A DNA stretch of 64,000 bases. It comes from Christensenellales bacterium (lineage in GTDB: Bacteria > Bacillota > Clostridia > Christensenellales > UBA3700). The notes beneath the pieces are model-generated. The model did no database searches. It was given only the letters and a program-made list of their open reading frames with translations, and was not told the DNA's origin. The stretch covers positions 106,555-170,554 of the forward strand of contig JBJETT010000004.1 in assembly GCA_051883455.1 (NCBI GenBank), in the 5' to 3' direction. Below are positions 1 through 64,000 of this stretch, one piece after another. Position 1 is the stretch's first letter; each line of letters starts with the position of its first letter. The translations under genes were made by a program, and so were the position numbers.

Positions 1-2
1 GC

Positions 3-881
3 CCAAAACAAAAGAAAATTCTCGTGCAGTCCCTCAAACAAAAGGGATACACCGTAGGTATGACGGGCGACGGCGTCAACGACGTTATGGCGCTCAAAGA
101 AGCCGACTGTTCTATCGCTATGGCTAGCGGTAGCGAGGCAAGCCGTAACGTGGCGCAACTAGTCTTGCTCGACAGCGACTTTAGTGCTCTACCAAGCGTG
201 GTTGCCGAGGGTAGACGAGTCATCAACAATATCGAGAGAGCGGCTTCGCTCTTCCTCGTCAAGACGACCTACAGCCTAGTGCTATCGTTGTTGCTCATCT
301 TGTTCCAAATGAACTATCCGTTCGTGCCTATACAGTTGACTGTGATAAGCATGCTGTTCGTAGGTTTGCCGTCATTCTTCCTTGCCCTAGAGCCTAACGA
401 TACCAAGGTGTCGGGAAGCTTTTTGTCCAAGGTCTTTAAGAAGGCAGTGCCTGCAGGCTTGACGGTTGCCTTTATGGTATGGCTGATAAGCTATCTGTAC
501 AAGGATATCGGGCTTGACGTGTCGGCGCAAATATCCACTATGTCCTTCTTCGTGACGGCTATCGTCGCAGTGGTAGTTTTGTTGCAGGTATGTATGCCGT
601 ACAACAAGGAAAGATTGTTCTTGATTGCCATGGCGGTGGTAATATTTATCGCGGCGGTGTCCTCCGACTTCGTGAGCGGTATTTTGTCACTGGTGCCACT
701 GACTACCGATATGATAATCAAGACGGTGATATTCGTGGTTTGCGCACCTCTGATGATACTATTTATGCGCGCCGAGGTAGAGGCTATCAAGGCGTTGTTT
801 AGAGAGATAAAGGGCTTTTTCGTGGGCGCTGTGGGCAAGATAAGAGCCTTGGTAGGAAGAATGAAAGATGACGAGCAATGA
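3..881 (+). CDS. P-type cation-transporting ATPase, C-terminal part (5' end outside window)
   Basis: MTGDGVNDVMALK hinge motif followed by several hydrophobic TM segments; frame open from position 3. Confidence 0.9.
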   Translation, partial: PKQKKILVQSLKQKGYTVGMTGDGVNDVMALKEADCSIAMASGSEASRNVAQLVLLDSDFSALPSVVAEGRRVINNIERAASLFLVKTTYSLVLSLLLILFQMNYPFVPIQLTVISMLFVGLPSFFLALEPNDTKVSGSFLSKVFKKAVPAGLTVAFMVWLISYLYKDIGLDVSAQISTMSFFVTAIVAVVVLLQVCMPYNKERLFLIAMAVVIFIAAVSSDFVSGILSLVPLTTDMIIKTVIFVVCAPLMILFMRAEVEAIKALFREIKGFFVGAVGKIRALVGRMKDDEQ

Positions 882-1503
882 AGTAAAAGACTTGATAGAG
901 TTGCTTGATAAGCAACACCCTAACGCCGTGTGCGAGCTGGAATATAATAGCATATACGAGTTGTTGGTGGCGGTGATACTGTCGGCGCAATGTACCGACA
1001 AAAGAGTCAACGTAGTGACAAAAAAATTGTTTGCCGTGGTCAATACCCCCGAGCAAATGGCTAAGATAGATATCGAGCAACTGGAAAAGATGATATATAG
1101 TTGCGGATTTTATCACAATAAAGCCAAAAACATTATTGCTTGTTCCAAGGATATAGTCGAGAGATTCGGCGGCGAAGTGCCGAGCAATATCGACGAACTT
1201 ATGAGCCTTGCGGGCGTAGGCAGAAAGACGGCTAACGTCGTGTATGCAGTGGGGTACGGTGGCAACGCCATTGCCGTAGATACACACGTATTGAGGCTGT
1301 CCAATCGATTGGGCTTTGTCGATAGCGACAATCCTCTCGTGGCGGAAAAAGCCTTGATGAACGCCGTGCCCGAGGAGTATTGGTCGCATCTGCACCACTT
1401 GTTGATACATCACGGCAGATACGTATGTAGTAGTCAAAAACCCAAGTGCGATGAGTGCTTGATAAAAAAATATTGTAAATATATAAAGGGAGATAGAAAA
1501 TGA
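868..1503 (+). CDS. nth: Endonuclease III (HhH-GPD DNA glycosylase with 4Fe-4S cluster)
   Basis: LSAQCTDKRVN, LAGVGRKTANVV helix-hairpin-helix, AVDTHV, C-terminal CxxxxxxCxxCxxxxxC. Confidence 0.96.
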   Translation: MTSNEVKDLIELLDKQHPNAVCELEYNSIYELLVAVILSAQCTDKRVNVVTKKLFAVVNTPEQMAKIDIEQLEKMIYSCGFYHNKAKNIIACSKDIVERFGGEVPSNIDELMSLAGVGRKTANVVYAVGYGGNAIAVDTHVLRLSNRLGFVDSDNPLVAEKALMNAVPEEYWSHLHHLLIHHGRYVCSSQKPKCDECLIKKYCKYIKGDRK

Positions 1504-2315
1504 ACAAAATTCTCAACATCAAAGACATCGCTCCTAGAGTTAAGGAGTACGTCATCGAAAATCCTGACATTGCAAGACACTGCTTGCCGGGACAGTTTAT
1601 CATTTTGAGAGTTGACGAAAACGGTGAAAGAGTGCCTTTTACTATCTGCGACTTCGATAGAGAAAAGGGTACTATCACCTTGCTTGTGCAAGAAGTAGGT
1701 TATTCTACTCACAAAATGGCTATGCTTAACGTGGGCGACAGCCTTCACGATATGGTCGGACCTCTCGGCAACGCAACCGAACTCGACGCATACGAAAACG
1801 TCGTGCTCGTGGGTGGCGGTATCGGCTGTGCGGTTATCTATCCACAAGCCAAGCTTCGTACCAAAAAAGGTCAAAAATGCGACGTCATTATGGGTGCGAG
1901 AACTAAAGAATTGCTCTTTAATATCGACGAGTTTAGAGCCAACAGTGACAACACTTATATCGCTACCGACGACGGCTCTATGGGCACCAAAGGCTTCGTA
2001 ACTACCGTGCTTCAACAGCTCATCGACGAGGGCAAAAAGATTGACTGCGTATTCGTCGTAGGTCCTATGATTATGATGCGCAACGTCAGCGAATTGACTC
2101 GCAAATACAATATTCCTACTATCGTCAGCATGAACTGCGTAATGGTAGACGGAACGGGTATGTGCGGTGGTTGTAGATTGACCGTAGGCGGAGAGACCAA
2201 GTACGCTTGCGTGGACGGTCCTGAATTCGACGGACACAAGGTGGACTTTGCCGAAGCTATGAATAGAGCAGGCTTCTACAAAGAACACGAAGAAAAATGT
2301 AGATTGAGAGGTTAA
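1500..2315 (+). CDS. nfnA: NfnA/SudB-type FAD and 2Fe-2S subunit of NADH-dependent ferredoxin:NADP+ oxidoreductase
   Basis: PGQF..LRV..GERVPFTI, GGGIG, DGTGMCGGCR...CVDGPEFD; directly upstream of an NfnB-like gene. Confidence 0.85.
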   Translation: MNKILNIKDIAPRVKEYVIENPDIARHCLPGQFIILRVDENGERVPFTICDFDREKGTITLLVQEVGYSTHKMAMLNVGDSLHDMVGPLGNATELDAYENVVLVGGGIGCAVIYPQAKLRTKKGQKCDVIMGARTKELLFNIDEFRANSDNTYIATDDGSMGTKGFVTTVLQQLIDEGKKIDCVFVVGPMIMMRNVSELTRKYNIPTIVSMNCVMVDGTGMCGGCRLTVGGETKYACVDGPEFDGHKVDFAEAMNRAGFYKEHEEKCRLRG

Positions 2316-2317
2316 TT

Positions 2318-4965
<2,648 letters not shown>

Positions 4966-4973
4966 GAGGCATT

Positions 4974-5261
4974 ATGACAAGCAGTGAAAGAGCAAAACTT
5001 AGAGGATTGGCTATGACTATCGAGCCCGTGGTGACGATTGGTAAAAACGGACTCACCGAGAGCCTCATTCAAGAGATAGACGAGCAGTTGGAAGCCAAAG
5101 AATTGATAAAAATCAACGTGCTCAAAAATGCCGATTTTGGCGCAAAGGACGTCATTGCGGAAGTAGCCGAGAGCGTAAACGCACAGCCCGTGCAAGCACT
5201 AGGCAACAAGATTACGCTGTATCGCGTATCCACAAGAAAAGACGTAAAGCATATTTTGTAA
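4974..5261 (+). CDS. yhbY: YhbY/CRM-domain RNA-binding ribosome assembly protein
   Basis: MTSSERAKLRGLA..IEPVVTIGKNGLT..ELIKI; SD AGGAGG before ATG 4974. Confidence 0.93.
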   Translation: MTSSERAKLRGLAMTIEPVVTIGKNGLTESLIQEIDEQLEAKELIKINVLKNADFGAKDVIAEVAESVNAQPVQALGNKITLYRVSTRKDVKHIL

Positions 5262-5313
5262 GCATACTTTGCTAGTTGATTGTTGTATTATTGATACGTT
5301 ATCAAGATAATTT

Positions 5314-5338
5314 AGACGCCAAAAGGCGTCTTTTGTTT
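5314..5338 (+). terminator. Intrinsic terminator after yhbY
   Basis: AGACGCC-AAAA-GGCGTCT followed by TTTGTTT. Confidence 0.75.
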
Positions 5339-5466
5339 GGGGAATTTTTGCTCTTTTGGTTGGGATATGCCGATGAAGAGATTGTTAAATAGTTGAGTGT
5401 CATTTTTTGACTAAGTATGTTTTTAGTCGGTTGTTGCAATTTTGCAAAACGCCTGTCAGTGCCGAC

Positions 5467-6312
5467 TTAGCCTTGAGTATCGCCTGTAGTATCGTTGGAC
5501 GAGGTGTTGTCGGTAGTAGAGACGTCAGCTAACTCGTCGCACTCATAACTAGGCGTATCGGGCTTGTCGTCGTGACTAGTAGTGTGAACAAAGGCGTCTT
5601 TGACAATACAGAGTAGGGCAAGAGCAAGGGCAATAGACGATATGATTAGGTAGTAAGTCGAGAGCGGCGTGATAAAACTAAAAACCAGCAATATCAGCGA
5701 TACGAAGACGAAGCGTTTGACGTTGCTGCGGTCGAGCAATGAGTGAAATGCCGAAGATAGAAGATACTTGATGCTTGGGCGCTTGGTGCAATTAGGCAAA
5801 AGACCTTGCTTGAGTGCGGATTTGTAGAGCCTTTTTAGATTGCAAAATTCTAGCCTCACTCTCGATATCCTTTGGGCAAAATATAGAGAATTTTTGTTGC
5901 TCTCGGTGCATAAAACGTAGGCAAAATCTATACCGCTTTTGATACAAATCGAACACATGTTGGCGATAGAATCGGGAGAAATGCCCGACATTTTTGCCCA
6001 CAAAAATACAGCTTGACCGTCGATGAGTATATAGTCTTTGCAATCTACTATATTGCGATATGGATATAGACGAGAGATGAGAGAAAGGATATATTCCTTG
6101 CCGTGTAGGACGCAGTATGTAACCCAATCTCCGTATCTCATCGTCTTGCGATAGGGACGATTGATTGTCATGACAAAAAAGCTAGCTAGCGTGGATATGG
6201 CAAAGGCTATAAGTAAACATTGCCACAATTTGAGTCCCGCAAAGCTCGTCAAAATTACTATCGTCAAAAAACCTATGATTATCAACCACATTTTGTCAAA
6301 GAAACTGCCCAT
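5467..6312 (-). CDS. Hypothetical membrane protein (2 N-terminal and about 2 C-terminal TM helices, acidic Thr/Asp tail); possibly forespore-expressed
   Basis: ORF track; start set at ATG 6312 because the upstream extension overlaps nadD and its promoter. Confidence 0.7.
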   Translation of the reverse strand: MGSFFDKMWLIIIGFLTIVILTSFAGLKLWQCLLIAFAISTLASFFVMTINRPYRKTMRYGDWVTYCVLHGKEYILSLISRLYPYRNIVDCKDYILIDGQAVFLWAKMSGISPDSIANMCSICIKSGIDFAYVLCTESNKNSLYFAQRISRVRLEFCNLKRLYKSALKQGLLPNCTKRPSIKYLLSSAFHSLLDRSNVKRFVFVSLILLVFSFITPLSTYYLIISSIALALALLCIVKDAFVHTTSHDDKPDTPSYECDELADVSTTDNTSSNDTTGDTQG

Positions 6313-6317
6313 ATAGC

Positions 6318-6347
6318 TAGTGTTGCCAAAAAAATCGCTCTCTAAAC
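6318..6347 (-). promoter_or_regulatory. sigF/sigG-type promoter GTTTA-N15-GGCAACACTA
   Basis: Matches the B. subtilis sigF consensus GYWTA-N15-GGnnAnAnTA; -10 ends 5 nt before the ATG. Confidence 0.55.
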
Positions 6348-6358
6348 TAAAATTGATA

Positions 6359-6387
6359 TTGATAATCGTAGCATTTTGATATATAAT
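6359..6387 (+). promoter_or_regulatory. sigA promoter of nadD (TTGATA-N17-TATAAT), probably giving a leaderless mRNA
   Basis: -10 ends 6 nt before ATG 6394; no SD. Confidence 0.65.
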
Positions 6388-6393
6388 AAAACT

Positions 6394-7530
6394 ATGAAAA
6401 CTGCTTTGTTTGGTGGGACTTTTAACCCCGTTCACGACGGACATATACAAATGGCGGAATATTTGCTATCGCACGGCTACGATAGAGTGGTGTTGGCACC
6501 TTCCAACAACCCCGCCTATAAGCAATGCGACAATCGCTTCGATATTAGATGCGAAATGCTAAAAATCGCTATCCGAGGGCGTGAGGGTATGCAGATATGC
6601 GACTTAGAGAGGGATAGACCTAAAGACAATTATAGTTATATCACCATTCCGCTGTATAAAGAAAGGATAGGCGAATTTGACTTCGTTATCGGCGGAGATA
6701 GCTTGGTTGACCTTGGCAAGTGGAAAAACCCTTATCAAATAATAAGTCAAGTCAAGTTGGTGGTCTTCGATAGAGGCGATAGGCAAGCCGAGGTGGATGA
6801 GGCGAGCAAGTTTTGGAGAGAGCAGGGCGCGGATATCGTGATAGAAAGCTTCGTGCCTAAGGATATATCGTCAACGATAGTGAGATTGGAGAGCCGTCTA
6901 GGCTTGGTAAGAGGTGTGCCTAAAGGCGTTGCCGAGTATATCGAAAAAAACGGGTTATACGTCGATAAGTCAATACGTATGGACAAAAAGTTGACGGCTC
7001 ACCTTGCCGACAAGCTCAAAGAATGGACGGGCGAGAGAACCTATAAACACTGTCTGAGAGTGGCATATTGCGCGCTAAAACTCAATAGCGATTTGAATTT
7101 GGGACTAGATACCGATAAGATTTTGACGGCGGGACTTTTGCATGATTGCGCAAAGAGAGTAAACAACGTAGACGACCCGTCAATACCTACCGATAGCGAG
7201 GGTACGCCCGTGTATCATCAGTTTGCGGGAAACGTGGTGGCACGAGAAGAGTTTGGCATACACGATGAGGACGTGCTCAATGCAATCAAATACCATACCA
7301 CTGCCAAGCCTAATATGACCGACCTCGACAAGTTGATATTCTGCGCAGATATGCTGGAAGAGGATAGGGACTTCGAGGGTGTGGACGAGCTTAGAGAAAT
7401 TATCTCGCAAGACTTGCACCAAGGCTTCGTGGAGTGCATGGAACACCAATACGCTTACCTTGTAGGTCGAGGCGGAGATATCTATCCGCTGACAACACAA
7501 GCGGTAGAATATTATCGCAATGCAAAATAA
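6394..7530 (+). CDS. nadD: Fusion of nicotinate-nucleotide adenylyltransferase (NadD) and HD-domain Ap4A hydrolase (YqeK)
   Basis: N-terminal GGTFNPVHDGH and ISSTIVR; C-terminal YKHCLRV, LLHDCAK, YHTT, D..E motifs of YqeK. Confidence 0.9.
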   Translation: MKTALFGGTFNPVHDGHIQMAEYLLSHGYDRVVLAPSNNPAYKQCDNRFDIRCEMLKIAIRGREGMQICDLERDRPKDNYSYITIPLYKERIGEFDFVIGGDSLVDLGKWKNPYQIISQVKLVVFDRGDRQAEVDEASKFWREQGADIVIESFVPKDISSTIVRLESRLGLVRGVPKGVAEYIEKNGLYVDKSIRMDKKLTAHLADKLKEWTGERTYKHCLRVAYCALKLNSDLNLGLDTDKILTAGLLHDCAKRVNNVDDPSIPTDSEGTPVYHQFAGNVVAREEFGIHDEDVLNAIKYHTTAKPNMTDLDKLIFCADMLEEDRDFEGVDELREIISQDLHQGFVECMEHQYAYLVGRGGDIYPLTTQAVEYYRNAK

Positions 7531-7558
7531 CAATCAAAAAAACTAAAAGAGGATATAT

Positions 7559-7900
7559 ATGAATATTACACAAGAAATTTGCAAAATACTCGATAGTAAA
7601 AAGGCGCAAGACATTGTGGTGGTGGATATAAGACATCTCACCGTAATTGCGGATGACTTTATTATTTGTTCCGGTCGCTCAACGACTCAAGTCAAGGCGC
7701 TTGCCAACTACGTGGACGACGAAATGTCCAAGCTCGGTAGAGAGCCGCTGAGAAGCGAGGGCAAACAAGAAGGCAGATGGGCGGTAGTCGACTACGGCGA
7801 CGTCATCGTGCATATCTTTCACGAAGAGACGAGAAGATTGTATTCTTTGGAGCAACTGTGGTCGGACGGAACCAACGTAACGAGGTATTGCGGGGAATAA
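7559..7900 (+). CDS. rsfS: Ribosome silencing factor
   Basis: LDSKKAQDI, FIICSGRSTTQV, WAVVDYGDVIVHIF...RRLYSLEQLW. Confidence 0.96.
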   Translation: MNITQEICKILDSKKAQDIVVVDIRHLTVIADDFIICSGRSTTQVKALANYVDDEMSKLGREPLRSEGKQEGRWAVVDYGDVIVHIFHEETRRLYSLEQLWSDGTNVTRYCGE

Positions 7901-7983
7901 TCTTTGAAGAATTAGGACTTTTGATATTTGGCGTAGCTAATGTTTTTCGCCATAATTTTGTATACTAAATAAAGTAGATTTGT

Positions 7984-8010
7984 AGACAGTCCACGGGACT
8001 GTCTTTTTGT
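7984..8010 (+). terminator. Intrinsic terminator after rsfS
   Basis: AGACAGTCC-ACG-GGACTGTCT plus T-tract. Confidence 0.8.
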
Positions 8011-8110
8011 ATTTTGCATTTTTTATTAAATTTTGCCTATATCGGCAAAATTTATCTAAAATCATATAAAAATATTTACTTTTTTCGCCGATATGGGATA
8101 TAATCAAAAC

Positions 8111-8998
8111 ATGAGATATTTATCGGTAGTTGAAATAGCAAAAAAATGGAATATTTCCGAGCGAAGTGTGCGTAATTATTGTGCACAAGGTAAAATTGAC
8201 GGCGCCTTTTTGACGGGTAAAACTTGGAATATACCTGAAGATGCAATCAAGCCTGATAGAAGCAACAAAAAAATCGAAGAGCCAAAAACATTGCTTGACA
8301 TTTTGCGCTTTGAAAAAAATAATCGCATCTCAGGTGGCATTTATCACAAGGTGCAAATTGAATTGACATACAGCTCTAATCACATTGAAGGAAGTAAACT
8401 TACGCACGAGCAAACCCGATATATTTTTGAGACCAATACTATAGGTATCGTTGAAGCCGTAAAGGTTGACGACCTGGTGGAAACGGCTAATCATTTTAGG
8501 TGTATAGATATCGTCATTGACTGTGCAAAAAAGAAACTCTCCGAAAACATTATAAAGGAATTGCATAGAACGCTGAAAAATGGAACTAGCGATAGTAGAT
8601 TGAGTTGGTTTCGTGTTGGCGAATATAAAAAATTGCCCAACGAGGTGGGTGGTAAAGAAACTGCTAAGCCGGAAGAAGTTGAACGTCAAATGGTTGATTT
8701 GCTAGCCGAATACAATGGAAAAGACCAACCTACCTTTGACGATATCCTTGACTTTCATTATAGGTTTGAGCGTATACATCCCTTTCAAGACGGCAATGGT
8801 AGAGTAGGTAGGCTTATTATGTTGAAGGAATGTTTGCGTTTTGGGTACGTTCCGTTTATTATTGACGAGGAATTGAAAATGTTTTATTATCGAGGCTTGA
8901 GGGAATGGAAAGAGGAGAGAGGTTACTTGCGTGATACTTGCCTTTTTGCACAAGATAAATTCAAAAAATATCTCGATTATTTTGATATAAAATATTGA
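8111..8998 (+). CDS. Fic-domain protein with N-terminal HTH (excisionase/HTH_17-like) domain
   Basis: Canonical Fic motif HPFQDGNGRVGR; YLSVVEIAKKWNISERSVRNYC HTH; SNHIEGS segment; TATAAT at 8099-8104 lies 6 nt before the ATG. Confidence 0.9.
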   Translation: MRYLSVVEIAKKWNISERSVRNYCAQGKIDGAFLTGKTWNIPEDAIKPDRSNKKIEEPKTLLDILRFEKNNRISGGIYHKVQIELTYSSNHIEGSKLTHEQTRYIFETNTIGIVEAVKVDDLVETANHFRCIDIVIDCAKKKLSENIIKELHRTLKNGTSDSRLSWFRVGEYKKLPNEVGGKETAKPEEVERQMVDLLAEYNGKDQPTFDDILDFHYRFERIHPFQDGNGRVGRLIMLKECLRFGYVPFIIDEELKMFYYRGLREWKEERGYLRDTCLFAQDKFKKYLDYFDIKY

Positions 8999-9064
8999 TG
9001 GGTATTGAAAAAGCTCGGGAGATATATTATAATATTTTTAATCACTAATTAGGAGAAATTATAA

Positions 9065-10054
9065 ATGACTAACACAAAAGTTTGGGGAATTCATACACAA
9101 GATGATAGATTGTTTTTAGATAATGGAGTTATTGCTATAGGTTGGAAAGAAATAGGCGATTTATCAAATGTAATTCCCAATAGAGATGCATTTAAGGCAA
9201 AATTTAAAGAAGCTTATCCAGCGGCAACAAAAAATAGCGTAGCAAATTGTGTGGGCTCTTTGTATAGATTTATTGTTGAAATGCAAATTGGAGATTACGT
9301 GGTTTTCCCTTCCAAGAGCAATAGAGAAATTAATATTGGAGAAATAATTAGTGATTACTTTTACGACCCAGCCGAAAAGTCTTATGCGCAGAAGAGATCA
9401 GTAAAATGGTTGAAACATTTGCCACGTACCGCTTTTACTCAAGGTGCATTATACGAAGTAGGTGCATTTACTTCTTGTTTTTTGATTAGAAACTATGCTG
9501 ATGAATTTTTAGGTGTATTGGATAAGGGATTTAGACTTAAGGAAAAAGAAGAGTCTATCGACGATACTGTTTTGCGTACAGTTACCGATATAGTTGACAA
9601 TACTAAAGATTATATTATTAAAGAATTGCATAGACAATTTAAAGGATATGATTTAGAAAATTTTGTTGCGGATTTGCTTAATGCAATGGGGTATATACCA
9701 AAAGTGTCAAAACACGGTGGAGACCATGGTATAGATATAATCGTATATAAAGACGAATTGCCACCTAGAATTTTAGTCCAAGTCAAAAGCCAATACGAAG
9801 ATATTACCGAAGCATTAGTATCTTCTTTTGCGGGAGCGTTGGGTATTGGAGATTATGGTGTATTTGTGACTCTTTCGGATTTTAAGCCTAATGCATTGAA
9901 ATATCTTGAGAATCATCCAAATATAAAAGGTATAAATGGAAGTGAACTTGTTAATTTGGTTTTGAAGTATTATGATAAGTTAAGTGAAGAATATCGTGTA
10001 AAAGTTCCACTGAAGATGGTTTATATACCTAATCCTTCTACAGAAGAAGAGTAA
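9065..10054 (+). CDS. Mrr-family (type IV-like) restriction endonuclease with N-terminal IAIGW...MQIGD domain
   Basis: C-terminal Mrr_cat motif FENFVADLL-like..GGDHGIDII...LVQVK; visibly AT-rich; own promoter TTGAAA-N17-TATAAT near 9006-9034. Confidence 0.8.
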   Translation: MTNTKVWGIHTQDDRLFLDNGVIAIGWKEIGDLSNVIPNRDAFKAKFKEAYPAATKNSVANCVGSLYRFIVEMQIGDYVVFPSKSNREINIGEIISDYFYDPAEKSYAQKRSVKWLKHLPRTAFTQGALYEVGAFTSCFLIRNYADEFLGVLDKGFRLKEKEESIDDTVLRTVTDIVDNTKDYIIKELHRQFKGYDLENFVADLLNAMGYIPKVSKHGGDHGIDIIVYKDELPPRILVQVKSQYEDITEALVSSFAGALGIGDYGVFVTLSDFKPNALKYLENHPNIKGINGSELVNLVLKYYDKLSEEYRVKVPLKMVYIPNPSTEEE

Positions 10055-10123
10055 GAAATTTTTTGTATCAAACAAAGAAATTAGCTTTAGTATATATTAT
10101 TTAAAATTGCACATATAAAGGGT

Positions 10124-10498
10124 ATGAAAACTTTGGCATTGGCTCTTTGTATGGCAGTAGCGATAAGCGGTAATAGCGTCGAGTCGGCGATAGAGGCTCG
10201 CGTAAGTCAAAATGAGTTGATTGAGACGGCGATTTGTCTAGTCGTAGACGACGAGGCTTTGGTGTGCGTGACGACTATGCCGATATATAGTCGCTTTCAA
10301 AGACAAGCACTCGTAGATGAGTTGACGGCGACTATCGGTAGCGAGTTTGGCAAAAATGCAGTGATTTGCTTCGATTGCGATATTTACTACAAGGCTGGCA
10401 AGCTAAAAAAGCAACAGTCCGTCAACCCCGACGATATCAGGGCATTGATAAAATCTTGCAAGATTAGGAGAGGCAATGAATATAATCGAGATAATTGA
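10124..10498 (+). CDS. Small exported hypothetical protein, weakly YhcN/YlaJ-like sporulation protein
   Basis: N-terminal signal-like segment; A.CLVV.DEALVCV and V.FD.DIY pattern reminiscent of YhcN/YlaJ; overlaps the pdp start. Confidence 0.4.
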   Translation: MKTLALALCMAVAISGNSVESAIEARVSQNELIETAICLVVDDEALVCVTTMPIYSRFQRQALVDELTATIGSEFGKNAVICFDCDIYYKAGKLKKQQSVNPDDIRALIKSCKIRRGNEYNRDN

Positions 10499-11765
10499 GG
10501 ATAAGAAAGTCGGCAAAGAGTTGAGAAAAGAACAAATCGACTTTTGGATAGAGGGCTTGATGAGCGGCGAGGTTGCCGATTATCAAACTTCGGCTTTGTT
10601 GATGGCTATAGTCCTCAAAGGTATGACCGACCAAGAGGCAGTATGGCTCACTAACGCTATGGCAAATAGCGGAGATAAGCTAGACTTGTCGGCATACGGC
10701 GACTTGAGCGCGGACAAACACAGCTCTGGCGGAGTGGGTGATAGTACGACATTTATCGTTTTGCCTACCGTGGTGGCTTGCGGACTAATTGGCGCTAAGA
10801 TGAGCGGACGAGGTCTTGGGCATACGGGTGGAACTCTAGATAAACTCGAGTCTATCAATGGGCTAAGCGTGTCTATGAGCCCCGAAAAATTCTATAGTCA
10901 AGTGGATAAAATCGGCATTGCCGTGGCGGGACAAACTGGACAAATTTGTCCTGCGGACAAGAAATTGTACGCATTGAGGGACGTTACCGCAACGGTGGAT
11001 AGCGTGGCGCTCATCGCATCTTCTATCATGTCCAAAAAACTTGCGGGCGGTGCGAAAAATATAGTGCTAGACGTCAAGTGTGGCAAGGGCGCATTTATGA
11101 AAAATCAAGAGGATGCGGTAAAGCTAGCCAAGTTGATGGTAGCCATAGGCAAGGCGAGCGGAAGAAATATCAGCGCATTGGTGACGGATATGAACGCGCC
11201 GCTTAGCAATTACGTGGGCAATAGCTTAGAAGTATACGGCGCGCTAAAAGTTTTGAAAAACGAAAGCCGTGGCAATCTCTACGAGGTGTCGATGGCTCTT
11301 GCCGAAAGACTGCTCGAATCTGCGGGAATAGACAATGCAAGAGAAGCAGCGGAAGAAGCCGTAAGTAGCGGAAGGGCTTACCAAGTCTTTGAAAATATGA
11401 TAGCCGAGCAAGGCGGGGATATTGAATATTTCAAAAATCCCGAAAAACTGCTAAATACTCGATACGTATCGGAGATTTTGGCTGAGTGCGACGGCTACGT
11501 GAGAGATATCGACGCCATGAAGATAGCCGAAGTTGTACGCGATATGGGCGGTGGTAGAATAAAAGTAGAAGACGCTATCGACCCTTGGGTGGGCGTAGAA
11601 ATGACTGTGAGCGTGGGCGACAAAGTCACCAAAGGCGACGTGATTGCAAAAATCTACTATGACAATATACAACACGAAAATATGAAAACTAAGGTAGTGA
11701 GTGCCGTGGCAATAGGTAGCCAAAAACCTAAACAAAATAAGCTGATATTGGAGATAATAAAATGA
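10476..11765 (+). CDS. pdp: Pyrimidine-nucleoside (thymidine) phosphorylase
   Basis: [50 protein letters not shown]. Confidence 0.96.
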
Positions 11766-12394
11766 ACCTAGCAAAATACATAGACCATACTATTCTCAAA
11801 GCGCAAGCAACTAAAGAAGACGTGGAAAAGTTGTGCCGTGAGGCAGTGGAATACGGATTTGCCAGCGTGTGCGTCAACGCGTGCAGAGTAAAGCAAGCAA
11901 GTGAATTGCTAAAGGATAGCGACGTCAACGTGGCGTGCGTAGTCGGCTTTCCGCTTGGGGCGACCACCACAAGGAGCAAAGTGGCTGAAGCAAAAGAAGC
12001 CGTGCAAAACGGAGCGAGCGAGATTGATATGGTCATCAACGTGGGACTGATGAAAGATAAGGACTACGACGGTGTAAGAGAGGATATTAAAGCCGTGGTC
12101 GACGGCTCGGGCGTAGTTGTCAAGGTCATCTTGGAAACCTGCCTACTAACTAAAGAAGAAATAGTCAAAGCATGTCATATCTCAGCCGAGGCGGGCGCGC
12201 ACTTTGTCAAGACTTCGACGGGCTTTTCGACGGGCGGAGCAACGGTAGAAGACGTAGCCTTGATGAAAGCAAACTGTCAAGGACTAAAAGTCAAGGCTAG
12301 CGGCGGAATAAGAGATAAGCAAACTGCACTCAAAATGATAGAGGCGGGAGCAGATAGGCTTGGCACGAGTGCGTCGATAGATATAGTGAAATAA
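11762..12394 (+). CDS. deoC: Deoxyribose-phosphate aldolase
   Basis: [41 protein letters not shown]. Confidence 0.97.
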
Positions 12395-12398
12395 AATT

Positions 12399-12422
12399 AA
12401 AAGTCACCGCAAGGTGACTTTT
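12399..12422. terminator. Bidirectional terminator between deoC and the XRE gene
   Basis: AAAAGTCACC-GCAA-GGTGACTTTT. Confidence 0.85.
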
Positions 12423-12424
12423 GT

Positions 12425-12652
12425 TTAGTCCGACAAACCTAATAAATAATCGGTGGTAACGTTGAAATACCGAGCAAGTTTGTATATCGCGGACGCGGTG
12501 GGCTCTTGCTTGGCGTTTTCCCAATAGCTTATACTGGCGTTGGATAAGTTGAGGTCTAAGGCAAGTTTGTTTTGACCGATGCCCCTATCAATACGCAATT
12601 CTTTTAGCCTTTCGGCAAATATTTTGATATCAAAATCTAAGCTGTTGTCCAT
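12425..12652 (-). CDS. XRE-family HTH transcriptional regulator
   Basis: FAERLKELR...GQNKLA..LNLSNASISYWENAKQEP...LARYFNVTTDYLLGL. Confidence 0.93.
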   Translation of the reverse strand: MDNSLDFDIKIFAERLKELRIDRGIGQNKLALDLNLSNASISYWENAKQEPTASAIYKLARYFNVTTDYLLGLSD

Positions 12653-12685
12653 ATTATGATGTTAACAATAATTAGAATATTTGTC

Positions 12686-12714
12686 TTGACTTCTAATTAT
12701 AATTAGATTAAAAT
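12686..12714 (+). promoter_or_regulatory. sigA promoter TTGACT-N17-TAAAAT whose spacer holds the perfect palindrome TCTAATTATAATTAGA (putative XRE operator)
   Basis: Palindrome at 12692-12707; half-site TAATTAGA repeated at about 12669-12676. Confidence 0.6.
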
Positions 12715-12754
12715 ATACTTGAATTAAGTACTATTTGGCACGTAGTATATTGTA

Positions 12755-12783
12755 TTGACAAAAGTTATTAATATTATTATAAT
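12755..12783 (+). promoter_or_regulatory. Consensus sigA promoter TTGACA-N17-TATAAT of the LRR gene
   Basis: Exact consensus match; SD GGAG and ATG 12802 downstream. Confidence 0.8.
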
Positions 12784-12801
12784 ATACCAAATGGAGAGTA
12801 T

Positions 12802-15324
12802 ATGAAGAAGACGGCTATATTGATTTGTTTCGTAATGATTTTTGCTTTGGCGACGTTGTGTTTGAGCGCATGCGATAGCGATATTTATTTTGAGTTGTCC
12901 ACGACTACAAATATCCAAGAGGCGGGAACGTATACCCAATTAGAGGGTGAGAAAATTGCCTTTAGAGATAGCGTTACTCTGACCGCTACGACCAACGTAG
13001 GGTATAAATGGCTTGGTTGGTACGACGGTGATAGACTTGTGTCTAAGGATACCACTTATACTTTCAATATGCCCGGTAACGATATAACCTATACGGCTAA
13101 GTGGGAGCCAAAGGATTATTATATTTACTACTACGTAAAAGTCAAAAACGATACGAAAGGACACACGGATACATATCAAATTAGTTCGCCAACTATCGTT
13201 TTGGAAACACCTGAGGAAGAGGGATATGAGTTTGAAGGTTGGTATGATAACGTTGAGTATATGGGAGATCCTATTACCGAAATACCGAGCGGTAGCGTAG
13301 GCTTTATGTATCTTTATGCCAAGATGACGCCAATAAATTACGCTATAGAATATCATCTTGACGGCGGGGTAAACGACAGCAAAAATCCAACGCACTATAA
13401 TATCGAGAAAGACGTGACTTTGGCTGATGCCACTAAGTCGGGGTATTCCTTTGACGGATGGTATCTCGACGAGTCTTATACTCAGCCTATATACGTATTG
13501 GATGCGATTGTGGACAAAAAAGTGGATTTGTATGCAAGGTTTTTGCCGTTTGAATCGACGATAGACGAAGATAACAACGTGACGATAGTTAGTTATTGCG
13601 GAACGGGGAATAAAGTTGATATTCCTACTACGATAAACGGACGAAAAGTCGTGAAAATCAATAAGAACTTGTTGGTCGGTTGCAATGATATCACAGAACT
13701 TTCAATTCCTTTCGTGGGTGAATTGCTAAACGAAATAAATAATCCTTGGATTATGCCACCGCAATTTTTGGGTCAATTATTTGGTGCGGATAATTATGAA
13801 GACCAAAATAACTACGTACCATCTACCTTGAGAACGGTAAAAGTCGGGTATAACGTTGGTAAGTATTCTTTTGTAGGCTGCAAAAACATTAGCTGTATTT
13901 ATCTGTCCGAAATGACGTCTAGCGTATACTCGGAGGCTTTTGTGGGTTGTTCGGGTCTAAAAGAGCTGGTAGTGAATGAAGACAATCAATATTTCTTTAG
14001 TAAAGGTAATTGCATAATTAGTAAAAAATATAACTCATTGGTAGTCGGTTGCGCTACAAGCGTTATTCCCGAAGGCGAGAATATAAGCATAATCAACGCC
14101 TACGCCTTTAGTGGATGTGAGAATTTGGTATCCATTGACATACCTGAAGGTGTAGTTTATATCTACGATAGTGCTTTTGAAAATTGCGTCAACTTGCAGT
14201 CGGTGAATATCGCTAACAGCGTAAGGTGTCTCGGAAGATATGCATTCAACGGTTGCACTAATTTGTCTGAAATATTATCCGGCGATAATATCGAAGAAAT
14301 CGGATATGATTGCTTGAAGAATACAGCTTGGTATGCCAATCAGCCGGACGGACTTATCTACGTGGGCAAGGTTGCATTGAAGTATAAGGGCACTATGCCT
14401 ACAGATACGTCTATCGTCATCAAAGACGGCACTAAGTCGATTGGAGAATTTGCTTTTTATAATTGTCGTAATCTAATCGACGTTACGTTGCCTGATAGCG
14501 TTACGCGTATATGCGATGATGCTTTCTTTGCATGTAGTAGACTAGCAAGTATTGATTTGCCGGAAAGTCTAAGAGAGATAGGTTCATCTTCTTTTGGTGC
14601 TTGCGACGGATTGACAACTATATATATACCTGCCAACGTTGAGTGGATACATACAGGTAGTTTTGAAGGTTGCAGTAACTTGGCAAATATCCAAGTAGAC
14701 AAAAACAATAAAAAATATCATAGTGACGGCAATTGTTTGATAGAAACTGCTAGAAAAAGACTGATTGCAGGTTGCTATACGAGTGTAATACCTGAGGATG
14801 GAAGCGTGACAATCATAGGAATATACGCCTTTGAAGGCATGGATAGATTGACGAGCATAAATATTCCTAATAGTATAAAGGAGATAGAAACCTTTGCTTT
14901 TGCGGATTGCAACGGATTGACGGAAGTGGTGATACCTAGTAGCGTGGAAACAATTGGTACAAATATATTTGATTGTTGTAAGAATTTGATAAGTATTGTC
15001 GTAGATGATGACAATCAAAATTACGTCGGCTTAGGTAATTGCCTGATAGAAAAGGATAGTAAGACATTGATATCCGGCTGTAAAACCTCCGTGATACCTG
15101 ACGGAAGCGTGACGAGAATAGGTGAGAGTGCCTTTAGAGGTATAAGCTGGAACAATCCTACAATACCAAAAAGTGTCACGTTGATAGACAAGGACGCCTT
15201 TATGTTTTTTGGTTATGAGCCAATTACTTACTTAGGTAAAATGGAAGAGTGGAACGCTATAGAAAAAGTGTACGACTTTGGGAGCAGAACTATCATTTGT
15301 ACCGACGGAACGATAAACGAATAG
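12802..15324 (+). CDS. Surface lipoprotein with InlB B-repeat-like domains and BspA-type (LRR_5) leucine-rich repeats
   Basis: Lipobox LSAC; two K.GY.F.GWY repeats; many V..I...AF..C..L..I.IP repeats; AT-rich. Confidence 0.85.
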   Translation: MKKTAILICFVMIFALATLCLSACDSDIYFELSTTTNIQEAGTYTQLEGEKIAFRDSVTLTATTNVGYKWLGWYDGDRLVSKDTTYTFNMPGNDITYTAKWEPKDYYIYYYVKVKNDTKGHTDTYQISSPTIVLETPEEEGYEFEGWYDNVEYMGDPITEIPSGSVGFMYLYAKMTPINYAIEYHLDGGVNDSKNPTHYNIEKDVTLADATKSGYSFDGWYLDESYTQPIYVLDAIVDKKVDLYARFLPFESTIDEDNNVTIVSYCGTGNKVDIPTTINGRKVVKINKNLLVGCNDITELSIPFVGELLNEINNPWIMPPQFLGQLFGADNYEDQNNYVPSTLRTVKVGYNVGKYSFVGCKNISCIYLSEMTSSVYSEAFVGCSGLKELVVNEDNQYFFSKGNCIISKKYNSLVVGCATSVIPEGENISIINAYAFSGCENLVSIDIPEGVVYIYDSAFENCVNLQSVNIANSVRCLGRYAFNGCTNLSEILSGDNIEEIGYDCLKNTAWYANQPDGLIYVGKVALKYKGTMPTDTSIVIKDGTKSIGEFAFYNCRNLIDVTLPDSVTRICDDAFFACSRLASIDLPESLREIGSSSFGACDGLTTIYIPANVEWIHTGSFEGCSNLANIQVDKNNKKYHSDGNCLIETARKRLIAGCYTSVIPEDGSVTIIGIYAFEGMDRLTSINIPNSIKEIETFAFADCNGLTEVVIPSSVETIGTNIFDCCKNLISIVVDDDNQNYVGLGNCLIEKDSKTLISGCKTSVIPDGSVTRIGESAFRGISWNNPTIPKSVTLIDKDAFMFFGYEPITYLGKMEEWNAIEKVYDFGSRTIICTDGTINE

Positions 15325-15345
15325 TAGAAAAAATTGCAAACAAAT

Positions 15346-15372
15346 AGCACACCTTGAAGGGTGTGCTTTTTG
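15346..15372 (+). terminator. Intrinsic terminator after the LRR gene
   Basis: AGCACACC-TTGAAG-GGTGTGCT plus TTTTG. Confidence 0.8.
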
Positions 15373-15413
15373 TATAGATTTAGTAGTACTCTAATAGGAT
15401 AAGATTAGACTTT

Positions 15414-15614
15414 ACAACCCTTCCGTCTTGCCGTAGGGCAAGACACCTTCCCTTGCACAGGGACGGCTTTTTAAGCAGATAGAGATTGCCACGGCTAAAG
15501 CCTCGCAATGACAAGGTTATTACTGCAATAGCATAGTCCGTTGTCATTCCGAGCCTTGTTCACAAGGCGTGGGAATCTCGTTCCTTTTGATGCCTCCTTT
15601 ACACAAAGGGGCCT
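15414..15614. repeat. Cluster of REP-like palindromic units (BIME-like)
   Basis: Inverted pair GAGATTGCCAC-hairpin-TCGCAATGACA (15482-15513) and TGTCATTCCGA-hairpin-GTGGGAATCTC (15542-15579), plus related hairpin units at 15414-15468 and 15591-15614. Confidence 0.65.
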
Positions 15615-15637
15615 TATAAACGGTTGAGATTGCAGCG

Positions 15638-16390
15638 TTAACTATTTTGCAAATTGTCTTCGTTGTTTGATTGATTGTTAGAAAAATCGTCGACAACTTC
15701 GATTGGTTGCTCGGCAGTGCAATCGGCTACGACTTCTTGAGTCGTCGTATTGGTAGGGGCTAGGGCAACTGTCTCGGGCTCAACCTTGCGAGTCTTGCTC
15801 TTGACGCCCTTGATGATAGGGGAGAGCCTCTTGTAGAGCAAGAAGGTGATGAGTGACGAAGCGAAGCCTTTGCAGAAAGTGAGCGGTAAGTTGAACACCA
15901 ATAAGCATTGGACTATACTCTTGACGGAAGGCAATATCGCTTGATACATACCCAAGATGACCTCTTGAGGCATAAAGTTGTAGTAGATTGGGTAGGTGAT
16001 AAAGTAATTGGTGACTAGGCTAAGTAGCGACATAAGCACGGTGCCCGTCAAAGCTCCCGCTATTGCACCCTTGAAAGAGGTGTGGCGATTGTAAATTAGC
16101 CCAGCGGGTACGACCATGAGAGTGCCGAGCATTATGTTGCAAATCTCACCGACGCCACTAGTGGTGGTCTTGATTAGCGACAATGTTTCGGTAAGTAATA
16201 CGACTAAGAAGCCCGACACGGGTCCTAGCGCGTACGTCGAAATTATTGCGGGTGTGAGTGAGAAATCCATCTTCAAAAATGAAGGGAGGATTGGCACGTT
16301 GAATTCGAGAAGTCGCAAAACAGAGGAAACTGCGACCATGATTGCAGTAACGGCAAGAAACCTTGCCTTGGACACGGTAAAAGTCTTCAT
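15638..16390 (-). CDS. ribU: ECF transporter S component, riboflavin-specific (RibU-like)
   Basis: PSFLKMDFS..PA, GVGEICN, multiple TM helices, downstream of an FMN riboswitch. Confidence 0.88.
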   Translation of the reverse strand: MKTFTVSKARFLAVTAIMVAVSSVLRLLEFNVPILPSFLKMDFSLTPAIISTYALGPVSGFLVVLLTETLSLIKTTTSGVGEICNIMLGTLMVVPAGLIYNRHTSFKGAIAGALTGTVLMSLLSLVTNYFITYPIYYNFMPQEVILGMYQAILPSVKSIVQCLLVFNLPLTFCKGFASSLITFLLYKRLSPIIKGVKSKTRKVEPETVALAPTNTTTQEVVADCTAEQPIEVVDDFSNNQSNNEDNLQNS

Positions 16391-16398
16391 AATAATCT

Positions 16399-16520
16399 TC
16401 CTTTCTCATCCAGACTATACTGTCGGTATAGGAATTGCACCTATTCGGCATCGCATAAAGATTTACGACGTTTGTGGACTCTACCACCGGTGAGGAATTG
16501 CACCTACCCTCAAAGAATTT
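16399..16520 (-). ncRNA. FMN riboswitch (RFN element)
   Basis: Minus strand TCTTTGAGGGTAGGTGCAATTCCTCACCGGTGGTAGAGTCCAC...GGTGCAATTCCTATACCGACAGTATAGTCTGGATGAGAAAGG matches the RFN consensus; promoter TTGACA(16558-63)-N17-TATAAT(16535-40). Confidence 0.95.
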
Positions 16521-16582
16521 ATTTGATTGATAGAATTATAAATCGTTTGCAAATCAATGTCAAGTATAATATAATTGATTAT

Positions 16583-16981
16583 ATGAAAATCGTCAGTCAT
16601 AGCGTGCAAGATACATACGATATTGCTAAAAAAATCGCCAACGACCTCAAGGGGGGCGAGGTTATTCTACTCAGCGGTGATTTGGGCGCGGGTAAGACGA
16701 CTTTTACCAAGGGTTTGGCGCTTGCTTTGGGGATACAAGATACCGTTACTTCACCCACCTTTACCTTTATGAAAAGCTACGAGGGAAGACTGACGTTGTA
16801 TCACTTCGATATGTATAGGGCCGAGAACGAGGACGAGTTGTACGAATTGGGGCTTGCCGACTATCTCGACATGGACGGCGTATGCGTCATAGAGTGGAAT
16901 AAGTTCCAAAATATAAAAAATCCTATCGTCATCAATATCAAGGCGATAGACGAGAGAAGTAGGGAAATAGAGATATTATGA
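16583..16981 (+). CDS. tsaE: tRNA t6A biosynthesis ATPase
   Basis: [28 protein letters not shown]; the ORF-track start at 16472 overlaps the riboswitch and is rejected. Confidence 0.96.
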
Positions 16982-17559
16982 AGATTTTGGCGATAGACAG
17001 CGTGTCGGATAGATTGGTGATAGTAGCGTGCAACGGAGATAGAGTCGCATCGAGAATTAGCGAGGGCAACAAAAGACACAACGGCGCAATTTTGCCACTC
17101 GTCGACGAGGTACTTGACGAGCTGGCTATGACGGTGAAAGACTTAGACTGCGTTGCGTGCGTGGTGGGTGCGGGCTCATTTACGGGCATAAGGATAGGCA
17201 TTGCAACTGCCGAGGCTCTGGCTACGGCGTGCAATCTTAAGACTATAGCCATCACTTCCTTTGAGGAGATAGCCTACGACTGCGACCCTAAGTGTAAGGT
17301 TGTGGCGATAGACTGCGGACACGGAGAATATTACTCGGCAAAATTCGACGGAAATTGGCAAAATATCAATGAGTTTTGCATATATAATGATGAACAGCTA
17401 AAATCTATGGGCGATTGCGTAGTGTACAAAACCAAGCCTAGCGACCCTATTAAACTATTGAAAATTGCCAAATGGAAGATGCAAAACGGCAAATACGACA
17501 AGCTTGTGCCTATGTATATGAAAAAGTCGCAAGCCGAGAGAGAAAAAGATGGAAATTGA
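16978..17559 (+). CDS. tsaB: tRNA t6A biosynthesis protein
   Basis: ILAIDS, H..AILPLVD, GAGSFTGIRIG. Confidence 0.93.
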   Translation: MKILAIDSVSDRLVIVACNGDRVASRISEGNKRHNGAILPLVDEVLDELAMTVKDLDCVACVVGAGSFTGIRIGIATAEALATACNLKTIAITSFEEIAYDCDPKCKVVAIDCGHGEYYSAKFDGNWQNINEFCIYNDEQLKSMGDCVVYKTKPSDPIKLLKIAKWKMQNGKYDKLVPMYMKKSQAEREKDGN

Positions 17560-17983
17560 AATAGTCACAATGAACGCAAGCCAAGTGGATAGCGTGTGGG
17601 AGATAGAAAAGGCGCTCATCGCCTCGCCTTGGAGCAAAGAGTCGATACAAAAATTGACGACAACGGACAATGCCGTGGCAAAAGTGGCAACAATAGACGG
17701 CAAGGTGGTTGGCTATTATAGCTTTTATCAAATACTAGACGAAGCCGACGTCAACAATATCGCTGTGGACAGTGCTTGGCAAAACAAGGGTATAGGCAGT
17801 GCGCTGATGCTCGATATGATAGATGAGTGCAAACAAAGAGATATCTCTGCGATAACTCTCGAAGTGGGCGCAAACAACGTCGTTGCGCAAAGATTATACG
17901 ATAAGTGGGGATTTAGACAAGAAGGATTAAGAAAAAAATATTATAATAATACGGAAGATGCGATAATTATGTGGAGAAGATAG
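17549..17983 (+). CDS. rimI: Ribosomal-protein-alanine N-acetyltransferase
   Basis: PWS, NIAVD..WQNKGIG, TLEV..N..A..LY, G.RKKYY..EDAIIM. Confidence 0.92.
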   Translation: MEIEIVTMNASQVDSVWEIEKALIASPWSKESIQKLTTTDNAVAKVATIDGKVVGYYSFYQILDEADVNNIAVDSAWQNKGIGSALMLDMIDECKQRDISAITLEVGANNVVAQRLYDKWGFRQEGLRKKYYNNTEDAIIMWRR

Positions 17984-17993
17984 GAGGTCGCAT

Positions 17994-18689
17994 ATTCTCA
18001 ATTACAAGGTCGTGGGACACGGCTCGAAAGACATTGTATTTTTGCACGGTTGGGGTGGAAGTATAGACAGCTTTTGGGGCGTGGCTCAATTTTTTTGCAA
18101 AAAATACCGTTGTATATTGGTGGACTTCTACGGCTTTGGAGCTAGCCCGATAGATAGGGCGTTGACCTTGCAAGACTATTGCGACGGCGTCCTCGAAGTG
18201 TTGGACTACTTAGGCGTGGAGCAAGCATGCGTGGTGGGGCATTCCTTTGGCGGACGGGTGGCGATGGAGCTTGCCGCTAAGACCGACAGGGTGAGAAGTA
18301 TGGTCTTGGTGGATAGCGCGGGGCTAAAACCTAAAATGACGCTGAAAAAAGCCCTCAGGAAACTCAAATATAAAATCTACAAAGCCTTGGGCAAAAGCAC
18401 CGAAAAGTGTGGCTCTAAGGATTATCGGGAGCTAAGCCCGATTATGAAAAAGACCTTCGTCAACGTGGTCAATTATCATCAAGACGAATTGTTGCATACA
18501 ATACATTGCCCCGTGCTAATCGTGTGGGGAAAAACCGACAAAGAAACGCCCAAATATATGGCGAAAAAGCTCAATTGCGGATTGGCTCGCTCGACGCTAA
18601 TTTGGCTAAAGGGCGGGCATTGGTGCTATATAGAGAGTTTGGGTGACTTTGTAAAAAGGACGATTGATTGGCTTGAAAATAATGATTGA
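17994..18689 (+). CDS. Alpha/beta hydrolase; start uncertain (ATT 17994 after AGGAGG, or GTG 18012)
   Basis: VFLHGWGG, GHSFGG nucleophile elbow, VLIVWG..D, GGH. Confidence 0.88.
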   Translation: MLNYKVVGHGSKDIVFLHGWGGSIDSFWGVAQFFCKKYRCILVDFYGFGASPIDRALTLQDYCDGVLEVLDYLGVEQACVVGHSFGGRVAMELAAKTDRVRSMVLVDSAGLKPKMTLKKALRKLKYKIYKALGKSTEKCGSKDYRELSPIMKKTFVNVVNYHQDELLHTIHCPVLIVWGKTDKETPKYMAKKLNCGLARSTLIWLKGGHWCYIESLGDFVKRTIDWLENND

Positions 18690-20250
18690 CTGTATAGTAG
18701 CCGTGACGTTGAGTTGGTGTGTGGTGGCGCTGTGTCACCGCCTTTTGACTTTGATACAGCTCGACGGCTACGTGTTGAGAAAAACGCAAAAAACCGACGA
18801 TATCGTGGCAAGACTGCTGTTTTGCGGGGTGGCGAGTTGTATCATAACCTACATAACTTATCTCACCGCAATACTCAGCGTGCTACAAAATCTCGAATAT
18901 ATCGTGCCGATATGCATTGCTATGCTTGCGATTTATCACGCCGTGGACAGCGGAAAGTGCGGAGCAAGACAGACATTGAAACTCACGGCAAGAGCGCAAA
19001 GATTGGTGGCGTGCTTTACTCTGCTTACCTCGATAGTATTCGTCGACGCGGTGCTCTTAGGCGGTATGATACGCCTCGAGGGACTGAATATGACCTACGT
19101 ATTGTGTCCTTTCGTGTTCTTTGTTACGCCTAGTATACTAAAGTTTAGTTTGGTTTTGCTCTCTCCACTAGAAAACGCAATAAAAAGGCGTTACGTAGTC
19201 AAGGCGACCAAGGCGCTGGATAGCAATGCCGAATTGGTGAAGATTGCAATTACTGGTAGCTACGGTAAGACTTCCGTCAAGAGGTTTTTGACGACGATTT
19301 TGTCGCAAAAGTTTAGAACCTTTTGCACACCGCACAACTACAATACCCCTATGGGGATATGCCTTTCCGTCAAGCAAATGCCTGCCGATACGCAAATCTT
19401 TGTGGTGGAAATGGGGGCAAGATACAAGGGCGATATTGCCGAGCTGTGCAATATGACTAAGCCCGACCTCGGCGTGCTGACGGGGATAGAAAACCAACAC
19501 CTAGAGAGCTTTGGTACGATAGACAATATCATCGATACCAAGTGCGAGTTGGTGGAATACTTAGGCGACAAACCCTGCTTCTTCGGTGAGAGCAGATACC
19601 TAGATAGGTGCTTGGTGAGGTCAATAAATCCTATCGTCGTGGGCGCGGGCGGATACGTGCAAGCCAAAAATGTCGAGTGCGATAGCGAGGGAAGTAGCTT
19701 TGACCTGTGCATAGGCGACGAAAAAATCAAGGTAAAGACTAGGCTAATCGGCAAGCATAATATCCAAAACATTTTGCTAGCCGTAGCAGTGGCGCATCAT
19801 CTGGGTATGAGCATCAGCCAAATAGCCAAGGGTATAGACAAGATAAAAGCCGTGGAACACCGACTGCAAGTGAGTAGGCTCTACGGCGGTGTGACGGTGA
19901 TTGACGACAGCTACAACTCCAACAAAAAGGGGGCAATGTACGCAATAGACACGTTAGAGTTCTTTGAGGACAAAAAGAAGATCGTCATGTCGCAAGGGTT
20001 GGTGGAGCTGGGCGGAGAGAGCGAAGAAGCCAACATAGAGTTGGGTGGATATATGGCACAAAAGGTTGACGTCGCTATCCTCATAGGCGTCAACGCAAAA
20101 TATCTGATGCAAGGTTTGGTAGAAAAGGGTATGAAGCTACGCAATATCTACGTGGTCAAGGACCTAGAACAAGCGCAAAACGTACTAAAAAAAATAGTGG
20201 ACAAAAACAGCGTCGTACTAATTCAAAACGACCTGACGGACAATTATTGA
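18682..20250 (+). CDS. murF: UDP-N-acetylmuramoyl-tripeptide--D-Ala-D-Ala ligase with N-terminal membrane extension
   Basis: AITGSYGKTSVK, NYNTPMG, VVEMGA, IDDSYNSN; adjacent to ddl. Confidence 0.88.
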   Translation: MIDCIVAVTLSWCVVALCHRLLTLIQLDGYVLRKTQKTDDIVARLLFCGVASCIITYITYLTAILSVLQNLEYIVPICIAMLAIYHAVDSGKCGARQTLKLTARAQRLVACFTLLTSIVFVDAVLLGGMIRLEGLNMTYVLCPFVFFVTPSILKFSLVLLSPLENAIKRRYVVKATKALDSNAELVKIAITGSYGKTSVKRFLTTILSQKFRTFCTPHNYNTPMGICLSVKQMPADTQIFVVEMGARYKGDIAELCNMTKPDLGVLTGIENQHLESFGTIDNIIDTKCELVEYLGDKPCFFGESRYLDRCLVRSINPIVVGAGGYVQAKNVECDSEGSSFDLCIGDEKIKVKTRLIGKHNIQNILLAVAVAHHLGMSISQIAKGIDKIKAVEHRLQVSRLYGGVTVIDDSYNSNKKGAMYAIDTLEFFEDKKKIVMSQGLVELGGESEEANIELGGYMAQKVDVAILIGVNAKYLMQGLVEKGMKLRNIYVVKDLEQAQNVLKKIVDKNSVVLIQNDLTDNY

Positions 20251-20257
20251 GGGGTAT

Positions 20258-21388
20258 ATGAAAAATATTGCGGTGGTATTTGGCGGTAACTCTTGCGAAA
20301 GGGACATCTCTATCATTACGGGCGTGCAACTGTGTAGAAACGTCAACAAAAGTAAGTACAACCTCTATCCTCTGGTGTACGAGGGAAGCGACTTTTATCT
20401 CCCAAGCAATCCTCTAGAGATAGACAGCTATATCAAATGGGTGGGAAAAGAGCAAGACAAGGTTTACTTTAGAGCAAAATCCTTGATGAAAAAGGGGCGA
20501 ATAAGACAAAAAAAGCTGTGCGATATAGATTGCGTGGTGCTTTGCACCCACGGCGGTGAAGGGGAAAACGGTGTTTTGCAAGGCTTCTTCGAGTGCCTCG
20601 GTTTGCCTTACACTTCGGCGGGGGTGTGCGCTAGCGCGGTGGCTATGAATAAGAGCGTGTCAAAGGCGGTGTTTAAGCACCTCGGGTGCAGAAGCGTGGA
20701 GAGCGTGAGCGTAAACAAAAAGGACTACGATGAGTCAAAAACTCAGTACGTGGCGGGCAAATTGGACTTCCCAATCATAGTCAAGCCGTCGTCACAAGGC
20801 TCGTCTATCGGTATAAAAATCGCAAACACTATTGAGGAATTGCAAGAGGCGATAGATACGGCGTTTTGCTTTGACGACAAGATAATTGCCGAAAAAGCGC
20901 TGACCGACTTCGTAGAAATCAACGTGGCGGTGGTGGCAAAAGGGGGAGAGCTTATCTTCTCTTCGCCCGAGCAGCCTATAGGTTGGAAGGACTTTTTGAC
21001 CTTTGAGGACAAATATATGGCGGACGGCAAGATGAGCGGCGGCGGAAGAATTTACCCCGCAACCTTGACAGACAAAGCCAAAAAAACGGTGTACGACTAC
21101 GCTAAGAGGATATACGAGTTTTTGGATATGAAGGGCGTGGTGAGAATGGACTTTTTGATAGACAAGCAAAACAAAGTGTATATCAACGAGGTCAATACCA
21201 TACCCGGCTCTATGGCTTTCTACCTATTCGAGGAAGAGGATATCGACTACGAGGACCTCATAGATATTCTCGTCGACGAGGCTATAAGACGAAACCAAGA
21301 TAAACCCAAATATACTTTTCGTTCCGACGTGTTGAGTGAGTTTCAGGCGTGCAATAATGCTTGCAAAAATCCCGCCAAACTATTATAA
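20258..21388 (+). CDS. ddl: D-alanine--D-alanine ligase
   Basis: [46 protein letters not shown]. Confidence 0.94.
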
Positions 21389-21417
21389 TATACTCAACAA
21401 AATCAACGGAGCACATT

Positions 21418-22617
21418 ATGACGAAAATCAAAATGACGACGCCTATCGTAGAACTCGACGGCGACGAGATGACTCGCATCATCTGGCAATGGATAAAAGA
21501 GATACTTATCGAACCTTACGTGGAACTAAAAAGCGAATATTATGACCTCGGTCTTGTCAATAGAGAAGCTACCAAGGACCAAGTGACGGTGGACTCCGCC
21601 AACGCTATAGTCAAATACGGCGTGGGCGTAAAGTGCGCTACCATTACCCCTAACGCGCAGAGAGTGAAGGAATACAACCTCTCCAATATGTGGAAGAGCC
21701 CTAACGGCACGGTGAGAGCAATACTCGACGGCACGGTGTTTAGAGCGCCTATCATGGTCAAGGGCATTACGCCTTATATCCCTACGTGGACAAGCCCTAT
21801 CACCATTGCAAGACACGCTTACGGCGATATATACAAGGATGTAGAGGGCTACGTAACCAAGGGCGGTAAGGCTAAACTCGTCATCGACGACGAGCAAGGT
21901 CATAGAGAAATCGAAATCTTCGATTACGCCAAGAGCGCAGGTGTGACTATGGGTATGCACAATACCGACAAGAGCATATCGAGCTTTGCGAGAAGTTGCT
22001 TCAACTATGCCTTGGATACCAAGCAAGACCTTTGGTTTGCCACCAAAGACACCATATCTAAGACTTACGACCATAGATTTAAGGATATCTTCGCCGAGAT
22101 ATTCGACAGCGAATATAAGAGCAAATTTGAGGAAGCGGGCATAGAATACTTCTATACCTTGATTGACGACGCCGTGGCAAGAGTGGTGAGAAGCAACGGC
22201 GGTATGATTTGGGCGTGCAAAAACTATGACGGCGACGTGATGAGCGATATGGTAGCAACAGCATTTGGGTCTCTAGCTATGATGACGTCAGTGCTCGTTT
22301 CGCCTGACGGCAAGTACGAGTATGAGGCAGCTCACGGCACCGTTACAAGACACTACTACAAGTATCTAGAAGGCAAGTCGACTTCCACTAACCCCGTGGC
22401 AACCATCTTTGCTTGGTCGGGTGCACTGCGTAAGAGAGCGGAACTAGACGGACTCGACGACTTAGCTAACTACGCAGACAGACTCGAAAAAGCCACTATC
22501 GACACTATCGAATCGGGATATATGACGGGCGACCTCGCTTCGCTGTATAAGGGCGACGTAGAGGTGCATACCTTGGAGACTCGCGACTTCCTCACCGAGA
22601 TTGCTAAGAGAATTTGA
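21418..22617 (+). CDS. icd: NADP-dependent isocitrate dehydrogenase (eukaryote-like type II family)
   Basis: [46 protein letters not shown]. Confidence 0.97.
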
Positions 22618-22629
22618 TTGATAATAAAT

Positions 22630-22665
22630 AAAAAAGGCACACTCAATAAAGGGTGTGCCTTTTTT
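22630..22665. terminator. Bidirectional terminator between icd and the acetyltransferase gene
   Basis: AAAAAAGGCACAC-loop-GTGTGCCTTTTTT. Confidence 0.85.
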
Positions 22666-22690
22666 AATAATTGGTATTTGGTTGAGATAT

Positions 22691-23305
22691 TTAGTCGAGG
22701 TCTTCGTAGTTGATTTTTAGATCACGATAAAAGTATACGTTGTCGCGCTCATCGATAGGTCTTAGCACACGGCATGGATTGCCGACGGCAACAACGCCCG
22801 CGGGAATATCCTTGGTGACGACGCTACCCGCACCTATGACGGTGTTGTCGCCGATAGTTACGCCCGGCAAGATGATTGCGCCTGCGCCTATCCAACAATT
22901 TTTGCCGATATGAACTGGCAAGTTGAATTGGTAAGCCTTTTCTCTAAGGGCGGGGCAGATTGGGTGTGAGGCGGTAGCCACGATGACGTTGGGCGCAAAC
23001 ATGGTATGGTCGCCCACGTATATGTGAGTGTCGTCAACGAGCGTGAGATTGAAATTGGCGTAGACGCCGTTGCCAAAATGGACGTGTTTGCCCGAAAAAT
23101 TGGCATGAAAAGGCGGCTCGATATAGCAATCTTCGCCTATCTCGGCGAACATTTTTTGGAGTAGTTGCCCACGTAGTTGCAGTTGGCTGGGTCTGGTGGC
23201 GTTGAATTCGTAGAGTAATTCTAACCTTTGCAACTGTTCTTGCATAATGGCGGGGTCGTTGGGATTATAAACTTGTTGAGAGTGTAACTTGTCTTGTTCG
23301 TTCAT
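22691..23305 (-). CDS. Sugar O-acetyltransferase (Maa/LacA hexapeptide family)
   Basis: Mac domain (Y.P.DP), IEPPFHANFSG, WIGAGAIILPGVTIG..VIGAGSVVTKDIP. Confidence 0.92.
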   Translation of the reverse strand: MNEQDKLHSQQVYNPNDPAIMQEQLQRLELLYEFNATRPSQLQLRGQLLQKMFAEIGEDCYIEPPFHANFSGKHVHFGNGVYANFNLTLVDDTHIYVGDHTMFAPNVIVATASHPICPALREKAYQFNLPVHIGKNCWIGAGAIILPGVTIGDNTVIGAGSVVTKDIPAGVVAVGNPCRVLRPIDERDNVYFYRDLKINYEDLD

Positions 23306-23309
23306 AGTT

Positions 23310-24227
23310 TTACTTGTATAGTTTGGCAATATTCATTGCGCTCTCTTTGACCTTGTCGCGTATGGAGATAGGGGAGAGGACTTCGACGTTTTCGCGATAG
23401 GAAAGCAGTTTGTCTATGAGCTTGTCGCCCACGGTGACGTAGGCTTGCGCTATCCAATAGTCGCCTTGTTCGGCTTTGTTGACTGCCTCTACGCCGAGCC
23501 ATTCCTCCACGTCGTAGCGGGCGTTTTGGTTGACCTTGAGCACGATGCTTATCTCTTGAGCGTTGTCTAGCTTGTTGGCTATCTTCCACGCATTGGTAAA
23601 CTCTCTCGGTTTGAAGTCGCTGTCGGTAGGCAAGATATGCGTGATACGGCTGATTTTGAAGGTGCGCATTTGGTTGCGCATGCGACACCATGCGTATATG
23701 TACCATATTCCCGCGCCGTACACGACTACGTAAGGCTCGATGACGCGCTCGGAGAGGTTACCGCCTCTGTCGTGATAGGTGATTTTGACTGCCTTTTTGC
23801 GAGAGCGGGCTTTGAGCAACGCGTCCATCTTTTGTTGGAGATTGGTGTTGTTGCCCCAAGTAGACTTGTCCACTACGAATAGGTCTGAGTGGAAGTTTTC
23901 ACCCGTGCGCTTGTCTGTGTTAAGATTTTGAAGCTTAGCCTTGATACCCACCGCCGTGTCGTTGAAGGGCAGGGTGTCGAGAGAGGTGAAAATCAATTCC
24001 AATTCTTCTCGCGTAAGGTATTGGGCGCGAAGCTTGAAGTCTTCGCCTATCATAATTCCACCGTCTCTGCCTTTTTTGCATACTACGGGTATGTGTGAAT
24101 AGCTTAGCACGTCTACGTAACGATAGACGGTGCGTTCGCTAATTTCGAGTTTGCTAGCCAATTCTTGCGCAGTGCACTTGGGATTGTTGAGCAAATCTAC
24201 CAACATTGTAAAAATATTGCTTATCAT
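23310..24227 (-). CDS. YafY-family HTH-WYL transcriptional regulator
   Basis: N-terminal HTH (ELASKLEISERTVYRYV), R.IEPY..V...WYIYAWC..R..R.FKISRI WYL domain. Confidence 0.93.
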   Translation of the reverse strand: MISNIFTMLVDLLNNPKCTAQELASKLEISERTVYRYVDVLSYSHIPVVCKKGRDGGIMIGEDFKLRAQYLTREELELIFTSLDTLPFNDTAVGIKAKLQNLNTDKRTGENFHSDLFVVDKSTWGNNTNLQQKMDALLKARSRKKAVKITYHDRGGNLSERVIEPYVVVYGAGIWYIYAWCRMRNQMRTFKISRITHILPTDSDFKPREFTNAWKIANKLDNAQEISIVLKVNQNARYDVEEWLGVEAVNKAEQGDYWIAQAYVTVGDKLIDKLLSYRENVEVLSPISIRDKVKESAMNIAKLYK

Positions 24228-24354
24228 CTGACACCTTGTATCTCTTATTTGTATATATTATAACCATAAAATAGGCGATAGTCAATAGCATAATGAATTG
24301 TTATACTACTTTATTTGTAAAATAAAACTATAAAAAAACCGTCAAAAAATATAA

Positions 24355-25764
<1,410 letters not shown>

Positions 25765-25787
25765 TCATTCTAAATCAAATAAAATGG

Positions 25788-25813
25788 GTCGGTTGAAATA
25801 TACCGACTTTTTT
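25788..25813 (+). terminator. Intrinsic terminator after gdhA
   Basis: GTCGGT-loop-ACCGAC plus TTTTTT. Confidence 0.75.
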
Positions 25814-26175
25814 ATATCGACGACGCTTGGTATAGTCGTAGAACTAAATAGTGAAACATAGGCTGATGAGTAAAAGTATGACGTTATATCTTGGAAAATG
25901 ACAATTGATAGAAGCATTAATGCTATTAGAGTAAAATAAAAAAGTCAAACTAAAACCCAAACCGTGTTGGCAATTTTTTGCAATGAAAGAGTTGAGAGTG
26001 GATGGGAGAAAAGAGAGCCTAGAGTAAATCTAAAGCGACACAAATTGCATTTGGAGCATAGCAAAAATTGAAGGGAAGATGAGTGGGAAGTTGCTTTGAA
26101 AGAAAATATAGACAAAATGCGGTAGATTTGGGATAGAAATAGGGGTGGAAATTGCATAAAATTGTTGAAATTGTA

Positions 26176-26306
26176 TGTGGATAAGTCGGTTATATTTGGC
26201 TTGATAATTTTGGTGAAAAACCGATACTTGTGGGCAAAGAGGGACAAAAAATCGACTTTTTGCAATGTGGATAACTGAGGTCAAATGTGGATAATGCTGT
26301 GGATAA
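26176..26306. promoter_or_regulatory. DnaA-box cluster (4 perfect co-oriented TGTGGATAA plus 1 degenerate)
   Basis: TGTGGATAA at 26176, 26266, 26286 and 26298; TGTGGGCAA at 26229. Confidence 0.8.
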
Positions 26307-26500
26307 CTGCCCAAAATAGAGAAAAAAACCGTTAAAAAACCAAAAAATCGACAAAAATATGCAAATTTTATATTTTGTATAAAAATATTTTATTTTGGGG
26401 CTTTTTCCTTGCAAAAATCTATCAAAATATGGTAGTATATGGGCAATAAGATTATTTATCTTTTTTCTAATTAATTTGGACAAACTTTTAGGAGAAAAAT

Positions 26501-26989
26501 ATGGCTAAAGTCGGCGTAATAATGGGTAGCCTCAGCGACCTTGACGTAGTAAAACCTGCAATCGAAATACTCAAAAAATTCGGCGTGGAAGTCGACGCCA
26601 GAGTTATCTCTGCGCACCGTACGCCTAACGAGGCTCACGAGTACGCTTGCAATGCCGAGGCTAACGGTATCGAGGCGATAATTTGTGCTGCGGGCAAAGC
26701 GGCTCACCTAGGTGGAGTGATTGCCGCATATACGTCGCTACCAATCATAGGACTACCTGTCAAGAGCTCCACTATGGACGGATTGGACAGCCTGCTCTCT
26801 ATGGTGCAAATGCCGTCGGGCATACCTGTAGCTTGCGTGGCTATCAACGGCGGACTCAACGCGGGACTTCTCGCTATACAAATGCTGTCTATCAAATATC
26901 CCGAGCTTGGCGAAAAGATGAAAAAGTACAAGCAAGATATGGCGGATAAAATCAACGGCGACGACGCCAAACTACAACAACTCGTATAA
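26501..26989 (+). CDS. purE: N5-CAIR mutase
   Basis: IMGSLSD, SAHRTP, AGKAAHLGG, DGLDSLLSMVQMPSGIPVA. Confidence 0.97.
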   Translation: MAKVGVIMGSLSDLDVVKPAIEILKKFGVEVDARVISAHRTPNEAHEYACNAEANGIEAIICAAGKAAHLGGVIAAYTSLPIIGLPVKSSTMDGLDSLLSMVQMPSGIPVACVAINGGLNAGLLAIQMLSIKYPELGEKMKKYKQDMADKINGDDAKLQQLV

Positions 26990-27087
26990 TCGTGGCGGGT
27001 GTTGCTATGAAGAGAAATTATTAAAAATTACTATATTTGTATGGGTTTGGAAGCAAGCCCATATTCCATTTATTCAAGGAGGACAAA

Positions 27088-28104
27088 ATGGCTATTGATT
27101 ACAAGTCTGCAGGCGTGGACGTAGAGGCAGGTTACGAAGCGGTTAAACTGATGAAACAGTACGTAAAAAAGACGTACGACGGCAACGTGCTGGGAGATCT
27201 CGGCAGTTTCGGAGGCTTTTATGCGCTCGATGACAGAGAAGACGGAGATTGCTTGGTAGCGGGTACCGACGGCGTGGGTACGAAACTCAAATACGCCTTC
27301 GTATTGGACAAGCACGACACTATCGGTATTGACGCCGTGGCTATGTGCGTCAACGATATCGTTTGTCAAGGCGCAAAACCACTGTTGTTCTTAGACTACA
27401 TCGCTCTATCTAAGTTGGAGCCTAACAAAGTGGCAACTATCGTCAAGGGCGTGGCTGAGGGCTGTTGCCAATCGGGGTGCGCACTCATCGGCGGTGAGAC
27501 TGCCGAGATGCCGGGATTTTATGCCAAGGACGAATACGACATTGCGGGCTTTGCGGTAGGTATCGTCAACAAAAAGAAGATTATCAACGGCAAAAATATC
27601 AAGGTGGGAGATAAACTCATAGGTTTAGCAAGTAGCGGTATACACTCCAACGGATACTCTCTAGTCAGAAAGCTATTCGGCGAGGATAAGGAGAGCCTCA
27701 ACAAGTACAACGAGACGCTGGGTTGCACCCCTGCCGAAGTGGTGTTGACACCTACGAGAATTTACGTCAAGACCATACTCAGTATTATAGAAAAATTCGA
27801 GATTAAGGGCATTGCGCATATCACGGGCGGTGGCTTTATTGAAAACGTGCCTCGTATCATTCCTAAGGGTATGGGCGTGCATATCGATAGAAGCAGTTAT
27901 CCGTTGCCTAAGCTCTTCAAGGCTCTTCAAGAGATTGCGGGCATCGACGACACCAAAATGTGCAACACCTTCAATATGGGTATAGGTATGGTGCTAGCCG
28001 TTGACCCTCAAATCGCAAACGCCGTCACCGACGAACTCAACGCTATGGGCGAAAAGGCTTATATCATCGGCGAAGTGACGGACAAAGAGGGCGTAGAGCT
28101 ATGA
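27088..28104 (+). CDS. purM: AIR synthetase
   Basis: [48 protein letters not shown]. Confidence 0.97.
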
Positions 28105-28679
28105 AGAGAATAGCAATATTCGCTTCGGGTGGCGGTAGCGACATGCAGTCGGTGATAGACGGCTGTGAGAGCGGTCTTATAGACGGCAAGGTAGTAGCCG
28201 TAGTGACCAACAAGGACGGCATCGGCGCGCTGGATAGAGCTAAGAAACATGGCATCGAGAGTAGAGTCTATAGGCTAGGCGACTACGTTGACGCCGAGGA
28301 CAGAGATAGAGCTATCATTGATTATCTAGTCGAAAAGGACGTAGAGTTGGTGGTGCTGGCAGGATATCTAGCGATAGTCACCCCATGCCTCGTGGACAAG
28401 TATAGAGGCAAGATTATCAATATTCACCCATCGCTGATACCTAAGTTTTGCGGAAAGGGTATGTATGGACTCAAGGTGCATACAGCCGTTTTGCAAGCGG
28501 GCGAAAAAGAGAGCGGTGCAACGGTACACTTCGTGGACGAGGGTGCGGACACGGGCGAGATAATCGCTCAAGTCAAAGTGCCCGTCTTAGAGGGCGACAC
28601 TCCTCAAACTTTGCAAGAGAGAGTGCTAGAACAAGAACATATTCTTTTGCCGTCGGTCGTGGCAAAATTGTGTAAATAA
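28101..28679 (+). CDS. purN: GAR formyltransferase
   Basis: [31 protein letters not shown]. Confidence 0.97.
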
Positions 28680-28703
28680 TCAATACGTATAAGGAGAAAT
28701 AAA

Positions 28704-30242
28704 ATGAAAAAAAGAGCATTGATAAGCGTATCGGACAAGAGTGGCATAGTTGACTTTGCCTCTCGCCTCGTGGGCTTCGGCTACGAGATTATCTCTACGG
28801 GCGGAACGCTCAAGGTCCTCAAAGAAGCGGGACTCGACGCAATCGATATCAGTTCGATTACGGGTTTCCCAGAGTGCCTCGACGGCAGAGTAAAGACCTT
28901 GCACCCTAACGTGCACGCAGGTCTTTTGGCCATGAGAGATAACGCCGAACATATGGCTTTTCTTGAAAAGATGAATATCAATACCATAGATATCGTGGTG
29001 GTAAACCTATATCCTTTCAAAGCTACCGTGTCTAAGCCAAACGTGGACTTGCAAACAGCTATCGAAAATATCGATATCGGTGGACCTACGATGCTCAGAA
29101 GTGCGGCTAAAAATTACCAAGACGTTGCAGTCGTGGTAGACCCTGCCGACTATGCTAAGGTTTTGGCGGAGCTCGAAGAGGGCGAGATTAAGAAAGAAAC
29201 CAAATTCTACCTTATGTACAAGGTATATCAACATACCTCTTACTACGACACCCTCATTGCCAATTATCTTAGAAGCAAGCTGGGTATCGAATTCCCTGAC
29301 CAATTTACCATGGCTTTTGACAAGGCGCAAGATATGCGCTACGGCGAAAACCCTCACCAAAACGCGGTTTTCTACAAAGAAGCCTTCGACGTCAAAGGCT
29401 CGCTTGCTACCGCCGTTCAACTTCACGGCAAAGAGCTGAGCTACAATAATATCAACGACACCAACGGCGCACTCGACTTGCTAAGAGAGTTTGACGAGCC
29501 GACTATAGTTGCCGTCAAGCACGCCAACCCTTGCGGAGTGGCTACCGCTGCAACTATTTCCGAGGCTTTCTACAAAGCCAACGCGGCAGATCCAACATCT
29601 ATCTTCGGCGGAATAGTGGCTGCCAATAGAACTATAGACAAGGCGACTGCCGAGCAAATCCATAAAATCTTTATTGAGATAGTAGTAGCTCCCGACTTCG
29701 ATGAGGACGCACTTGCAATCCTCACCCAAAAGCCAAATATTAGACTACTCAAACTCGACGGTATAGCAAGCCCAATCCCACAAGGCTGTTACGATATGAA
29801 GAAGGTGCTCGGCGGATTGCTCGTGCAAGAGTACGACAAAATGGTCGTGGACATGGATAAGGTTGTGGACGTAACCGAAAAGAAAGTCACCAAAGAGCAA
29901 ATGGAAGATTTGATATTCGCAATGAAAGTTGTCAAGCACACCAAGTCCAACGCTATCGTGGTGGCTAAGGACAAGACTATCCTCGGTATAGGCGGAGGTC
30001 AAGTCAATAGAATTAGAGCTACTAAACAAGCTATCGAGCATTCTTTGACCTCGACCGAGGGCGCTGTGCTTGCTTCCGACGCTTTCTTCCCGTTCGATGA
30101 CTGCGTAGAGGCGGCTCACCAAGGCAAAATCGCCGCAATCATGCAACCCGGCGGAAGCAGAAACGACCAACTCAGTATTGACGCTTGCAATAGATACGGC
30201 ATTGCAATGGTATTTACAGGCGATAGACACTTCAAACACTAA
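28704..30242 (+). CDS. purH: AICAR transformylase/IMP cyclohydrolase
   Basis: [45 protein letters not shown]. Confidence 0.98.
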
Positions 30243-30251
30243 GGAGAGAAT

Positions 30252-31508
30252 ATGAGCGTACTCGTAATTGGAAGCGGCGGTAGAGAACATGCAATTTGCA
30301 TGGCACTCTCCAAGAGCCCTAAAGTAGACAAAATTTATTGCTTGCCGGGCAATGCGGGCATTGCCGAGATAGCCGAATGCCATAATATCGGCGTGATGGA
30401 TTTTGATAATATCGTCAAATTTGTCCAAGAACACAAGGATATCGACTTGACGGTGGTTGCGCCCGACGACCCGCTCGCAGGAGGTCTCGTTGACTTGCTA
30501 GAGAGCAATGGTATGCGCGCATTCGGTCCTAAGAAAAACGCGGCTATCATAGAGGCGAGCAAGGCTTTTAGCAAAAACCTTATGAAAAAATACGGTATTC
30601 CGACCGCCGACTACGTTGAGTTCGACGACTGCGACGGCGCACTTGAGTACGTAAGCAATGCAAAATATCCGCTCGTAGTCAAAGCCGACGGTCTAGCTCT
30701 CGGCAAAGGCGTAATTATATGCAACGACAAGCAAGAGGGCATTGACGCCGTCAAAGAGATGATGATAGACGGCAAGTTTAAGGATGCGGGTAAGAAGGTC
30801 GTAATTGAAGAATTTATGGTAGGCAAAGAGGTGTCGGTGCTGTGCTTCTGCGATGGCAAGACCGTTGTGCCTATGGTGTCTTCGCAAGACCACAAGAGAG
30901 CGCACGACAACGACGAGGGACTCAATACGGGCGGTATGGGAACTTTTGCTCCGTCTAAGATTTATACCCCCGAAATGGCTCAAGAGGTGTACGACACTAT
31001 CATCGTGCCAACCGTCAAGGCTATGAGCGCCGAGGGAAGAACCTTCAAAGGCGTACTATACTGCGGACTCATGTTGACTAGCGACGGCGTAAAGGTGCTG
31101 GAATACAACGCGCGCTTCGGCGACCCCGAGACACAAGTCGTTTTGCCTAAGCTGGAGAGCGATATATACGATATATTCAACGCTTGCATAGACGGCACGC
31201 TCGACAAAGTGGATATCAAATGGAACGATAAGACTGCCGTATGCGTAATAGTTGCGAGCGGTGGTTATCCCGAAGCCTACGCCAAGGGTTTGCCTATCAC
31301 TATAGACAAGCTTGATGACGGCGTTATCTTGTACCACGCGGGTACTGCCAAGAAAGACGGCGTGCTCGTCACCAACGGCGGAAGAGTGTTGGGAGTGACG
31401 GCGCTTGCCGACGATATGGACAAGGCAAGAGAAATCGCCTACGCCAACGTCAAAAAAGTACACTTTGACAAAATGTTTTATCGCACGGATATAGGAATAA
31501 AGAAATAA
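30252..31508 (+). CDS. purD: GAR synthetase
   Basis: GSGGREHA, KADGLALGKGV, NTGGMG, EYNARFGDPE, TNGGRVL. Confidence 0.98.
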   Translation: MSVLVIGSGGREHAICMALSKSPKVDKIYCLPGNAGIAEIAECHNIGVMDFDNIVKFVQEHKDIDLTVVAPDDPLAGGLVDLLESNGMRAFGPKKNAAIIEASKAFSKNLMKKYGIPTADYVEFDDCDGALEYVSNAKYPLVVKADGLALGKGVIICNDKQEGIDAVKEMMIDGKFKDAGKKVVIEEFMVGKEVSVLCFCDGKTVVPMVSSQDHKRAHDNDEGLNTGGMGTFAPSKIYTPEMAQEVYDTIIVPTVKAMSAEGRTFKGVLYCGLMLTSDGVKVLEYNARFGDPETQVVLPKLESDIYDIFNACIDGTLDKVDIKWNDKTAVCVIVASGGYPEAYAKGLPITIDKLDDGVILYHAGTAKKDGVLVTNGGRVLGVTALADDMDKAREIAYANVKKVHFDKMFYRTDIGIKK

Positions 31509-31519
31509 GGATAAGGACA

Positions 31520-34500
31520 ATGGTTAGAAGAATTTTCGTAGAGAAAAAACAAAACTACAACGTTTCGGCAAAAAAGACGCTTGCTGACGTCAAAAACGTG
31601 CTCGGTATCAACGCCGAGGACGTGAGAGAATTGATTAGATACGATATCGAAAATATCGACGACGCGGTGTTTGAGAGCGCCAAGAGTACGATTTTTGCCG
31701 AAGCTCCCGTCGACAATCTATACGACGAGCTCCCCGATTTGGCGGGATATACCGTATTCGTGGTAGAGTATTTGCCGGGTCAGTACGACCAAAGAGCAGA
31801 CAGCGCTATGCAATGCGTGCAGTTGCTATCTATGGGACCAAGACCACTGATTAAGTGCGCCAAAGTCTACGCAATCAAGGGTTGCACCGACGCTCAAATA
31901 GCCGCAATCAAGAAGTACCTCATCAACCCAGTAGAGGCGAGAGAGGGCGAAATGGCTTTGCCTGACACGCTAGTTAGCCAAGTCACCCTACAACTTACCG
32001 TGCCTACAATAGACGGCTTTATCGCAATGAGCGACGAGCAAATCGCTAAGTATCACGGCGAAAAAGGCTTTGCTATGAGCGTATCTGACCTCAAGTTCGT
32101 AAGAGATTATTTTGCAGGTGAAAAGCGCGACCCTAGCGAAACCGAGCTAAAAGTAATCGACACGTATTGGTCGGATCACTGCCGTCATACCACCTTTGCT
32201 ACCGAGATTACCGACGTGGATATCAAGTCGGACAATCCACATCTATTCAAGGCGCTAGATTTGTACAACGACTTGTATCAAGAGTTTAATGCAAAAAGAG
32301 AAGACAAATACAAATGTCTTATGGATATAGCCACCATTGCCGTCAAGAAGTTGAAGAAAGAGGGCAAACTCGACAACCTCGACGTGAGTGACGAAATCAA
32401 CGCTTGCAGCGTGGAAGTCGACGTCGACGTGGACGGCAAGGACGAAAAGTGGCTGATAATGTTCAAAAACGAAACGCACAACCACCCAACGGAGATTGAG
32501 CCTTTCGGTGGAGCGGCTACTTGCCTCGGCGGTGCGATAAGAGACCCGCTGTCGGGTAGAACTTACGTGTACCAAGCAATGAGAGTTACGGGTGCCGCCG
32601 ACCCTAGAAAGCCTATTGAGGAGACACTAAAAGGCAAGCTGCCTCAACGCGTTATCACCAAGACGGCGGCTGCGGGTTATAGCAGTTACGGCAACCAAAT
32701 CGGCTTGGCAACGGGACTTGTTGCCGAGATGTATCACCCTAACTACGTGGCTAAGAGATTGGAGACGGGTTACGTCATCGCGGGAGCACCGAAAGAAAAC
32801 GTGGTGAGAAGAAAGCCTATCGAGGGCGATATCATCGTGCTTCTCGGCGGTGAAACGGGTAGAGATGGTTGCGGTGGCGCAACGGGAAGCTCCAAAGCCC
32901 ATACCGAAAAATCGGTAGAAGTGTGCGGCGCGGAAGTGCAAAAGGGTAACCCTCCTACCGAGAGAAAAATTCAAAGACTATTCCGCAACAAGGACGTAGC
33001 TAGACTTATCGTCAAGTGCAACGACTTCGGTGCGGGCGGTGTGTCGGTAGCTATTGGTGAACTTGCCGACAGCCTCGACATTTATCTAGACAAAGTACCT
33101 AAGAAATACGAGGGATTGTCGGGTACGGAGCTTGCTATATCCGAATCGCAAGAGAGAATGGCGGTAGTGCTCGCTAAGGACACCGTAGAGCAATTTATCA
33201 ACTATGCAAAAGAGGAAAATCTCAACGCCGTAGCCGTGGCAGAAGTTACCGACAACGGCAGAATGAGAATGTTCTACGCAGGCAACTGTATCGTTGACCT
33301 CAAGAGAAGCTTCCTCGATACCAACGGCGTCAAGCAAACTACCAAGGCAGTGGTCAAGGACAACGCCACCGATTATATGAATAAGCCTGACGAGGAGAGT
33401 GCGAAGCTCTTTGCCAAGGGCGACTTTGCGGGCGTGCTATATCACGAGCTCTCCCGTCTCAACGTATGTTCCACCAAGGGGCTTGGCGAAACCTTCGACT
33501 CGACCATCGGCGCGGGTAGCGTGCTGATGCCTTTTGGCGGAAAATATCAACTTACTCCTGCCGTGGCGATGGCGGCTAAACCTCCTGTAAACGGCAAGAC
33601 CGATACTGCTACCGTGTCGAGTTACGGTTGCTCTCCACAACTGATGAGCGCGTCTCCTTTTGTGGGTAGTGTGTATTCTATCGTTTTGTCGCTGTCTAAA
33701 TTGGTGGCTTGCGGTGTGAGAGTCGATACCATAAGACTTTCGTTGCAAGAATTCTTTAAGCGACTAGGCTCCGACCCAGAGAGATGGGGACAGCCTTTGT
33801 CGGCACTGCTCGGCGCACTATACGCTCAAATCGGACTCGGCGTGGGCGCTATCGGCGGTAAGGACAGTATGAGCGGCACTTTTGAAAATATCGACGTTCC
33901 GCCAACGCTAATCAGTTTTGCTATGGGTATAACCAAGGCTAGCAAGGTCATCTCCAATACCTTTGCATTCGACGGCAAGGTCAAGGATATATATCACGTG
34001 TCTTTGCCAAGGGACGAGTACGATATGGTCGACTTTGGCAAGACGCTAAAGCTCTACGACGCTATCAACGACGCTATCGTGGCTGGCAAAATCAAGGCTT
34101 GCAACGTGGTGGAAGAGGGCGGCGTGCTCGCTAGCGTATTCAAGGCTTGTATGGGTAACAAGGCGGGCACCGATTGGGAGGCGCTGACTGTGGATATGCT
34201 TACTCCACGATTCGGCGACTTGGTAATACTTGCCGAGGATATAGACGGCTTGAAGGGCTTCGACGTGCAAAAGGTCGCTAGCCTCAACGGAACTTATACT
34301 TGCGACTTATGCGGCGTAGAAGTCAAGATGGATAAGGCTATCGAAGCCTTTACGGGTACGCTCGAGAGCGTATTCCCAACTACGGCGCCTGCTAGCGGAG
34401 AGGCTAACAACCTCATTTGCGTGGCTCGCAAGCACGAGAGAGCGGCGAGAAATATCGTCAAACCTACCGTTCTCATTCCGGTATTCCCGGGAACTAACTG

Positions 34501-35257
34501 CGAATACGACACGGCAAGAGCCTTTGAGAGAGCGGGCGCAAAAGCAGATATATTTATCGTCAAAAATCAATCTTCTAAGGATATAGAAGAGACGGCAAAA
34601 GCCTTGGTTAAGGCACTAGATAGGGCGCAAATACTTGCTTTTCCGGGTGGATTTAGCGGAGGCGACGAGCCTGACGGAAGCGGTAAATTTATCGCAACGA
34701 CCTTCAAAAACCCTGCTATTGCCGAGGCGGTAATGAAACTGCTATATAATAGGGACGGACTTGCAATAGGTATATGCAACGGCTTCCAAGCACTCATCAA
34801 GTTGGGACTCGTGCCTTACGGCGACATTAGAGAACAAAAAGCCGACGCTCCTACCTTGACCTTCAACAATATTTCTCGACACGTGTCGACTATTGTCAAC
34901 GTTAGAGTGGCTACCAATAAGTCACCTTGGCTCAACGCTTGTCGCGTCGACGAGGTGTACAAGGTTGCCGTCAGCCACGGCGAGGGAAGATTTGTCTCGG
35001 GACAAGAAGAACTCGACAAGCTCGTCAAAGCGGGGCAAGTGGCTACTCAATACGTCGACGTCTTTGGCAACGCGACTATGACTTCGCCTTACAACCCTAA
35101 CGGAAGTATGAAGGCTATCGAAGGCATTATCTCCCCTGACGGCAGAGTGCTCGGCAAGATGGGTCACAGCGAAAGAATAGACGACAATCTCTACAAAAAC
35201 GTAGAGGGCAACTATGATATGAAACTCTTTGAAAGCGGAGTGGAATACTTCAAATAA
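31520..35257 (+). CDS. purL: FGAM synthase, large single-chain form with fused glutaminase domain
   Basis: WSDHCRH, ETHNHPT, DFGAGG, FPGTNCE, GICNGFQ, SHGEGR, MGHSER. Confidence 0.97.
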   Translation: MVRRIFVEKKQNYNVSAKKTLADVKNVLGINAEDVRELIRYDIENIDDAVFESAKSTIFAEAPVDNLYDELPDLAGYTVFVVEYLPGQYDQRADSAMQCVQLLSMGPRPLIKCAKVYAIKGCTDAQIAAIKKYLINPVEAREGEMALPDTLVSQVTLQLTVPTIDGFIAMSDEQIAKYHGEKGFAMSVSDLKFVRDYFAGEKRDPSETELKVIDTYWSDHCRHTTFATEITDVDIKSDNPHLFKALDLYNDLYQEFNAKREDKYKCLMDIATIAVKKLKKEGKLDNLDVSDEINACSVEVDVDVDGKDEKWLIMFKNETHNHPTEIEPFGGAATCLGGAIRDPLSGRTYVYQAMRVTGAADPRKPIEETLKGKLPQRVITKTAAAGYSSYGNQIGLATGLVAEMYHPNYVAKRLETGYVIAGAPKENVVRRKPIEGDIIVLLGGETGRDGCGGATGSSKAHTEKSVEVCGAEVQKGNPPTERKIQRLFRNKDVARLIVKCNDFGAGGVSVAIGELADSLDIYLDKVPKKYEGLSGTELAISESQERMAVVLAKDTVEQFINYAKEENLNAVAVAEVTDNGRMRMFYAGNCIVDLKRSFLDTNGVKQTTKAVVKDNATDYMNKPDEESAKLFAKGDFAGVLYHELSRLNVCSTKGLGETFDSTIGAGSVLMPFGGKYQLTPAVAMAAKPPVNGKTDTATVSSYGCSPQLMSASPFVGSVYSIVLSLSKLVACGVRVDTIRLSLQEFFKRLGSDPERWGQPLSALLGALYAQIGLGVGAIGGKDSMSGTFENIDVPPTLISFAMGITKASKVISNTFAFDGKVKDIYHVSLPRDEYDMVDFGKTLKLYDAINDAIVAGKIKACNVVEEGGVLASVFKACMGNKAGTDWEALTVDMLTPRFGDLVILAEDIDGLKGFDVQKVASLNGTYTCDLCGVEVKMDKAIEAFTGTLESVFPTTAPASGEANNLICVARKHERAARNIVKPTVLIPVFPGTNCEYDTARAFERAGAKADIFIVKNQSSKDIEETAKALVKALDRAQILAFPGGFSGGDEPDGSGKFIATTFKNPAIAEAVMKLLYNRDGLAIGICNGFQALIKLGLVPYGDIREQKADAPTLTFNNISRHVSTIVNVRVATNKSPWLNACRVDEVYKVAVSHGEGRFVSGQEELDKLVKAGQVATQYVDVFGNATMTSPYNPNGSMKAIEGIISPDGRVLGKMGHSERIDDNLYKNVEGNYDMKLFESGVEYFK

Positions 35258-37221
35258 TGGCGTTTTTACCAACCGAAAAACACGAAATATCCGATAGAGT
35301 GGATTTGGTGTACGTGATAGGCGAGGCCTACGTAGACCACCCGTCATTCGGACACGCAATAGTATCGAGACTCATACAAAGTATGGGTCTCAGTATTGCT
35401 ATAATCACCCAACCGCAAAAGGACGAGGATTATTGCATTTTCGGTGAGCCAAAGATGGGCTTTTTGGTGTCTAGCGGTGTGGTGGACAGCATGGTCAACA
35501 ACTATACCGTTGCCAAGATAAGAAGAAGTCGTGACGTGTACAGCGAGGGCGGACAAGTAGGTCTTCGCCCCGATAGAGCCGTGGACGTCTATTGCAACAC
35601 GCTAAAGAGGCTCTATCCCGATAGCGCTATCGTAATAGGCGGTATTGAGGCTTCGCTAAGAAGATTTGCGCACTACGACTATTGGGCGGACAAGGTGTTG
35701 CCTAGCATCCTCGTGTCGAGCCACGCCGACCTACTAATTTACGGTATGGGCGAGCGACCTATCAAGGAGATTGTCGGATACCTCAAAAGGGGCGTTCCGC
35801 TGTCTAAAATCAAGGACGTGAGGGGTACTTGCTATCTTAGTGACTTCGATACGCTCCCTAACAAAATCAAAGAGGACATAGATAGCCGTAAGGCTGTATT
35901 TTGCGAGAGCTACGAGGCAGTCAAGAGCGACAAGCTCGCATACGTGAGGGCATTCAATATCCAGACCAAAACCAACGACCACGCGCACGGCAAGGTGGTT
36001 TTGCAAAAGCACGGCGACAAGTATCTGGTGCAAAATCCTATGCAACTGCCTATGTCTAGCAAGGAAATGGACGAGATTTACGCTCTACCTTACGAGAGAA
36101 CTTATCACCCCAAGTATACCAAGGGCGTGCCTGCTATCGAAGAGGTCAAGTATAGTATCACCTCGGTGCGAGGTTGTTACGGCAACTGCAACTATTGCGC
36201 CATTGCCTATCACCAAGGTAGAGTTGTGCAAAAACGCTCCAAAGAAAGTATAGTGCGAGAGGCGGTGGAATTTACTAAGGACGCCGATTTCAAAGGATAT
36301 ATACACGACGTGGGAGGACCTACAGCCAACTTCCGTGACCCCGCTTGCGCTAAACAATGGGATAAAGGGGTGTGCCCCGATAGGCAATGTATCGGCTACA
36401 AGCCTTGCCCTAATATGAAGGTAGACCATAGCGAGTACCTCGATTTGCTACGCACTCTAAGAAAGTTGGAAGGCGTAAAGAAGGTATTTATCCGTAGCGG
36501 TATAAGATACGACTACGCAATGTACGACGGCAGCGACGAGTTTATCGAAGAGGTAATCAAATACCACGTGTCGGGACAACTCAAAGTCGCACCCGAGCAC
36601 GTCAGCGACAACGTGCTAAAAAATATGAACAAGCCAAACTTTGACTTGTACCTTAGATTTAAGCAAAAGTTTGACGATATCAACAAAAAGCTAGGCAAAA
36701 AGCAATATTTGGTGCCTTACCTAATCTCTTCGCACCCCGGCTGTACGCTAAACGACGCTATCAACCTTGCGCTCTATCTCAAGTCGATAGGATATATGCC
36801 CGAGCAGGTGCAAGACTTCTATCCGACGCCGTCCACCAAGTCGACGTGTATGTACTATACGGGTATCAATCCCGACACTATGCAAGAGGTGTACGTGCCG
36901 AGAAGCAAAAGGGAAAAGCAACTGCAAAGGGCGTTGATGCAGTATAGAAAAAAGGAAAACTACAATCTAGTCAAAGAGGCTCTAATCGAGGCGGGTAGAC
37001 AAGACCTCATTGGCTTCAAAGAGTCGTGTCTTATCAAACCGCTAAAAGAAGAGGCAAAGTCGGGCTATTTAGAGCAAAAGCCGAAGAATACGAGTGGTAA
37101 AAAAGCCGTCAAGACGCGTAGTGGTGTGGTGTACGTAGACCAAGCCAAGATAGATAAAATCAACTCGGACAAAAAGCGCGCCAAGGGCAAATCTACCCCA
37201 AAAAAGAGAGGTAAAAAGTGA
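35257..37221 (+). CDS. ygiQ: YgiQ-family radical SAM protein with Lys-rich tail
   Basis: GEAYVDHPSFG, RGCYGNCNYC (CxxxCxxC), APEH, QVQDFYPTP. Confidence 0.93.
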   Translation: MAFLPTEKHEISDRVDLVYVIGEAYVDHPSFGHAIVSRLIQSMGLSIAIITQPQKDEDYCIFGEPKMGFLVSSGVVDSMVNNYTVAKIRRSRDVYSEGGQVGLRPDRAVDVYCNTLKRLYPDSAIVIGGIEASLRRFAHYDYWADKVLPSILVSSHADLLIYGMGERPIKEIVGYLKRGVPLSKIKDVRGTCYLSDFDTLPNKIKEDIDSRKAVFCESYEAVKSDKLAYVRAFNIQTKTNDHAHGKVVLQKHGDKYLVQNPMQLPMSSKEMDEIYALPYERTYHPKYTKGVPAIEEVKYSITSVRGCYGNCNYCAIAYHQGRVVQKRSKESIVREAVEFTKDADFKGYIHDVGGPTANFRDPACAKQWDKGVCPDRQCIGYKPCPNMKVDHSEYLDLLRTLRKLEGVKKVFIRSGIRYDYAMYDGSDEFIEEVIKYHVSGQLKVAPEHVSDNVLKNMNKPNFDLYLRFKQKFDDINKKLGKKQYLVPYLISSHPGCTLNDAINLALYLKSIGYMPEQVQDFYPTPSTKSTCMYYTGINPDTMQEVYVPRSKREKQLQRALMQYRKKENYNLVKEALIEAGRQDLIGFKESCLIKPLKEEAKSGYLEQKPKNTSGKKAVKTRSGVVYVDQAKIDKINSDKKRAKGKSTPKKRGKK

Positions 37222-37835
37222 GGCAAGTAACGGCTATACTCATTCAGTCAAGCAATATCGACCGAGCTAACCTCTATCTTGACGGGGAGTTTTGTTGCGG
37301 AATTTCGAGAATAGTGCTGGCAAGCAACAATATCAAAGTCGGTAGTATGCTCAGCGATAGCGACTTGCAAGAGTTGATATTCGAGAGCGAAAAGGACAAG
37401 GCGTGGAACTGGGCTTTGTCGTACATATCTCGCTATACGCCAACTTCGAACGGGCTTAAGAGCAAGCTCTACGACAAGGGCTACAACAAGCCGATAGTCG
37501 AGTATTGCTTGTCCAAAGCAATAGAGTACGGCTATATCAACGACCTAGAGTGGGCAAGGTGCTACGTGGAATACAACAAGGTGGTCAAGGGTGCTAGCCG
37601 TATTAGGAACGACCTCATTGCCAAAGGAATATCCAAAGATATAATTGCGCAAGTTTTGATAGACCTAGACGATGACGAGGACGACGCGATATACGAGGTG
37701 GCTCGCAAGCACGCCAAGACAGGTGACTTGGACGACCCTAAATACGTGGCGAGATTGGCAAGATTTTTGCATGCAAGAGGCTTCTCGAGTGACAAAATTT
37801 TTGCGGTGATAGATAGATTGAAAGCAGAGAGATGA
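37218..37835 (+). CDS. recX: RecA regulator RecX
   Basis: LKSKL..KGY, YINDLEWA..YV, G..RIRNDL..KGI, FL..RGF repeats. Confidence 0.85.
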   Translation: MRQVTAILIQSSNIDRANLYLDGEFCCGISRIVLASNNIKVGSMLSDSDLQELIFESEKDKAWNWALSYISRYTPTSNGLKSKLYDKGYNKPIVEYCLSKAIEYGYINDLEWARCYVEYNKVVKGASRIRNDLIAKGISKDIIAQVLIDLDDDEDDAIYEVARKHAKTGDLDDPKYVARLARFLHARGFSSDKIFAVIDRLKAER

Positions 37836-38048
37836 CTCTCTGTTTTTTTATTATATGATGAGTACGTTTTGGTTGTGAAGTTTACTCTTATATGCAAAAA
37901 TTCTATTTGATATGGTAGAATGATAATAAGTTGGAACGTTGACGGCAATACGTTACATATATGCTATTTTGTCAAGTGTAGAATTGTTAGGGAAATTTTG
38001 ACCTTGACAGTGAGGAAAGATAGTAATAAAATATCGTTGAGGTGAATT

Positions 38049-39551
38049 ATGAATTTTTGCGTAAGTGCTAGCGTGATGAAGGAGAGCGATAGACTCACCA
38101 TAGAGGGTGGCGTTGGTGGCGATATCTTAATGCAAAGAGCCGCTCAATGCGTCTACGATAGCGTGGATTGGACTAGCAAAAAGATATATATCGTATGCGG
38201 CAAGGGCAACAACGGCGGTGACGGCTATGCTTTGGCGTGCATTTTGGCGGAAAATGGGTATGATTTTTGCGTATTTGCCGTGGGAGAAAATAGGTCGGCT
38301 ACGAGCAAGATTTACGTAGACAAATTGGACAAGCTCGGCGTCAAGGCGAGAGATATTTCGCAATGCGACTACGACTGCGATATACTCGTCGATTGCATAT
38401 TCGGCGTTGGCTTCGATAGGCAAGCCGATAGCGCTACACAAAAGATTTTTGACCAAATCAACGCTTGCCGTGCATATATCGTGAGTGTGGATATTCCTAG
38501 CGGACTAAATAGCGACAACGGACTAGGCAAAGACTGCGTGAAAGCCGACCTAACCGTAGCTATCCAAAGCCTAAAACGCGGACACTTGCTATCTTACGGC
38601 AAGGATAAGTGCGGAAAAATTGTCGTTGCCGACATAGGTATAGAGATTGTCGGCGAGAGAGAATATATCGTAGATAGAGAATATTGCGCGGACTGTTTTG
38701 CTCCAAGGCTCAACAATACCAATAAGGGAAGCTACGGCAAGAGCGTCATTATTGGAGGGTGTGCCCAATATATCGGGGCGGTCAAACTTGCTCAAATGGG
38801 CGAGGCGGCTCTTAGATGCGGATGCGGACTCAACTGCGTTGCCGTGCCAAGCAGTTTGGCGGACAACTTGAGAAATTGCGTGGTCGACAGTACGATTTTT
38901 CCTATGGCAAGTAGGGACGAGCATATAATCTTTGATAAGCCGGCATTGGATAGGCTGGTGCAAGGCGCAACCGCCGTTGCCGTGGGTATGGGAATGGGCG
39001 AGAGCTTGGACGATAATAGAGCCGTGATAAGTTATCTTCTAGCCCACTTTGACGGCAGTATTTTGATAGACGCCGACGGACTCAATAGTCTGCAAGGCTA
39101 CGAATATTTGCTAGACGATAAAGTAGCTAGAGTAGTGATTACCCCTCACCCTAAGGAGATGTCTAGGTTGTGCGGTCTAAGCGTGTCCGACGTGCTTGCT
39201 AACCCCGTGGGCGTTGCCGAAATATTTGCTAGAGAGCATGGAATTACCGTTTTGCTCAAAGGTACGTCCACAGTCGTTACCGACGGACAAGATACGTGTA
39301 TCGTGGCTAGCGGCACTCCCGCACAAGCCAAAGGCGGGTCGGGCGACGTGCTGTCGGGCGTGATAGTAGGCTTACTCGCAAGAGGTATCGAGCCTATAAA
39401 GGCTGCCTCAACGGGCGCGTTTATATGTGCCGATAGCGCCAAAAAAGCAAGCGAAAAATATGGAGAATATGGGACGCTTGCTTCGGATTGCGTAAGAGAA
39501 GTAGGGGAAGTTGTCCGCGATTTAGAAAGTATAGCAAGGGGGATAGAATAA
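38049..39551 (+). CDS. nnr: Bifunctional NAD(P)H-hydrate epimerase/dehydratase
   Basis: CGKGNNGGDG, DCIFGVG, VDIPSG, IDADGL, TPHPKEM, GGSGDVLSG. Confidence 0.95.
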   Translation: MNFCVSASVMKESDRLTIEGGVGGDILMQRAAQCVYDSVDWTSKKIYIVCGKGNNGGDGYALACILAENGYDFCVFAVGENRSATSKIYVDKLDKLGVKARDISQCDYDCDILVDCIFGVGFDRQADSATQKIFDQINACRAYIVSVDIPSGLNSDNGLGKDCVKADLTVAIQSLKRGHLLSYGKDKCGKIVVADIGIEIVGEREYIVDREYCADCFAPRLNNTNKGSYGKSVIIGGCAQYIGAVKLAQMGEAALRCGCGLNCVAVPSSLADNLRNCVVDSTIFPMASRDEHIIFDKPALDRLVQGATAVAVGMGMGESLDDNRAVISYLLAHFDGSILIDADGLNSLQGYEYLLDDKVARVVITPHPKEMSRLCGLSVSDVLANPVGVAEIFAREHGITVLLKGTSTVVTDGQDTCIVASGTPAQAKGGSGDVLSGVIVGLLARGIEPIKAASTGAFICADSAKKASEKYGEYGTLASDCVREVGEVVRDLESIARGIE

Positions 39552-39574
39552 AATCAATCATACTTGTCCACAAT

Positions 39575-39603
39575 AACCATTGTCGCTATCTTGTCATACA
39601 ATA
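39575..39603 (+). promoter_or_regulatory. sigK-like promoter AACC-N16-CATACAATA upstream of mazF
   Basis: Matches the B. subtilis sigK consensus mACm-N16-CATAnnnTA; the -10 CATACAAT also fits sigE. Confidence 0.5.
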
Positions 39604-39633
39604 GGATAGGGCAATTCAACGAGTGGAGAGACT

Positions 39634-39975
39634 ATGATTAAGAGAGGAGAACTGTATTACGCAGACCTTAGCCCCGTGGTAGGAAGCGAACAAGGCGGTG
39701 TAAGACCCGTACTCATTGTCCAAAACGATATTGGCAATAGACACAGCCCTACGATTATTGCCGCCGCCGTCACGTCTCAAATCAACAAAGCCAAACTTCC
39801 TACGCATATCGAGCTGTCAGCCAACGAGTACGGCTTGCCAAAAGACTCGGTGGTGCTTTTGGAACAAATCAGAACGCTGGACAAACAGCGCCTGAGAGAA
39901 AGAATAGGCGAATTGCCAACGGATATGATGACCAAAATCAACCACGCATTGCTGATAAGTCTCGGATTTTTTTGA
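39634..39975 (+). CDS. mazF: MazF/PemK (NdoA/EndoA) endoribonuclease toxin with no adjacent antitoxin
   Basis: [50 protein letters not shown] closely follows B. subtilis NdoA. Confidence 0.96.
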
Positions 39976-39981
39976 TAACGG

Positions 39982-40011
39982 TGCGACGCTCAAGAGGCGT
40001 CGCATTTTTTT
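39982..40011 (+). terminator. Intrinsic terminator after mazF
   Basis: TGCGACGC-loop-GCGTCGCA plus TTTTTTT. Confidence 0.85.
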
Positions 40012-40278
40012 GTTTGTAACGTATATGGGTATAAGCGAAATTGACGATATTTTTTTGAAAATTAACCTTGGGCGTTGATAGGTAAAGTAGATGTTTTGAG
40101 TATCTATTTGGATTTTTTATATCAAAATAGAAATACGGTGTAATAATATGGTTTTTTTGAATAAAAAAATATGCAAAATATAGTTGCTTTTGGCGGGTGG
40201 GGGTATTGACTTATCCTTTTTGTTATGTTATGATAATTGTGTTATATTTTATATAATAATAAACGTGGGATGTGAATT

Positions 40279-41976
40279 ATGAGTACAAAAAAATCAATCT
40301 TTGACCTTCCTATCCTTCATAAATTTTTGGGTACCGACCCAAATAAGAAGGAAGAAATGCAACCTAAGGAAGCGCTCGGTTACTCCTTTGCAGGTTTTGG
40401 ACAAAACATAATCTGTCAACTTGTTACCACCTTCTTTATGGTTTACCTCACCGACGTGGCGATGATTCCGCCAATGTGGCTTGCCTTTATGTTCCTTGGT
40501 GCAAGACTCTTCGACGCGTTCAACGACCCGATTATGGGCTCTATCGTTGATAGAACTAAGACCAAATGGGGCAAGATGAGACCGTATTTGCTGTATGCGC
40601 CTATCCCTATAGGTATCTTTACGGTATTGCTCTTTACGACTTTCTCCACCAATATTAAGGTTCAGTTCGTAATCTCCACGATTATCTATCTATGTTGGGG
40701 TATCTCGTACACCATAGTTGACGTGCCTTATTGGGGACTTAGCTCGGCAATGACCAAGGACGGCGACCAAAGAAATACTTTGCTTACCGTTGCTCGTCTC
40801 ATTTGTACTATCGGTAGCGGTGTAGTTTCTATCGTTATCCCTGCCGTAACCGATGCGGTTGACCCAAGCGCTTATAAGACCGCATATCTCATTATCGCCA
40901 TCGTTTCGGTATTGGTTGCTCTCCCTACCTTCTTCGTAGGATTTAAGACCACTACCGAGAGATATTACGACGAAGAAGCCAACAAGACTTCTCTCGGCAA
41001 GAGCCTCAAGCTTCTCTTTAAGAATAAGCCTTTGTTGCTCCTTATCTTGGTGGGCGTGCTCGGCGGACTTAGAACCATATATATGACCACCACCATTTAT
41101 TACGCCAACTACAACCTTATGAACCTCTCTCTTGCGGGCGTTATCTTCTTGCTCGTAGTACCGGGCGGTCTTGCGGCAACTTTGCTTACGCCTGTTCTCT
41201 CCAAGAAGTTCGGCAAAAAGAACGTGTTTATTTGGTCGCATATCATCGGCGGATTGCTCCTCGTTTTGTTGTACTTTATCGGAAGAAGCTCCAACGGCAC
41301 TAGTACCGTTTCGCAAATATTCTTCTATATCATAATCATAATTGCGGGCGTTCCTTCGGGATTTAGTAATATCTTGACTTACGCCATGATTGCAGACTCT
41401 ATCGACTATCTCGAAGATAAGACGGGTGAGAGAGCGGAGGGTATCTGCTTTGCAATGCAGACTTTTATCTCTAAGATAGGTATGGCTCTCACCGCTTTCG
41501 TTACCTTGATGGTGCTCGGCGAGTTCGGTTACGACCAATCTTTCCTCGAAGCATTCCAAAGCGGTATTAAGGCAGAGGCTTTCGACGTTACTGCAGGTGG
41601 TATAATTCAAGTAGATTTGGCTAAGTTCGATATCTCTCAACTTCACACCGGAGAAGGTGAGGCTTTGACGGTAGAAGCTTTCCAAGGTATGTATAGCAAG
41701 GTTTGTGAAGGTACTTGGCTTGCTACCACGCTCCTTTGCGGTGCATCTATGTTCGCTTGTATCATTCCTTTGTTCTTCTACAAATTTGACGAAAAGGCTC
41801 AAGCCGAAGCAGTTGCTCGTGTAGCTGCAAGAAAGGCTGCGCTTGTCGAAGTAGAAGTTGTTGAGGAAGTAACCGCTGACGGAGATACCGTTGAAGTGGT
41901 TGAAGAAGTCGTTGAGGTTGTTGAAACCGTTGAACCTGTAGTTGACGATACCGTAGACGACCAAGACAAACAATAA
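40279..41976 (+). CDS. MFS glycoside-pentoside-hexuronide (MelB/GPH) cation symporter
   Basis: DAFNDPIMGSIVDRTKTKWGKMRPY, VDVPYWGL, MIADSIDY.E..TGER.EG; about 12 TM helices. Confidence 0.92.
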   Translation: MSTKKSIFDLPILHKFLGTDPNKKEEMQPKEALGYSFAGFGQNIICQLVTTFFMVYLTDVAMIPPMWLAFMFLGARLFDAFNDPIMGSIVDRTKTKWGKMRPYLLYAPIPIGIFTVLLFTTFSTNIKVQFVISTIIYLCWGISYTIVDVPYWGLSSAMTKDGDQRNTLLTVARLICTIGSGVVSIVIPAVTDAVDPSAYKTAYLIIAIVSVLVALPTFFVGFKTTTERYYDEEANKTSLGKSLKLLFKNKPLLLLILVGVLGGLRTIYMTTTIYYANYNLMNLSLAGVIFLLVVPGGLAATLLTPVLSKKFGKKNVFIWSHIIGGLLLVLLYFIGRSSNGTSTVSQIFFYIIIIIAGVPSGFSNILTYAMIADSIDYLEDKTGERAEGICFAMQTFISKIGMALTAFVTLMVLGEFGYDQSFLEAFQSGIKAEAFDVTAGGIIQVDLAKFDISQLHTGEGEALTVEAFQGMYSKVCEGTWLATTLLCGASMFACIIPLFFYKFDEKAQAEAVARVAARKAALVEVEVVEEVTADGDTVEVVEEVVEVVETVEPVVDDTVDDQDKQ

Positions 41977-42046
41977 TATAGTATAAAAATTATGCAACCG
42001 CTATTCTAAGAGGTAGCGGTTGCAAAATAATGTAAATAAGAAGGTT

Positions 42047-43573
42047 ATGGCTCACGTAAGCTTGTACAGAAAATATAGACCTACTAGCTTTGACACGATG
42101 ATAGGTCAACAACACGTCGTTCGTACCCTCAAAAATAGCATTTTGAGCGGTAAGATTTCGCATGCTTATTTGTTTACGGGCACGAGGGGAACGGGTAAGA
42201 CTACTACCGCCAAAATCTTTGCGAGAGCAATCAACTGTTTGCACCCGAGAGAAGACGGCTCTCCGTGTGAAGTATGCGAGGTATGTAAGGCGCTCTCGGC
42301 ACCAAACAACTTCGATATAATCGAGATGGACGCCGCTTCCAACAACGGCGTGGACGATATCAGAGACCTAAGAGAAAAGGTAAAGTTTCCGCCTAGTGTA
42401 GGCAAGTACAAGGTCTATATCATAGACGAGGTACACATGCTGTCACCAAGCGCTTTCAACGCCTTGCTCAAGACGTTGGAAGAGCCACCTCAACACGCAG
42501 TATTTATTTTGGCTACCACCGAAGTACACAAAATCCCTCAAACGATTTTGTCACGTTGTATGAGACTTGACTTTAAACTGCTCACTACTACGGAATTGAC
42601 GGAGTTGCTGACAAAAATATTCGAAGAAGAGGGCAGACAGTACCAAAAAGAAGCCTTGCAACTAATAGCCGAGGCAGGTGACGGAAGCGTGAGAGATAGC
42701 CTTTCGATAGCTGATATTTGTATGTCGTATTGCGAAGGACAAGTGGGCTATGAGGACGTACTTGAAGTGCTCGGCGCTTCGTCCCCTACGATGATTTTGA
42801 AGCTTGTCGAGGCTCTAGTTAAGAGTGACGTGCGCGGGGCTTTAGAAACGGTAGAAAGTATCGTTTCTATGGGTAAAAGCGTGTCGTTGCTTGCCAAAGA
42901 CGTGGCTAAGACTTTGCGCAACGTTGTCTTTGCAAAAAACTGCGTCAACGCCAACAAAATTTTGGGCTTGCCAAGTGAAATATACAATCGCCTAGTGAGA
43001 TACGGAGATTTGTGTACCAACGACAAATTGGTGCACATGGTTGATACCTTTATGGATATAGAGGGACAGCTAAAATACAGCAGTAGCGGACAAATCGTCT
43101 TGGAAATGGCTGTGGTTAAGGCTTGCGATTTGTTCGTTAGCATAGATACCGACGGCATCATCAAAAGACTCAAAGACGTAGAATCTAAGGTGAGAGGATT
43201 GATTAACACTGCCGAAAGCAACGGCGGTGAGCACTGTCAGCTAGACGTGGACGTAGTTTGGGGAAGACTACTCAACGTTTTGAGCAAAAACAGCTCTATG
43301 GTGGTCGCTTATAAGACTGCTAGTGAAGTGGATACGAAAACTCAGTTGTCCTACAAAAATAATACCTTGATAATTACGGTATTTAGCGACAAGCAATTTG
43401 CGGTACTCGACTATTACGTCAACGAATTTAAGTCAATAATTTGTAAGGAATATTTTGAGATTACCGATATCCAAATCGTACTCGACAACAAAGTGGACGA
43501 GATGAAACAAAGTATTGCTAAGATTACCGAGATGGTAGGCAACGACAAAATAACTATAAAAGAAGGAGAATAA
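42047..43573 (+). CDS. dnaX: DNA polymerase III gamma/tau subunit
   Basis: LYRKYRP, GTRGTGKTT, DAASNNGVDDIR, IDEVHML, TILSRC. Confidence 0.98.
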   Translation: MAHVSLYRKYRPTSFDTMIGQQHVVRTLKNSILSGKISHAYLFTGTRGTGKTTTAKIFARAINCLHPREDGSPCEVCEVCKALSAPNNFDIIEMDAASNNGVDDIRDLREKVKFPPSVGKYKVYIIDEVHMLSPSAFNALLKTLEEPPQHAVFILATTEVHKIPQTILSRCMRLDFKLLTTTELTELLTKIFEEEGRQYQKEALQLIAEAGDGSVRDSLSIADICMSYCEGQVGYEDVLEVLGASSPTMILKLVEALVKSDVRGALETVESIVSMGKSVSLLAKDVAKTLRNVVFAKNCVNANKILGLPSEIYNRLVRYGDLCTNDKLVHMVDTFMDIEGQLKYSSSGQIVLEMAVVKACDLFVSIDTDGIIKRLKDVESKVRGLINTAESNGGEHCQLDVDVVWGRLLNVLSKNSSMVVAYKTASEVDTKTQLSYKNNTLIITVFSDKQFAVLDYYVNEFKSIICKEYFEITDIQIVLDNKVDEMKQSIAKITEMVGNDKITIKEGE

Positions 43574-43575
43574 GT

Positions 43576-43899
43576 ATGGGAAAATTCGGCGGTTTCGGTG
43601 GCATGGGTAACATGCAACAGTTGATGAAACAAGCTCAAAAAATGCAACAAGATATGCTCGCGGCTCAAGAAGAATTGGCTAATACCGAAGTGGTAGGCAC
43701 GAGTGGCGGCTCTATGGTCGAGGTTACTATGACCTGCGACAAAAAGTTGGTGGGAATATCAATCAAACCCGAGGCAGTAGACCCCGACGACGTAGAAATG
43801 CTAGAGGACCTCGTCGTTGCCGCTGTCAACGACGCACTCTCCCAAGCCGATGCGATAAAAGAAGAAAAGATGGGAGCTTTTGGCAACATAGGTCTATAA
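43576..43899 (+). CDS. ybaB: Nucleoid-associated protein YbaB/EbfC
   Basis: [35 protein letters not shown]. Confidence 0.96.
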
Positions 43900-43900
43900 T

Positions 43901-44485
43901 ATGTACGATATCGAAGCTTTGGCACGGCTTGTCGCTCAATTTACCAAGCTCCCGGGGGTTGGTCAAAAGACGGCGCAACGCTATGCTTACAAAATTATCA
44001 ATATGACCGAGGACGAAGTGGAGGCTTTTGCCAAGGCAATAGTCGAGTCCAAGCAAAAGGTGCATTATTGTCCAATTTGTGGTGGATATACCGACAAAGA
44101 CGTATGCGACATTTGTTCTACGCGCGACAAGAGAGTCATTTGCGTAGTCAAAGAGCCTAAGGACGTGGCTGCCTTTGAAAAGGTCAAGGACTTTAAGGGC
44201 GTGTATCACGTGCTCCACGGCACTATCAATCCTCTTTTGGGCGTGGGCGTGGACGATATCCGTATCAAAGAACTCTTGCAAAGACTCGACGGGGTAGAAG
44301 AAGTCATCATGGCGACCAATCCCGACGTGGACGGAGAGGCAACCGCAGTGTATATTGCCCGCCTTATCAAGCCTATGGGTATCAAGGTCACTAGAATTGC
44401 GAGCGGAATCTCTATGGGTAGCGATATAGAATACGCCGACGAGGTGACGCTCTCTAGAGCATTGCAAGACCGCAAACAGTTATAA
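43901..44485 (+). CDS. recR: Recombination mediator RecR
   Basis: [20 protein letters not shown] zinc finger, [18 protein letters not shown]. Confidence 0.98.
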
Positions 44486-44491
44486 AACAAT

Positions 44492-44522
44492 AAAAAATCA
44501 CCGACGTTTGTCGGTGATTTTT
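44492..44522. terminator. Bidirectional terminator between recR and galT
   Basis: AAAAAATCACCGAC-GTTT-GTCGGTGATTTTT. Confidence 0.88.
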
Positions 44523-44605
44523 GATATTATCTTATATTTTTAATCGTAAATTTTTTGCAACTAATAATAATCTTTAAACCTTTTTGTTAAACTTATCAAA
44601 TTATA

Positions 44606-46144
44606 TCAGTTGTTGGCGATAAGTCCTAAGCCTTGGGTCATAAACTTATCGAATGCGCTTTGACCTGCTTGGTCGTTTTTGAATACGCCCGTGCATTCCA
44701 AAATCTTTTCACAAGCAGAGTTGACGTAATCGTTGACGATTTTATCTGCTTTCTTGGCGGTGTTCTTAGCGCCGTTGTCGTTGATGAGTTGAACTATCAT
44801 GCCCGCATGCTTGCTCATTGGATTTTCCGAATTGGACAATGCTTGCAAGTCAAGTGTGGTTTTGCCCGTAAGATATCCCTTGACGTCTTCTAGCTCCTTC
44901 TTAAGTCTACCCGGCAAGATAAACAAGCCCATAACTTCGATAATGCCGATGCCTTCCTTTTTGATATTGTGTAGGCTTTCTTCGGGGTGGAAGATACCGA
45001 AAGGATGGGCTTCGTCGGTGCGATTGTTGCGCAAAATTAAATCGAATATGTACTTGTCTTTTTCGAGTCTTGCGATAGGGGTGATTGCGTTGTGTTGTTC
45101 GGTAGTCTTAGAAATCACGCCAACGCTCTCGTCTGTCCAATCTTTCCAAACGTTTAGGACTTTGCAAGCCGTTTGGTATACTTGTTCACGGTTTTTGCCC
45201 TCTATTCTTACTACGCTGTTGTACCAGTCTACGATAGACACGGATACGTCAGGGCACTCGGTGCTCGTGTAGCTCTTGCGATTGCCTACCAAGAACATTG
45301 GAAGAACTTTTTCTCCTCCTTGATAGTGGTCGTGCGTGAGTATCGAACCACCTACGATAGGCAAAGCCGCGTTGCTTCCGATAAAGTAGTGAGGGAAGAG
45401 GTCAACGAAGTCCATAAGTCTGCCGAAGGCTTTGTCGTTGACGTCCATAGGTCTATGCTCGGAAGAAAAGGCAATGACGTGCTGGTGATAATATTGATAT
45501 GGAGAGAATTGCAAATTCCATTCTTCTCCGCCAAGCTCTATCGGTATTATTCTCAAGGTTTGGCGAGCAGGGTGGTTGATGTGACCTGCGTAGCCTACGT
45601 TGGACGGACAAAGCATACATGCAGGGTAGCCCGTCTTAGGCTGTAACTTGGCAAGTGCGATTTGTTTTGGGTCTTTCTCAGGCTTAGACAAGTTGATAGT
45701 TATGTCGATGCGACCGAATTTGCCCTTGTGTTCCCACTTGATATTTTTGTTGATATCTGGCATACGAACGTAGTTGTTGGCTTTGCTCAGTTCAAACAGC
45801 CAATCCGTTGCCGCTTTGACGCCTTGGGTGCTAGCTACGCTGTCGAATTCTTCGACCACCGCGCTTGGCATAGGGGTAACGAGTCCCAACATTTTGGTCT
45901 CGAAAAGAATTCTTTGTTCTTCTTGTATCATGCCCGATTGTACGGCATAATCGACTAGCGGGTCTACGATATCGGTCTGGAAATCACCGTAATCGCTAAT
46001 TGGCGCGCCTGCCGCTTGAAGATGAAACAAATCGAGCAGTTGGTTGAGAACGTAATATTCGTCCTCGGATTTGAGATTGAGGTTGTCGATAGCGTAGGCA
46101 ACCAATTCGTTGAGTTTTGTTTGTACTTGAGACGTTTCTATCAT
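44606..46144 (-). CDS. galT: Galactose-1-phosphate uridylyltransferase, Firmicutes class II
   Basis: INLSKPEKDPK, YPACMLC, FQFSPY-like QFSPYQYY, SNAALPIVGGSILTHDHYQGG, HNIKKEGIGIIEVMGL. Confidence 0.93.
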   Translation of the reverse strand: MIETSQVQTKLNELVAYAIDNLNLKSEDEYYVLNQLLDLFHLQAAGAPISDYGDFQTDIVDPLVDYAVQSGMIQEEQRILFETKMLGLVTPMPSAVVEEFDSVASTQGVKAATDWLFELSKANNYVRMPDINKNIKWEHKGKFGRIDITINLSKPEKDPKQIALAKLQPKTGYPACMLCPSNVGYAGHINHPARQTLRIIPIELGGEEWNLQFSPYQYYHQHVIAFSSEHRPMDVNDKAFGRLMDFVDLFPHYFIGSNAALPIVGGSILTHDHYQGGEKVLPMFLVGNRKSYTSTECPDVSVSIVDWYNSVVRIEGKNREQVYQTACKVLNVWKDWTDESVGVISKTTEQHNAITPIARLEKDKYIFDLILRNNRTDEAHPFGIFHPEESLHNIKKEGIGIIEVMGLFILPGRLKKELEDVKGYLTGKTTLDLQALSNSENPMSKHAGMIVQLINDNGAKNTAKKADKIVNDYVNSACEKILECTGVFKNDQAGQSAFDKFMTQGLGLIANN

Positions 46145-46327
46145 AAAAATCCTCGTATACTTATTTTTTATATTTATATTATTATAAATCAAATTCTATC
46201 TTATTGCAAGGGTAATATAACAAATAACCTTGATATTTGCCCGATAATAAAAAGTTAGCCGTATATATATTTACTTTTTTTGCGCCGTATGGTATAATAT
46301 CGGAGAAAAAACATTAGGGAGATAATT

Positions 46328-47593
46328 ATGGCTGACAAAAATTCTATTGCCAATCTCGGCAACAACGAGGTATTCAAAAATAGCGTCAAGTCGCTCTACG
46401 GTATTGCCAAGTTCGATTATGAAGTGGATAGATACCGCAAAATTTACGAGTTGCACTCGTCTAAGTACGCAGAGGGCGGAGTTTTCTATTCTTCCCCCGG
46501 TAGAATAGAAGTTTGCGGTAACCACACCGACCACAACAACGGCAAGGTTTTGTGCGCCGCTATCACTGTGGATACTATCGCTTGCGTTACGCCTCTTGCG
46601 GAGAGAAAAATTATCGTTGATTCGGTAGGCTATCCAACCGTTGAGATAAATATCGATGACCTCACGCCAAACAGTGCGGAATTCGGCACAAGCGAAGCGT
46701 TGGTGAGAGGCGTGTGCGCTTACTACGTTGACAAGGGATACAATATAGGCGGTTTTGCAGCAACCACGACCAGCGACGTATTCAAGGGCGCGGGAGTTAG
46801 TTCTTCGGCGTGCTTCGAGGTGCTGGTGTGCGAAATCCTCAACGTTATGTTCAACGACGGCAAGATTGACAAGGTGACTAAGGCTAAGGCTTCGCACCAC
46901 GCAGAGAGCGTCTTCTTCGGCAAGCCTTGCGGACTTATGGACCAAAGTGCGATTGCACTTGGCGGTGTAAGCTATATAGACTTCAAGTCTACTACCAATC
47001 CAAAAATTCAAACTATCGACTGGAAATTCGACGACCTCGCTATCGTACTTACCAATACGGGCGGAGATCACTGCGACTTGACTTCTCAATATGCCGACAT
47101 TAGAGTTGAGATGGAGGGCGTGGCTAAACAATTTAAGGCTCGCAAGCTTCGCAAGGTCAAAGAGAGCGACTTCTACGCCGCACTCGACACTTTGCAGACC
47201 AAGGTGAGTGGTAGAGCAATATTGAGAGCTATGCACTTCTTTGACGAAAATAAGCGCGTAGAAGTGGGCGCTAGAGCAGTCAAGGGCTGCAAGGAAAAGA
47301 AGTTCTGCGAGGTTATCAACGCAAGCGGACTCAGTTCTTACACTATGCTTCAAAACTGCTATCCTTTGGGCGACCTCGACCAAAGAATACCGCTCGGTAT
47401 CAACCTCAGCAAGAAGATTGAGGGCGTCAAAGCCGTGAGAGTTCACGGCGGTGGATTTGCAGGTACTATCATCGCTTATGTCGACACGAAAGCCGTTGAC
47501 GCTTACGTCAAGCAAATGGCTAAGATTTTTGGCGACAAAAACGTATTTGCAATCGGCGTGAGAAACGACGGCGCTTGCAAGGTGGAGATGTAA
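46328..47593 (+). CDS. galK: Galactokinase (GHMP family)
   Basis: PGRIEVCGNHTDHN, GAGVSSSA, CGLMDQ, RVHGGGFAG. Confidence 0.92.
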   Translation: MADKNSIANLGNNEVFKNSVKSLYGIAKFDYEVDRYRKIYELHSSKYAEGGVFYSSPGRIEVCGNHTDHNNGKVLCAAITVDTIACVTPLAERKIIVDSVGYPTVEINIDDLTPNSAEFGTSEALVRGVCAYYVDKGYNIGGFAATTTSDVFKGAGVSSSACFEVLVCEILNVMFNDGKIDKVTKAKASHHAESVFFGKPCGLMDQSAIALGGVSYIDFKSTTNPKIQTIDWKFDDLAIVLTNTGGDHCDLTSQYADIRVEMEGVAKQFKARKLRKVKESDFYAALDTLQTKVSGRAILRAMHFFDENKRVEVGARAVKGCKEKKFCEVINASGLSSYTMLQNCYPLGDLDQRIPLGINLSKKIEGVKAVRVHGGGFAGTIIAYVDTKAVDAYVKQMAKIFGDKNVFAIGVRNDGACKVEM

Positions 47594-47594
47594 G

Positions 47595-48608
47595 ATGAGC
47601 TTGCTCGGTGCAATCAGCAACGTTGCCTTTACCATATTCGGTAGGCCAATATATTGGTATGGTATCGTCGTAACTTCGGCGATTGTTTGCGCCTACTTTT
47701 TATACTTGTTTTTGGCAAAAAAACGCAATATTGACCTAGACTTTTCGCTAGAAGTATTTATTTGGTTAGTGATATTTGCCGTGCTCTTTTGCAGACTGTT
47801 CTACGTCATTCCGCGCAAAGAGTACTTCCCTAAGGACTTCGGGTGGGACGATTTGGTTAGGATATTCAATATATCCGAAGGCGGACTGACTATTATAGGC
47901 GGTATTTTCGGCGGAGCACTCGGCGTGCTATTATGTTGTCTCAAAAACAAGAAGTATAGCTTTGCCAAAGTTGCCGATTGCGTCGTTATTGCCGTTTTGC
48001 TCGGACAAATCATCGGTAGGTGGGGCAACTTCTTCAATCAAGAGCTGTTTGGTATAGAAATCACCGACCCTAAATGGCAGTTTTTCCCATTTGCCGTGTA
48101 TATCGATAGGCTAGGCGGGTACTATTGCGCGCTGTTCTTCTACGAAGGGGTGCTCAACTTTATAGGTCTAGTTATTGCTCTCGTTTGTTTTATCAAATTG
48201 CAGGACAAACTTAAGAATATGACCATAGCGCTCGGCTATCTATCTTGGTACTTCTTGGTGAGAGGTTGCCTTGAGTTTTTGAAATACGAGCACAAGACCT
48301 TTGCCGGCACCGACGTGGGAGTAGTACAAGTGATTTGCTTTGTGCTTGCGCCGATTATGATAGTGTTGACGGTGCTCAATCAAATGGGCAAAATCACCTT
48401 TGAAACCAAGTGGTTTGCTAGAAAAATCGCCGAAAAGCAAGCATCTTTGCAGACTGCCGAGGGAGCTGCAGGCGAAACGTCGACGCCAAATGCCGATGAG
48501 CAACAAGCGTCTCAAGATAGTGCTAGCCAACAAACCGAGCAAGAGACCAACGTTGCAAGGTTGGAAGATAATCATACAGACGAAACACCGTCTAACAAAA
48601 CTAACTAA
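47595..48608 (+). CDS. lgt: Prolipoprotein diacylglyceryl transferase with acidic C-terminal tail
   Basis: IYWYGI, EGGLTIIGG, GQIIGRWGNFFNQELFG, LFFYEG. Confidence 0.94.
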   Translation: MSLLGAISNVAFTIFGRPIYWYGIVVTSAIVCAYFLYLFLAKKRNIDLDFSLEVFIWLVIFAVLFCRLFYVIPRKEYFPKDFGWDDLVRIFNISEGGLTIIGGIFGGALGVLLCCLKNKKYSFAKVADCVVIAVLLGQIIGRWGNFFNQELFGIEITDPKWQFFPFAVYIDRLGGYYCALFFYEGVLNFIGLVIALVCFIKLQDKLKNMTIALGYLSWYFLVRGCLEFLKYEHKTFAGTDVGVVQVICFVLAPIMIVLTVLNQMGKITFETKWFARKIAEKQASLQTAEGAAGETSTPNADEQQASQDSASQQTEQETNVARLEDNHTDETPSNKTN

Positions 48609-48732
48609 AAATATACCGCGTGACGCGGATAGATAAGACAAAATATCGTAGAATTTTGCTATTGCAACTGACCATGAGCGGTAATGCTCAGTCGAGTGCG
48701 GTTTTCCGCCATTTATTGTACAGAGGAGTAAA

Positions 48733-50157
48733 ATGAGAAACTTAACTTTATTGACAGACCTATATCAGCTTACTATGATGTATGGCTATAGCAAAAACGA
48801 CCAGATGAACAAACAAGCGGTATTTGACGTATTCTACCGCGGTGTGGGCAACAATTACGCCGTTGCTTGCGGACTAGAACAAGTGGTTGATTATATCCTC
48901 AACCTAAAGTTTGACGAGGACGACATAGCTTATTTGAGAAGCCTAAAGCTCTTTGACGAAGAGTTTTTGGGCTTGCTTGCCGACTTCAAATTTACAGGCA
49001 ATATATACGCAGTGCCTGAGGGTACGGTAGTATTTCCGCAAGAACCTATTTTGACAGTCAAAGCAAGACTCTTTGAGGCACAGCTAGTCGAGACGGCTAT
49101 ATTGTGCATTCTCAATCACCAAACCTTGATTGCCACCAAGACGGCTAAGATTGTTTACGCTACCAAGGGTGGTGCCGTTGCCGAGTTCGGTCTGCGTAGA
49201 GCGCAAGGTCCCGACGCAGGTATATACGGCGCAAGAGCCGCGATGATTGCGGGTTGTTCTTCTACCTCCAACGTGCTTGCGGGCAAAATGTTCGACGTTG
49301 CCGTATCGGGCACTCACGCACATAGCTGGGTTATGAGCTTTGAGAGCGAATTGGAGGCGTTTAGAGCCTACGCCGACATGTATCCGTCCAAATGTCTATT
49401 GCTTGTAGATACTTACGATACGCTCAAATCGGGCGTGCCTAACGCAATTACGGTATTCAACGAATTGAGAGCTAAGGGCTACGAGCCTCTAGGAATAAGA
49501 CTCGATTCGGGCGACCTTGCATATCTATCCATTGAAGCGAGAAAAATGCTTGACGATGCAGGGTTCCCTAATGCCAAGATTTTTGCAAGCGGAGATATCG
49601 ACGAAAACGTCCTTCAATCGCTTGCTACCCAAAACGCATGCATAGATTGTTGGGGTATAGGTACTAAGCTTATTACTAGTTCCGACTGTCCAAGCCTCGG
49701 CGGTGTGTACAAGCTGGCTGCGATAGAGAAGGACGGCGTGCTGCAACCTAAGATGAAGATGAGCGACACCCCCGGCAAAATCACCAACCCCGGCTTTAAG
49801 AAGATTGTTAGACTTTACGACAACGTGACGGGCAAGGCTATAGCCGACCTTATCGCACTCAAAGAAGAGAATTTTGACGGCGTAAGCGAGATTGAGATAT
49901 TCCACCCTGACTTTACTTGGAAGAGAAAGAAAGTAACCAACTTCTATTGCAAAGAATTGATGAAAGATATCATCATTGACGGAAAACTAGTATACGATTT
50001 GCCTAGCGTCAAAGAAATTGCCGAGTATCACAAACAATCCTATGCAGAATTTTGGAACGAGTACAAGCGTATGCTCAATCCGCATATATACAAGGTTGAC
50101 TTGTCCAAGAAGCTGTTTGAGCTCAAACAAAAGCTTCTCAACGCCAACAACAAATAA
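48733..50157 (+). CDS. pncB: Nicotinate phosphoribosyltransferase
   Basis: LLTDLYQLTM, EFGLRRAQG, GTHAHSW, LLVDTYD, IRLDSGDL. Confidence 0.96.
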   Translation: MRNLTLLTDLYQLTMMYGYSKNDQMNKQAVFDVFYRGVGNNYAVACGLEQVVDYILNLKFDEDDIAYLRSLKLFDEEFLGLLADFKFTGNIYAVPEGTVVFPQEPILTVKARLFEAQLVETAILCILNHQTLIATKTAKIVYATKGGAVAEFGLRRAQGPDAGIYGARAAMIAGCSSTSNVLAGKMFDVAVSGTHAHSWVMSFESELEAFRAYADMYPSKCLLLVDTYDTLKSGVPNAITVFNELRAKGYEPLGIRLDSGDLAYLSIEARKMLDDAGFPNAKIFASGDIDENVLQSLATQNACIDCWGIGTKLITSSDCPSLGGVYKLAAIEKDGVLQPKMKMSDTPGKITNPGFKKIVRLYDNVTGKAIADLIALKEENFDGVSEIEIFHPDFTWKRKKVTNFYCKELMKDIIIDGKLVYDLPSVKEIAEYHKQSYAEFWNEYKRMLNPHIYKVDLSKKLFELKQKLLNANNK

Positions 50158-50249
50158 CCGACAAAACAAGACCTTTGTCGACAAATTAAGGGTTGCTACT
50201 TAGGTAGCAATCTTTTATTTTGGGGTATAATCAAAACCAAGGAGGACGT

Positions 50250-50729
50250 ATGGAAAAGTTTAAGGTAAGAAGAAAAGGCTACGACGTCAAGGAAGTGGAC
50301 GAATATTTGGTCAAGATAGCAGGCGGATACGACAAGGTTTTGCTCGAACATAAGGATAGAATTTTGACTTTGGAACAAGAAAAAGCCGATTTGCTAAAGA
50401 AAGTCAAAGAGTATGAAAGTAAGAGGGAAGAGGCTAGCCTTGCCCTTGCTATGGCAGTGGAAAAGGCTCGCAATATCGAATATGCTTCTAAGGTCAGGTA
50501 TTGCTTAGAGGGCGAAAGACTGAGCGAATTTGCACGCAAGTGGACTGACTACGTCAACACTCATTTGCCCGAAGAAATCGCGAGGCAAAACGACAGCTTG
50601 ACTCAATATCTGAGCGACGCTAAAGCCGAGCTGCAGAGTATGCTCGATAGCGGACTCAATATCAAAAAGTACGTATCGCAAGCCGATATGGACTTTATGG
50701 CGGAGCAAGAGCGATTGCTAGCGGAATAA
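50250..50729 (+). CDS. DivIVA/GpsB-domain coiled-coil protein
   Basis: F.VRRKGYDVKEVDEYL followed by coiled coil; SD AGGAGG before ATG 50250. Confidence 0.7.
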   Translation: MEKFKVRRKGYDVKEVDEYLVKIAGGYDKVLLEHKDRILTLEQEKADLLKKVKEYESKREEASLALAMAVEKARNIEYASKVRYCLEGERLSEFARKWTDYVNTHLPEEIARQNDSLTQYLSDAKAELQSMLDSGLNIKKYVSQADMDFMAEQERLLAE

Positions 50730-50778
50730 AATCACTTTGAGCCGTTTTGTGCTTGGACAAGTGCAGGGCGGTTTGAAT

Positions 50779-50810
50779 AAAAAAGACCGAAGTCAAGGCT
50801 TCGGTCTTTT
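50779..50810. terminator. Bidirectional terminator between the DivIVA-like gene and groEL
   Basis: AAAAAAGACCGAAG-loop-CTTCGGTCTTTT. Confidence 0.85.
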
Positions 50811-50834
50811 GACGTTTTGTGGACGTATTATATT

Positions 50835-52469
<1,635 letters not shown>

Positions 52470-52480
52470 CTAAAACCTCC

Positions 52481-52765
52481 TTATTCGATAATAGCGAGCA
52501 CGTCGCTTTGTTTGAGAATAGTAACTTCTTCGTCGTCCAACTTAAAGTCGCTTCCTGCATACTTGTTGTACAAAATCTTGTCGCCGACTTTGATTTGCAT
52601 AACGACTTCCTTGCCGTCAATAGTGCCACCAGGTCCTACTGCGATTACTTCGGCAACTTGTGGCTTTTCTTGAGAAGAAGCCGTCAAGTAAAGTCCGCTT
52701 GCAGTCTTTTCTTGAGTTTCTACTGCTTTGATGACTATACGGTCAAATAATGGTTTAATTTTCAT
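52481..52765 (-). CDS. groES: Co-chaperonin GroES
   Basis: KIKPLFDRI, TASGLYL, AVGPG, YNKYAG. Confidence 0.98.
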   Translation of the reverse strand: MKIKPLFDRIVIKAVETQEKTASGLYLTASSQEKPQVAEVIAVGPGGTIDGKEVVMQIKVGDKILYNKYAGSDFKLDDEEVTILKQSDVLAIIE

Positions 52766-52792
52766 ATATATAATGCCTCCTAATTTTCAATT

Positions 52793-52842
52793 TTAGCAAT
52801 CTACTGCCTAGAGTATTAGCAATCGACAGCCTAGACTGCCAA
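52793..52842 (-). promoter_or_regulatory. Tandem CIRCE (HrcA) operators
   Basis: TTAGCAATC-N9-GAGTATTAG (52793-52819) overlapping TTAGCAATC-N9-GACTGCCAA (52816-52842); consensus is TTAGCACTC-N9-GAGTGCTAA. Confidence 0.85.
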
Positions 52843-52908
52843 CATTTGATATTATAACACGGAAAGTAGGCAAAGTAAATATATTTATGTAAATTATTTG
52901 CAAATATC

Positions 52909-53036
52909 TTCAAACGCCGAATATGCGTCGCAATACTGCGTCGAACTTGCGTTTGCGTGGCGGTCACATACGCTTTAGTATGCTCCCTTACGCAATACTC
53001 GTTCTCCTTGTCTTGCTCGCATCTTCGGCGTTTGAA
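52909..53036. ncRNA. Structured repeat or RNA resembling the Clostridiales-1 motif
   Basis: Long terminal stem TTCAAACGCCGAATATGCG / CGCATCTTCGGCGTTTGAA enclosing CAATACTGCGTCG...GGTCACATAC..GTATGCTCCC...CCTTGTCTTG; match to the motif is from memory. Confidence 0.55.
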
Positions 53037-53131
53037 CCTAAACAAAAAGACTGCTAGCCTGACTCGCAATTTGGGCGTTTGAACCTAAACAAAAAGACTC
53101 CTAGCCTGACTCGCAATTTGGGCGTTTGAAC
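53027..53131. repeat. 47-bp tandem direct repeat (2 full copies plus 11-bp partial)
   Basis: GGCGTTTGAACCTAAACAAAAAGACT(G/C)CTAGCCTGACTCGCAATTTG starting at 53027 and 53074; GGCGTTTGAAC again at 53121. Confidence 0.9.
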
Positions 53132-53332
53132 TTGGTATTTTGTCTGCGTCTTGCTCGCATTTTCGGCGTTTATGTGTATATTTTGCCGTGATGCTTGCCG
53201 AGGTGGCTTTTTTATTTGTGAAGAATACTGATATAAATATATATAATTATTTATCTTATTATATCCATTTTTATCTTGTTTTAGTTGGCGAGATATGATA
53301 CAATGTCTATAGAAAAATTGTTGAGGTACTTT

Positions 53333-53779
53333 ATGGATAAATGGGATGCAAGATTTTTGGAAATGGCGGAATTGGTTGCGACTTGGTCTAGCTGTTACAA
53401 GCCTGATAGACACGTGGGCGCGGTCATTGTCAAGGATAAGAGAATTTTGACTACGGGCTACAACGGCGCTAGCAGTGGCATTAGTAGCTGCGTAGAGAGG
53501 GGCTGTTGTATCCGCAACGATATGGGCATTGCTTCCGGCACCAGACACGAGATTTGTTACGCCGTACACGCAGAGCAAAATGCTATTATTCAAGCGGCAA
53601 GACTTGGCGTATCGCTCATCGGTAGTACGCTATATTGCACGCATCAACCTTGCACTATTTGCGCCAAGATGATAATCAATGCGGGCATCACTCGTGTGGT
53701 TTATAAGCACGGCTATCCCGATGAATTTGGTATGAAAATGTTTGAGCAAGCGGGCGTAGTCGTAGAACAGCTGTCTTAA
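53333..53779 (+). CDS. dCMP deaminase (ComEB-like)
   Basis: WDARFLEMA, VGAVIV, TGYNG, HAEQNAI, THQPCTICAK zinc motifs; SD GAGGT before ATG 53333. Confidence 0.92.
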   Translation: MDKWDARFLEMAELVATWSSCYKPDRHVGAVIVKDKRILTTGYNGASSGISSCVERGCCIRNDMGIASGTRHEICYAVHAEQNAIIQAARLGVSLIGSTLYCTHQPCTICAKMIINAGITRVVYKHGYPDEFGMKMFEQAGVVVEQLS

Positions 53780-53953
53780 CTTGCAAAGTTTGTTTGATTG
53801 CTACTAGAAACGTAGGCAATTTGAACGTAACGAGATACAAAATATAATATAATACCAATATCTATATTATAAATAATATCAATATTATCGACGTCGTTAG
53901 ACGTCGATTTTTTGTGTTTAACAAAAGAAAAAATCTCGTATAATAGGCAACTT

Positions 53954-53960
53954 TTCGACA
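53954..53960 (-). promoter_or_regulatory. Perfect Spo0A box (TGTCGAA) just upstream of the SPOR-like gene
   Basis: TTCGACA on the + strand, 11 nt before ATG 53972; a single 7-mer, so a chance match is possible. Confidence 0.4.
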
Positions 53961-53971
53961 TATTCATTATT

Positions 53972-54913
53972 ATGGATTATTCAAAATTTTATCTTCGCAA
54001 TCGTTCTATCGACGAGTCGGACGACCTATCGGGAGAAGAATTTTCGCCACAAATCGTCTACATAGACTATCCTAAGGTAAGGGATAGACAAGTGGATTTT
54101 GATTATGAAGTATCGCCCGAAGAAGTTGCCTTGGACGTGGACACCGAGCAAAAAACCGACAAAAAAGCTCGCAAAAATGGGCGAGGCATGCTAAATAAAG
54201 TATCAATATTCGTGCTAACCATCATAATAGTGGTGCTTTCGACATTTGTGATAAGTGACTTCGTCGTGGACGGCAAGCTGATGACGGCTTGGGGACAAAT
54301 GGTAGATAGAAAAAACGTAGAAAAGACTTACTATTTGGTAGGAATAGACAGCTTTGACGATTACGATACTGCCAAAGTGAGTGCGTTAGAATTTAGGAAA
54401 GGCGGAGCAAGTGGGAATATAGTCAAGGATAATGAAAAATATCTTGTCATAGGTAATCTATTTGCTGAACGTGAGCAGGCGGAAAAGGTAGCCGGCAACT
54501 ATGAAAACGGCTGTGTTAAAGAGGTTAATATATTGCGCCTCAAGGTCAAAGACAAAGATTTGAATAGCATAATAGAAAGTAACGGATCGTATTATGCCGA
54601 AATAATCGAGGCTTTGATAGCGTTGCAATACGATTACGAGCAAAACTACGGCGATTTGAGCGTCGTTAAGAGCGAAATTGCCAAGTTAAAGAGTAATATC
54701 GCCGTGCAAAAGGCGTATTTTGAGAGTAAGACTGCAGGATACGAGGGGCAAAAAGTCGTTGAGGATATATCTTTGGATATGGGGATATGCTTTGCGTTGT
54801 TGTCTAATATTGAGACTACGGGACAGCAAAAAGCTAACGTACTCAGCGATATTAGGTATTATGCAGTACAAATCGCGCTAAATAGCAAAGATCTAAGACA
54901 AAAATACTCATAA
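53972..54913 (+). CDS. Single-pass membrane protein with SPOR-like domain and coiled coil
   Basis: Acidic N-terminus, one TM helix, YYLV.IDSF...A......R.GG.SG.I....KYLV.G.LF.EREQA pattern. Confidence 0.6.
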   Translation: MDYSKFYLRNRSIDESDDLSGEEFSPQIVYIDYPKVRDRQVDFDYEVSPEEVALDVDTEQKTDKKARKNGRGMLNKVSIFVLTIIIVVLSTFVISDFVVDGKLMTAWGQMVDRKNVEKTYYLVGIDSFDDYDTAKVSALEFRKGGASGNIVKDNEKYLVIGNLFAEREQAEKVAGNYENGCVKEVNILRLKVKDKDLNSIIESNGSYYAEIIEALIALQYDYEQNYGDLSVVKSEIAKLKSNIAVQKAYFESKTAGYEGQKVVEDISLDMGICFALLSNIETTGQQKANVLSDIRYYAVQIALNSKDLRQKYS

Positions 54914-54938
54914 AAATAGCCGACGGAAAACCGTCGGC
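54912..54938 (-). terminator. Terminator of the SRP RNA gene
   Basis: Minus strand GCCGACGG-TTTT-CCGTCGGC followed by TATTTTT. Confidence 0.8.
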
Positions 54939-54949
54939 GTCGTCGTCAA

Positions 54950-55218
54950 GGTTGTGCATCTATCGTCGACAAGAACTACCCAAGCGTGACTCAGACAGTT
55001 GACTCCCTCAAAGCTACCTCGTGGCACATCGCACGATCTGCTTAATGCTGCTGCGGTCAAGCCCTGACATGGTTCACAGGGTGCAATTGCACAAGACCTT
55101 GTTATCAACGTCACTTATCTGAGGCGGACCTTGCATAGCTCAGGCCTAAGATAGCCTTCAGCTCTGCTGTAGCGGATTGCAGATACAGGGCACCGCTAGC
55201 TCCCCACCTAGCACAACG
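54950..55218 (-). ncRNA. ffs: Signal recognition particle RNA, large (Alu-containing) Firmicutes type
   Basis: Minus strand 5' GTGCTAGGTGGGGAGCTAGCGGTGCCCTGTATCTGCAATCCGCT and helix 8 GAACCATGTCAGGGCTTGACCGCAGCAGCATTAAG match B. subtilis scRNA; ends pair (GTTGTGC/GCACAAC); promoter TTGACA(55247-52)-N17-TATACT(55224-29). Confidence 0.93.
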
Positions 55219-55393
55219 ATAATAGTATATATTTTTTTTGAAGATATGTCAACAGTATATTTTGAACAAATTTTTGGTATTGTTGCTGTTTTTGGCGCAT
55301 AAGTTAGTGTTGAGAAAGCCAATATTTTAGCATTTTTGACAAAAATTGACAAAATTCGATTGGCAGGTTTTGTTACAATCTAAGGAGTGAAAA

Positions 55394-56152
55394 ATGATAT
55401 TTAGCATCACAAAAAAAGCGATAATTGCAACGGTTTTGTTGGTGGTATTTTGCGCAGTAGGAGTCGTTGCCGTGTTAAACGGTGACGTTCAAGCCGTATA
55501 CAACGGCAAGATCGAGAGAAAAATCCCGGTCTACAACGTGGATAGGGACGACAAACTGGTAGCTTTGACCTTTGACGCTGCTTGGGGTGGTGATAAGACC
55601 GAGCAAATATTGGAGCTACTCAACAAATACGGCGTCAAAGCGACGTTTTTCTTGGTGGGCTTTTGGATTGATAAGTATCCTGATTTGGTTAAGAAGATTG
55701 ACGAGGCGGGTATGGAGATAGGCAATCACTCCAAAAATCATTACAATATGAGCAAGCTTGACGACAATACAAAGTGCGAAGAGATAGATTACGTCAATGC
55801 AAAAATTGTGGAATTGACAGGCAAAACGCCTAAATTCTTTAGGGCGCCTTTTGGAGATTACAACAATGCTTTGATGAGCGTATTGGAGCAAAAATCTATG
55901 ATTGGTATACAATGGGACGTCGATTCGCTAGATTGGAAGGGCTTGAGCGGACAAGATATTGCCAAGAGAACGTCTAAAGCTAAGTCGGGCTCGATAATAT
56001 TGTGCCACAACAACAGCGACAATATTTTGGACGCCATACCTCTGATGATATCTAACTTACAAAACCAAGGCTACAAGCTGGTGACTATGAGCGAGTTGGT
56101 CTATCAAGAGAATTATTACGTGGACAACAATGGAATTCAACATCTAAAGTAA
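55394..56152 (+). CDS. Polysaccharide deacetylase (PdaB-like, N-terminal anchor)
   Basis: ALTFDAAWG, KATFFLVGFW, EIGNHS.NH, FRAPFGDY, WDVDSLDW, IILCHN. Confidence 0.9.
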   Translation: MIFSITKKAIIATVLLVVFCAVGVVAVLNGDVQAVYNGKIERKIPVYNVDRDDKLVALTFDAAWGGDKTEQILELLNKYGVKATFFLVGFWIDKYPDLVKKIDEAGMEIGNHSKNHYNMSKLDDNTKCEEIDYVNAKIVELTGKTPKFFRAPFGDYNNALMSVLEQKSMIGIQWDVDSLDWKGLSGQDIAKRTSKAKSGSIILCHNNSDNILDAIPLMISNLQNQGYKLVTMSELVYQENYYVDNNGIQHLK

Positions 56153-56163
56153 AGGAGGACATA

Positions 56164-56826
56164 ATGAATTACGAACAGATGAACAATAATCAATTGACGC
56201 TTACGGGCGTTGTCAGCAAAGTACCTAAGTTTTCACACGAGGTATTCAAAGAAGGCTTTTTTGAGACTTCATTGTCGGTGACTAGATTGTCGGGACAAGT
56301 GGATGAAGTGCCTATCACCGTATCGGAGCGACTGCTATTGCAACACGATATTAAGGTCGGCGATAGAATTAGCGTGGTAGGGCAGTTTCGTAGTTACAAC
56401 AAGGTCGAGGGAGAAAAGTCACGCTTATTATTGACGGCTTTCGTTAGAGATATCGTCGAGGTGGATAGCGTCAATTCCAACAATATCGAGATAGTAGGTT
56501 ACGTATGCAAAATGCCCGTCTATCGTACAACGCCCTTCAAGAGAGAAATATGCGATATGCTTATTGCCGTCAACCGAGCGTACAATAAGTCTGATTATAT
56601 CCCTTGTATATTGTGGGGAAGAAACGCAAGATTTTCTAGCACGCTGTCGATAGGAACAAAATTGGCTCTGACGGGTAGAATACAATCGAGAACTTACGTC
56701 AAGACTTTGGAGGATATGACCACGCAAGAAAGGGTGGCTTACGAGGTGTCGGTGAGCAAAATCGAGGTAGTTCCCGAGGACTTTGACGACAAGGAAAAGA
56801 GCCGAATTGCCTCTACATTGTTCTAA
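56164..56826 (+). CDS. Tandem OB-fold single-stranded DNA-binding protein (Clostridia type)
   Basis: Two SSB-like halves (V.RLSG..D..P..VSE; AVNRAYNKSDYIPCILWGRNA..GRIQSR.Y.K...AYEVSV). Confidence 0.85.
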   Translation: MNYEQMNNNQLTLTGVVSKVPKFSHEVFKEGFFETSLSVTRLSGQVDEVPITVSERLLLQHDIKVGDRISVVGQFRSYNKVEGEKSRLLLTAFVRDIVEVDSVNSNNIEIVGYVCKMPVYRTTPFKREICDMLIAVNRAYNKSDYIPCILWGRNARFSSTLSIGTKLALTGRIQSRTYVKTLEDMTTQERVAYEVSVSKIEVVPEDFDDKEKSRIASTLF

Positions 56827-56947
56827 ATTATGCTAAATTGTATAATAATATCGCAAAAATTATAAATATTATTTATATATTTTGATTTATTTATCGGGTT
56901 AGTTATAGTTATTGTAGTTAGATAACTCGCAACCGATATTACGAAAT

Positions 56948-56985
56948 AAAATCTCTCGATTTGCTCAATAGTCGGGAGATTTTTG
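56948..56985. terminator. Intrinsic terminator-like hairpin upstream of the yggS promoter
   Basis: AAAATCTCTCGA-loop-TCGGGAGATTTTT. Confidence 0.7.
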
Positions 56986-57069
56986 CTACGTTGAGGGAGA
57001 TTTTTGCAAAATATAAAAATTATTTACTTATTATAAAAGATATGTTACAATATATGCAAGGTAAGCGTT

Positions 57070-57765
57070 ATGGATAGAGAAGAAATCGAAGAAAATCTTG
57101 CGAGCGTCATGAAAAACGTTCAAGCTGCCAAGCAAGGCATAGAGGGTTATGACGTCAAAATTATTGCCGTAACTAAGACTAAACCTATTGAGCTCATTGA
57201 CACGATAGCTAGGTATAATTTGTTTGAGGACGTGGGTGAAAACTACGTACAAGAATTGGTGGCTAAATATCCCGTTGCGCCCAATCTCAAATGGCACATG
57301 ATAGGTCAGTTGCAGAGCAATAAGGTCAAATATATCATAGACAAGGTGTGCCTTATACACTCGCTAGATAGAGAGAGCTTGGCATCAGAGATTGACAAAC
57401 AAGCCAAAAAGCACGGCATCAAAGCCAACTGTTTGATAGAAATCAATATGGGAAGCGAGTTGTCTAAGGGCGGAATAGAGAAGGAAGATTTGATAGATTT
57501 TGCTACTCTTGTGAGCGAAAAATATCCAAATATAGCTTTGCGCGGAATTATGGCGATTATGCCTAACCTAGGCGAGTGTGAACAACTAAAAAATTTGTAC
57601 GTCGAATTTAGAGCCTTGTTCGAAACTCTCAAAAAGCAAATGGAAGGCAAGCAAAATATTGATATTTTGTCTTGCGGAATGACTAACGATTACGGGTACG
57701 CAATCAAGTACGCGCAACCTACTTATATACGAATAGGCAGAGCACTCTTCGGGGCTCGCTGCTAG
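57070..57765 (+). CDS. yggS: PLP homeostasis protein YggS/YlmE
   Basis: IAVTKT, VGENYVQE, WHMIGQLQSNKVK, LSCGMTNDY, RIGRALFG. Confidence 0.96.
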   Translation: MDREEIEENLASVMKNVQAAKQGIEGYDVKIIAVTKTKPIELIDTIARYNLFEDVGENYVQELVAKYPVAPNLKWHMIGQLQSNKVKYIIDKVCLIHSLDRESLASEIDKQAKKHGIKANCLIEINMGSELSKGGIEKEDLIDFATLVSEKYPNIALRGIMAIMPNLGECEQLKNLYVEFRALFETLKKQMEGKQNIDILSCGMTNDYGYAIKYAQPTYIRIGRALFGARC

Positions 57766-57773
57766 GAGGAAAC

Positions 57774-58451
57774 ATGGACGATAGAAATAACAATTTTCAA
57801 GACGATAACGGTAGATTTGTACCGAGAAGAAACGGCGACTTTAGTCAAAGCAGACCTAGCGCCGACCGTGATTACGTGCAGCGTTCGTCTTACGGCGCAC
57901 AGCCTACGCCTATCGTGAGAAATCCGCAAACCTATCCTTCTCAGCCGCCTCAATTTGGCGCTGGAGCACCACAACAGCCATACGGGGCTCAACCTTACGG
58001 CGCGCAGCCTTATTCGGGACAGCAGTATGGCGCTCAGCCTTCCTATCCTCGCGAAGAAGAGTTCGATTATGACGTCAACAATCAACAATACAGCGCACCT
58101 GTGCAGTATTCTCAACCGCCTAAGAAAAAACGCGGATTTTTCTCGTTTGGCAAGAGGGAAGAAAACAATGAGCAGACGGGTGGTGGAAGCTATAACAACG
58201 TGATAATCACTTACCCAAAGACGATACAAGACGTGCAGGCGATTATCGACAGCTTGCGCAATAGACAGGCTATCATCGTGGACATGTCCAAAATCAACGA
58301 CAAGGGTTGTCAAAGAATTATGGACTATCTTTCGGGGGCAATTTACGCCTTGGGCGGTGCTCAACAGCGAATTGCCGACAGTATGTTTTTGTTTACCCCT
58401 GACGGAGTTAGTATTCAAGGTCCGTCTGATCTAAAAAAGCGTTATGATTAA
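57774..58451 (+). CDS. sepF: Cell division protein SepF with long Gln/Pro/Tyr/Gly-rich N-terminus
   Basis: C-terminal P.T..D..AI.D.L.N..AIIVD....QRIMDYLSGAIYAL.G..QRI...FLFTP. Confidence 0.9.
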   Translation: MDDRNNNFQDDNGRFVPRRNGDFSQSRPSADRDYVQRSSYGAQPTPIVRNPQTYPSQPPQFGAGAPQQPYGAQPYGAQPYSGQQYGAQPSYPREEEFDYDVNNQQYSAPVQYSQPPKKKRGFFSFGKREENNEQTGGGSYNNVIITYPKTIQDVQAIIDSLRNRQAIIVDMSKINDKGCQRIMDYLSGAIYALGGAQQRIADSMFLFTPDGVSIQGPSDLKKRYD

Positions 58452-59013
58452 AAAACTCGGTCTAAAAAAAGTATTAGCTGAACTAGGCTTGTTAGTAGCG
58501 GTTTTGGTGATTGATTTGTTGTCAAAATCGCTTGTTTTTGCCTTTCTTGCCGACAAAAAATCAGGGCGATACGAATTGATTGAGGGGATATTTGCCTTGC
58601 AAGAAGCGCACAACTACGGGGCTTCGTTTGGGATATTCGAGGGCAAGCAGACTATGCTCGTGGTCTTGACTGCCGTAGTTATGGTCTTGCTGATTGCGTT
58701 ACTTATCGCTAAGCCACAGCTGCCTACGTTGATGCGTAGCGGTGTTATATTGATAATCGGTGGCGGTGTAGGCAATCTTGTTGACCGTATAGCGATTGGA
58801 TACGTGAGAGATTTTATTGATTATACCTTTTTGGACACCTTTTTTGGCATAGATTTTGCTATTGGCAATATAGCCGACATATTCTTGTTGGTAGGCACCT
58901 TTATGGTGATAATTTACGTGGTTTTCCAAGCAAAAGAAGAGGACTTTTTTAAGCCTAAACAACCTAAAAACGATAATTTGGAGCCTAAAAGCGAGGTAAA
59001 CGACGGTGAATAA
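58444..59013 (+). CDS. lspA: Lipoprotein signal peptidase II
   Basis: DLLSK, NYGASFG, GGGVGNLVDR..GYVRDFI, GNIADI. Confidence 0.93.
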   Translation: MIKKLGLKKVLAELGLLVAVLVIDLLSKSLVFAFLADKKSGRYELIEGIFALQEAHNYGASFGIFEGKQTMLVVLTAVVMVLLIALLIAKPQLPTLMRSGVILIIGGGVGNLVDRIAIGYVRDFIDYTFLDTFFGIDFAIGNIADIFLLVGTFMVIIYVVFQAKEEDFFKPKQPKNDNLEPKSEVNDGE

Positions 59014-59920
59014 AATTGTCGTCAGTGACGCCGATATAGGCAAAAGGCTAGATTTGTTTTTGTCCGAAGAGATAGATGAGAGTAGGTCTTACGTTAAAAA
59101 TTTGACCGAGCAAGGACTAGTTTTAGTCAACGGTAAAGTCGTCAAGGCGGGATATAGCCTCAAAAACGGCGACGTGATAGAGTATGAACTGCCTGAGATT
59201 AAGCAGCTCGATCTAACCCCCGCGGACATTCCTATTGACGTGGTTTACGAGGACGATGACGTTGCCGTAATCAACAAAGCACAAGGTATGGTAGTGCATC
59301 CTGCTCCGGGGTCTTACGACAATACCCTTGTCAACGCACTGCTTTTTAGGCTTAAATCGCTCAGTTCTATCAACGGCGTGGCTCGACCGGGTATAGTGCA
59401 TAGGCTTGATAAGGATACGTCGGGACTGTTGGTAGTTGCCAAAAACGACGACGCGCACGTAGATTTGCAAAGCCAAATATCAAGCAAAGAGGCTAAGAGA
59501 TATTATATCGCACTAGTTGACGGTGTTATAAATAAGGATGAAGGAGTAATAGATACCTTTATCGACCGCAGTCAAAAGGATAGAAAGATGATGTCTGTGA
59601 GTAGGGAAGGTAAGGGAAGACGTGCGATAACGCACTTTAAGGTGTTGGAAAGATTGGGCGGATATAGCTTGGTTGAGTACGAATTGAAGACGGGGCGCAC
59701 TCATCAAATAAGAGTCCACAGTAAGCATATCGGTCACCCTATAGTCGGCGATAGTGTATACGGTGGCTCGACGAACTTGTACGACCAAGGTCAACTGCTG
59801 CACGCTTTTAGGTTGCAGTTTACGCACCCTAGGACGAAACAGCTGATGACCTTTGAAGCTCCTTTGCCTAAATATTTCTCCGATATACTTGCTAAGCTTA
59901 GAGAAAAATATGTTAAATAA
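59006..59920 (+). CDS. rluD: RluA/RluD-family 23S rRNA pseudouridine synthase with S4 domain
   Basis: RLDLFL, INKAQGMVVHP, HRLDKDTSG, TGRTHQIRVH. Confidence 0.93.
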   Translation: MNKIVVSDADIGKRLDLFLSEEIDESRSYVKNLTEQGLVLVNGKVVKAGYSLKNGDVIEYELPEIKQLDLTPADIPIDVVYEDDDVAVINKAQGMVVHPAPGSYDNTLVNALLFRLKSLSSINGVARPGIVHRLDKDTSGLLVVAKNDDAHVDLQSQISSKEAKRYYIALVDGVINKDEGVIDTFIDRSQKDRKMMSVSREGKGRRAITHFKVLERLGGYSLVEYELKTGRTHQIRVHSKHIGHPIVGDSVYGGSTNLYDQGQLLHAFRLQFTHPRTKQLMTFEAPLPKYFSDILAKLREKYVK

Positions 59921-59922
59921 AT

Positions 59923-59957
59923 ACCCTTGAACGCTAATTGCTCAAGGGTGTTTTTTT
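59923..59957 (+). terminator. Terminator after rluD
   Basis: ACCCTTGA-loop-TCAAGGGT plus GTTTTTTT. Confidence 0.8.
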
Positions 59958-60064
59958 GTCTAAAATTCAATAATCTTTTTGCGAAAAATCTCTATATAGT
60001 CCAAAATTATTCTAAATTAAAGCAAATATTAGTATTATTTTCGTAAAAATATAATCAATACTTA

Positions 60065-61780
60065 TTATTTGATTTGATACTCGTGGTGAGCGTTGGGGGT
60101 GACGAGCGCTGACGAAAAATCGGTGTAAATCACCATGGCAGGTTTGCCCGAAGGGTGACGCTTGATATTTTTGCGTAACGTATAGTCGCACTCGACGCTA
60201 GGACTTTGGCTGGCTTGAGAGTAGTATGCTGCAATCTCGCAAGCTATCGTGATTACGTGATTAGGAATGCTTCTGCCTTCGGCGAATATTATCGTGTGGC
60301 TTCCGTGTACCTTTTTGGTATGCACCCACATATCGCTACCGCCGGCTACTTTGAAGGTGAGCTTGTCGTTTTGTAAATTATTCTTGCCTACCAAAATCAC
60401 GAAGTCGTCTACCTCGAAGGTGAGAGGTGCAGAAGGCTTTTCTTTTACCTTTTTGTTTGTAGGTTGTTTTAGTGCACCTAGCTCTTGCAATTCTTTTGCT
60501 ACCTCGGCAATCTCGTCGTCGCTTTGAGCGAGGGTAATGGAAGGCAAAATAGTATCGGCGTATTGCAATAAGTCCTCTAGTTCTCGTATTTGCCTAGAGA
60601 CGATATCTTGTGTGCGCTTGAGCTTGGCGTACTTTTTGTAATATGCTTGCGCGTTGGCTTGCGGAGAAAGTCTACCGTCAAGCGGAATGGTCAAAAGAGG
60701 GCATTCGGGTTCGTAATAGTCGGTAACCACCGCCGACTCGTCGCCTTTGTTGATATTGTATATATTGCAAGTGATTAGCTCGCCCATTTTTTTGTATCTA
60801 TCCATATTGTCGCACTCTCTGAGGCGAGAGTTGCATACTTCTAGTTTTTTCTTCGTTTTGCTTACGAAAGCTCTATGCGCTTTGAACAAAAACTTGATTT
60901 TGTCGGCATGTCTGTCTACCTGATCTTTTTGTCCTTGAGTCAATTCTATCGCCTTGTTAAGGCTCTCCACGGGCACGTCGCCTAGTGAGTAAGGCATGAC
61001 GAAAAAGTAGGTTGCGCTTTGCAACGTGCCTCTTACGCATGGATTGTATAGAGGCGTAGAATAGACGTTGAGTAGGGTGTCTAAGGCTTTGCAAATCGAC
61101 GATATTTGCTCGTCGGACAGTGACTTGACGTCATTGGATACTTGCGCCATTCTTAGTATTTGCTCGGCAGAGAGTTTGGATAGTCCCGCAACGCACGTAC
61201 AAAGATAGCCGGCTAAACCACCGTCTTGGTATCGTCCAAGTGCTTGAGTTATCGAGCTGACGTCGCTAGGCAAAATTTTGCTTTGAGGTGGAAGGGAATA
61301 CTTGGCGGACGGTAAAAGACAACGCTTGGTGACTGCGTCGTAAGGCACTTGCTTGAGAGTGTCGGTGATGGTGCCTTTGGCGTTGACGAGCAAAATATTG
61401 GAATATCTACCCATCATCTCGGCAATGAGCATAAAAGTCGTTTCGTCGTGCATCTCGTTGTGGCTACGCACTTCTATGGCGACTATTCTGTCCTCGCCGA
61501 GGTTGACGATAGAGTTGATTATTCCGCCCGTAAGATATTTGCGCAGATGCATACAAAACGACGGCGCAACCATAGGATTGTCCTTTTTTGCGCTAGTCAA
61601 ATGTATTCTCGGATTGGAAGGATTGCAAGATATAGCCAATAGATGATTGTGACCTTTGGCACGGATAGACAGTGATATTTCGTCCTTTTCGGGCATGTAA
61701 ATCTTGTCGATTTTGCCGTTTGATAATGCGCTTTCTAATTCTTGCGTCAAGGCTTTGATGGTCACGTAATCGTTAGGCAT
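60065..61780 (-). CDS. rqcH: Ribosome quality control protein RqcH (NFACT/FbpA family)
   Basis: KIDKIYMP, FCMHLRKYL.GG, EMMGRYSNI, NAQAYYKKY.KLK, VGKNNLQND.LT, H.KKVHGSH. Confidence 0.94.
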   Translation of the reverse strand: MPNDYVTIKALTQELESALSNGKIDKIYMPEKDEISLSIRAKGHNHLLAISCNPSNPRIHLTSAKKDNPMVAPSFCMHLRKYLTGGIINSIVNLGEDRIVAIEVRSHNEMHDETTFMLIAEMMGRYSNILLVNAKGTITDTLKQVPYDAVTKRCLLPSAKYSLPPQSKILPSDVSSITQALGRYQDGGLAGYLCTCVAGLSKLSAEQILRMAQVSNDVKSLSDEQISSICKALDTLLNVYSTPLYNPCVRGTLQSATYFFVMPYSLGDVPVESLNKAIELTQGQKDQVDRHADKIKFLFKAHRAFVSKTKKKLEVCNSRLRECDNMDRYKKMGELITCNIYNINKGDESAVVTDYYEPECPLLTIPLDGRLSPQANAQAYYKKYAKLKRTQDIVSRQIRELEDLLQYADTILPSITLAQSDDEIAEVAKELQELGALKQPTNKKVKEKPSAPLTFEVDDFVILVGKNNLQNDKLTFKVAGGSDMWVHTKKVHGSHTIIFAEGRSIPNHVITIACEIAAYYSQASQSPSVECDYTLRKNIKRHPSGKPAMVIYTDFSSALVTPNAHHEYQIK

Positions 61781-61913
61781 TTGTATTTTCTCCTTTCTTT
61801 TGTAATATTAGTATAAAATAATAATCAATTATTTGCAATTATTATTGCATAAATGATATTTTTGTGTTAGAATGTCTTTTGTAACTACAAATATTATAAT
61901 ATAGGAGATTTAT

Positions 61914-63200
61914 ATGAGCTACACAAAGGAAATGCTAGAAAAAAATCGTGTAAAATTTACCGTCGAGGTTGAGGAAGCGGATTGGAAAGCCGCAATCGAA
62001 GAGGCTTACAACAAAAATAAGTCCAAATTCCAAATCGGTGGCTTCCGCAAGGGCAAAGTGCCTCGCAAAGTTATCGAAGCGCAATACGGAGTCGGAGTAT
62101 TTTTCGACGACGCATTGGATACAATTCTTCCAAAGACTTACGGCGCAATTATCGAGGCGGAAACCGAGTTGTTCCCTGTAGATATGCCAAAAATTGATAT
62201 TATCGCAATCAGCGATTCTACTTTGAAGTACAGTGCAACCGTACAACTCAAGCCTGACGTAGTGCTTGGTCAATACACCGGTCTAGAATTCAAAAAGGAC
62301 AAAGTAAAGGTTACCAAAGAAGAAATCCAAAAAGAAATCGACAAGGCTCTTGACGCTGCAGGCGCTTGGGAGAGTGTAACCGATAGACCTGTTCAAAACG
62401 GTGACAAGACCGTCATAGACTATAGCGGTAGCGTAGACGGGGTAAAATTCGAGGGCGGTACTGCCGAAAAGCAACCTTTGGAGATTGGTAGCGGTATGTT
62501 TATCCCAGGCTTTGAAGAGCAAGTCGTTGGCATGAATATCGGCGACGAAAAGGATATTGTGGTTACTTTCCCTGAAAATTACGGCGCAACCGAGCTTGCC
62601 GGAAAAGAAGCGGTATTTAAGGTAAAACTTCACGAGATTACCGTCAAAAATACCCCTGCTTACGACGACGAATTCGTCAAAGACGTATCCGAGTTTGATA
62701 CCGTAGCTCAATACGAAGCAGATATCAAGAAGAATATCAAGGAGAGCAAAGAAAAAGACGCCGAAATGAAGCTAGAAAACGATATTATCGAAAAGATTGC
62801 TTCTATGTCCGAGGTTGATATTCCTAAGTGCATGATCGACCAACAAGCCGAAGAGATGGTGCAAGAGTTCGAATATAGACTCATGTATCAAGGTATGAAC
62901 AAGGACGATTACTACAAGTTTACGGGTACTACCAGAGAAGAGTTGATGGAAAAGTACAGCGACACCGCAAAAAAGAACGTGTTGTTTAGACTTGTCCTCG
63001 AGGCTATTCTCAAAGAAGTAAAAATCGTCGTTAGCGACGAAGAAGTCAACGACCAAATCGCCGATATGGCAAGCAAAGCAGGTAAGAGCGTTGAAGAATA
63101 CAACAAACTCATCAACGAAGAATATAGAAATTATATTCGCAACGACTTGATTACCACCAAGCTGTTTACTTATCTCAAAAACAACAACACTATAAAATAA
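61914..63200 (+). CDS. tig: Trigger factor
   Basis: GFRKGKVP, F.GG..E...LEIGSG.FIPGFEEQ, FP..Y....LAGK.A.F. Confidence 0.97.
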   Translation: MSYTKEMLEKNRVKFTVEVEEADWKAAIEEAYNKNKSKFQIGGFRKGKVPRKVIEAQYGVGVFFDDALDTILPKTYGAIIEAETELFPVDMPKIDIIAISDSTLKYSATVQLKPDVVLGQYTGLEFKKDKVKVTKEEIQKEIDKALDAAGAWESVTDRPVQNGDKTVIDYSGSVDGVKFEGGTAEKQPLEIGSGMFIPGFEEQVVGMNIGDEKDIVVTFPENYGATELAGKEAVFKVKLHEITVKNTPAYDDEFVKDVSEFDTVAQYEADIKKNIKESKEKDAEMKLENDIIEKIASMSEVDIPKCMIDQQAEEMVQEFEYRLMYQGMNKDDYYKFTGTTREELMEKYSDTAKKNVLFRLVLEAILKEVKIVVSDEEVNDQIADMASKAGKSVEEYNKLINEEYRNYIRNDLITTKLFTYLKNNNTIK

Positions 63201-63266
63201 TCTTACAGCTTACGACCGATAAGTCTTGTCGGGCTTATCGGTCAAATTATAATTGGAGGAATGAAA

Positions 63267-63848
63267 ATGCTTATACCTACTGTTATTGATAAAACGGGAG
63301 CGGGCGAGAGAGCTTACGATATTTATTCTCGTTTGCTTGAAGATAGAATAGTATTTATCTCGGGAGAGATTAACGATGCGATGGCAAATACCGTCGTAGC
63401 GCAACTAATATATTTGGAAGCAAAGGACTCGGATAAGGATATTTCGGTTTATATCAACAGCCCTGGCGGAAGCGTGACCGCAGGACTTGCCATATACGAT
63501 ACTATGCAATATATCAAGTGTGACGTTAGTACGATTTGCGTGGGTATGGCAGCGTCGATGGGCGCATTCTTGCTATCTTCCGGCGCTAAGGGTAAGAGAT
63601 ACGCTTTGCCTAATAGCGAAGTGATGATACACCAACCTTTGGGTGGTGCGCAAGGTCAGGCGAGCGATATTGTTATCACGGCTAATCATATCCAAAAAAC
63701 TAAAGAAAAGCTTGCTTCAATTTTGGCTGCAAACTGCAATCAAAGCTTTGAAAAAGTTATGCAAGACACCGATAGAGACAACTATCTATCGGCTCAAGAT
63801 GCACTTGAATATGGCTTGATTGACAAAATATTCTATAAAAGAGGTTGA
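63267..63848 (+). CDS. clpP: ATP-dependent Clp protease proteolytic subunit (alternative ATG at 63261)
   Basis: [33 protein letters not shown]. Confidence 0.98.
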
Positions 63849-63850
63849 GA

Positions 63851-64000
63851 GTGGACAACGATAGAGAATTGAGATGTTCGTTTTGCGGAAGAAAAGAAAG
63901 TGACGTAGGACAACTCATCAGCGGACCTGACGGCGTGTTTATTTGCGACCAATGCGTAGACGCGTGCGTCAAAATCCTCGAGGAGACTTTGGAGGACAAA
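63851..64000 (+). CDS. clpX: ClpX N-terminal zinc-binding domain (runs off the window)
   Basis: GTG start; CSFCGR...LISGP..VFICDQCV; position after clpP. Confidence 0.93.
   Translation, partial: MDNDRELRCSFCGRKESDVGQLISGPDGVFICDQCVDACVKILEETLEDK

Follow-up and report, generated by a model that had tools for sequence, protein, structure and literature searches.

The intergenic region upstream of the de novo purine operon of this Christensenellales bacterium carries a compact array of DnaA boxes that probably regulates the operon from outside the replication origin; the sign of that regulation is not readable from sequence. Candidate DnaA sites are clearly present here, and they are non-random, conserved, and linked in cis to the purE promoter. 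Binding of DnaA to these sites, and an effect of that binding on transcription, are predicted from this arrangement and from its persistence among related species. All positions given below without a contig or locus name are those of the window, by which is meant the whole 64,000-nt stretch that was analyzed.

DnaA boxes in the gdhA–purE intergenic region

The region in question spans 736 bp (25765–26500; 68% A+T), with gdhA (24367–25764) on one side and purE (26501–26989) on the other. It contains four perfect copies of TGTGGATAA on the plus strand (equivalent to TTATCCACA on the minus strand), starting at 26176, 26266, 26286, and 26298. These are the only perfect boxes of the window, where 0.48 would be expected per 64 kb, and four or more occurred in none of 100 shuffles. 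Three of them are packed into 41 bp as a triple array, in which box 1 (26266–26274; all nine columns invariant across 16 species) is followed after a gap of 11 bp by box 2 (26286–26294) and after a further 3 bp by box 3 (26298–26306). The fourth is an auxiliary box (26176–26184) located 90 bp upstream of box 1. Two poorer copies accompany them, namely a 2-mismatch box, TGTGGGCAA, at 26229–26237 that is co-oriented with the others, and a decayed box, TGAGGTCAA, with three mismatches at 26276–26284; all of these boxes are annotated on the minus strand. Four of the 16 perfect boxes of the genome, plus the 2-mismatch box, lie within 131 bp. The original prediction had described four perfect boxes and a co-oriented 2-mismatch copy in an AT-rich 736-bp gap, and both their positions and the base composition were borne out.

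A terminator-like hairpin with a T-run closes gdhA (25786–25809, plus strand), and transcription from upstream probably stops there, ahead of the boxes. The minus strand between gdhA and purE also has small ORFs, which were judged to be spurious because the sequence beneath them is not conserved.

On the purE side, the boxes adjoin an AT-rich tract (26315–26465; 76–80% A+T). Five A-tracts phased at about 10.5 bp occur at 26313–26357 on the plus strand and predict an intrinsic bend; their centers are at 26314.5, 26325, 26336.5, 26344.5, and 26355, giving spacings of 10.5, 11.5, 8, and 10.5 bp. The phased A-tracts are confined to the genus of the window genome and are not kept by other genera. 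Beyond them is the extended −10 promoter of the pur operon (26409–26438, plus strand), consisting of TTGCAA (26409–26414), an 18-bp spacer, and TG-G-TAGTAT (26430–26438). The −35 element begins 111 bp past the start of box 3, and the 5′ UTR of purE is only about 55 nt long. Close-set A-tracts followed by this promoter had also been predicted; both are present, and the promoter is conserved across the family. A weak promoter-like match, TCGACA-17-TATTTT (26348–26376, plus strand), may be the counterpart of a better element, TTGACA/G-17-TATATT, in genus g10, an assignment that is uncertain. The g10 element is well kept within that genus, lies 49–61 bp after box 3, and directly abuts an extra box. 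A second promoter was dropped as the basis of a mechanism, as the element is weak or absent in the window genus and in g4.

The operon itself, purE-purM-purN-purH-purD-purL, extends from 26501 to 35257 on the plus strand, its purL encoding a fused FGAM synthase. Tight behind purL on the same strand are a YgiQ-family radical SAM gene, ygiQ (35257–37221), and recX (37218–37835), and the two apparently share the transcription unit of the purine genes. In the window, purE and purM (27037–28104) are separate genes; in sister species G002, they read as a single 485-aa ORF with AIRC and AIRS domains (L019:2719–4176). Elsewhere, the window includes an FMN riboswitch (16394–16521, minus strand; 95 bits) and a large bacterial SRP RNA (54952–55216, minus strand; 175 bits).

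Conservation of the array

Conservation was followed in 74 genomes of this Christensenellales family, the members found all being metagenome-assembled genomes, and in an outgroup of 380 genomes from 41 other families of the same order. The exact pattern TGTGGATAA-N11-TGTGGATAA-N3-TGTGGATAA is present in 32 of the 74 family genomes, in exactly one copy each. Its gaps are invariably 11 and 3 bp, even though gaps of 8–14 and 1–6 bp were permitted in the search, and a reversed-pattern control gave no matches. With up to one mismatch allowed, the array also reaches genera g2, g5, and g6. Outside of the family, the exact pattern was found in 2 of the 380 genomes and at purE in neither. One of these copies (L128:1501–1541, in G124) falls within roughly 1.8 kb of very AT-rich DNA that is free of genes, any ORF there being shorter than 90 aa, while the second (L129) has a type I restriction-modification S-subunit gene on one side and a YitT-family gene on the other.

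An alignment of 16 species showed 24 of the 27 box positions to be invariant and the other three to be at least 90% conserved; the mean column identity of the spacers is 48%. Further invariant islands in this alignment are limited to the −35, the extended −10, the RBS, and the start codon. Conservation in relatives had been proposed as a check on the boxes, and it is clearly strong. Relatives have an auxiliary box with at most one mismatch, facing either way, at 67–105 bp upstream of box 1. In sister species G005/L027, the site of the decayed box at 26276 is a perfect box, and in L030/L055 it is a 1-mismatch box. The occurrence of a fourth perfect box within the 11-bp gap of one sister species suggests an ancestral array of four boxes spaced 10-10-12 bp.

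Linkage to the purE promoter

At all loci where PurE is at least 76% identical and sufficient upstream sequence is available, the array is found about 190–290 bp before the ATG and carries two to five perfect, co-oriented boxes; more distant loci have none there. The gene on the upstream side of the boxes is gdhA in the window genome and in genus g4, icd in g10 and g8, a YjbR-domain gene in g9, a divergent gene of no assigned family in g6, and a divergent DtxR-like gene in g5, where the boxes are about 500 bp upstream. In sister species of the window genus, a gene for a 1130-aa ART/MuF-type polyvalent protein is inserted between gdhA and the boxes. This gene, with ART-PolyVal and MuF_C domains, lies past the gdhA terminator in G002 (L019:4744–8136) and at the same place in G001 and G006. 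The window genome does not have it, and positions 25814–25949 of the window have no counterpart in these three genomes. On the other side, purE is followed by either purM or purC, depending on the lineage. The boxes are thus found in the control region of purE next to six different upstream neighbors, and the linkage survives rearrangement.

The distance between box 3 and the −35 element also varies, with values of 111, 113, 133, 136, 144, 146/147, and 167–169 bp. These distances have a periodicity peak at 11.0–11.25 bp (R = 0.79; p ~0.02 after scanning periods of 10–11.5 bp), a statistic that is drawn from seven, partly dependent distance classes with the period scanned. Such a periodicity of about 11 bp suggests that the array is coupled to the promoter on one face of the helix. 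The original prediction had framed the locus as a non-origin DnaA-box cluster that acts either as a DnaA sink or in direct control of the purine operon. This framing was right, and the comparative data favor the regulatory option over the sink, since the boxes stay with purE despite a changing upstream neighbor and keep a roughly helical distance to its promoter.

Other regulators of purine synthesis

Searches with Rfam yielded no family match in the intergenic region, in the pur operon of the window, or in 19 box-bearing loci. Considering this and the short 5′ UTR, control of purE by a riboswitch or leader RNA was rejected for box-bearing loci. Control by PurR was rejected as well, the N-terminal domain of the Firmicute protein being missing from all 74 family genomes.

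In genus g9, three species lack the boxes and instead carry a ZTP (pfl) riboswitch (L121:1355–1452, L122:1355–1452, and L123:1344–1442) immediately ahead of their purE, which is divergent (53% identity). The reverse is seen in G019, also of g9, where the triple array precedes purE-purC and there is no riboswitch. Neither boxes nor a riboswitch accompany purE in genera g3, g7, and g11. In g3, the gdhA–purE gap is about 165 bp and contains essentially the same promoter; since the promoter is kept there without boxes, DnaA would not be needed for basal pur transcription. The earlier suggestion that the boxes act in place of a purine riboswitch therefore stands in part. Box-bearing loci do lack a riboswitch, and the family lacks PurR, but the element of the three g9 species is of the ZTP and not the purine kind, and the other boxless genera have neither boxes nor riboswitch.

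Boxes elsewhere in the genome and the replication origin

Just 16 perfect TGTGGATAA boxes were counted in the 1.43 Mb of the genome, and the purE array is its strongest box cluster. The count, which had been suggested from the start, revealed one other non-origin cluster (C9:147015–147050), an intergenic group of two perfect boxes and one 1-mismatch box. Its flanks are a divergent cell-wall amidase-like gene and a 552-aa hexosaminidase-like gene, both names having been read off translations. The remaining perfect boxes are singletons that are mostly within ORFs, and one belongs to the dnaA-dnaN cluster.

As originally described, neither dnaA nor dnaN is present within the 64-kb window and G exceeds C on both sides of the array, the GC skew being positive in 32 of 32 two-kb bins. 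The dnaA gene (C9:229175–230527) occurs with dnaN and parA/parB on a separate contig, C9, and the cumulative-skew minimum, which at the array would have meant a true oriC, is at the dnaA end of that contig. In the gap between dnaA and dnaN, an intergenic cluster of five boxes, made up of the TGTGGATAA word and its 1-mismatch variants, lies beside an AT-rich stretch. The purE array is neither at a skew minimum or sign switch nor adjacent to dnaA/dnaN, where Firmicute origins are typically placed, and it has no conserved AT-rich unwinding element 3′ of the TTATCCACA-oriented boxes. Its AT tract is on the side opposite to the DUE of the E. coli and B. subtilis origins and is not conserved beyond the window genus, a GC-rich stretch occurring there in genus g4. 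A simple regular expression for the DnaA-trio had no matches at the array and also none in the genome's own dnaA-dnaN region, so that its lack of matches at the array carries no weight.

On contig C4, about 105 kb separates the array from the skew maximum (~238–240 kb), and this switch coincides with a 100-N scaffold gap (C4:236376–236475). The apparent terminus of C4 could be a scaffolding join, and no convincing match to a dif site was found near the skew maximum. Because the position of the terminus is uncertain in this assembly, we relied instead on G009, a relative in another genus whose 1.815-Mb genome is closed. In G009, the skew turns positive at dnaA (~0.53 Mb) and negative again between 1.42 and 1.50 Mb. 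Its purE array, at 1,599,317, has negative skew on either side and is 100–180 kb beyond the terminus switch and 748 kb from dnaA, half of the chromosome being 907 kb. The array is terminus-proximal and not oriC-proximal in G009, and apparently in the window genome too. There are seven perfect TGTGGATAA boxes in the 1.8 Mb of G009, with three at purE and none near dnaA (532 kb), and its origin must therefore use degenerate boxes. Clearly, the purE array is not an origin.

Proposed function and alternative explanations

Regulation of the pur operon by DnaA, which we favor with moderate confidence, could work as follows. The three co-oriented consensus boxes, with starts at 0, 20, and 32 bp, would nucleate a cooperative DnaA oligomer roughly 110–170 bp upstream of the purE promoter, and the flanking auxiliary box would contribute to the complex. 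The complex would then alter the firing rate of RNA polymerase through bent or looped DNA, and purine nucleotide synthesis would thereby depend on how much DnaA is present and in which nucleotide state, and hence on replication status. Bound DnaA would also be titrated, such that a sink effect would be a side consequence of regulation and not an alternative to it. By analogy with guaBA and nrdAB of E. coli, we lean toward a repressing or modulating role of DnaA-ATP; an activating role of the sda type would fit the upstream position equally well. Blocking of read-through from the upstream gene is an unlikely role, as gdhA has its own terminator and the upstream gene is divergent in g5 and g6.

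Several observations count against control of the pur operon by the array. At 111–169 bp upstream of the −35, the boxes are farther away than classical sites of activators and repressors, with no conserved weak box overlapping the purE promoter. In genera g3, g7, and g11, purE is expressed although no boxes precede it. Moreover, purF and purC, which are elsewhere in the window genome, have no upstream boxes, save for a single 1-mismatch match before one purC copy.

In a bolder version of DnaA control, put forward only tentatively, DnaA would itself be the main sensor by which de novo purine synthesis is set, with its ATP/ADP state being read at the fixed three-box module. In that case, the box-N11-box-N3-box arrangement would amount to a portable “operator” for DnaA, employed elsewhere in the order as well. 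Perfect consensus boxes may be permanently occupied, a state more in keeping with a sink than with a sensor.

A pure sink or inactivation site for DnaA, of the B. subtilis DnaA-box cluster (DBC) or E. coli datA type, would restrain initiation at oriC and have no direct effect on purE, and the array would be upstream of purE merely because that intergenic space tolerates it. Such a role is conceivable, if rather unlikely, for a group of three to five consensus, co-oriented, close-set boxes that is the strongest cluster of its genome, holds three of the seven perfect boxes in G009, and is distant from the promoter. The recurrence of the N11/N3 module in other families, at two places that have no connection with purE, likewise speaks for a sink, and B. 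subtilis DBCs still act, albeit more weakly, at terC-proximal positions (PMC3245932). A pure sink fits less well, however, because the array tracks purE through at least six upstream neighborhoods and two operon layouts, which is unexpected if function is independent of position, and because it is terminus-proximal, whereas known sinks are oriC-proximal and most effective there (PMC3245932). Shifts of the promoter distance in steps of about 11 bp, and the replacement of the array by a riboswitch in sister species, also argue for an effect on purE.

It is improbable that the 9-mers recruit a factor other than DnaA or have a structural role, such as chromosome organization or DnaD/DnaB loading, that is unrelated to the control of purine synthesis or initiation. 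Further conserved motifs do flank the boxes: g1 and g10 share repeats that contain AACCGTT, to which no known binding protein could be matched, and g10 also has a palindrome, GCATATATATGC. Yet the motif is the exact DnaA consensus, and the same word with its 1-mismatch variants forms the dnaA-dnaN cluster of the genome. In B. subtilis, yllB/mraZ is a known DnaA target, and a relative (G019) has the same box upstream of mraZ-rsmH (L012:1516–1524).

Finally, a cryptic, secondary, or relocated origin, in which the dense array would be paired with the adjacent 76–80% A+T tract as an unwinding element, was rejected as extremely improbable on account of the same-sign skew on both sides over 64 kb, the canonical dnaA-dnaN cluster and parAB at the skew minimum of C9, the closed genome of the relative, where the switches are located elsewhere, and the misplaced and unconserved AT tract.

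Implications

DnaA regulons have been mapped in few model bacteria and differ widely among them. If DnaA acts at purE as proposed, the de novo purine operon would be added to the DnaA targets of Firmicutes, with strong comparative support and in an abundant, uncultured gut lineage. Full-text searches of the literature found no report of DnaA boxes at purE, nor one for Christensenellaceae. The strictly spaced three-box module would also offer a simple substrate for studying cooperative DnaA binding off-origin. Moreover, the occurrence of a ZTP riboswitch at the same position in sister species suggests a single regulatory niche that is filled by very different mechanisms. Were DnaA indeed a purine sensor, a direct feedback loop would link the adenine-nucleotide pool, replication initiation, and purine production.

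Comparison with known systems

Non-origin DBCs have been described in B. subtilis at yqeG-sda, ywlC-ywlB, yydA-yycS, ywcI-vpr, gcp-ydiF, and trmE-jag (Okumura et al. 2012, PMC3245932), and such clusters are known to control adjacent genes as well as to damp initiation. The purE array resembles them in being an intergenic cluster of at least three consensus boxes outside oriC that occurs in a Firmicute and is kept among related species. Sinks of B. subtilis are most effective near oriC, and Firmicute DBCs are mostly oriC-proximal (PMC3245932), a position that is typical of DBCs without strictly defining them; the purE array, in contrast, is terminus-proximal. It is also set apart by its putative target, since the de novo purine operon is not known to neighbor any DBC, and by the compact, strictly spaced N11/N3 core of three boxes, the B. 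subtilis clusters being loose.

In E. coli, guaBA is repressed and nrdAB is regulated by DnaA (reviewed in PMC8203912). As in these cases, DnaA boxes at purE lie in the control region of nucleotide-synthesis genes, an arrangement that couples precursor supply to the initiator, or is predicted to do so here. The phylum is a different one, however, and the pathway is IMP synthesis instead of the GMP branch or ribonucleotide reductase. Moreover, the E. coli boxes are at or inside the promoter or gene, whereas those of the purE array, with its three to five perfect boxes, are more than 100 bp upstream of the −35.

The datA, DARS1, and DARS2 loci of E. coli are likewise non-origin DnaA-box clusters, and they act on DnaA and not directly on replication. 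Of these, datA requires IHF, and the core boxes I and II of DARS are oppositely oriented. The core boxes of the purE array, unlike those of DARS, are all co-oriented, and neither an IHF site nor a role in DnaA nucleotide exchange can be inferred for it.

Lastly, the array shares its position immediately upstream of purE or the pur operon with the usual controllers of Firmicute pur genes, namely ZTP and purine riboswitches and PurR. Those controllers, absent from the box-bearing loci, are RNA or PRPP-sensing mechanisms, and a ZTP riboswitch takes the place of the boxes in three g9 species.

Follow-up and report, generated by a model that had tools for sequence, protein, structure and literature searches.

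An orphan EndoA-type MazF toxin in Christensenellales, preceded by predicted sporulation-type promoters

A chromosomal MazF toxin stands without its antitoxin in the window (the whole stretch of DNA analysed, 64,000 nucleotides from a Christensenellales bacterium), and this orphan state is clade-wide and old, the loss being common to the whole family and to most of the order. As for how such a toxin might be controlled, it seems rather probable, judging from the short leader in front of mazF, that control by an antitoxin has been replaced by sporulation-specific transcription, from a promoter that we call P1 and probably also from a second one, P2. In the scenario that we propose, the ribbon-helix-helix antitoxin would have been permanently lost from the EndoA/MazF locus, and mazE, together with its promoter, would have been replaced by a short leader with two sporulation-type promoters, P1 and P2. 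MazF would then be made only in sporulating cells, namely in the forespore and probably in the late mother cell, and the destruction of mRNA, translational shutdown or death would be a programmed outcome in the sporulating compartments. As RNA destruction and growth arrest would be programmed in both compartments, the antitoxin would become dispensable. The sigma factors used by P1 and P2, the timing and compartment of expression, the RNase activity, its cleavage site and the physiological role of the toxin are what we infer here from sequence. The features of the region are collected in Table 1.

Table 1. Features of the nnr-mazF region, given in window coordinates.
Feature	Position	Strand	Description
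nnr, bifunctional NAD(P)H-hydrate epimerase/dehydratase	38049..39551	+	500 aa; Pfam YjeF_N and Carb_kinase, NCBIfam TIGR00196/00197
P1, predicted sigF/sigG-type promoter	39546..39575	+	GAATA (39546-50)-N15-GTCCACAATA (39566-75)
P2, predicted sigK-like promoter	39574..39603	+	TAACC-N16-CATACAATA; AACC 39575-78, CATACAATA 39595-603
5'-terminal hairpin of the predicted P1 mRNA	39579..39615	+	-13.9 kcal/mol, z=-4.67
Shine-Dalgarno GGAGAG	39625..39630	+	3 nt 5' of ATG; read from sequence
mazF/ndoA, EndoA-type endoribonuclease toxin	39634..39975	+	113 aa; PF02452 E=1.3e-36
mazF intrinsic terminator	about 39980..40016	+	stem 11 bp, 6 GC pairs, 5-nt loop, T-run; stem-loop 39980-40006

The product of mazF belongs to the EndoA subfamily of the PF02452 MazF/PemK family, with a full-length domain and the catalytic and RNA-binding residues in place, and RNase activity is predicted for it. 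The PF02452 domain spans residues 3-109 and covers profile positions 1-108 of 109, and the alignment with the B. subtilis EndoA/MazF structures (4ME7, 4MDX, 1NE8) is gapless, at about 70% identity (E~4e-47). Residues R24, T47, K52, H58 and E77 correspond, with an offset of one residue, to R25, T48, K53, H59 and E78 of the B. subtilis protein, so that the first-pass annotation, made from the letters of the window, was right in stating that the key residues of an NdoA-like toxin are kept. No other PemK-family gene occurs in the genome searched (1.43 Mb in 12 contigs, 93% complete). The gene is closed by a terminator of its own, as had also been proposed, with a stem and a T-run both found, and the GGAG of its Shine-Dalgarno sequence is retained among relatives.

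The gap between nnr and mazF (39552-39633) measures only 82 bp and holds no ORF fit for an antitoxin, which agrees with the earlier description of the locus. A misassembled junction, named by the first-pass annotation as something that would speak against its reading, is ruled out because the arrangement nnr-(82-94 bp)-mazF recurs in four other assemblies of the genus; the synteny looked for in relatives is thereby found as well, and nnr adjoins mazF in most related loci. The promoter scan placed a sigma-70-like promoter of nnr itself at 38004-38032, and the terminator scan found no terminator between nnr and mazF, so that read-through from nnr could express mazF in growing cells. A translational block on such read-through RNA was considered. 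In the window genome, the SD-AUG region has a possible pairing partner in nucleotides 39553-39571 (5 + 7 bp), and with it the predicted accessibility of the AUG falls from about 0.5 to 0.01. As a conserved mechanism, this block was rejected because the effect over 66 loci matches that of shuffled upstream sequence (p=0.18).

No cognate antitoxin was detected in the genome. When all six frames of the genome were searched with a profile built from 15 antitoxins, none was obtained (best E=0.26); the C-terminal antitoxin peptide that binds the toxin gave no match as a tblastn query, and RHH_1 had 0 matches. The sole match to PF04014 (AbrB/MazE fold) is a 175-aa frame of the size of SpoVT. The proposal that the toxin is solitary thus holds, as neither an EndoAI-type antitoxin nor an RHH_1 protein nor a small protein of the AbrB/MazE fold was found in the genome, and the same searches (RHH_1, PF04014 and the antitoxin profile) yielded no candidate for the trans or non-cognate antitoxin that had been suggested as an alternative means of control. 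A non-homologous antitoxin, to which homology searches are blind, may be encoded elsewhere in the genome, given that the assembly is 93% complete. A 38-aa ORF at 39488-39604, examined as a hidden antitoxin, was dismissed, as it runs over the 3' part of nnr and resembles no antitoxin. Compared with a type II mazEF module, the locus lacks an adjacent antitoxin and, by homology searches of the 93%-complete genome, a genome-encoded cognate one; nor is there an antitoxin-autoregulated palindromic operator, the inverted repeat in the leader covarying as an RNA stem.

Comparison with other genomes shows what the ancestral arrangement looked like and how often it has decayed. In classical Clostridia (Romboutsia, Paraclostridium, Alkaliphilus, Acetivibrio, Caldicoprobacter), a ribbon-helix-helix antitoxin of 91-112 aa ends 4-10 bp before mazF and, in most of these loci, is itself preceded by an alr-sized gene of about 390 aa. 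Antitoxin-bearing members of the order have the layout nnr-(tiny gap)-mazE-mazF, with no alr between nnr and mazE; the arrangement in the window therefore corresponds to a deletion of mazE. The usual gene order assumed in the first-pass annotation, acpS-nnr-(..)-alr-ndoAI-ndoA, is consequently correct in placing the antitoxin directly upstream of the toxin and incorrect, for antitoxin-bearing members of this order, in placing alr between nnr and mazE. That annotation had also left it undecided whether alr-ndoAI was lost or moved. The antitoxin was lost, together with alr, and not relocated: neither a detectable Alr homologue nor an antitoxin elsewhere was found in the genome.

MazF occurs in 51 of 61 relatives (47-99% identical); within the family (36 genomes, 11 genera), 30 genomes have MazF and none has the antitoxin. 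In the order sample of 301 genomes, all at least 90% complete, MazF is present in 232 and the cognate antitoxin in 31, every antitoxin adjoining mazF. These 31 comprise 17 full-length antitoxins, about 14 partial or divergent ORFs of about 80 aa, and one remnant with an in-frame stop. The antitoxin profile found no match within +/-1.5-6 kb of any orphan mazF locus, and clustering of the neighbouring ORFs gave no conserved partner beside orphan mazF, returning only nnr, transporters and antisense shadow ORFs.

Judging from conservation, MazF is under purifying selection without an antitoxin, because it is far better conserved than Nnr and its catalytic residues are intact. Its identity across relatives, which span at least 100 genera, is 73-99%, versus 33-50% for Nnr at family and order distances; to give an example, MazF is 83% identical where Nnr is 46% identical.

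P1, which the first-pass annotation had missed, is the most strongly conserved promoter-like element in the aligned leaders (the 125 nt in front of mazF, from about 90 orphan loci). Its -35 element overlaps the stop codon of nnr, and transcription from it is predicted to start at about 39580-39582. Over the orphan loci the motif reads G(T/A/C)ATA-N14/15-G(G/T)CAACAATA, with the spacing fixed at 14-15 nt and the spacer sequence varying between loci, and P1 of the window agrees with the consensus that we used for sigF/sigG promoters (-35 G(T/A/C)ATA, -10 G(G/T)nnAnA(A/C)T(A/T), 14-15 nt apart). A P1 score of at least 18 was reached by 67 of 87 orphan loci, almost never by shuffled sequences, and by none of 20 regions upstream of mazE in antitoxin-bearing loci. 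Genome-wide, P1 of mazF ties for the top value of this crude, hand-made consensus score, for which many high-scoring sites are probably intragenic noise; the same motif class also precedes sigG, spoVAC and a DUF1256/YyaC gene. P1 is near-identical to mapped C. difficile sigF/sigG promoters, namely the forespore promoters of spoIIQ (GTATA-N15-GTCAATAATC) and CD1229 (GTATT-N15-GTCAATAATG) and the sigG-dependent promoter of CD2841 (GAATA-N15-GGCAACAATAA; PMC3789822 Table S6). Another parsing of the leader, in which "TTGTCAACAATAAC" would be the -35 element of the CATAYAAT box, was rejected: its distance from that box is anything from 12 to 17 nt, depending on the group, yet from the upstream GTATA it is fixed at 14-15 nt.

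The second predicted promoter, P2, is the AACC-N16-CATACAATA element that had been described as sigK-like, and it is present in the gap as described, with a predicted transcription start at about 39609-39611. Its -35 AC and -10 CATAnnnTA, 16-17 nt apart, are those of a sigK site, and C. difficile sigK promoters (GTAACA-N16-CATAnnAT) fit its profile. On one hand, the sigK-like pattern occurs 67 times in the genome versus 69-75 times in shuffled genomes, that is, at the frequency expected by chance; the chance of meeting it in the nnr-mazF gap is about 0.1%. On the other hand, it is conserved among relatives, and it is from this conservation, not from its frequency in a single genome, that P2 gains its weight. 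When 59 related leaders were aligned on CATAYAAT, A was found at -20 in 85%, A or C at -19 in 89% and C at -18 in 53%. The 'AAC' of the -35 element lies 16-17 nt 5' of CATAYAAT whatever the distance between P1 and P2 (13-72 nt), so that the -35/-10 pair, whose conservation the first-pass annotation wished to see checked, is indeed kept at fixed spacing.

Assignment of P2 to other sigma factors was considered less fitting. As a sigE promoter it was rejected since the T of a sigE-type 'ATA' is missing from its -35 element (8% of loci have T at -18). The spoIVA promoter of the same genome is a textbook sigE site, GCATATC-N14-CATACAAT, and its -10 (CATACAAT) is the same as that of P2, so it is the -35 element that tells the sigE from the sigK type. 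A standard sigA promoter was rejected as well, there being neither a TTGACA-like -35 at 17 nt nor an extended -10; the TACAAT/TATAAT within P2 could act as a weak sigA -10. A few relatives have CGTA in the P2 -10, which is off the sigK/sigE consensus and resembles ECF-type promoters.

The imperfect inverted repeat reported over the sigK-like motif is also real, and it lies within a longer hairpin that covaries as RNA and does not behave like an operator. None of 200 shuffled sequences folded as stably, and the -10 element of P2 occupies the loop and the uppermost part of the stem. Covariation was assessed by permuting arms across loci, with loop lengths differing between lineages: over 47 dereplicated loci, the mean pairing energy of the arms on either side of CATAYAAT is -6.5 kcal/mol within a locus versus -4.1 between loci, and none of 20000 permutations reached the within-locus value. 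The stem sequences differ between lineages yet stay complementary. A scan of the leader against Rfam (E<=10) returned no family, its two sub-threshold snoRNA matches being noise. As the hairpin begins about at the predicted P1 start, it would form a 5'-terminal stem-loop of the P1 mRNA, and it probably stabilises this mRNA.

The genome has the regulators that such promoters would call for. By top NCBIfam matches, it encodes SigF, SigE, SigG, SigK, a SigH-like factor and Spo0A, and SigE, SigK and Spo0A exceed the curated cut-offs (for the sigK ORF at C4:193508, NF004471 scores 280 bits against 252). The ORF at C4:268237 matches the SigF/SigG subfamily best, with 293.6 bits, which is below the cut-off of 311, and passes the SigB/F/G cut-off; the ORF at C4:191353 matches SigG best, with 337.6 bits (cut-off 372). 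The first-pass annotation had regarded a genome without sigK and sigE as evidence against its developmental reading, and both genes are present. That reading, a late mother-cell RNase, seems sound as regards the idea of a developmental RNase and the conserved sigK motif; an exclusive mother-cell role fits less well, as the strongest signal in the leader is the forespore-type P1.

MazF is moreover kept or lost together with sporulation genes across the order. Using SpoIVA as the endospore marker, we found that 51 of the 61 relatives have both proteins, 8 have neither, none has MazF only and 2 have SpoIVA only (Fisher p=1.5e-8, kinship ignored). The 8 genomes with neither fall into at least 5 separate lineages, including part of a genus whose remaining member keeps both. 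Among the 301 order genomes, 227 have both, 43 neither, 5 MazF only and 26 SpoIVA only (odds ratio 75, Fisher p=2.7e-28, kinship ignored); 3 of the 5 with MazF only are weak paralogue matches in one family, and 12 of the 26 with SpoIVA only belong to one family. These statistics take no account of phylogeny, and gene loss is extensive in asporogenous lineages; even so, it is striking that the two were lost together repeatedly.

One might suppose, instead of sporulation-specific transcription, that mazF is expressed vegetatively, by read-through from nnr or from a weak sigA promoter, and that the toxin is tolerated because little of it is made, because its activity is attenuated or because a non-homologous antitoxin encoded elsewhere has escaped recognition, the sporulation-like motifs being fortuitous or minor. 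The open passage from nnr into mazF would allow this, as would the good sigA -10 TACAAT, the genome being 93% complete, and the position of mazEF directly after nnr, in an apparent operon, in antitoxin-bearing relatives. Such a reading is rather unlikely, however, because it leaves unexplained why the bipartite P1 and P2 are kept over dozens of divergent loci and are absent from antitoxin-bearing ones, and why MazF was co-lost with sporulation in several independent lineages; also, no conserved neighbour ORF stands on either side of mazF, and the genome has neither an RHH protein nor a small protein of the AbrB fold. It is unlikely, too, that the sigK-like P2 is the sole functional promoter, P1 being non-functional and MazF an RNase of the late mother cell that serves lysis or the recycling of nucleotides. 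This would suit the agreement of P2 with the sigK consensus and with C. difficile sigK promoters, its 'AAC' at fixed spacing, the sigK gene in the genome and the mother-cell control of C. difficile mazEF. Still, P1 is at least as conserved (its 14-15 nt spacing, 67 of 87 loci), and it persists at 30-70 nt from P2 and so does not arise as a side effect of P2; for the covarying hairpin around the P2 -10 to exist as RNA, transcription has to start upstream of it, and some lineages have CGTA instead of CATA.

The leader hairpin itself may also be thought of as the regulator: MazF would cleave or bind this RNA in cis, which would act in autoregulation or as a decoy and partly replace the antitoxin. 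UACAU is the cleavage site of B. subtilis MazF, and of 64 loci, 39 have it in the loop of the leader and only 1 has it in the coding sequence; the stem covaries and the loop sequence is conserved. Yet the mazF transcript of the window genome contains no UACAU, and the P2 -10 explains the conservation of the loop equally well, which makes this idea quite improbable. That mazF is merely what is left, in decay, of a disrupted toxin-antitoxin module, or that it arose as an artefact of assembly, is hardly credible at all. Although the antitoxin is gone, and some relatives have stop-interrupted antitoxin remnants, the reading frame is unbroken, the catalytic residues are kept, its conservation across at least 100 genera lies far above that of its neighbour, and the same junction is found in independent assemblies, so that the data on conservation already contradict this reading. 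Replacement of the antitoxin by transcription from P1 and probably P2 can be extended into a broader picture, in which a type II toxin was domesticated into a core sporulation gene order-wide, compartment sigma factors stand in for the antitoxin, and MazF rids the forespore of mRNA and makes it dormant, assists in the terminal shutdown of the mother cell, and gives feedback by self-cleavage in the hairpin, whose loop shows UACAU in most lineages. It seems unlikely that this picture holds as a whole, and the self-cleavage feedback through the UACAU loop is speculative.

Several known systems are close enough to the orphan MazF to be instructive. The B. subtilis pair EndoA/MazF (NdoA, YdcE) and EndoAI/MazE (YdcD) has a toxin of the same subfamily, about 70% identical and sharing the catalytic Arg and Thr, and EndoA-type loci were ancestrally linked to nnr and, among Clostridia, in many cases also to alr. 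The module of the B. subtilis type has an RHH antitoxin, whereas here none was found adjoining the toxin or in the genome; and classical loci have a TTGACA-type promoter and palindromes upstream of mazE, in contrast to the sporulation-type promoters in the present leader. MazF-mx of Myxococcus xanthus is likewise solitary, without an adjacent mazE, and has been linked to development; its control by a transcription factor acting as antitoxin was proposed, and this claim is disputed. It belongs to an unrelated lineage and developmental system, and the evidence here consists instead of promoter architecture and co-occurrence with endospore genes. In C. difficile mazEF (CD3462-CD3461), too, an EndoA-type MazF encoded on the chromosome is connected with the sporulation cascade: its expression is lowered in a sigE mutant, and the authors suggested that it contributes to the death of the mother cell (Saujet et al. 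2013, PMC3789822). However, C. difficile keeps the antitoxin, and control is assigned to sigE, while in our case the antitoxin is absent and the elements are of the sigF/sigG and sigK types. SpoIISA-SpoIISB of B. subtilis is a sporulation-linked toxin-antitoxin system (PMC3789822) in which toxin action is tied to sporulation, as we propose here for MazF; unlike the antitoxin-less MazF, SpoIISA targets the membrane, belongs to a different family and has an antitoxin. Our literature search found no paper on an antitoxin-less MazF under sporulation promoters.

The role of chromosomal toxin-antitoxin systems has long been argued about, and toxins with a physiological job of their own are rarely clear. 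The order amounts to a natural deletion experiment, in which the antitoxin is gone, stages of its decay are visible in sister families, and the toxin appears to be kept under strong purifying selection without an antitoxin in about 200 of the 232 sampled genomes. What was suggested for MazF of C. difficile, a part in sporulation or in the death of the mother cell, thus becomes directly testable. MazF is a candidate RNase for establishing spore dormancy and probably belongs to the minimal set of sporulation genes in those uncultured gut Clostridia that have small genomes.

The full sporulation sigma cascade is retained in the source genome, which at 1.43 Mb is very compact for a sporulating one, and its members lie at the positions listed below. 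Upstream of spoIVA, the endospore marker gene, we found a predicted sigE promoter of textbook form (GCATATC-N14-CATACAAT), which makes a useful calibrator for mother-cell promoters within this clade.

Sporulation loci of the source genome (contigs C4 and C12 of its assembly)
Feature	Position	Remark
sigE, sigG, sigK cluster	C4:190586-193711	outside the window; mutual distance within about 3 kb
sigF	C4:268237	
sigH-like factor and spo0A	C12:43902 and C12:153955	
spoIVA upstream region	C4:87349	outside the window (about -19200 in window numbering)

At C8:21869-22171, the C-terminal domain of Spo0A has a second match (E=1.2e-15), within a 173-aa frame from which the receiver domain is apparently missing. 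This frame may encode a stand-alone Spo0A_C-like DNA-binding protein. A homologue of the alanine racemase Alr was not found in this genome by tblastn with a clostridial Alr query (E<=1e-3); either the gene lies in the missing 7% of the assembly, or D-alanine is made by another route.

Intermediate states of decay of the cognate antitoxin, MazE, adjoin mazF in related genomes (G145:C23:11232-11375 and, at locus L117, G039:C12:17210-17347) and in families f4/f28. Among these states are ORFs of ~80 aa aligning only to positions ~26-82 of the antitoxin profile, as well as a remnant interrupted by an in-frame TAA. Short ORFs at loci L107 and L070 retain the toxin-binding C-terminal part alone. At a further locus (L111:5643-6050), a frame that aligns with positions 8-81 of the antitoxin profile extends about 50 nt beyond the mazF start; the antitoxin and toxin frames could be overlapping or fused in that MAG.

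A sigG-like motif, GCATA-N15-(T/A)GCAAAAATA (score 17.7), is present upstream of mazE at two antitoxin-bearing loci, L075 and L103. The mazEF genes may already have received forespore input before the antitoxin was lost. In the window itself, the spacer/-10 region of P1, the forespore-type promoter of the mazF leader, is complementary to the mazF SD-AUG (39553-39571 with 39623-39639, 5 + 7 bp). The predicted occlusion of the start codon would be confined to RNA reading through from nnr, and conservation of this complementarity in other lineages was no better than chance.

Family f21 (G056, G114, G135, G170, G200, G215 and others) has kept SpoIVA and mostly lost MazF, accounting for 12 of the 26 genomes in the 301-genome sample of the order that carry SpoIVA only. 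MazF is therefore not indispensable to sporulation in every lineage.
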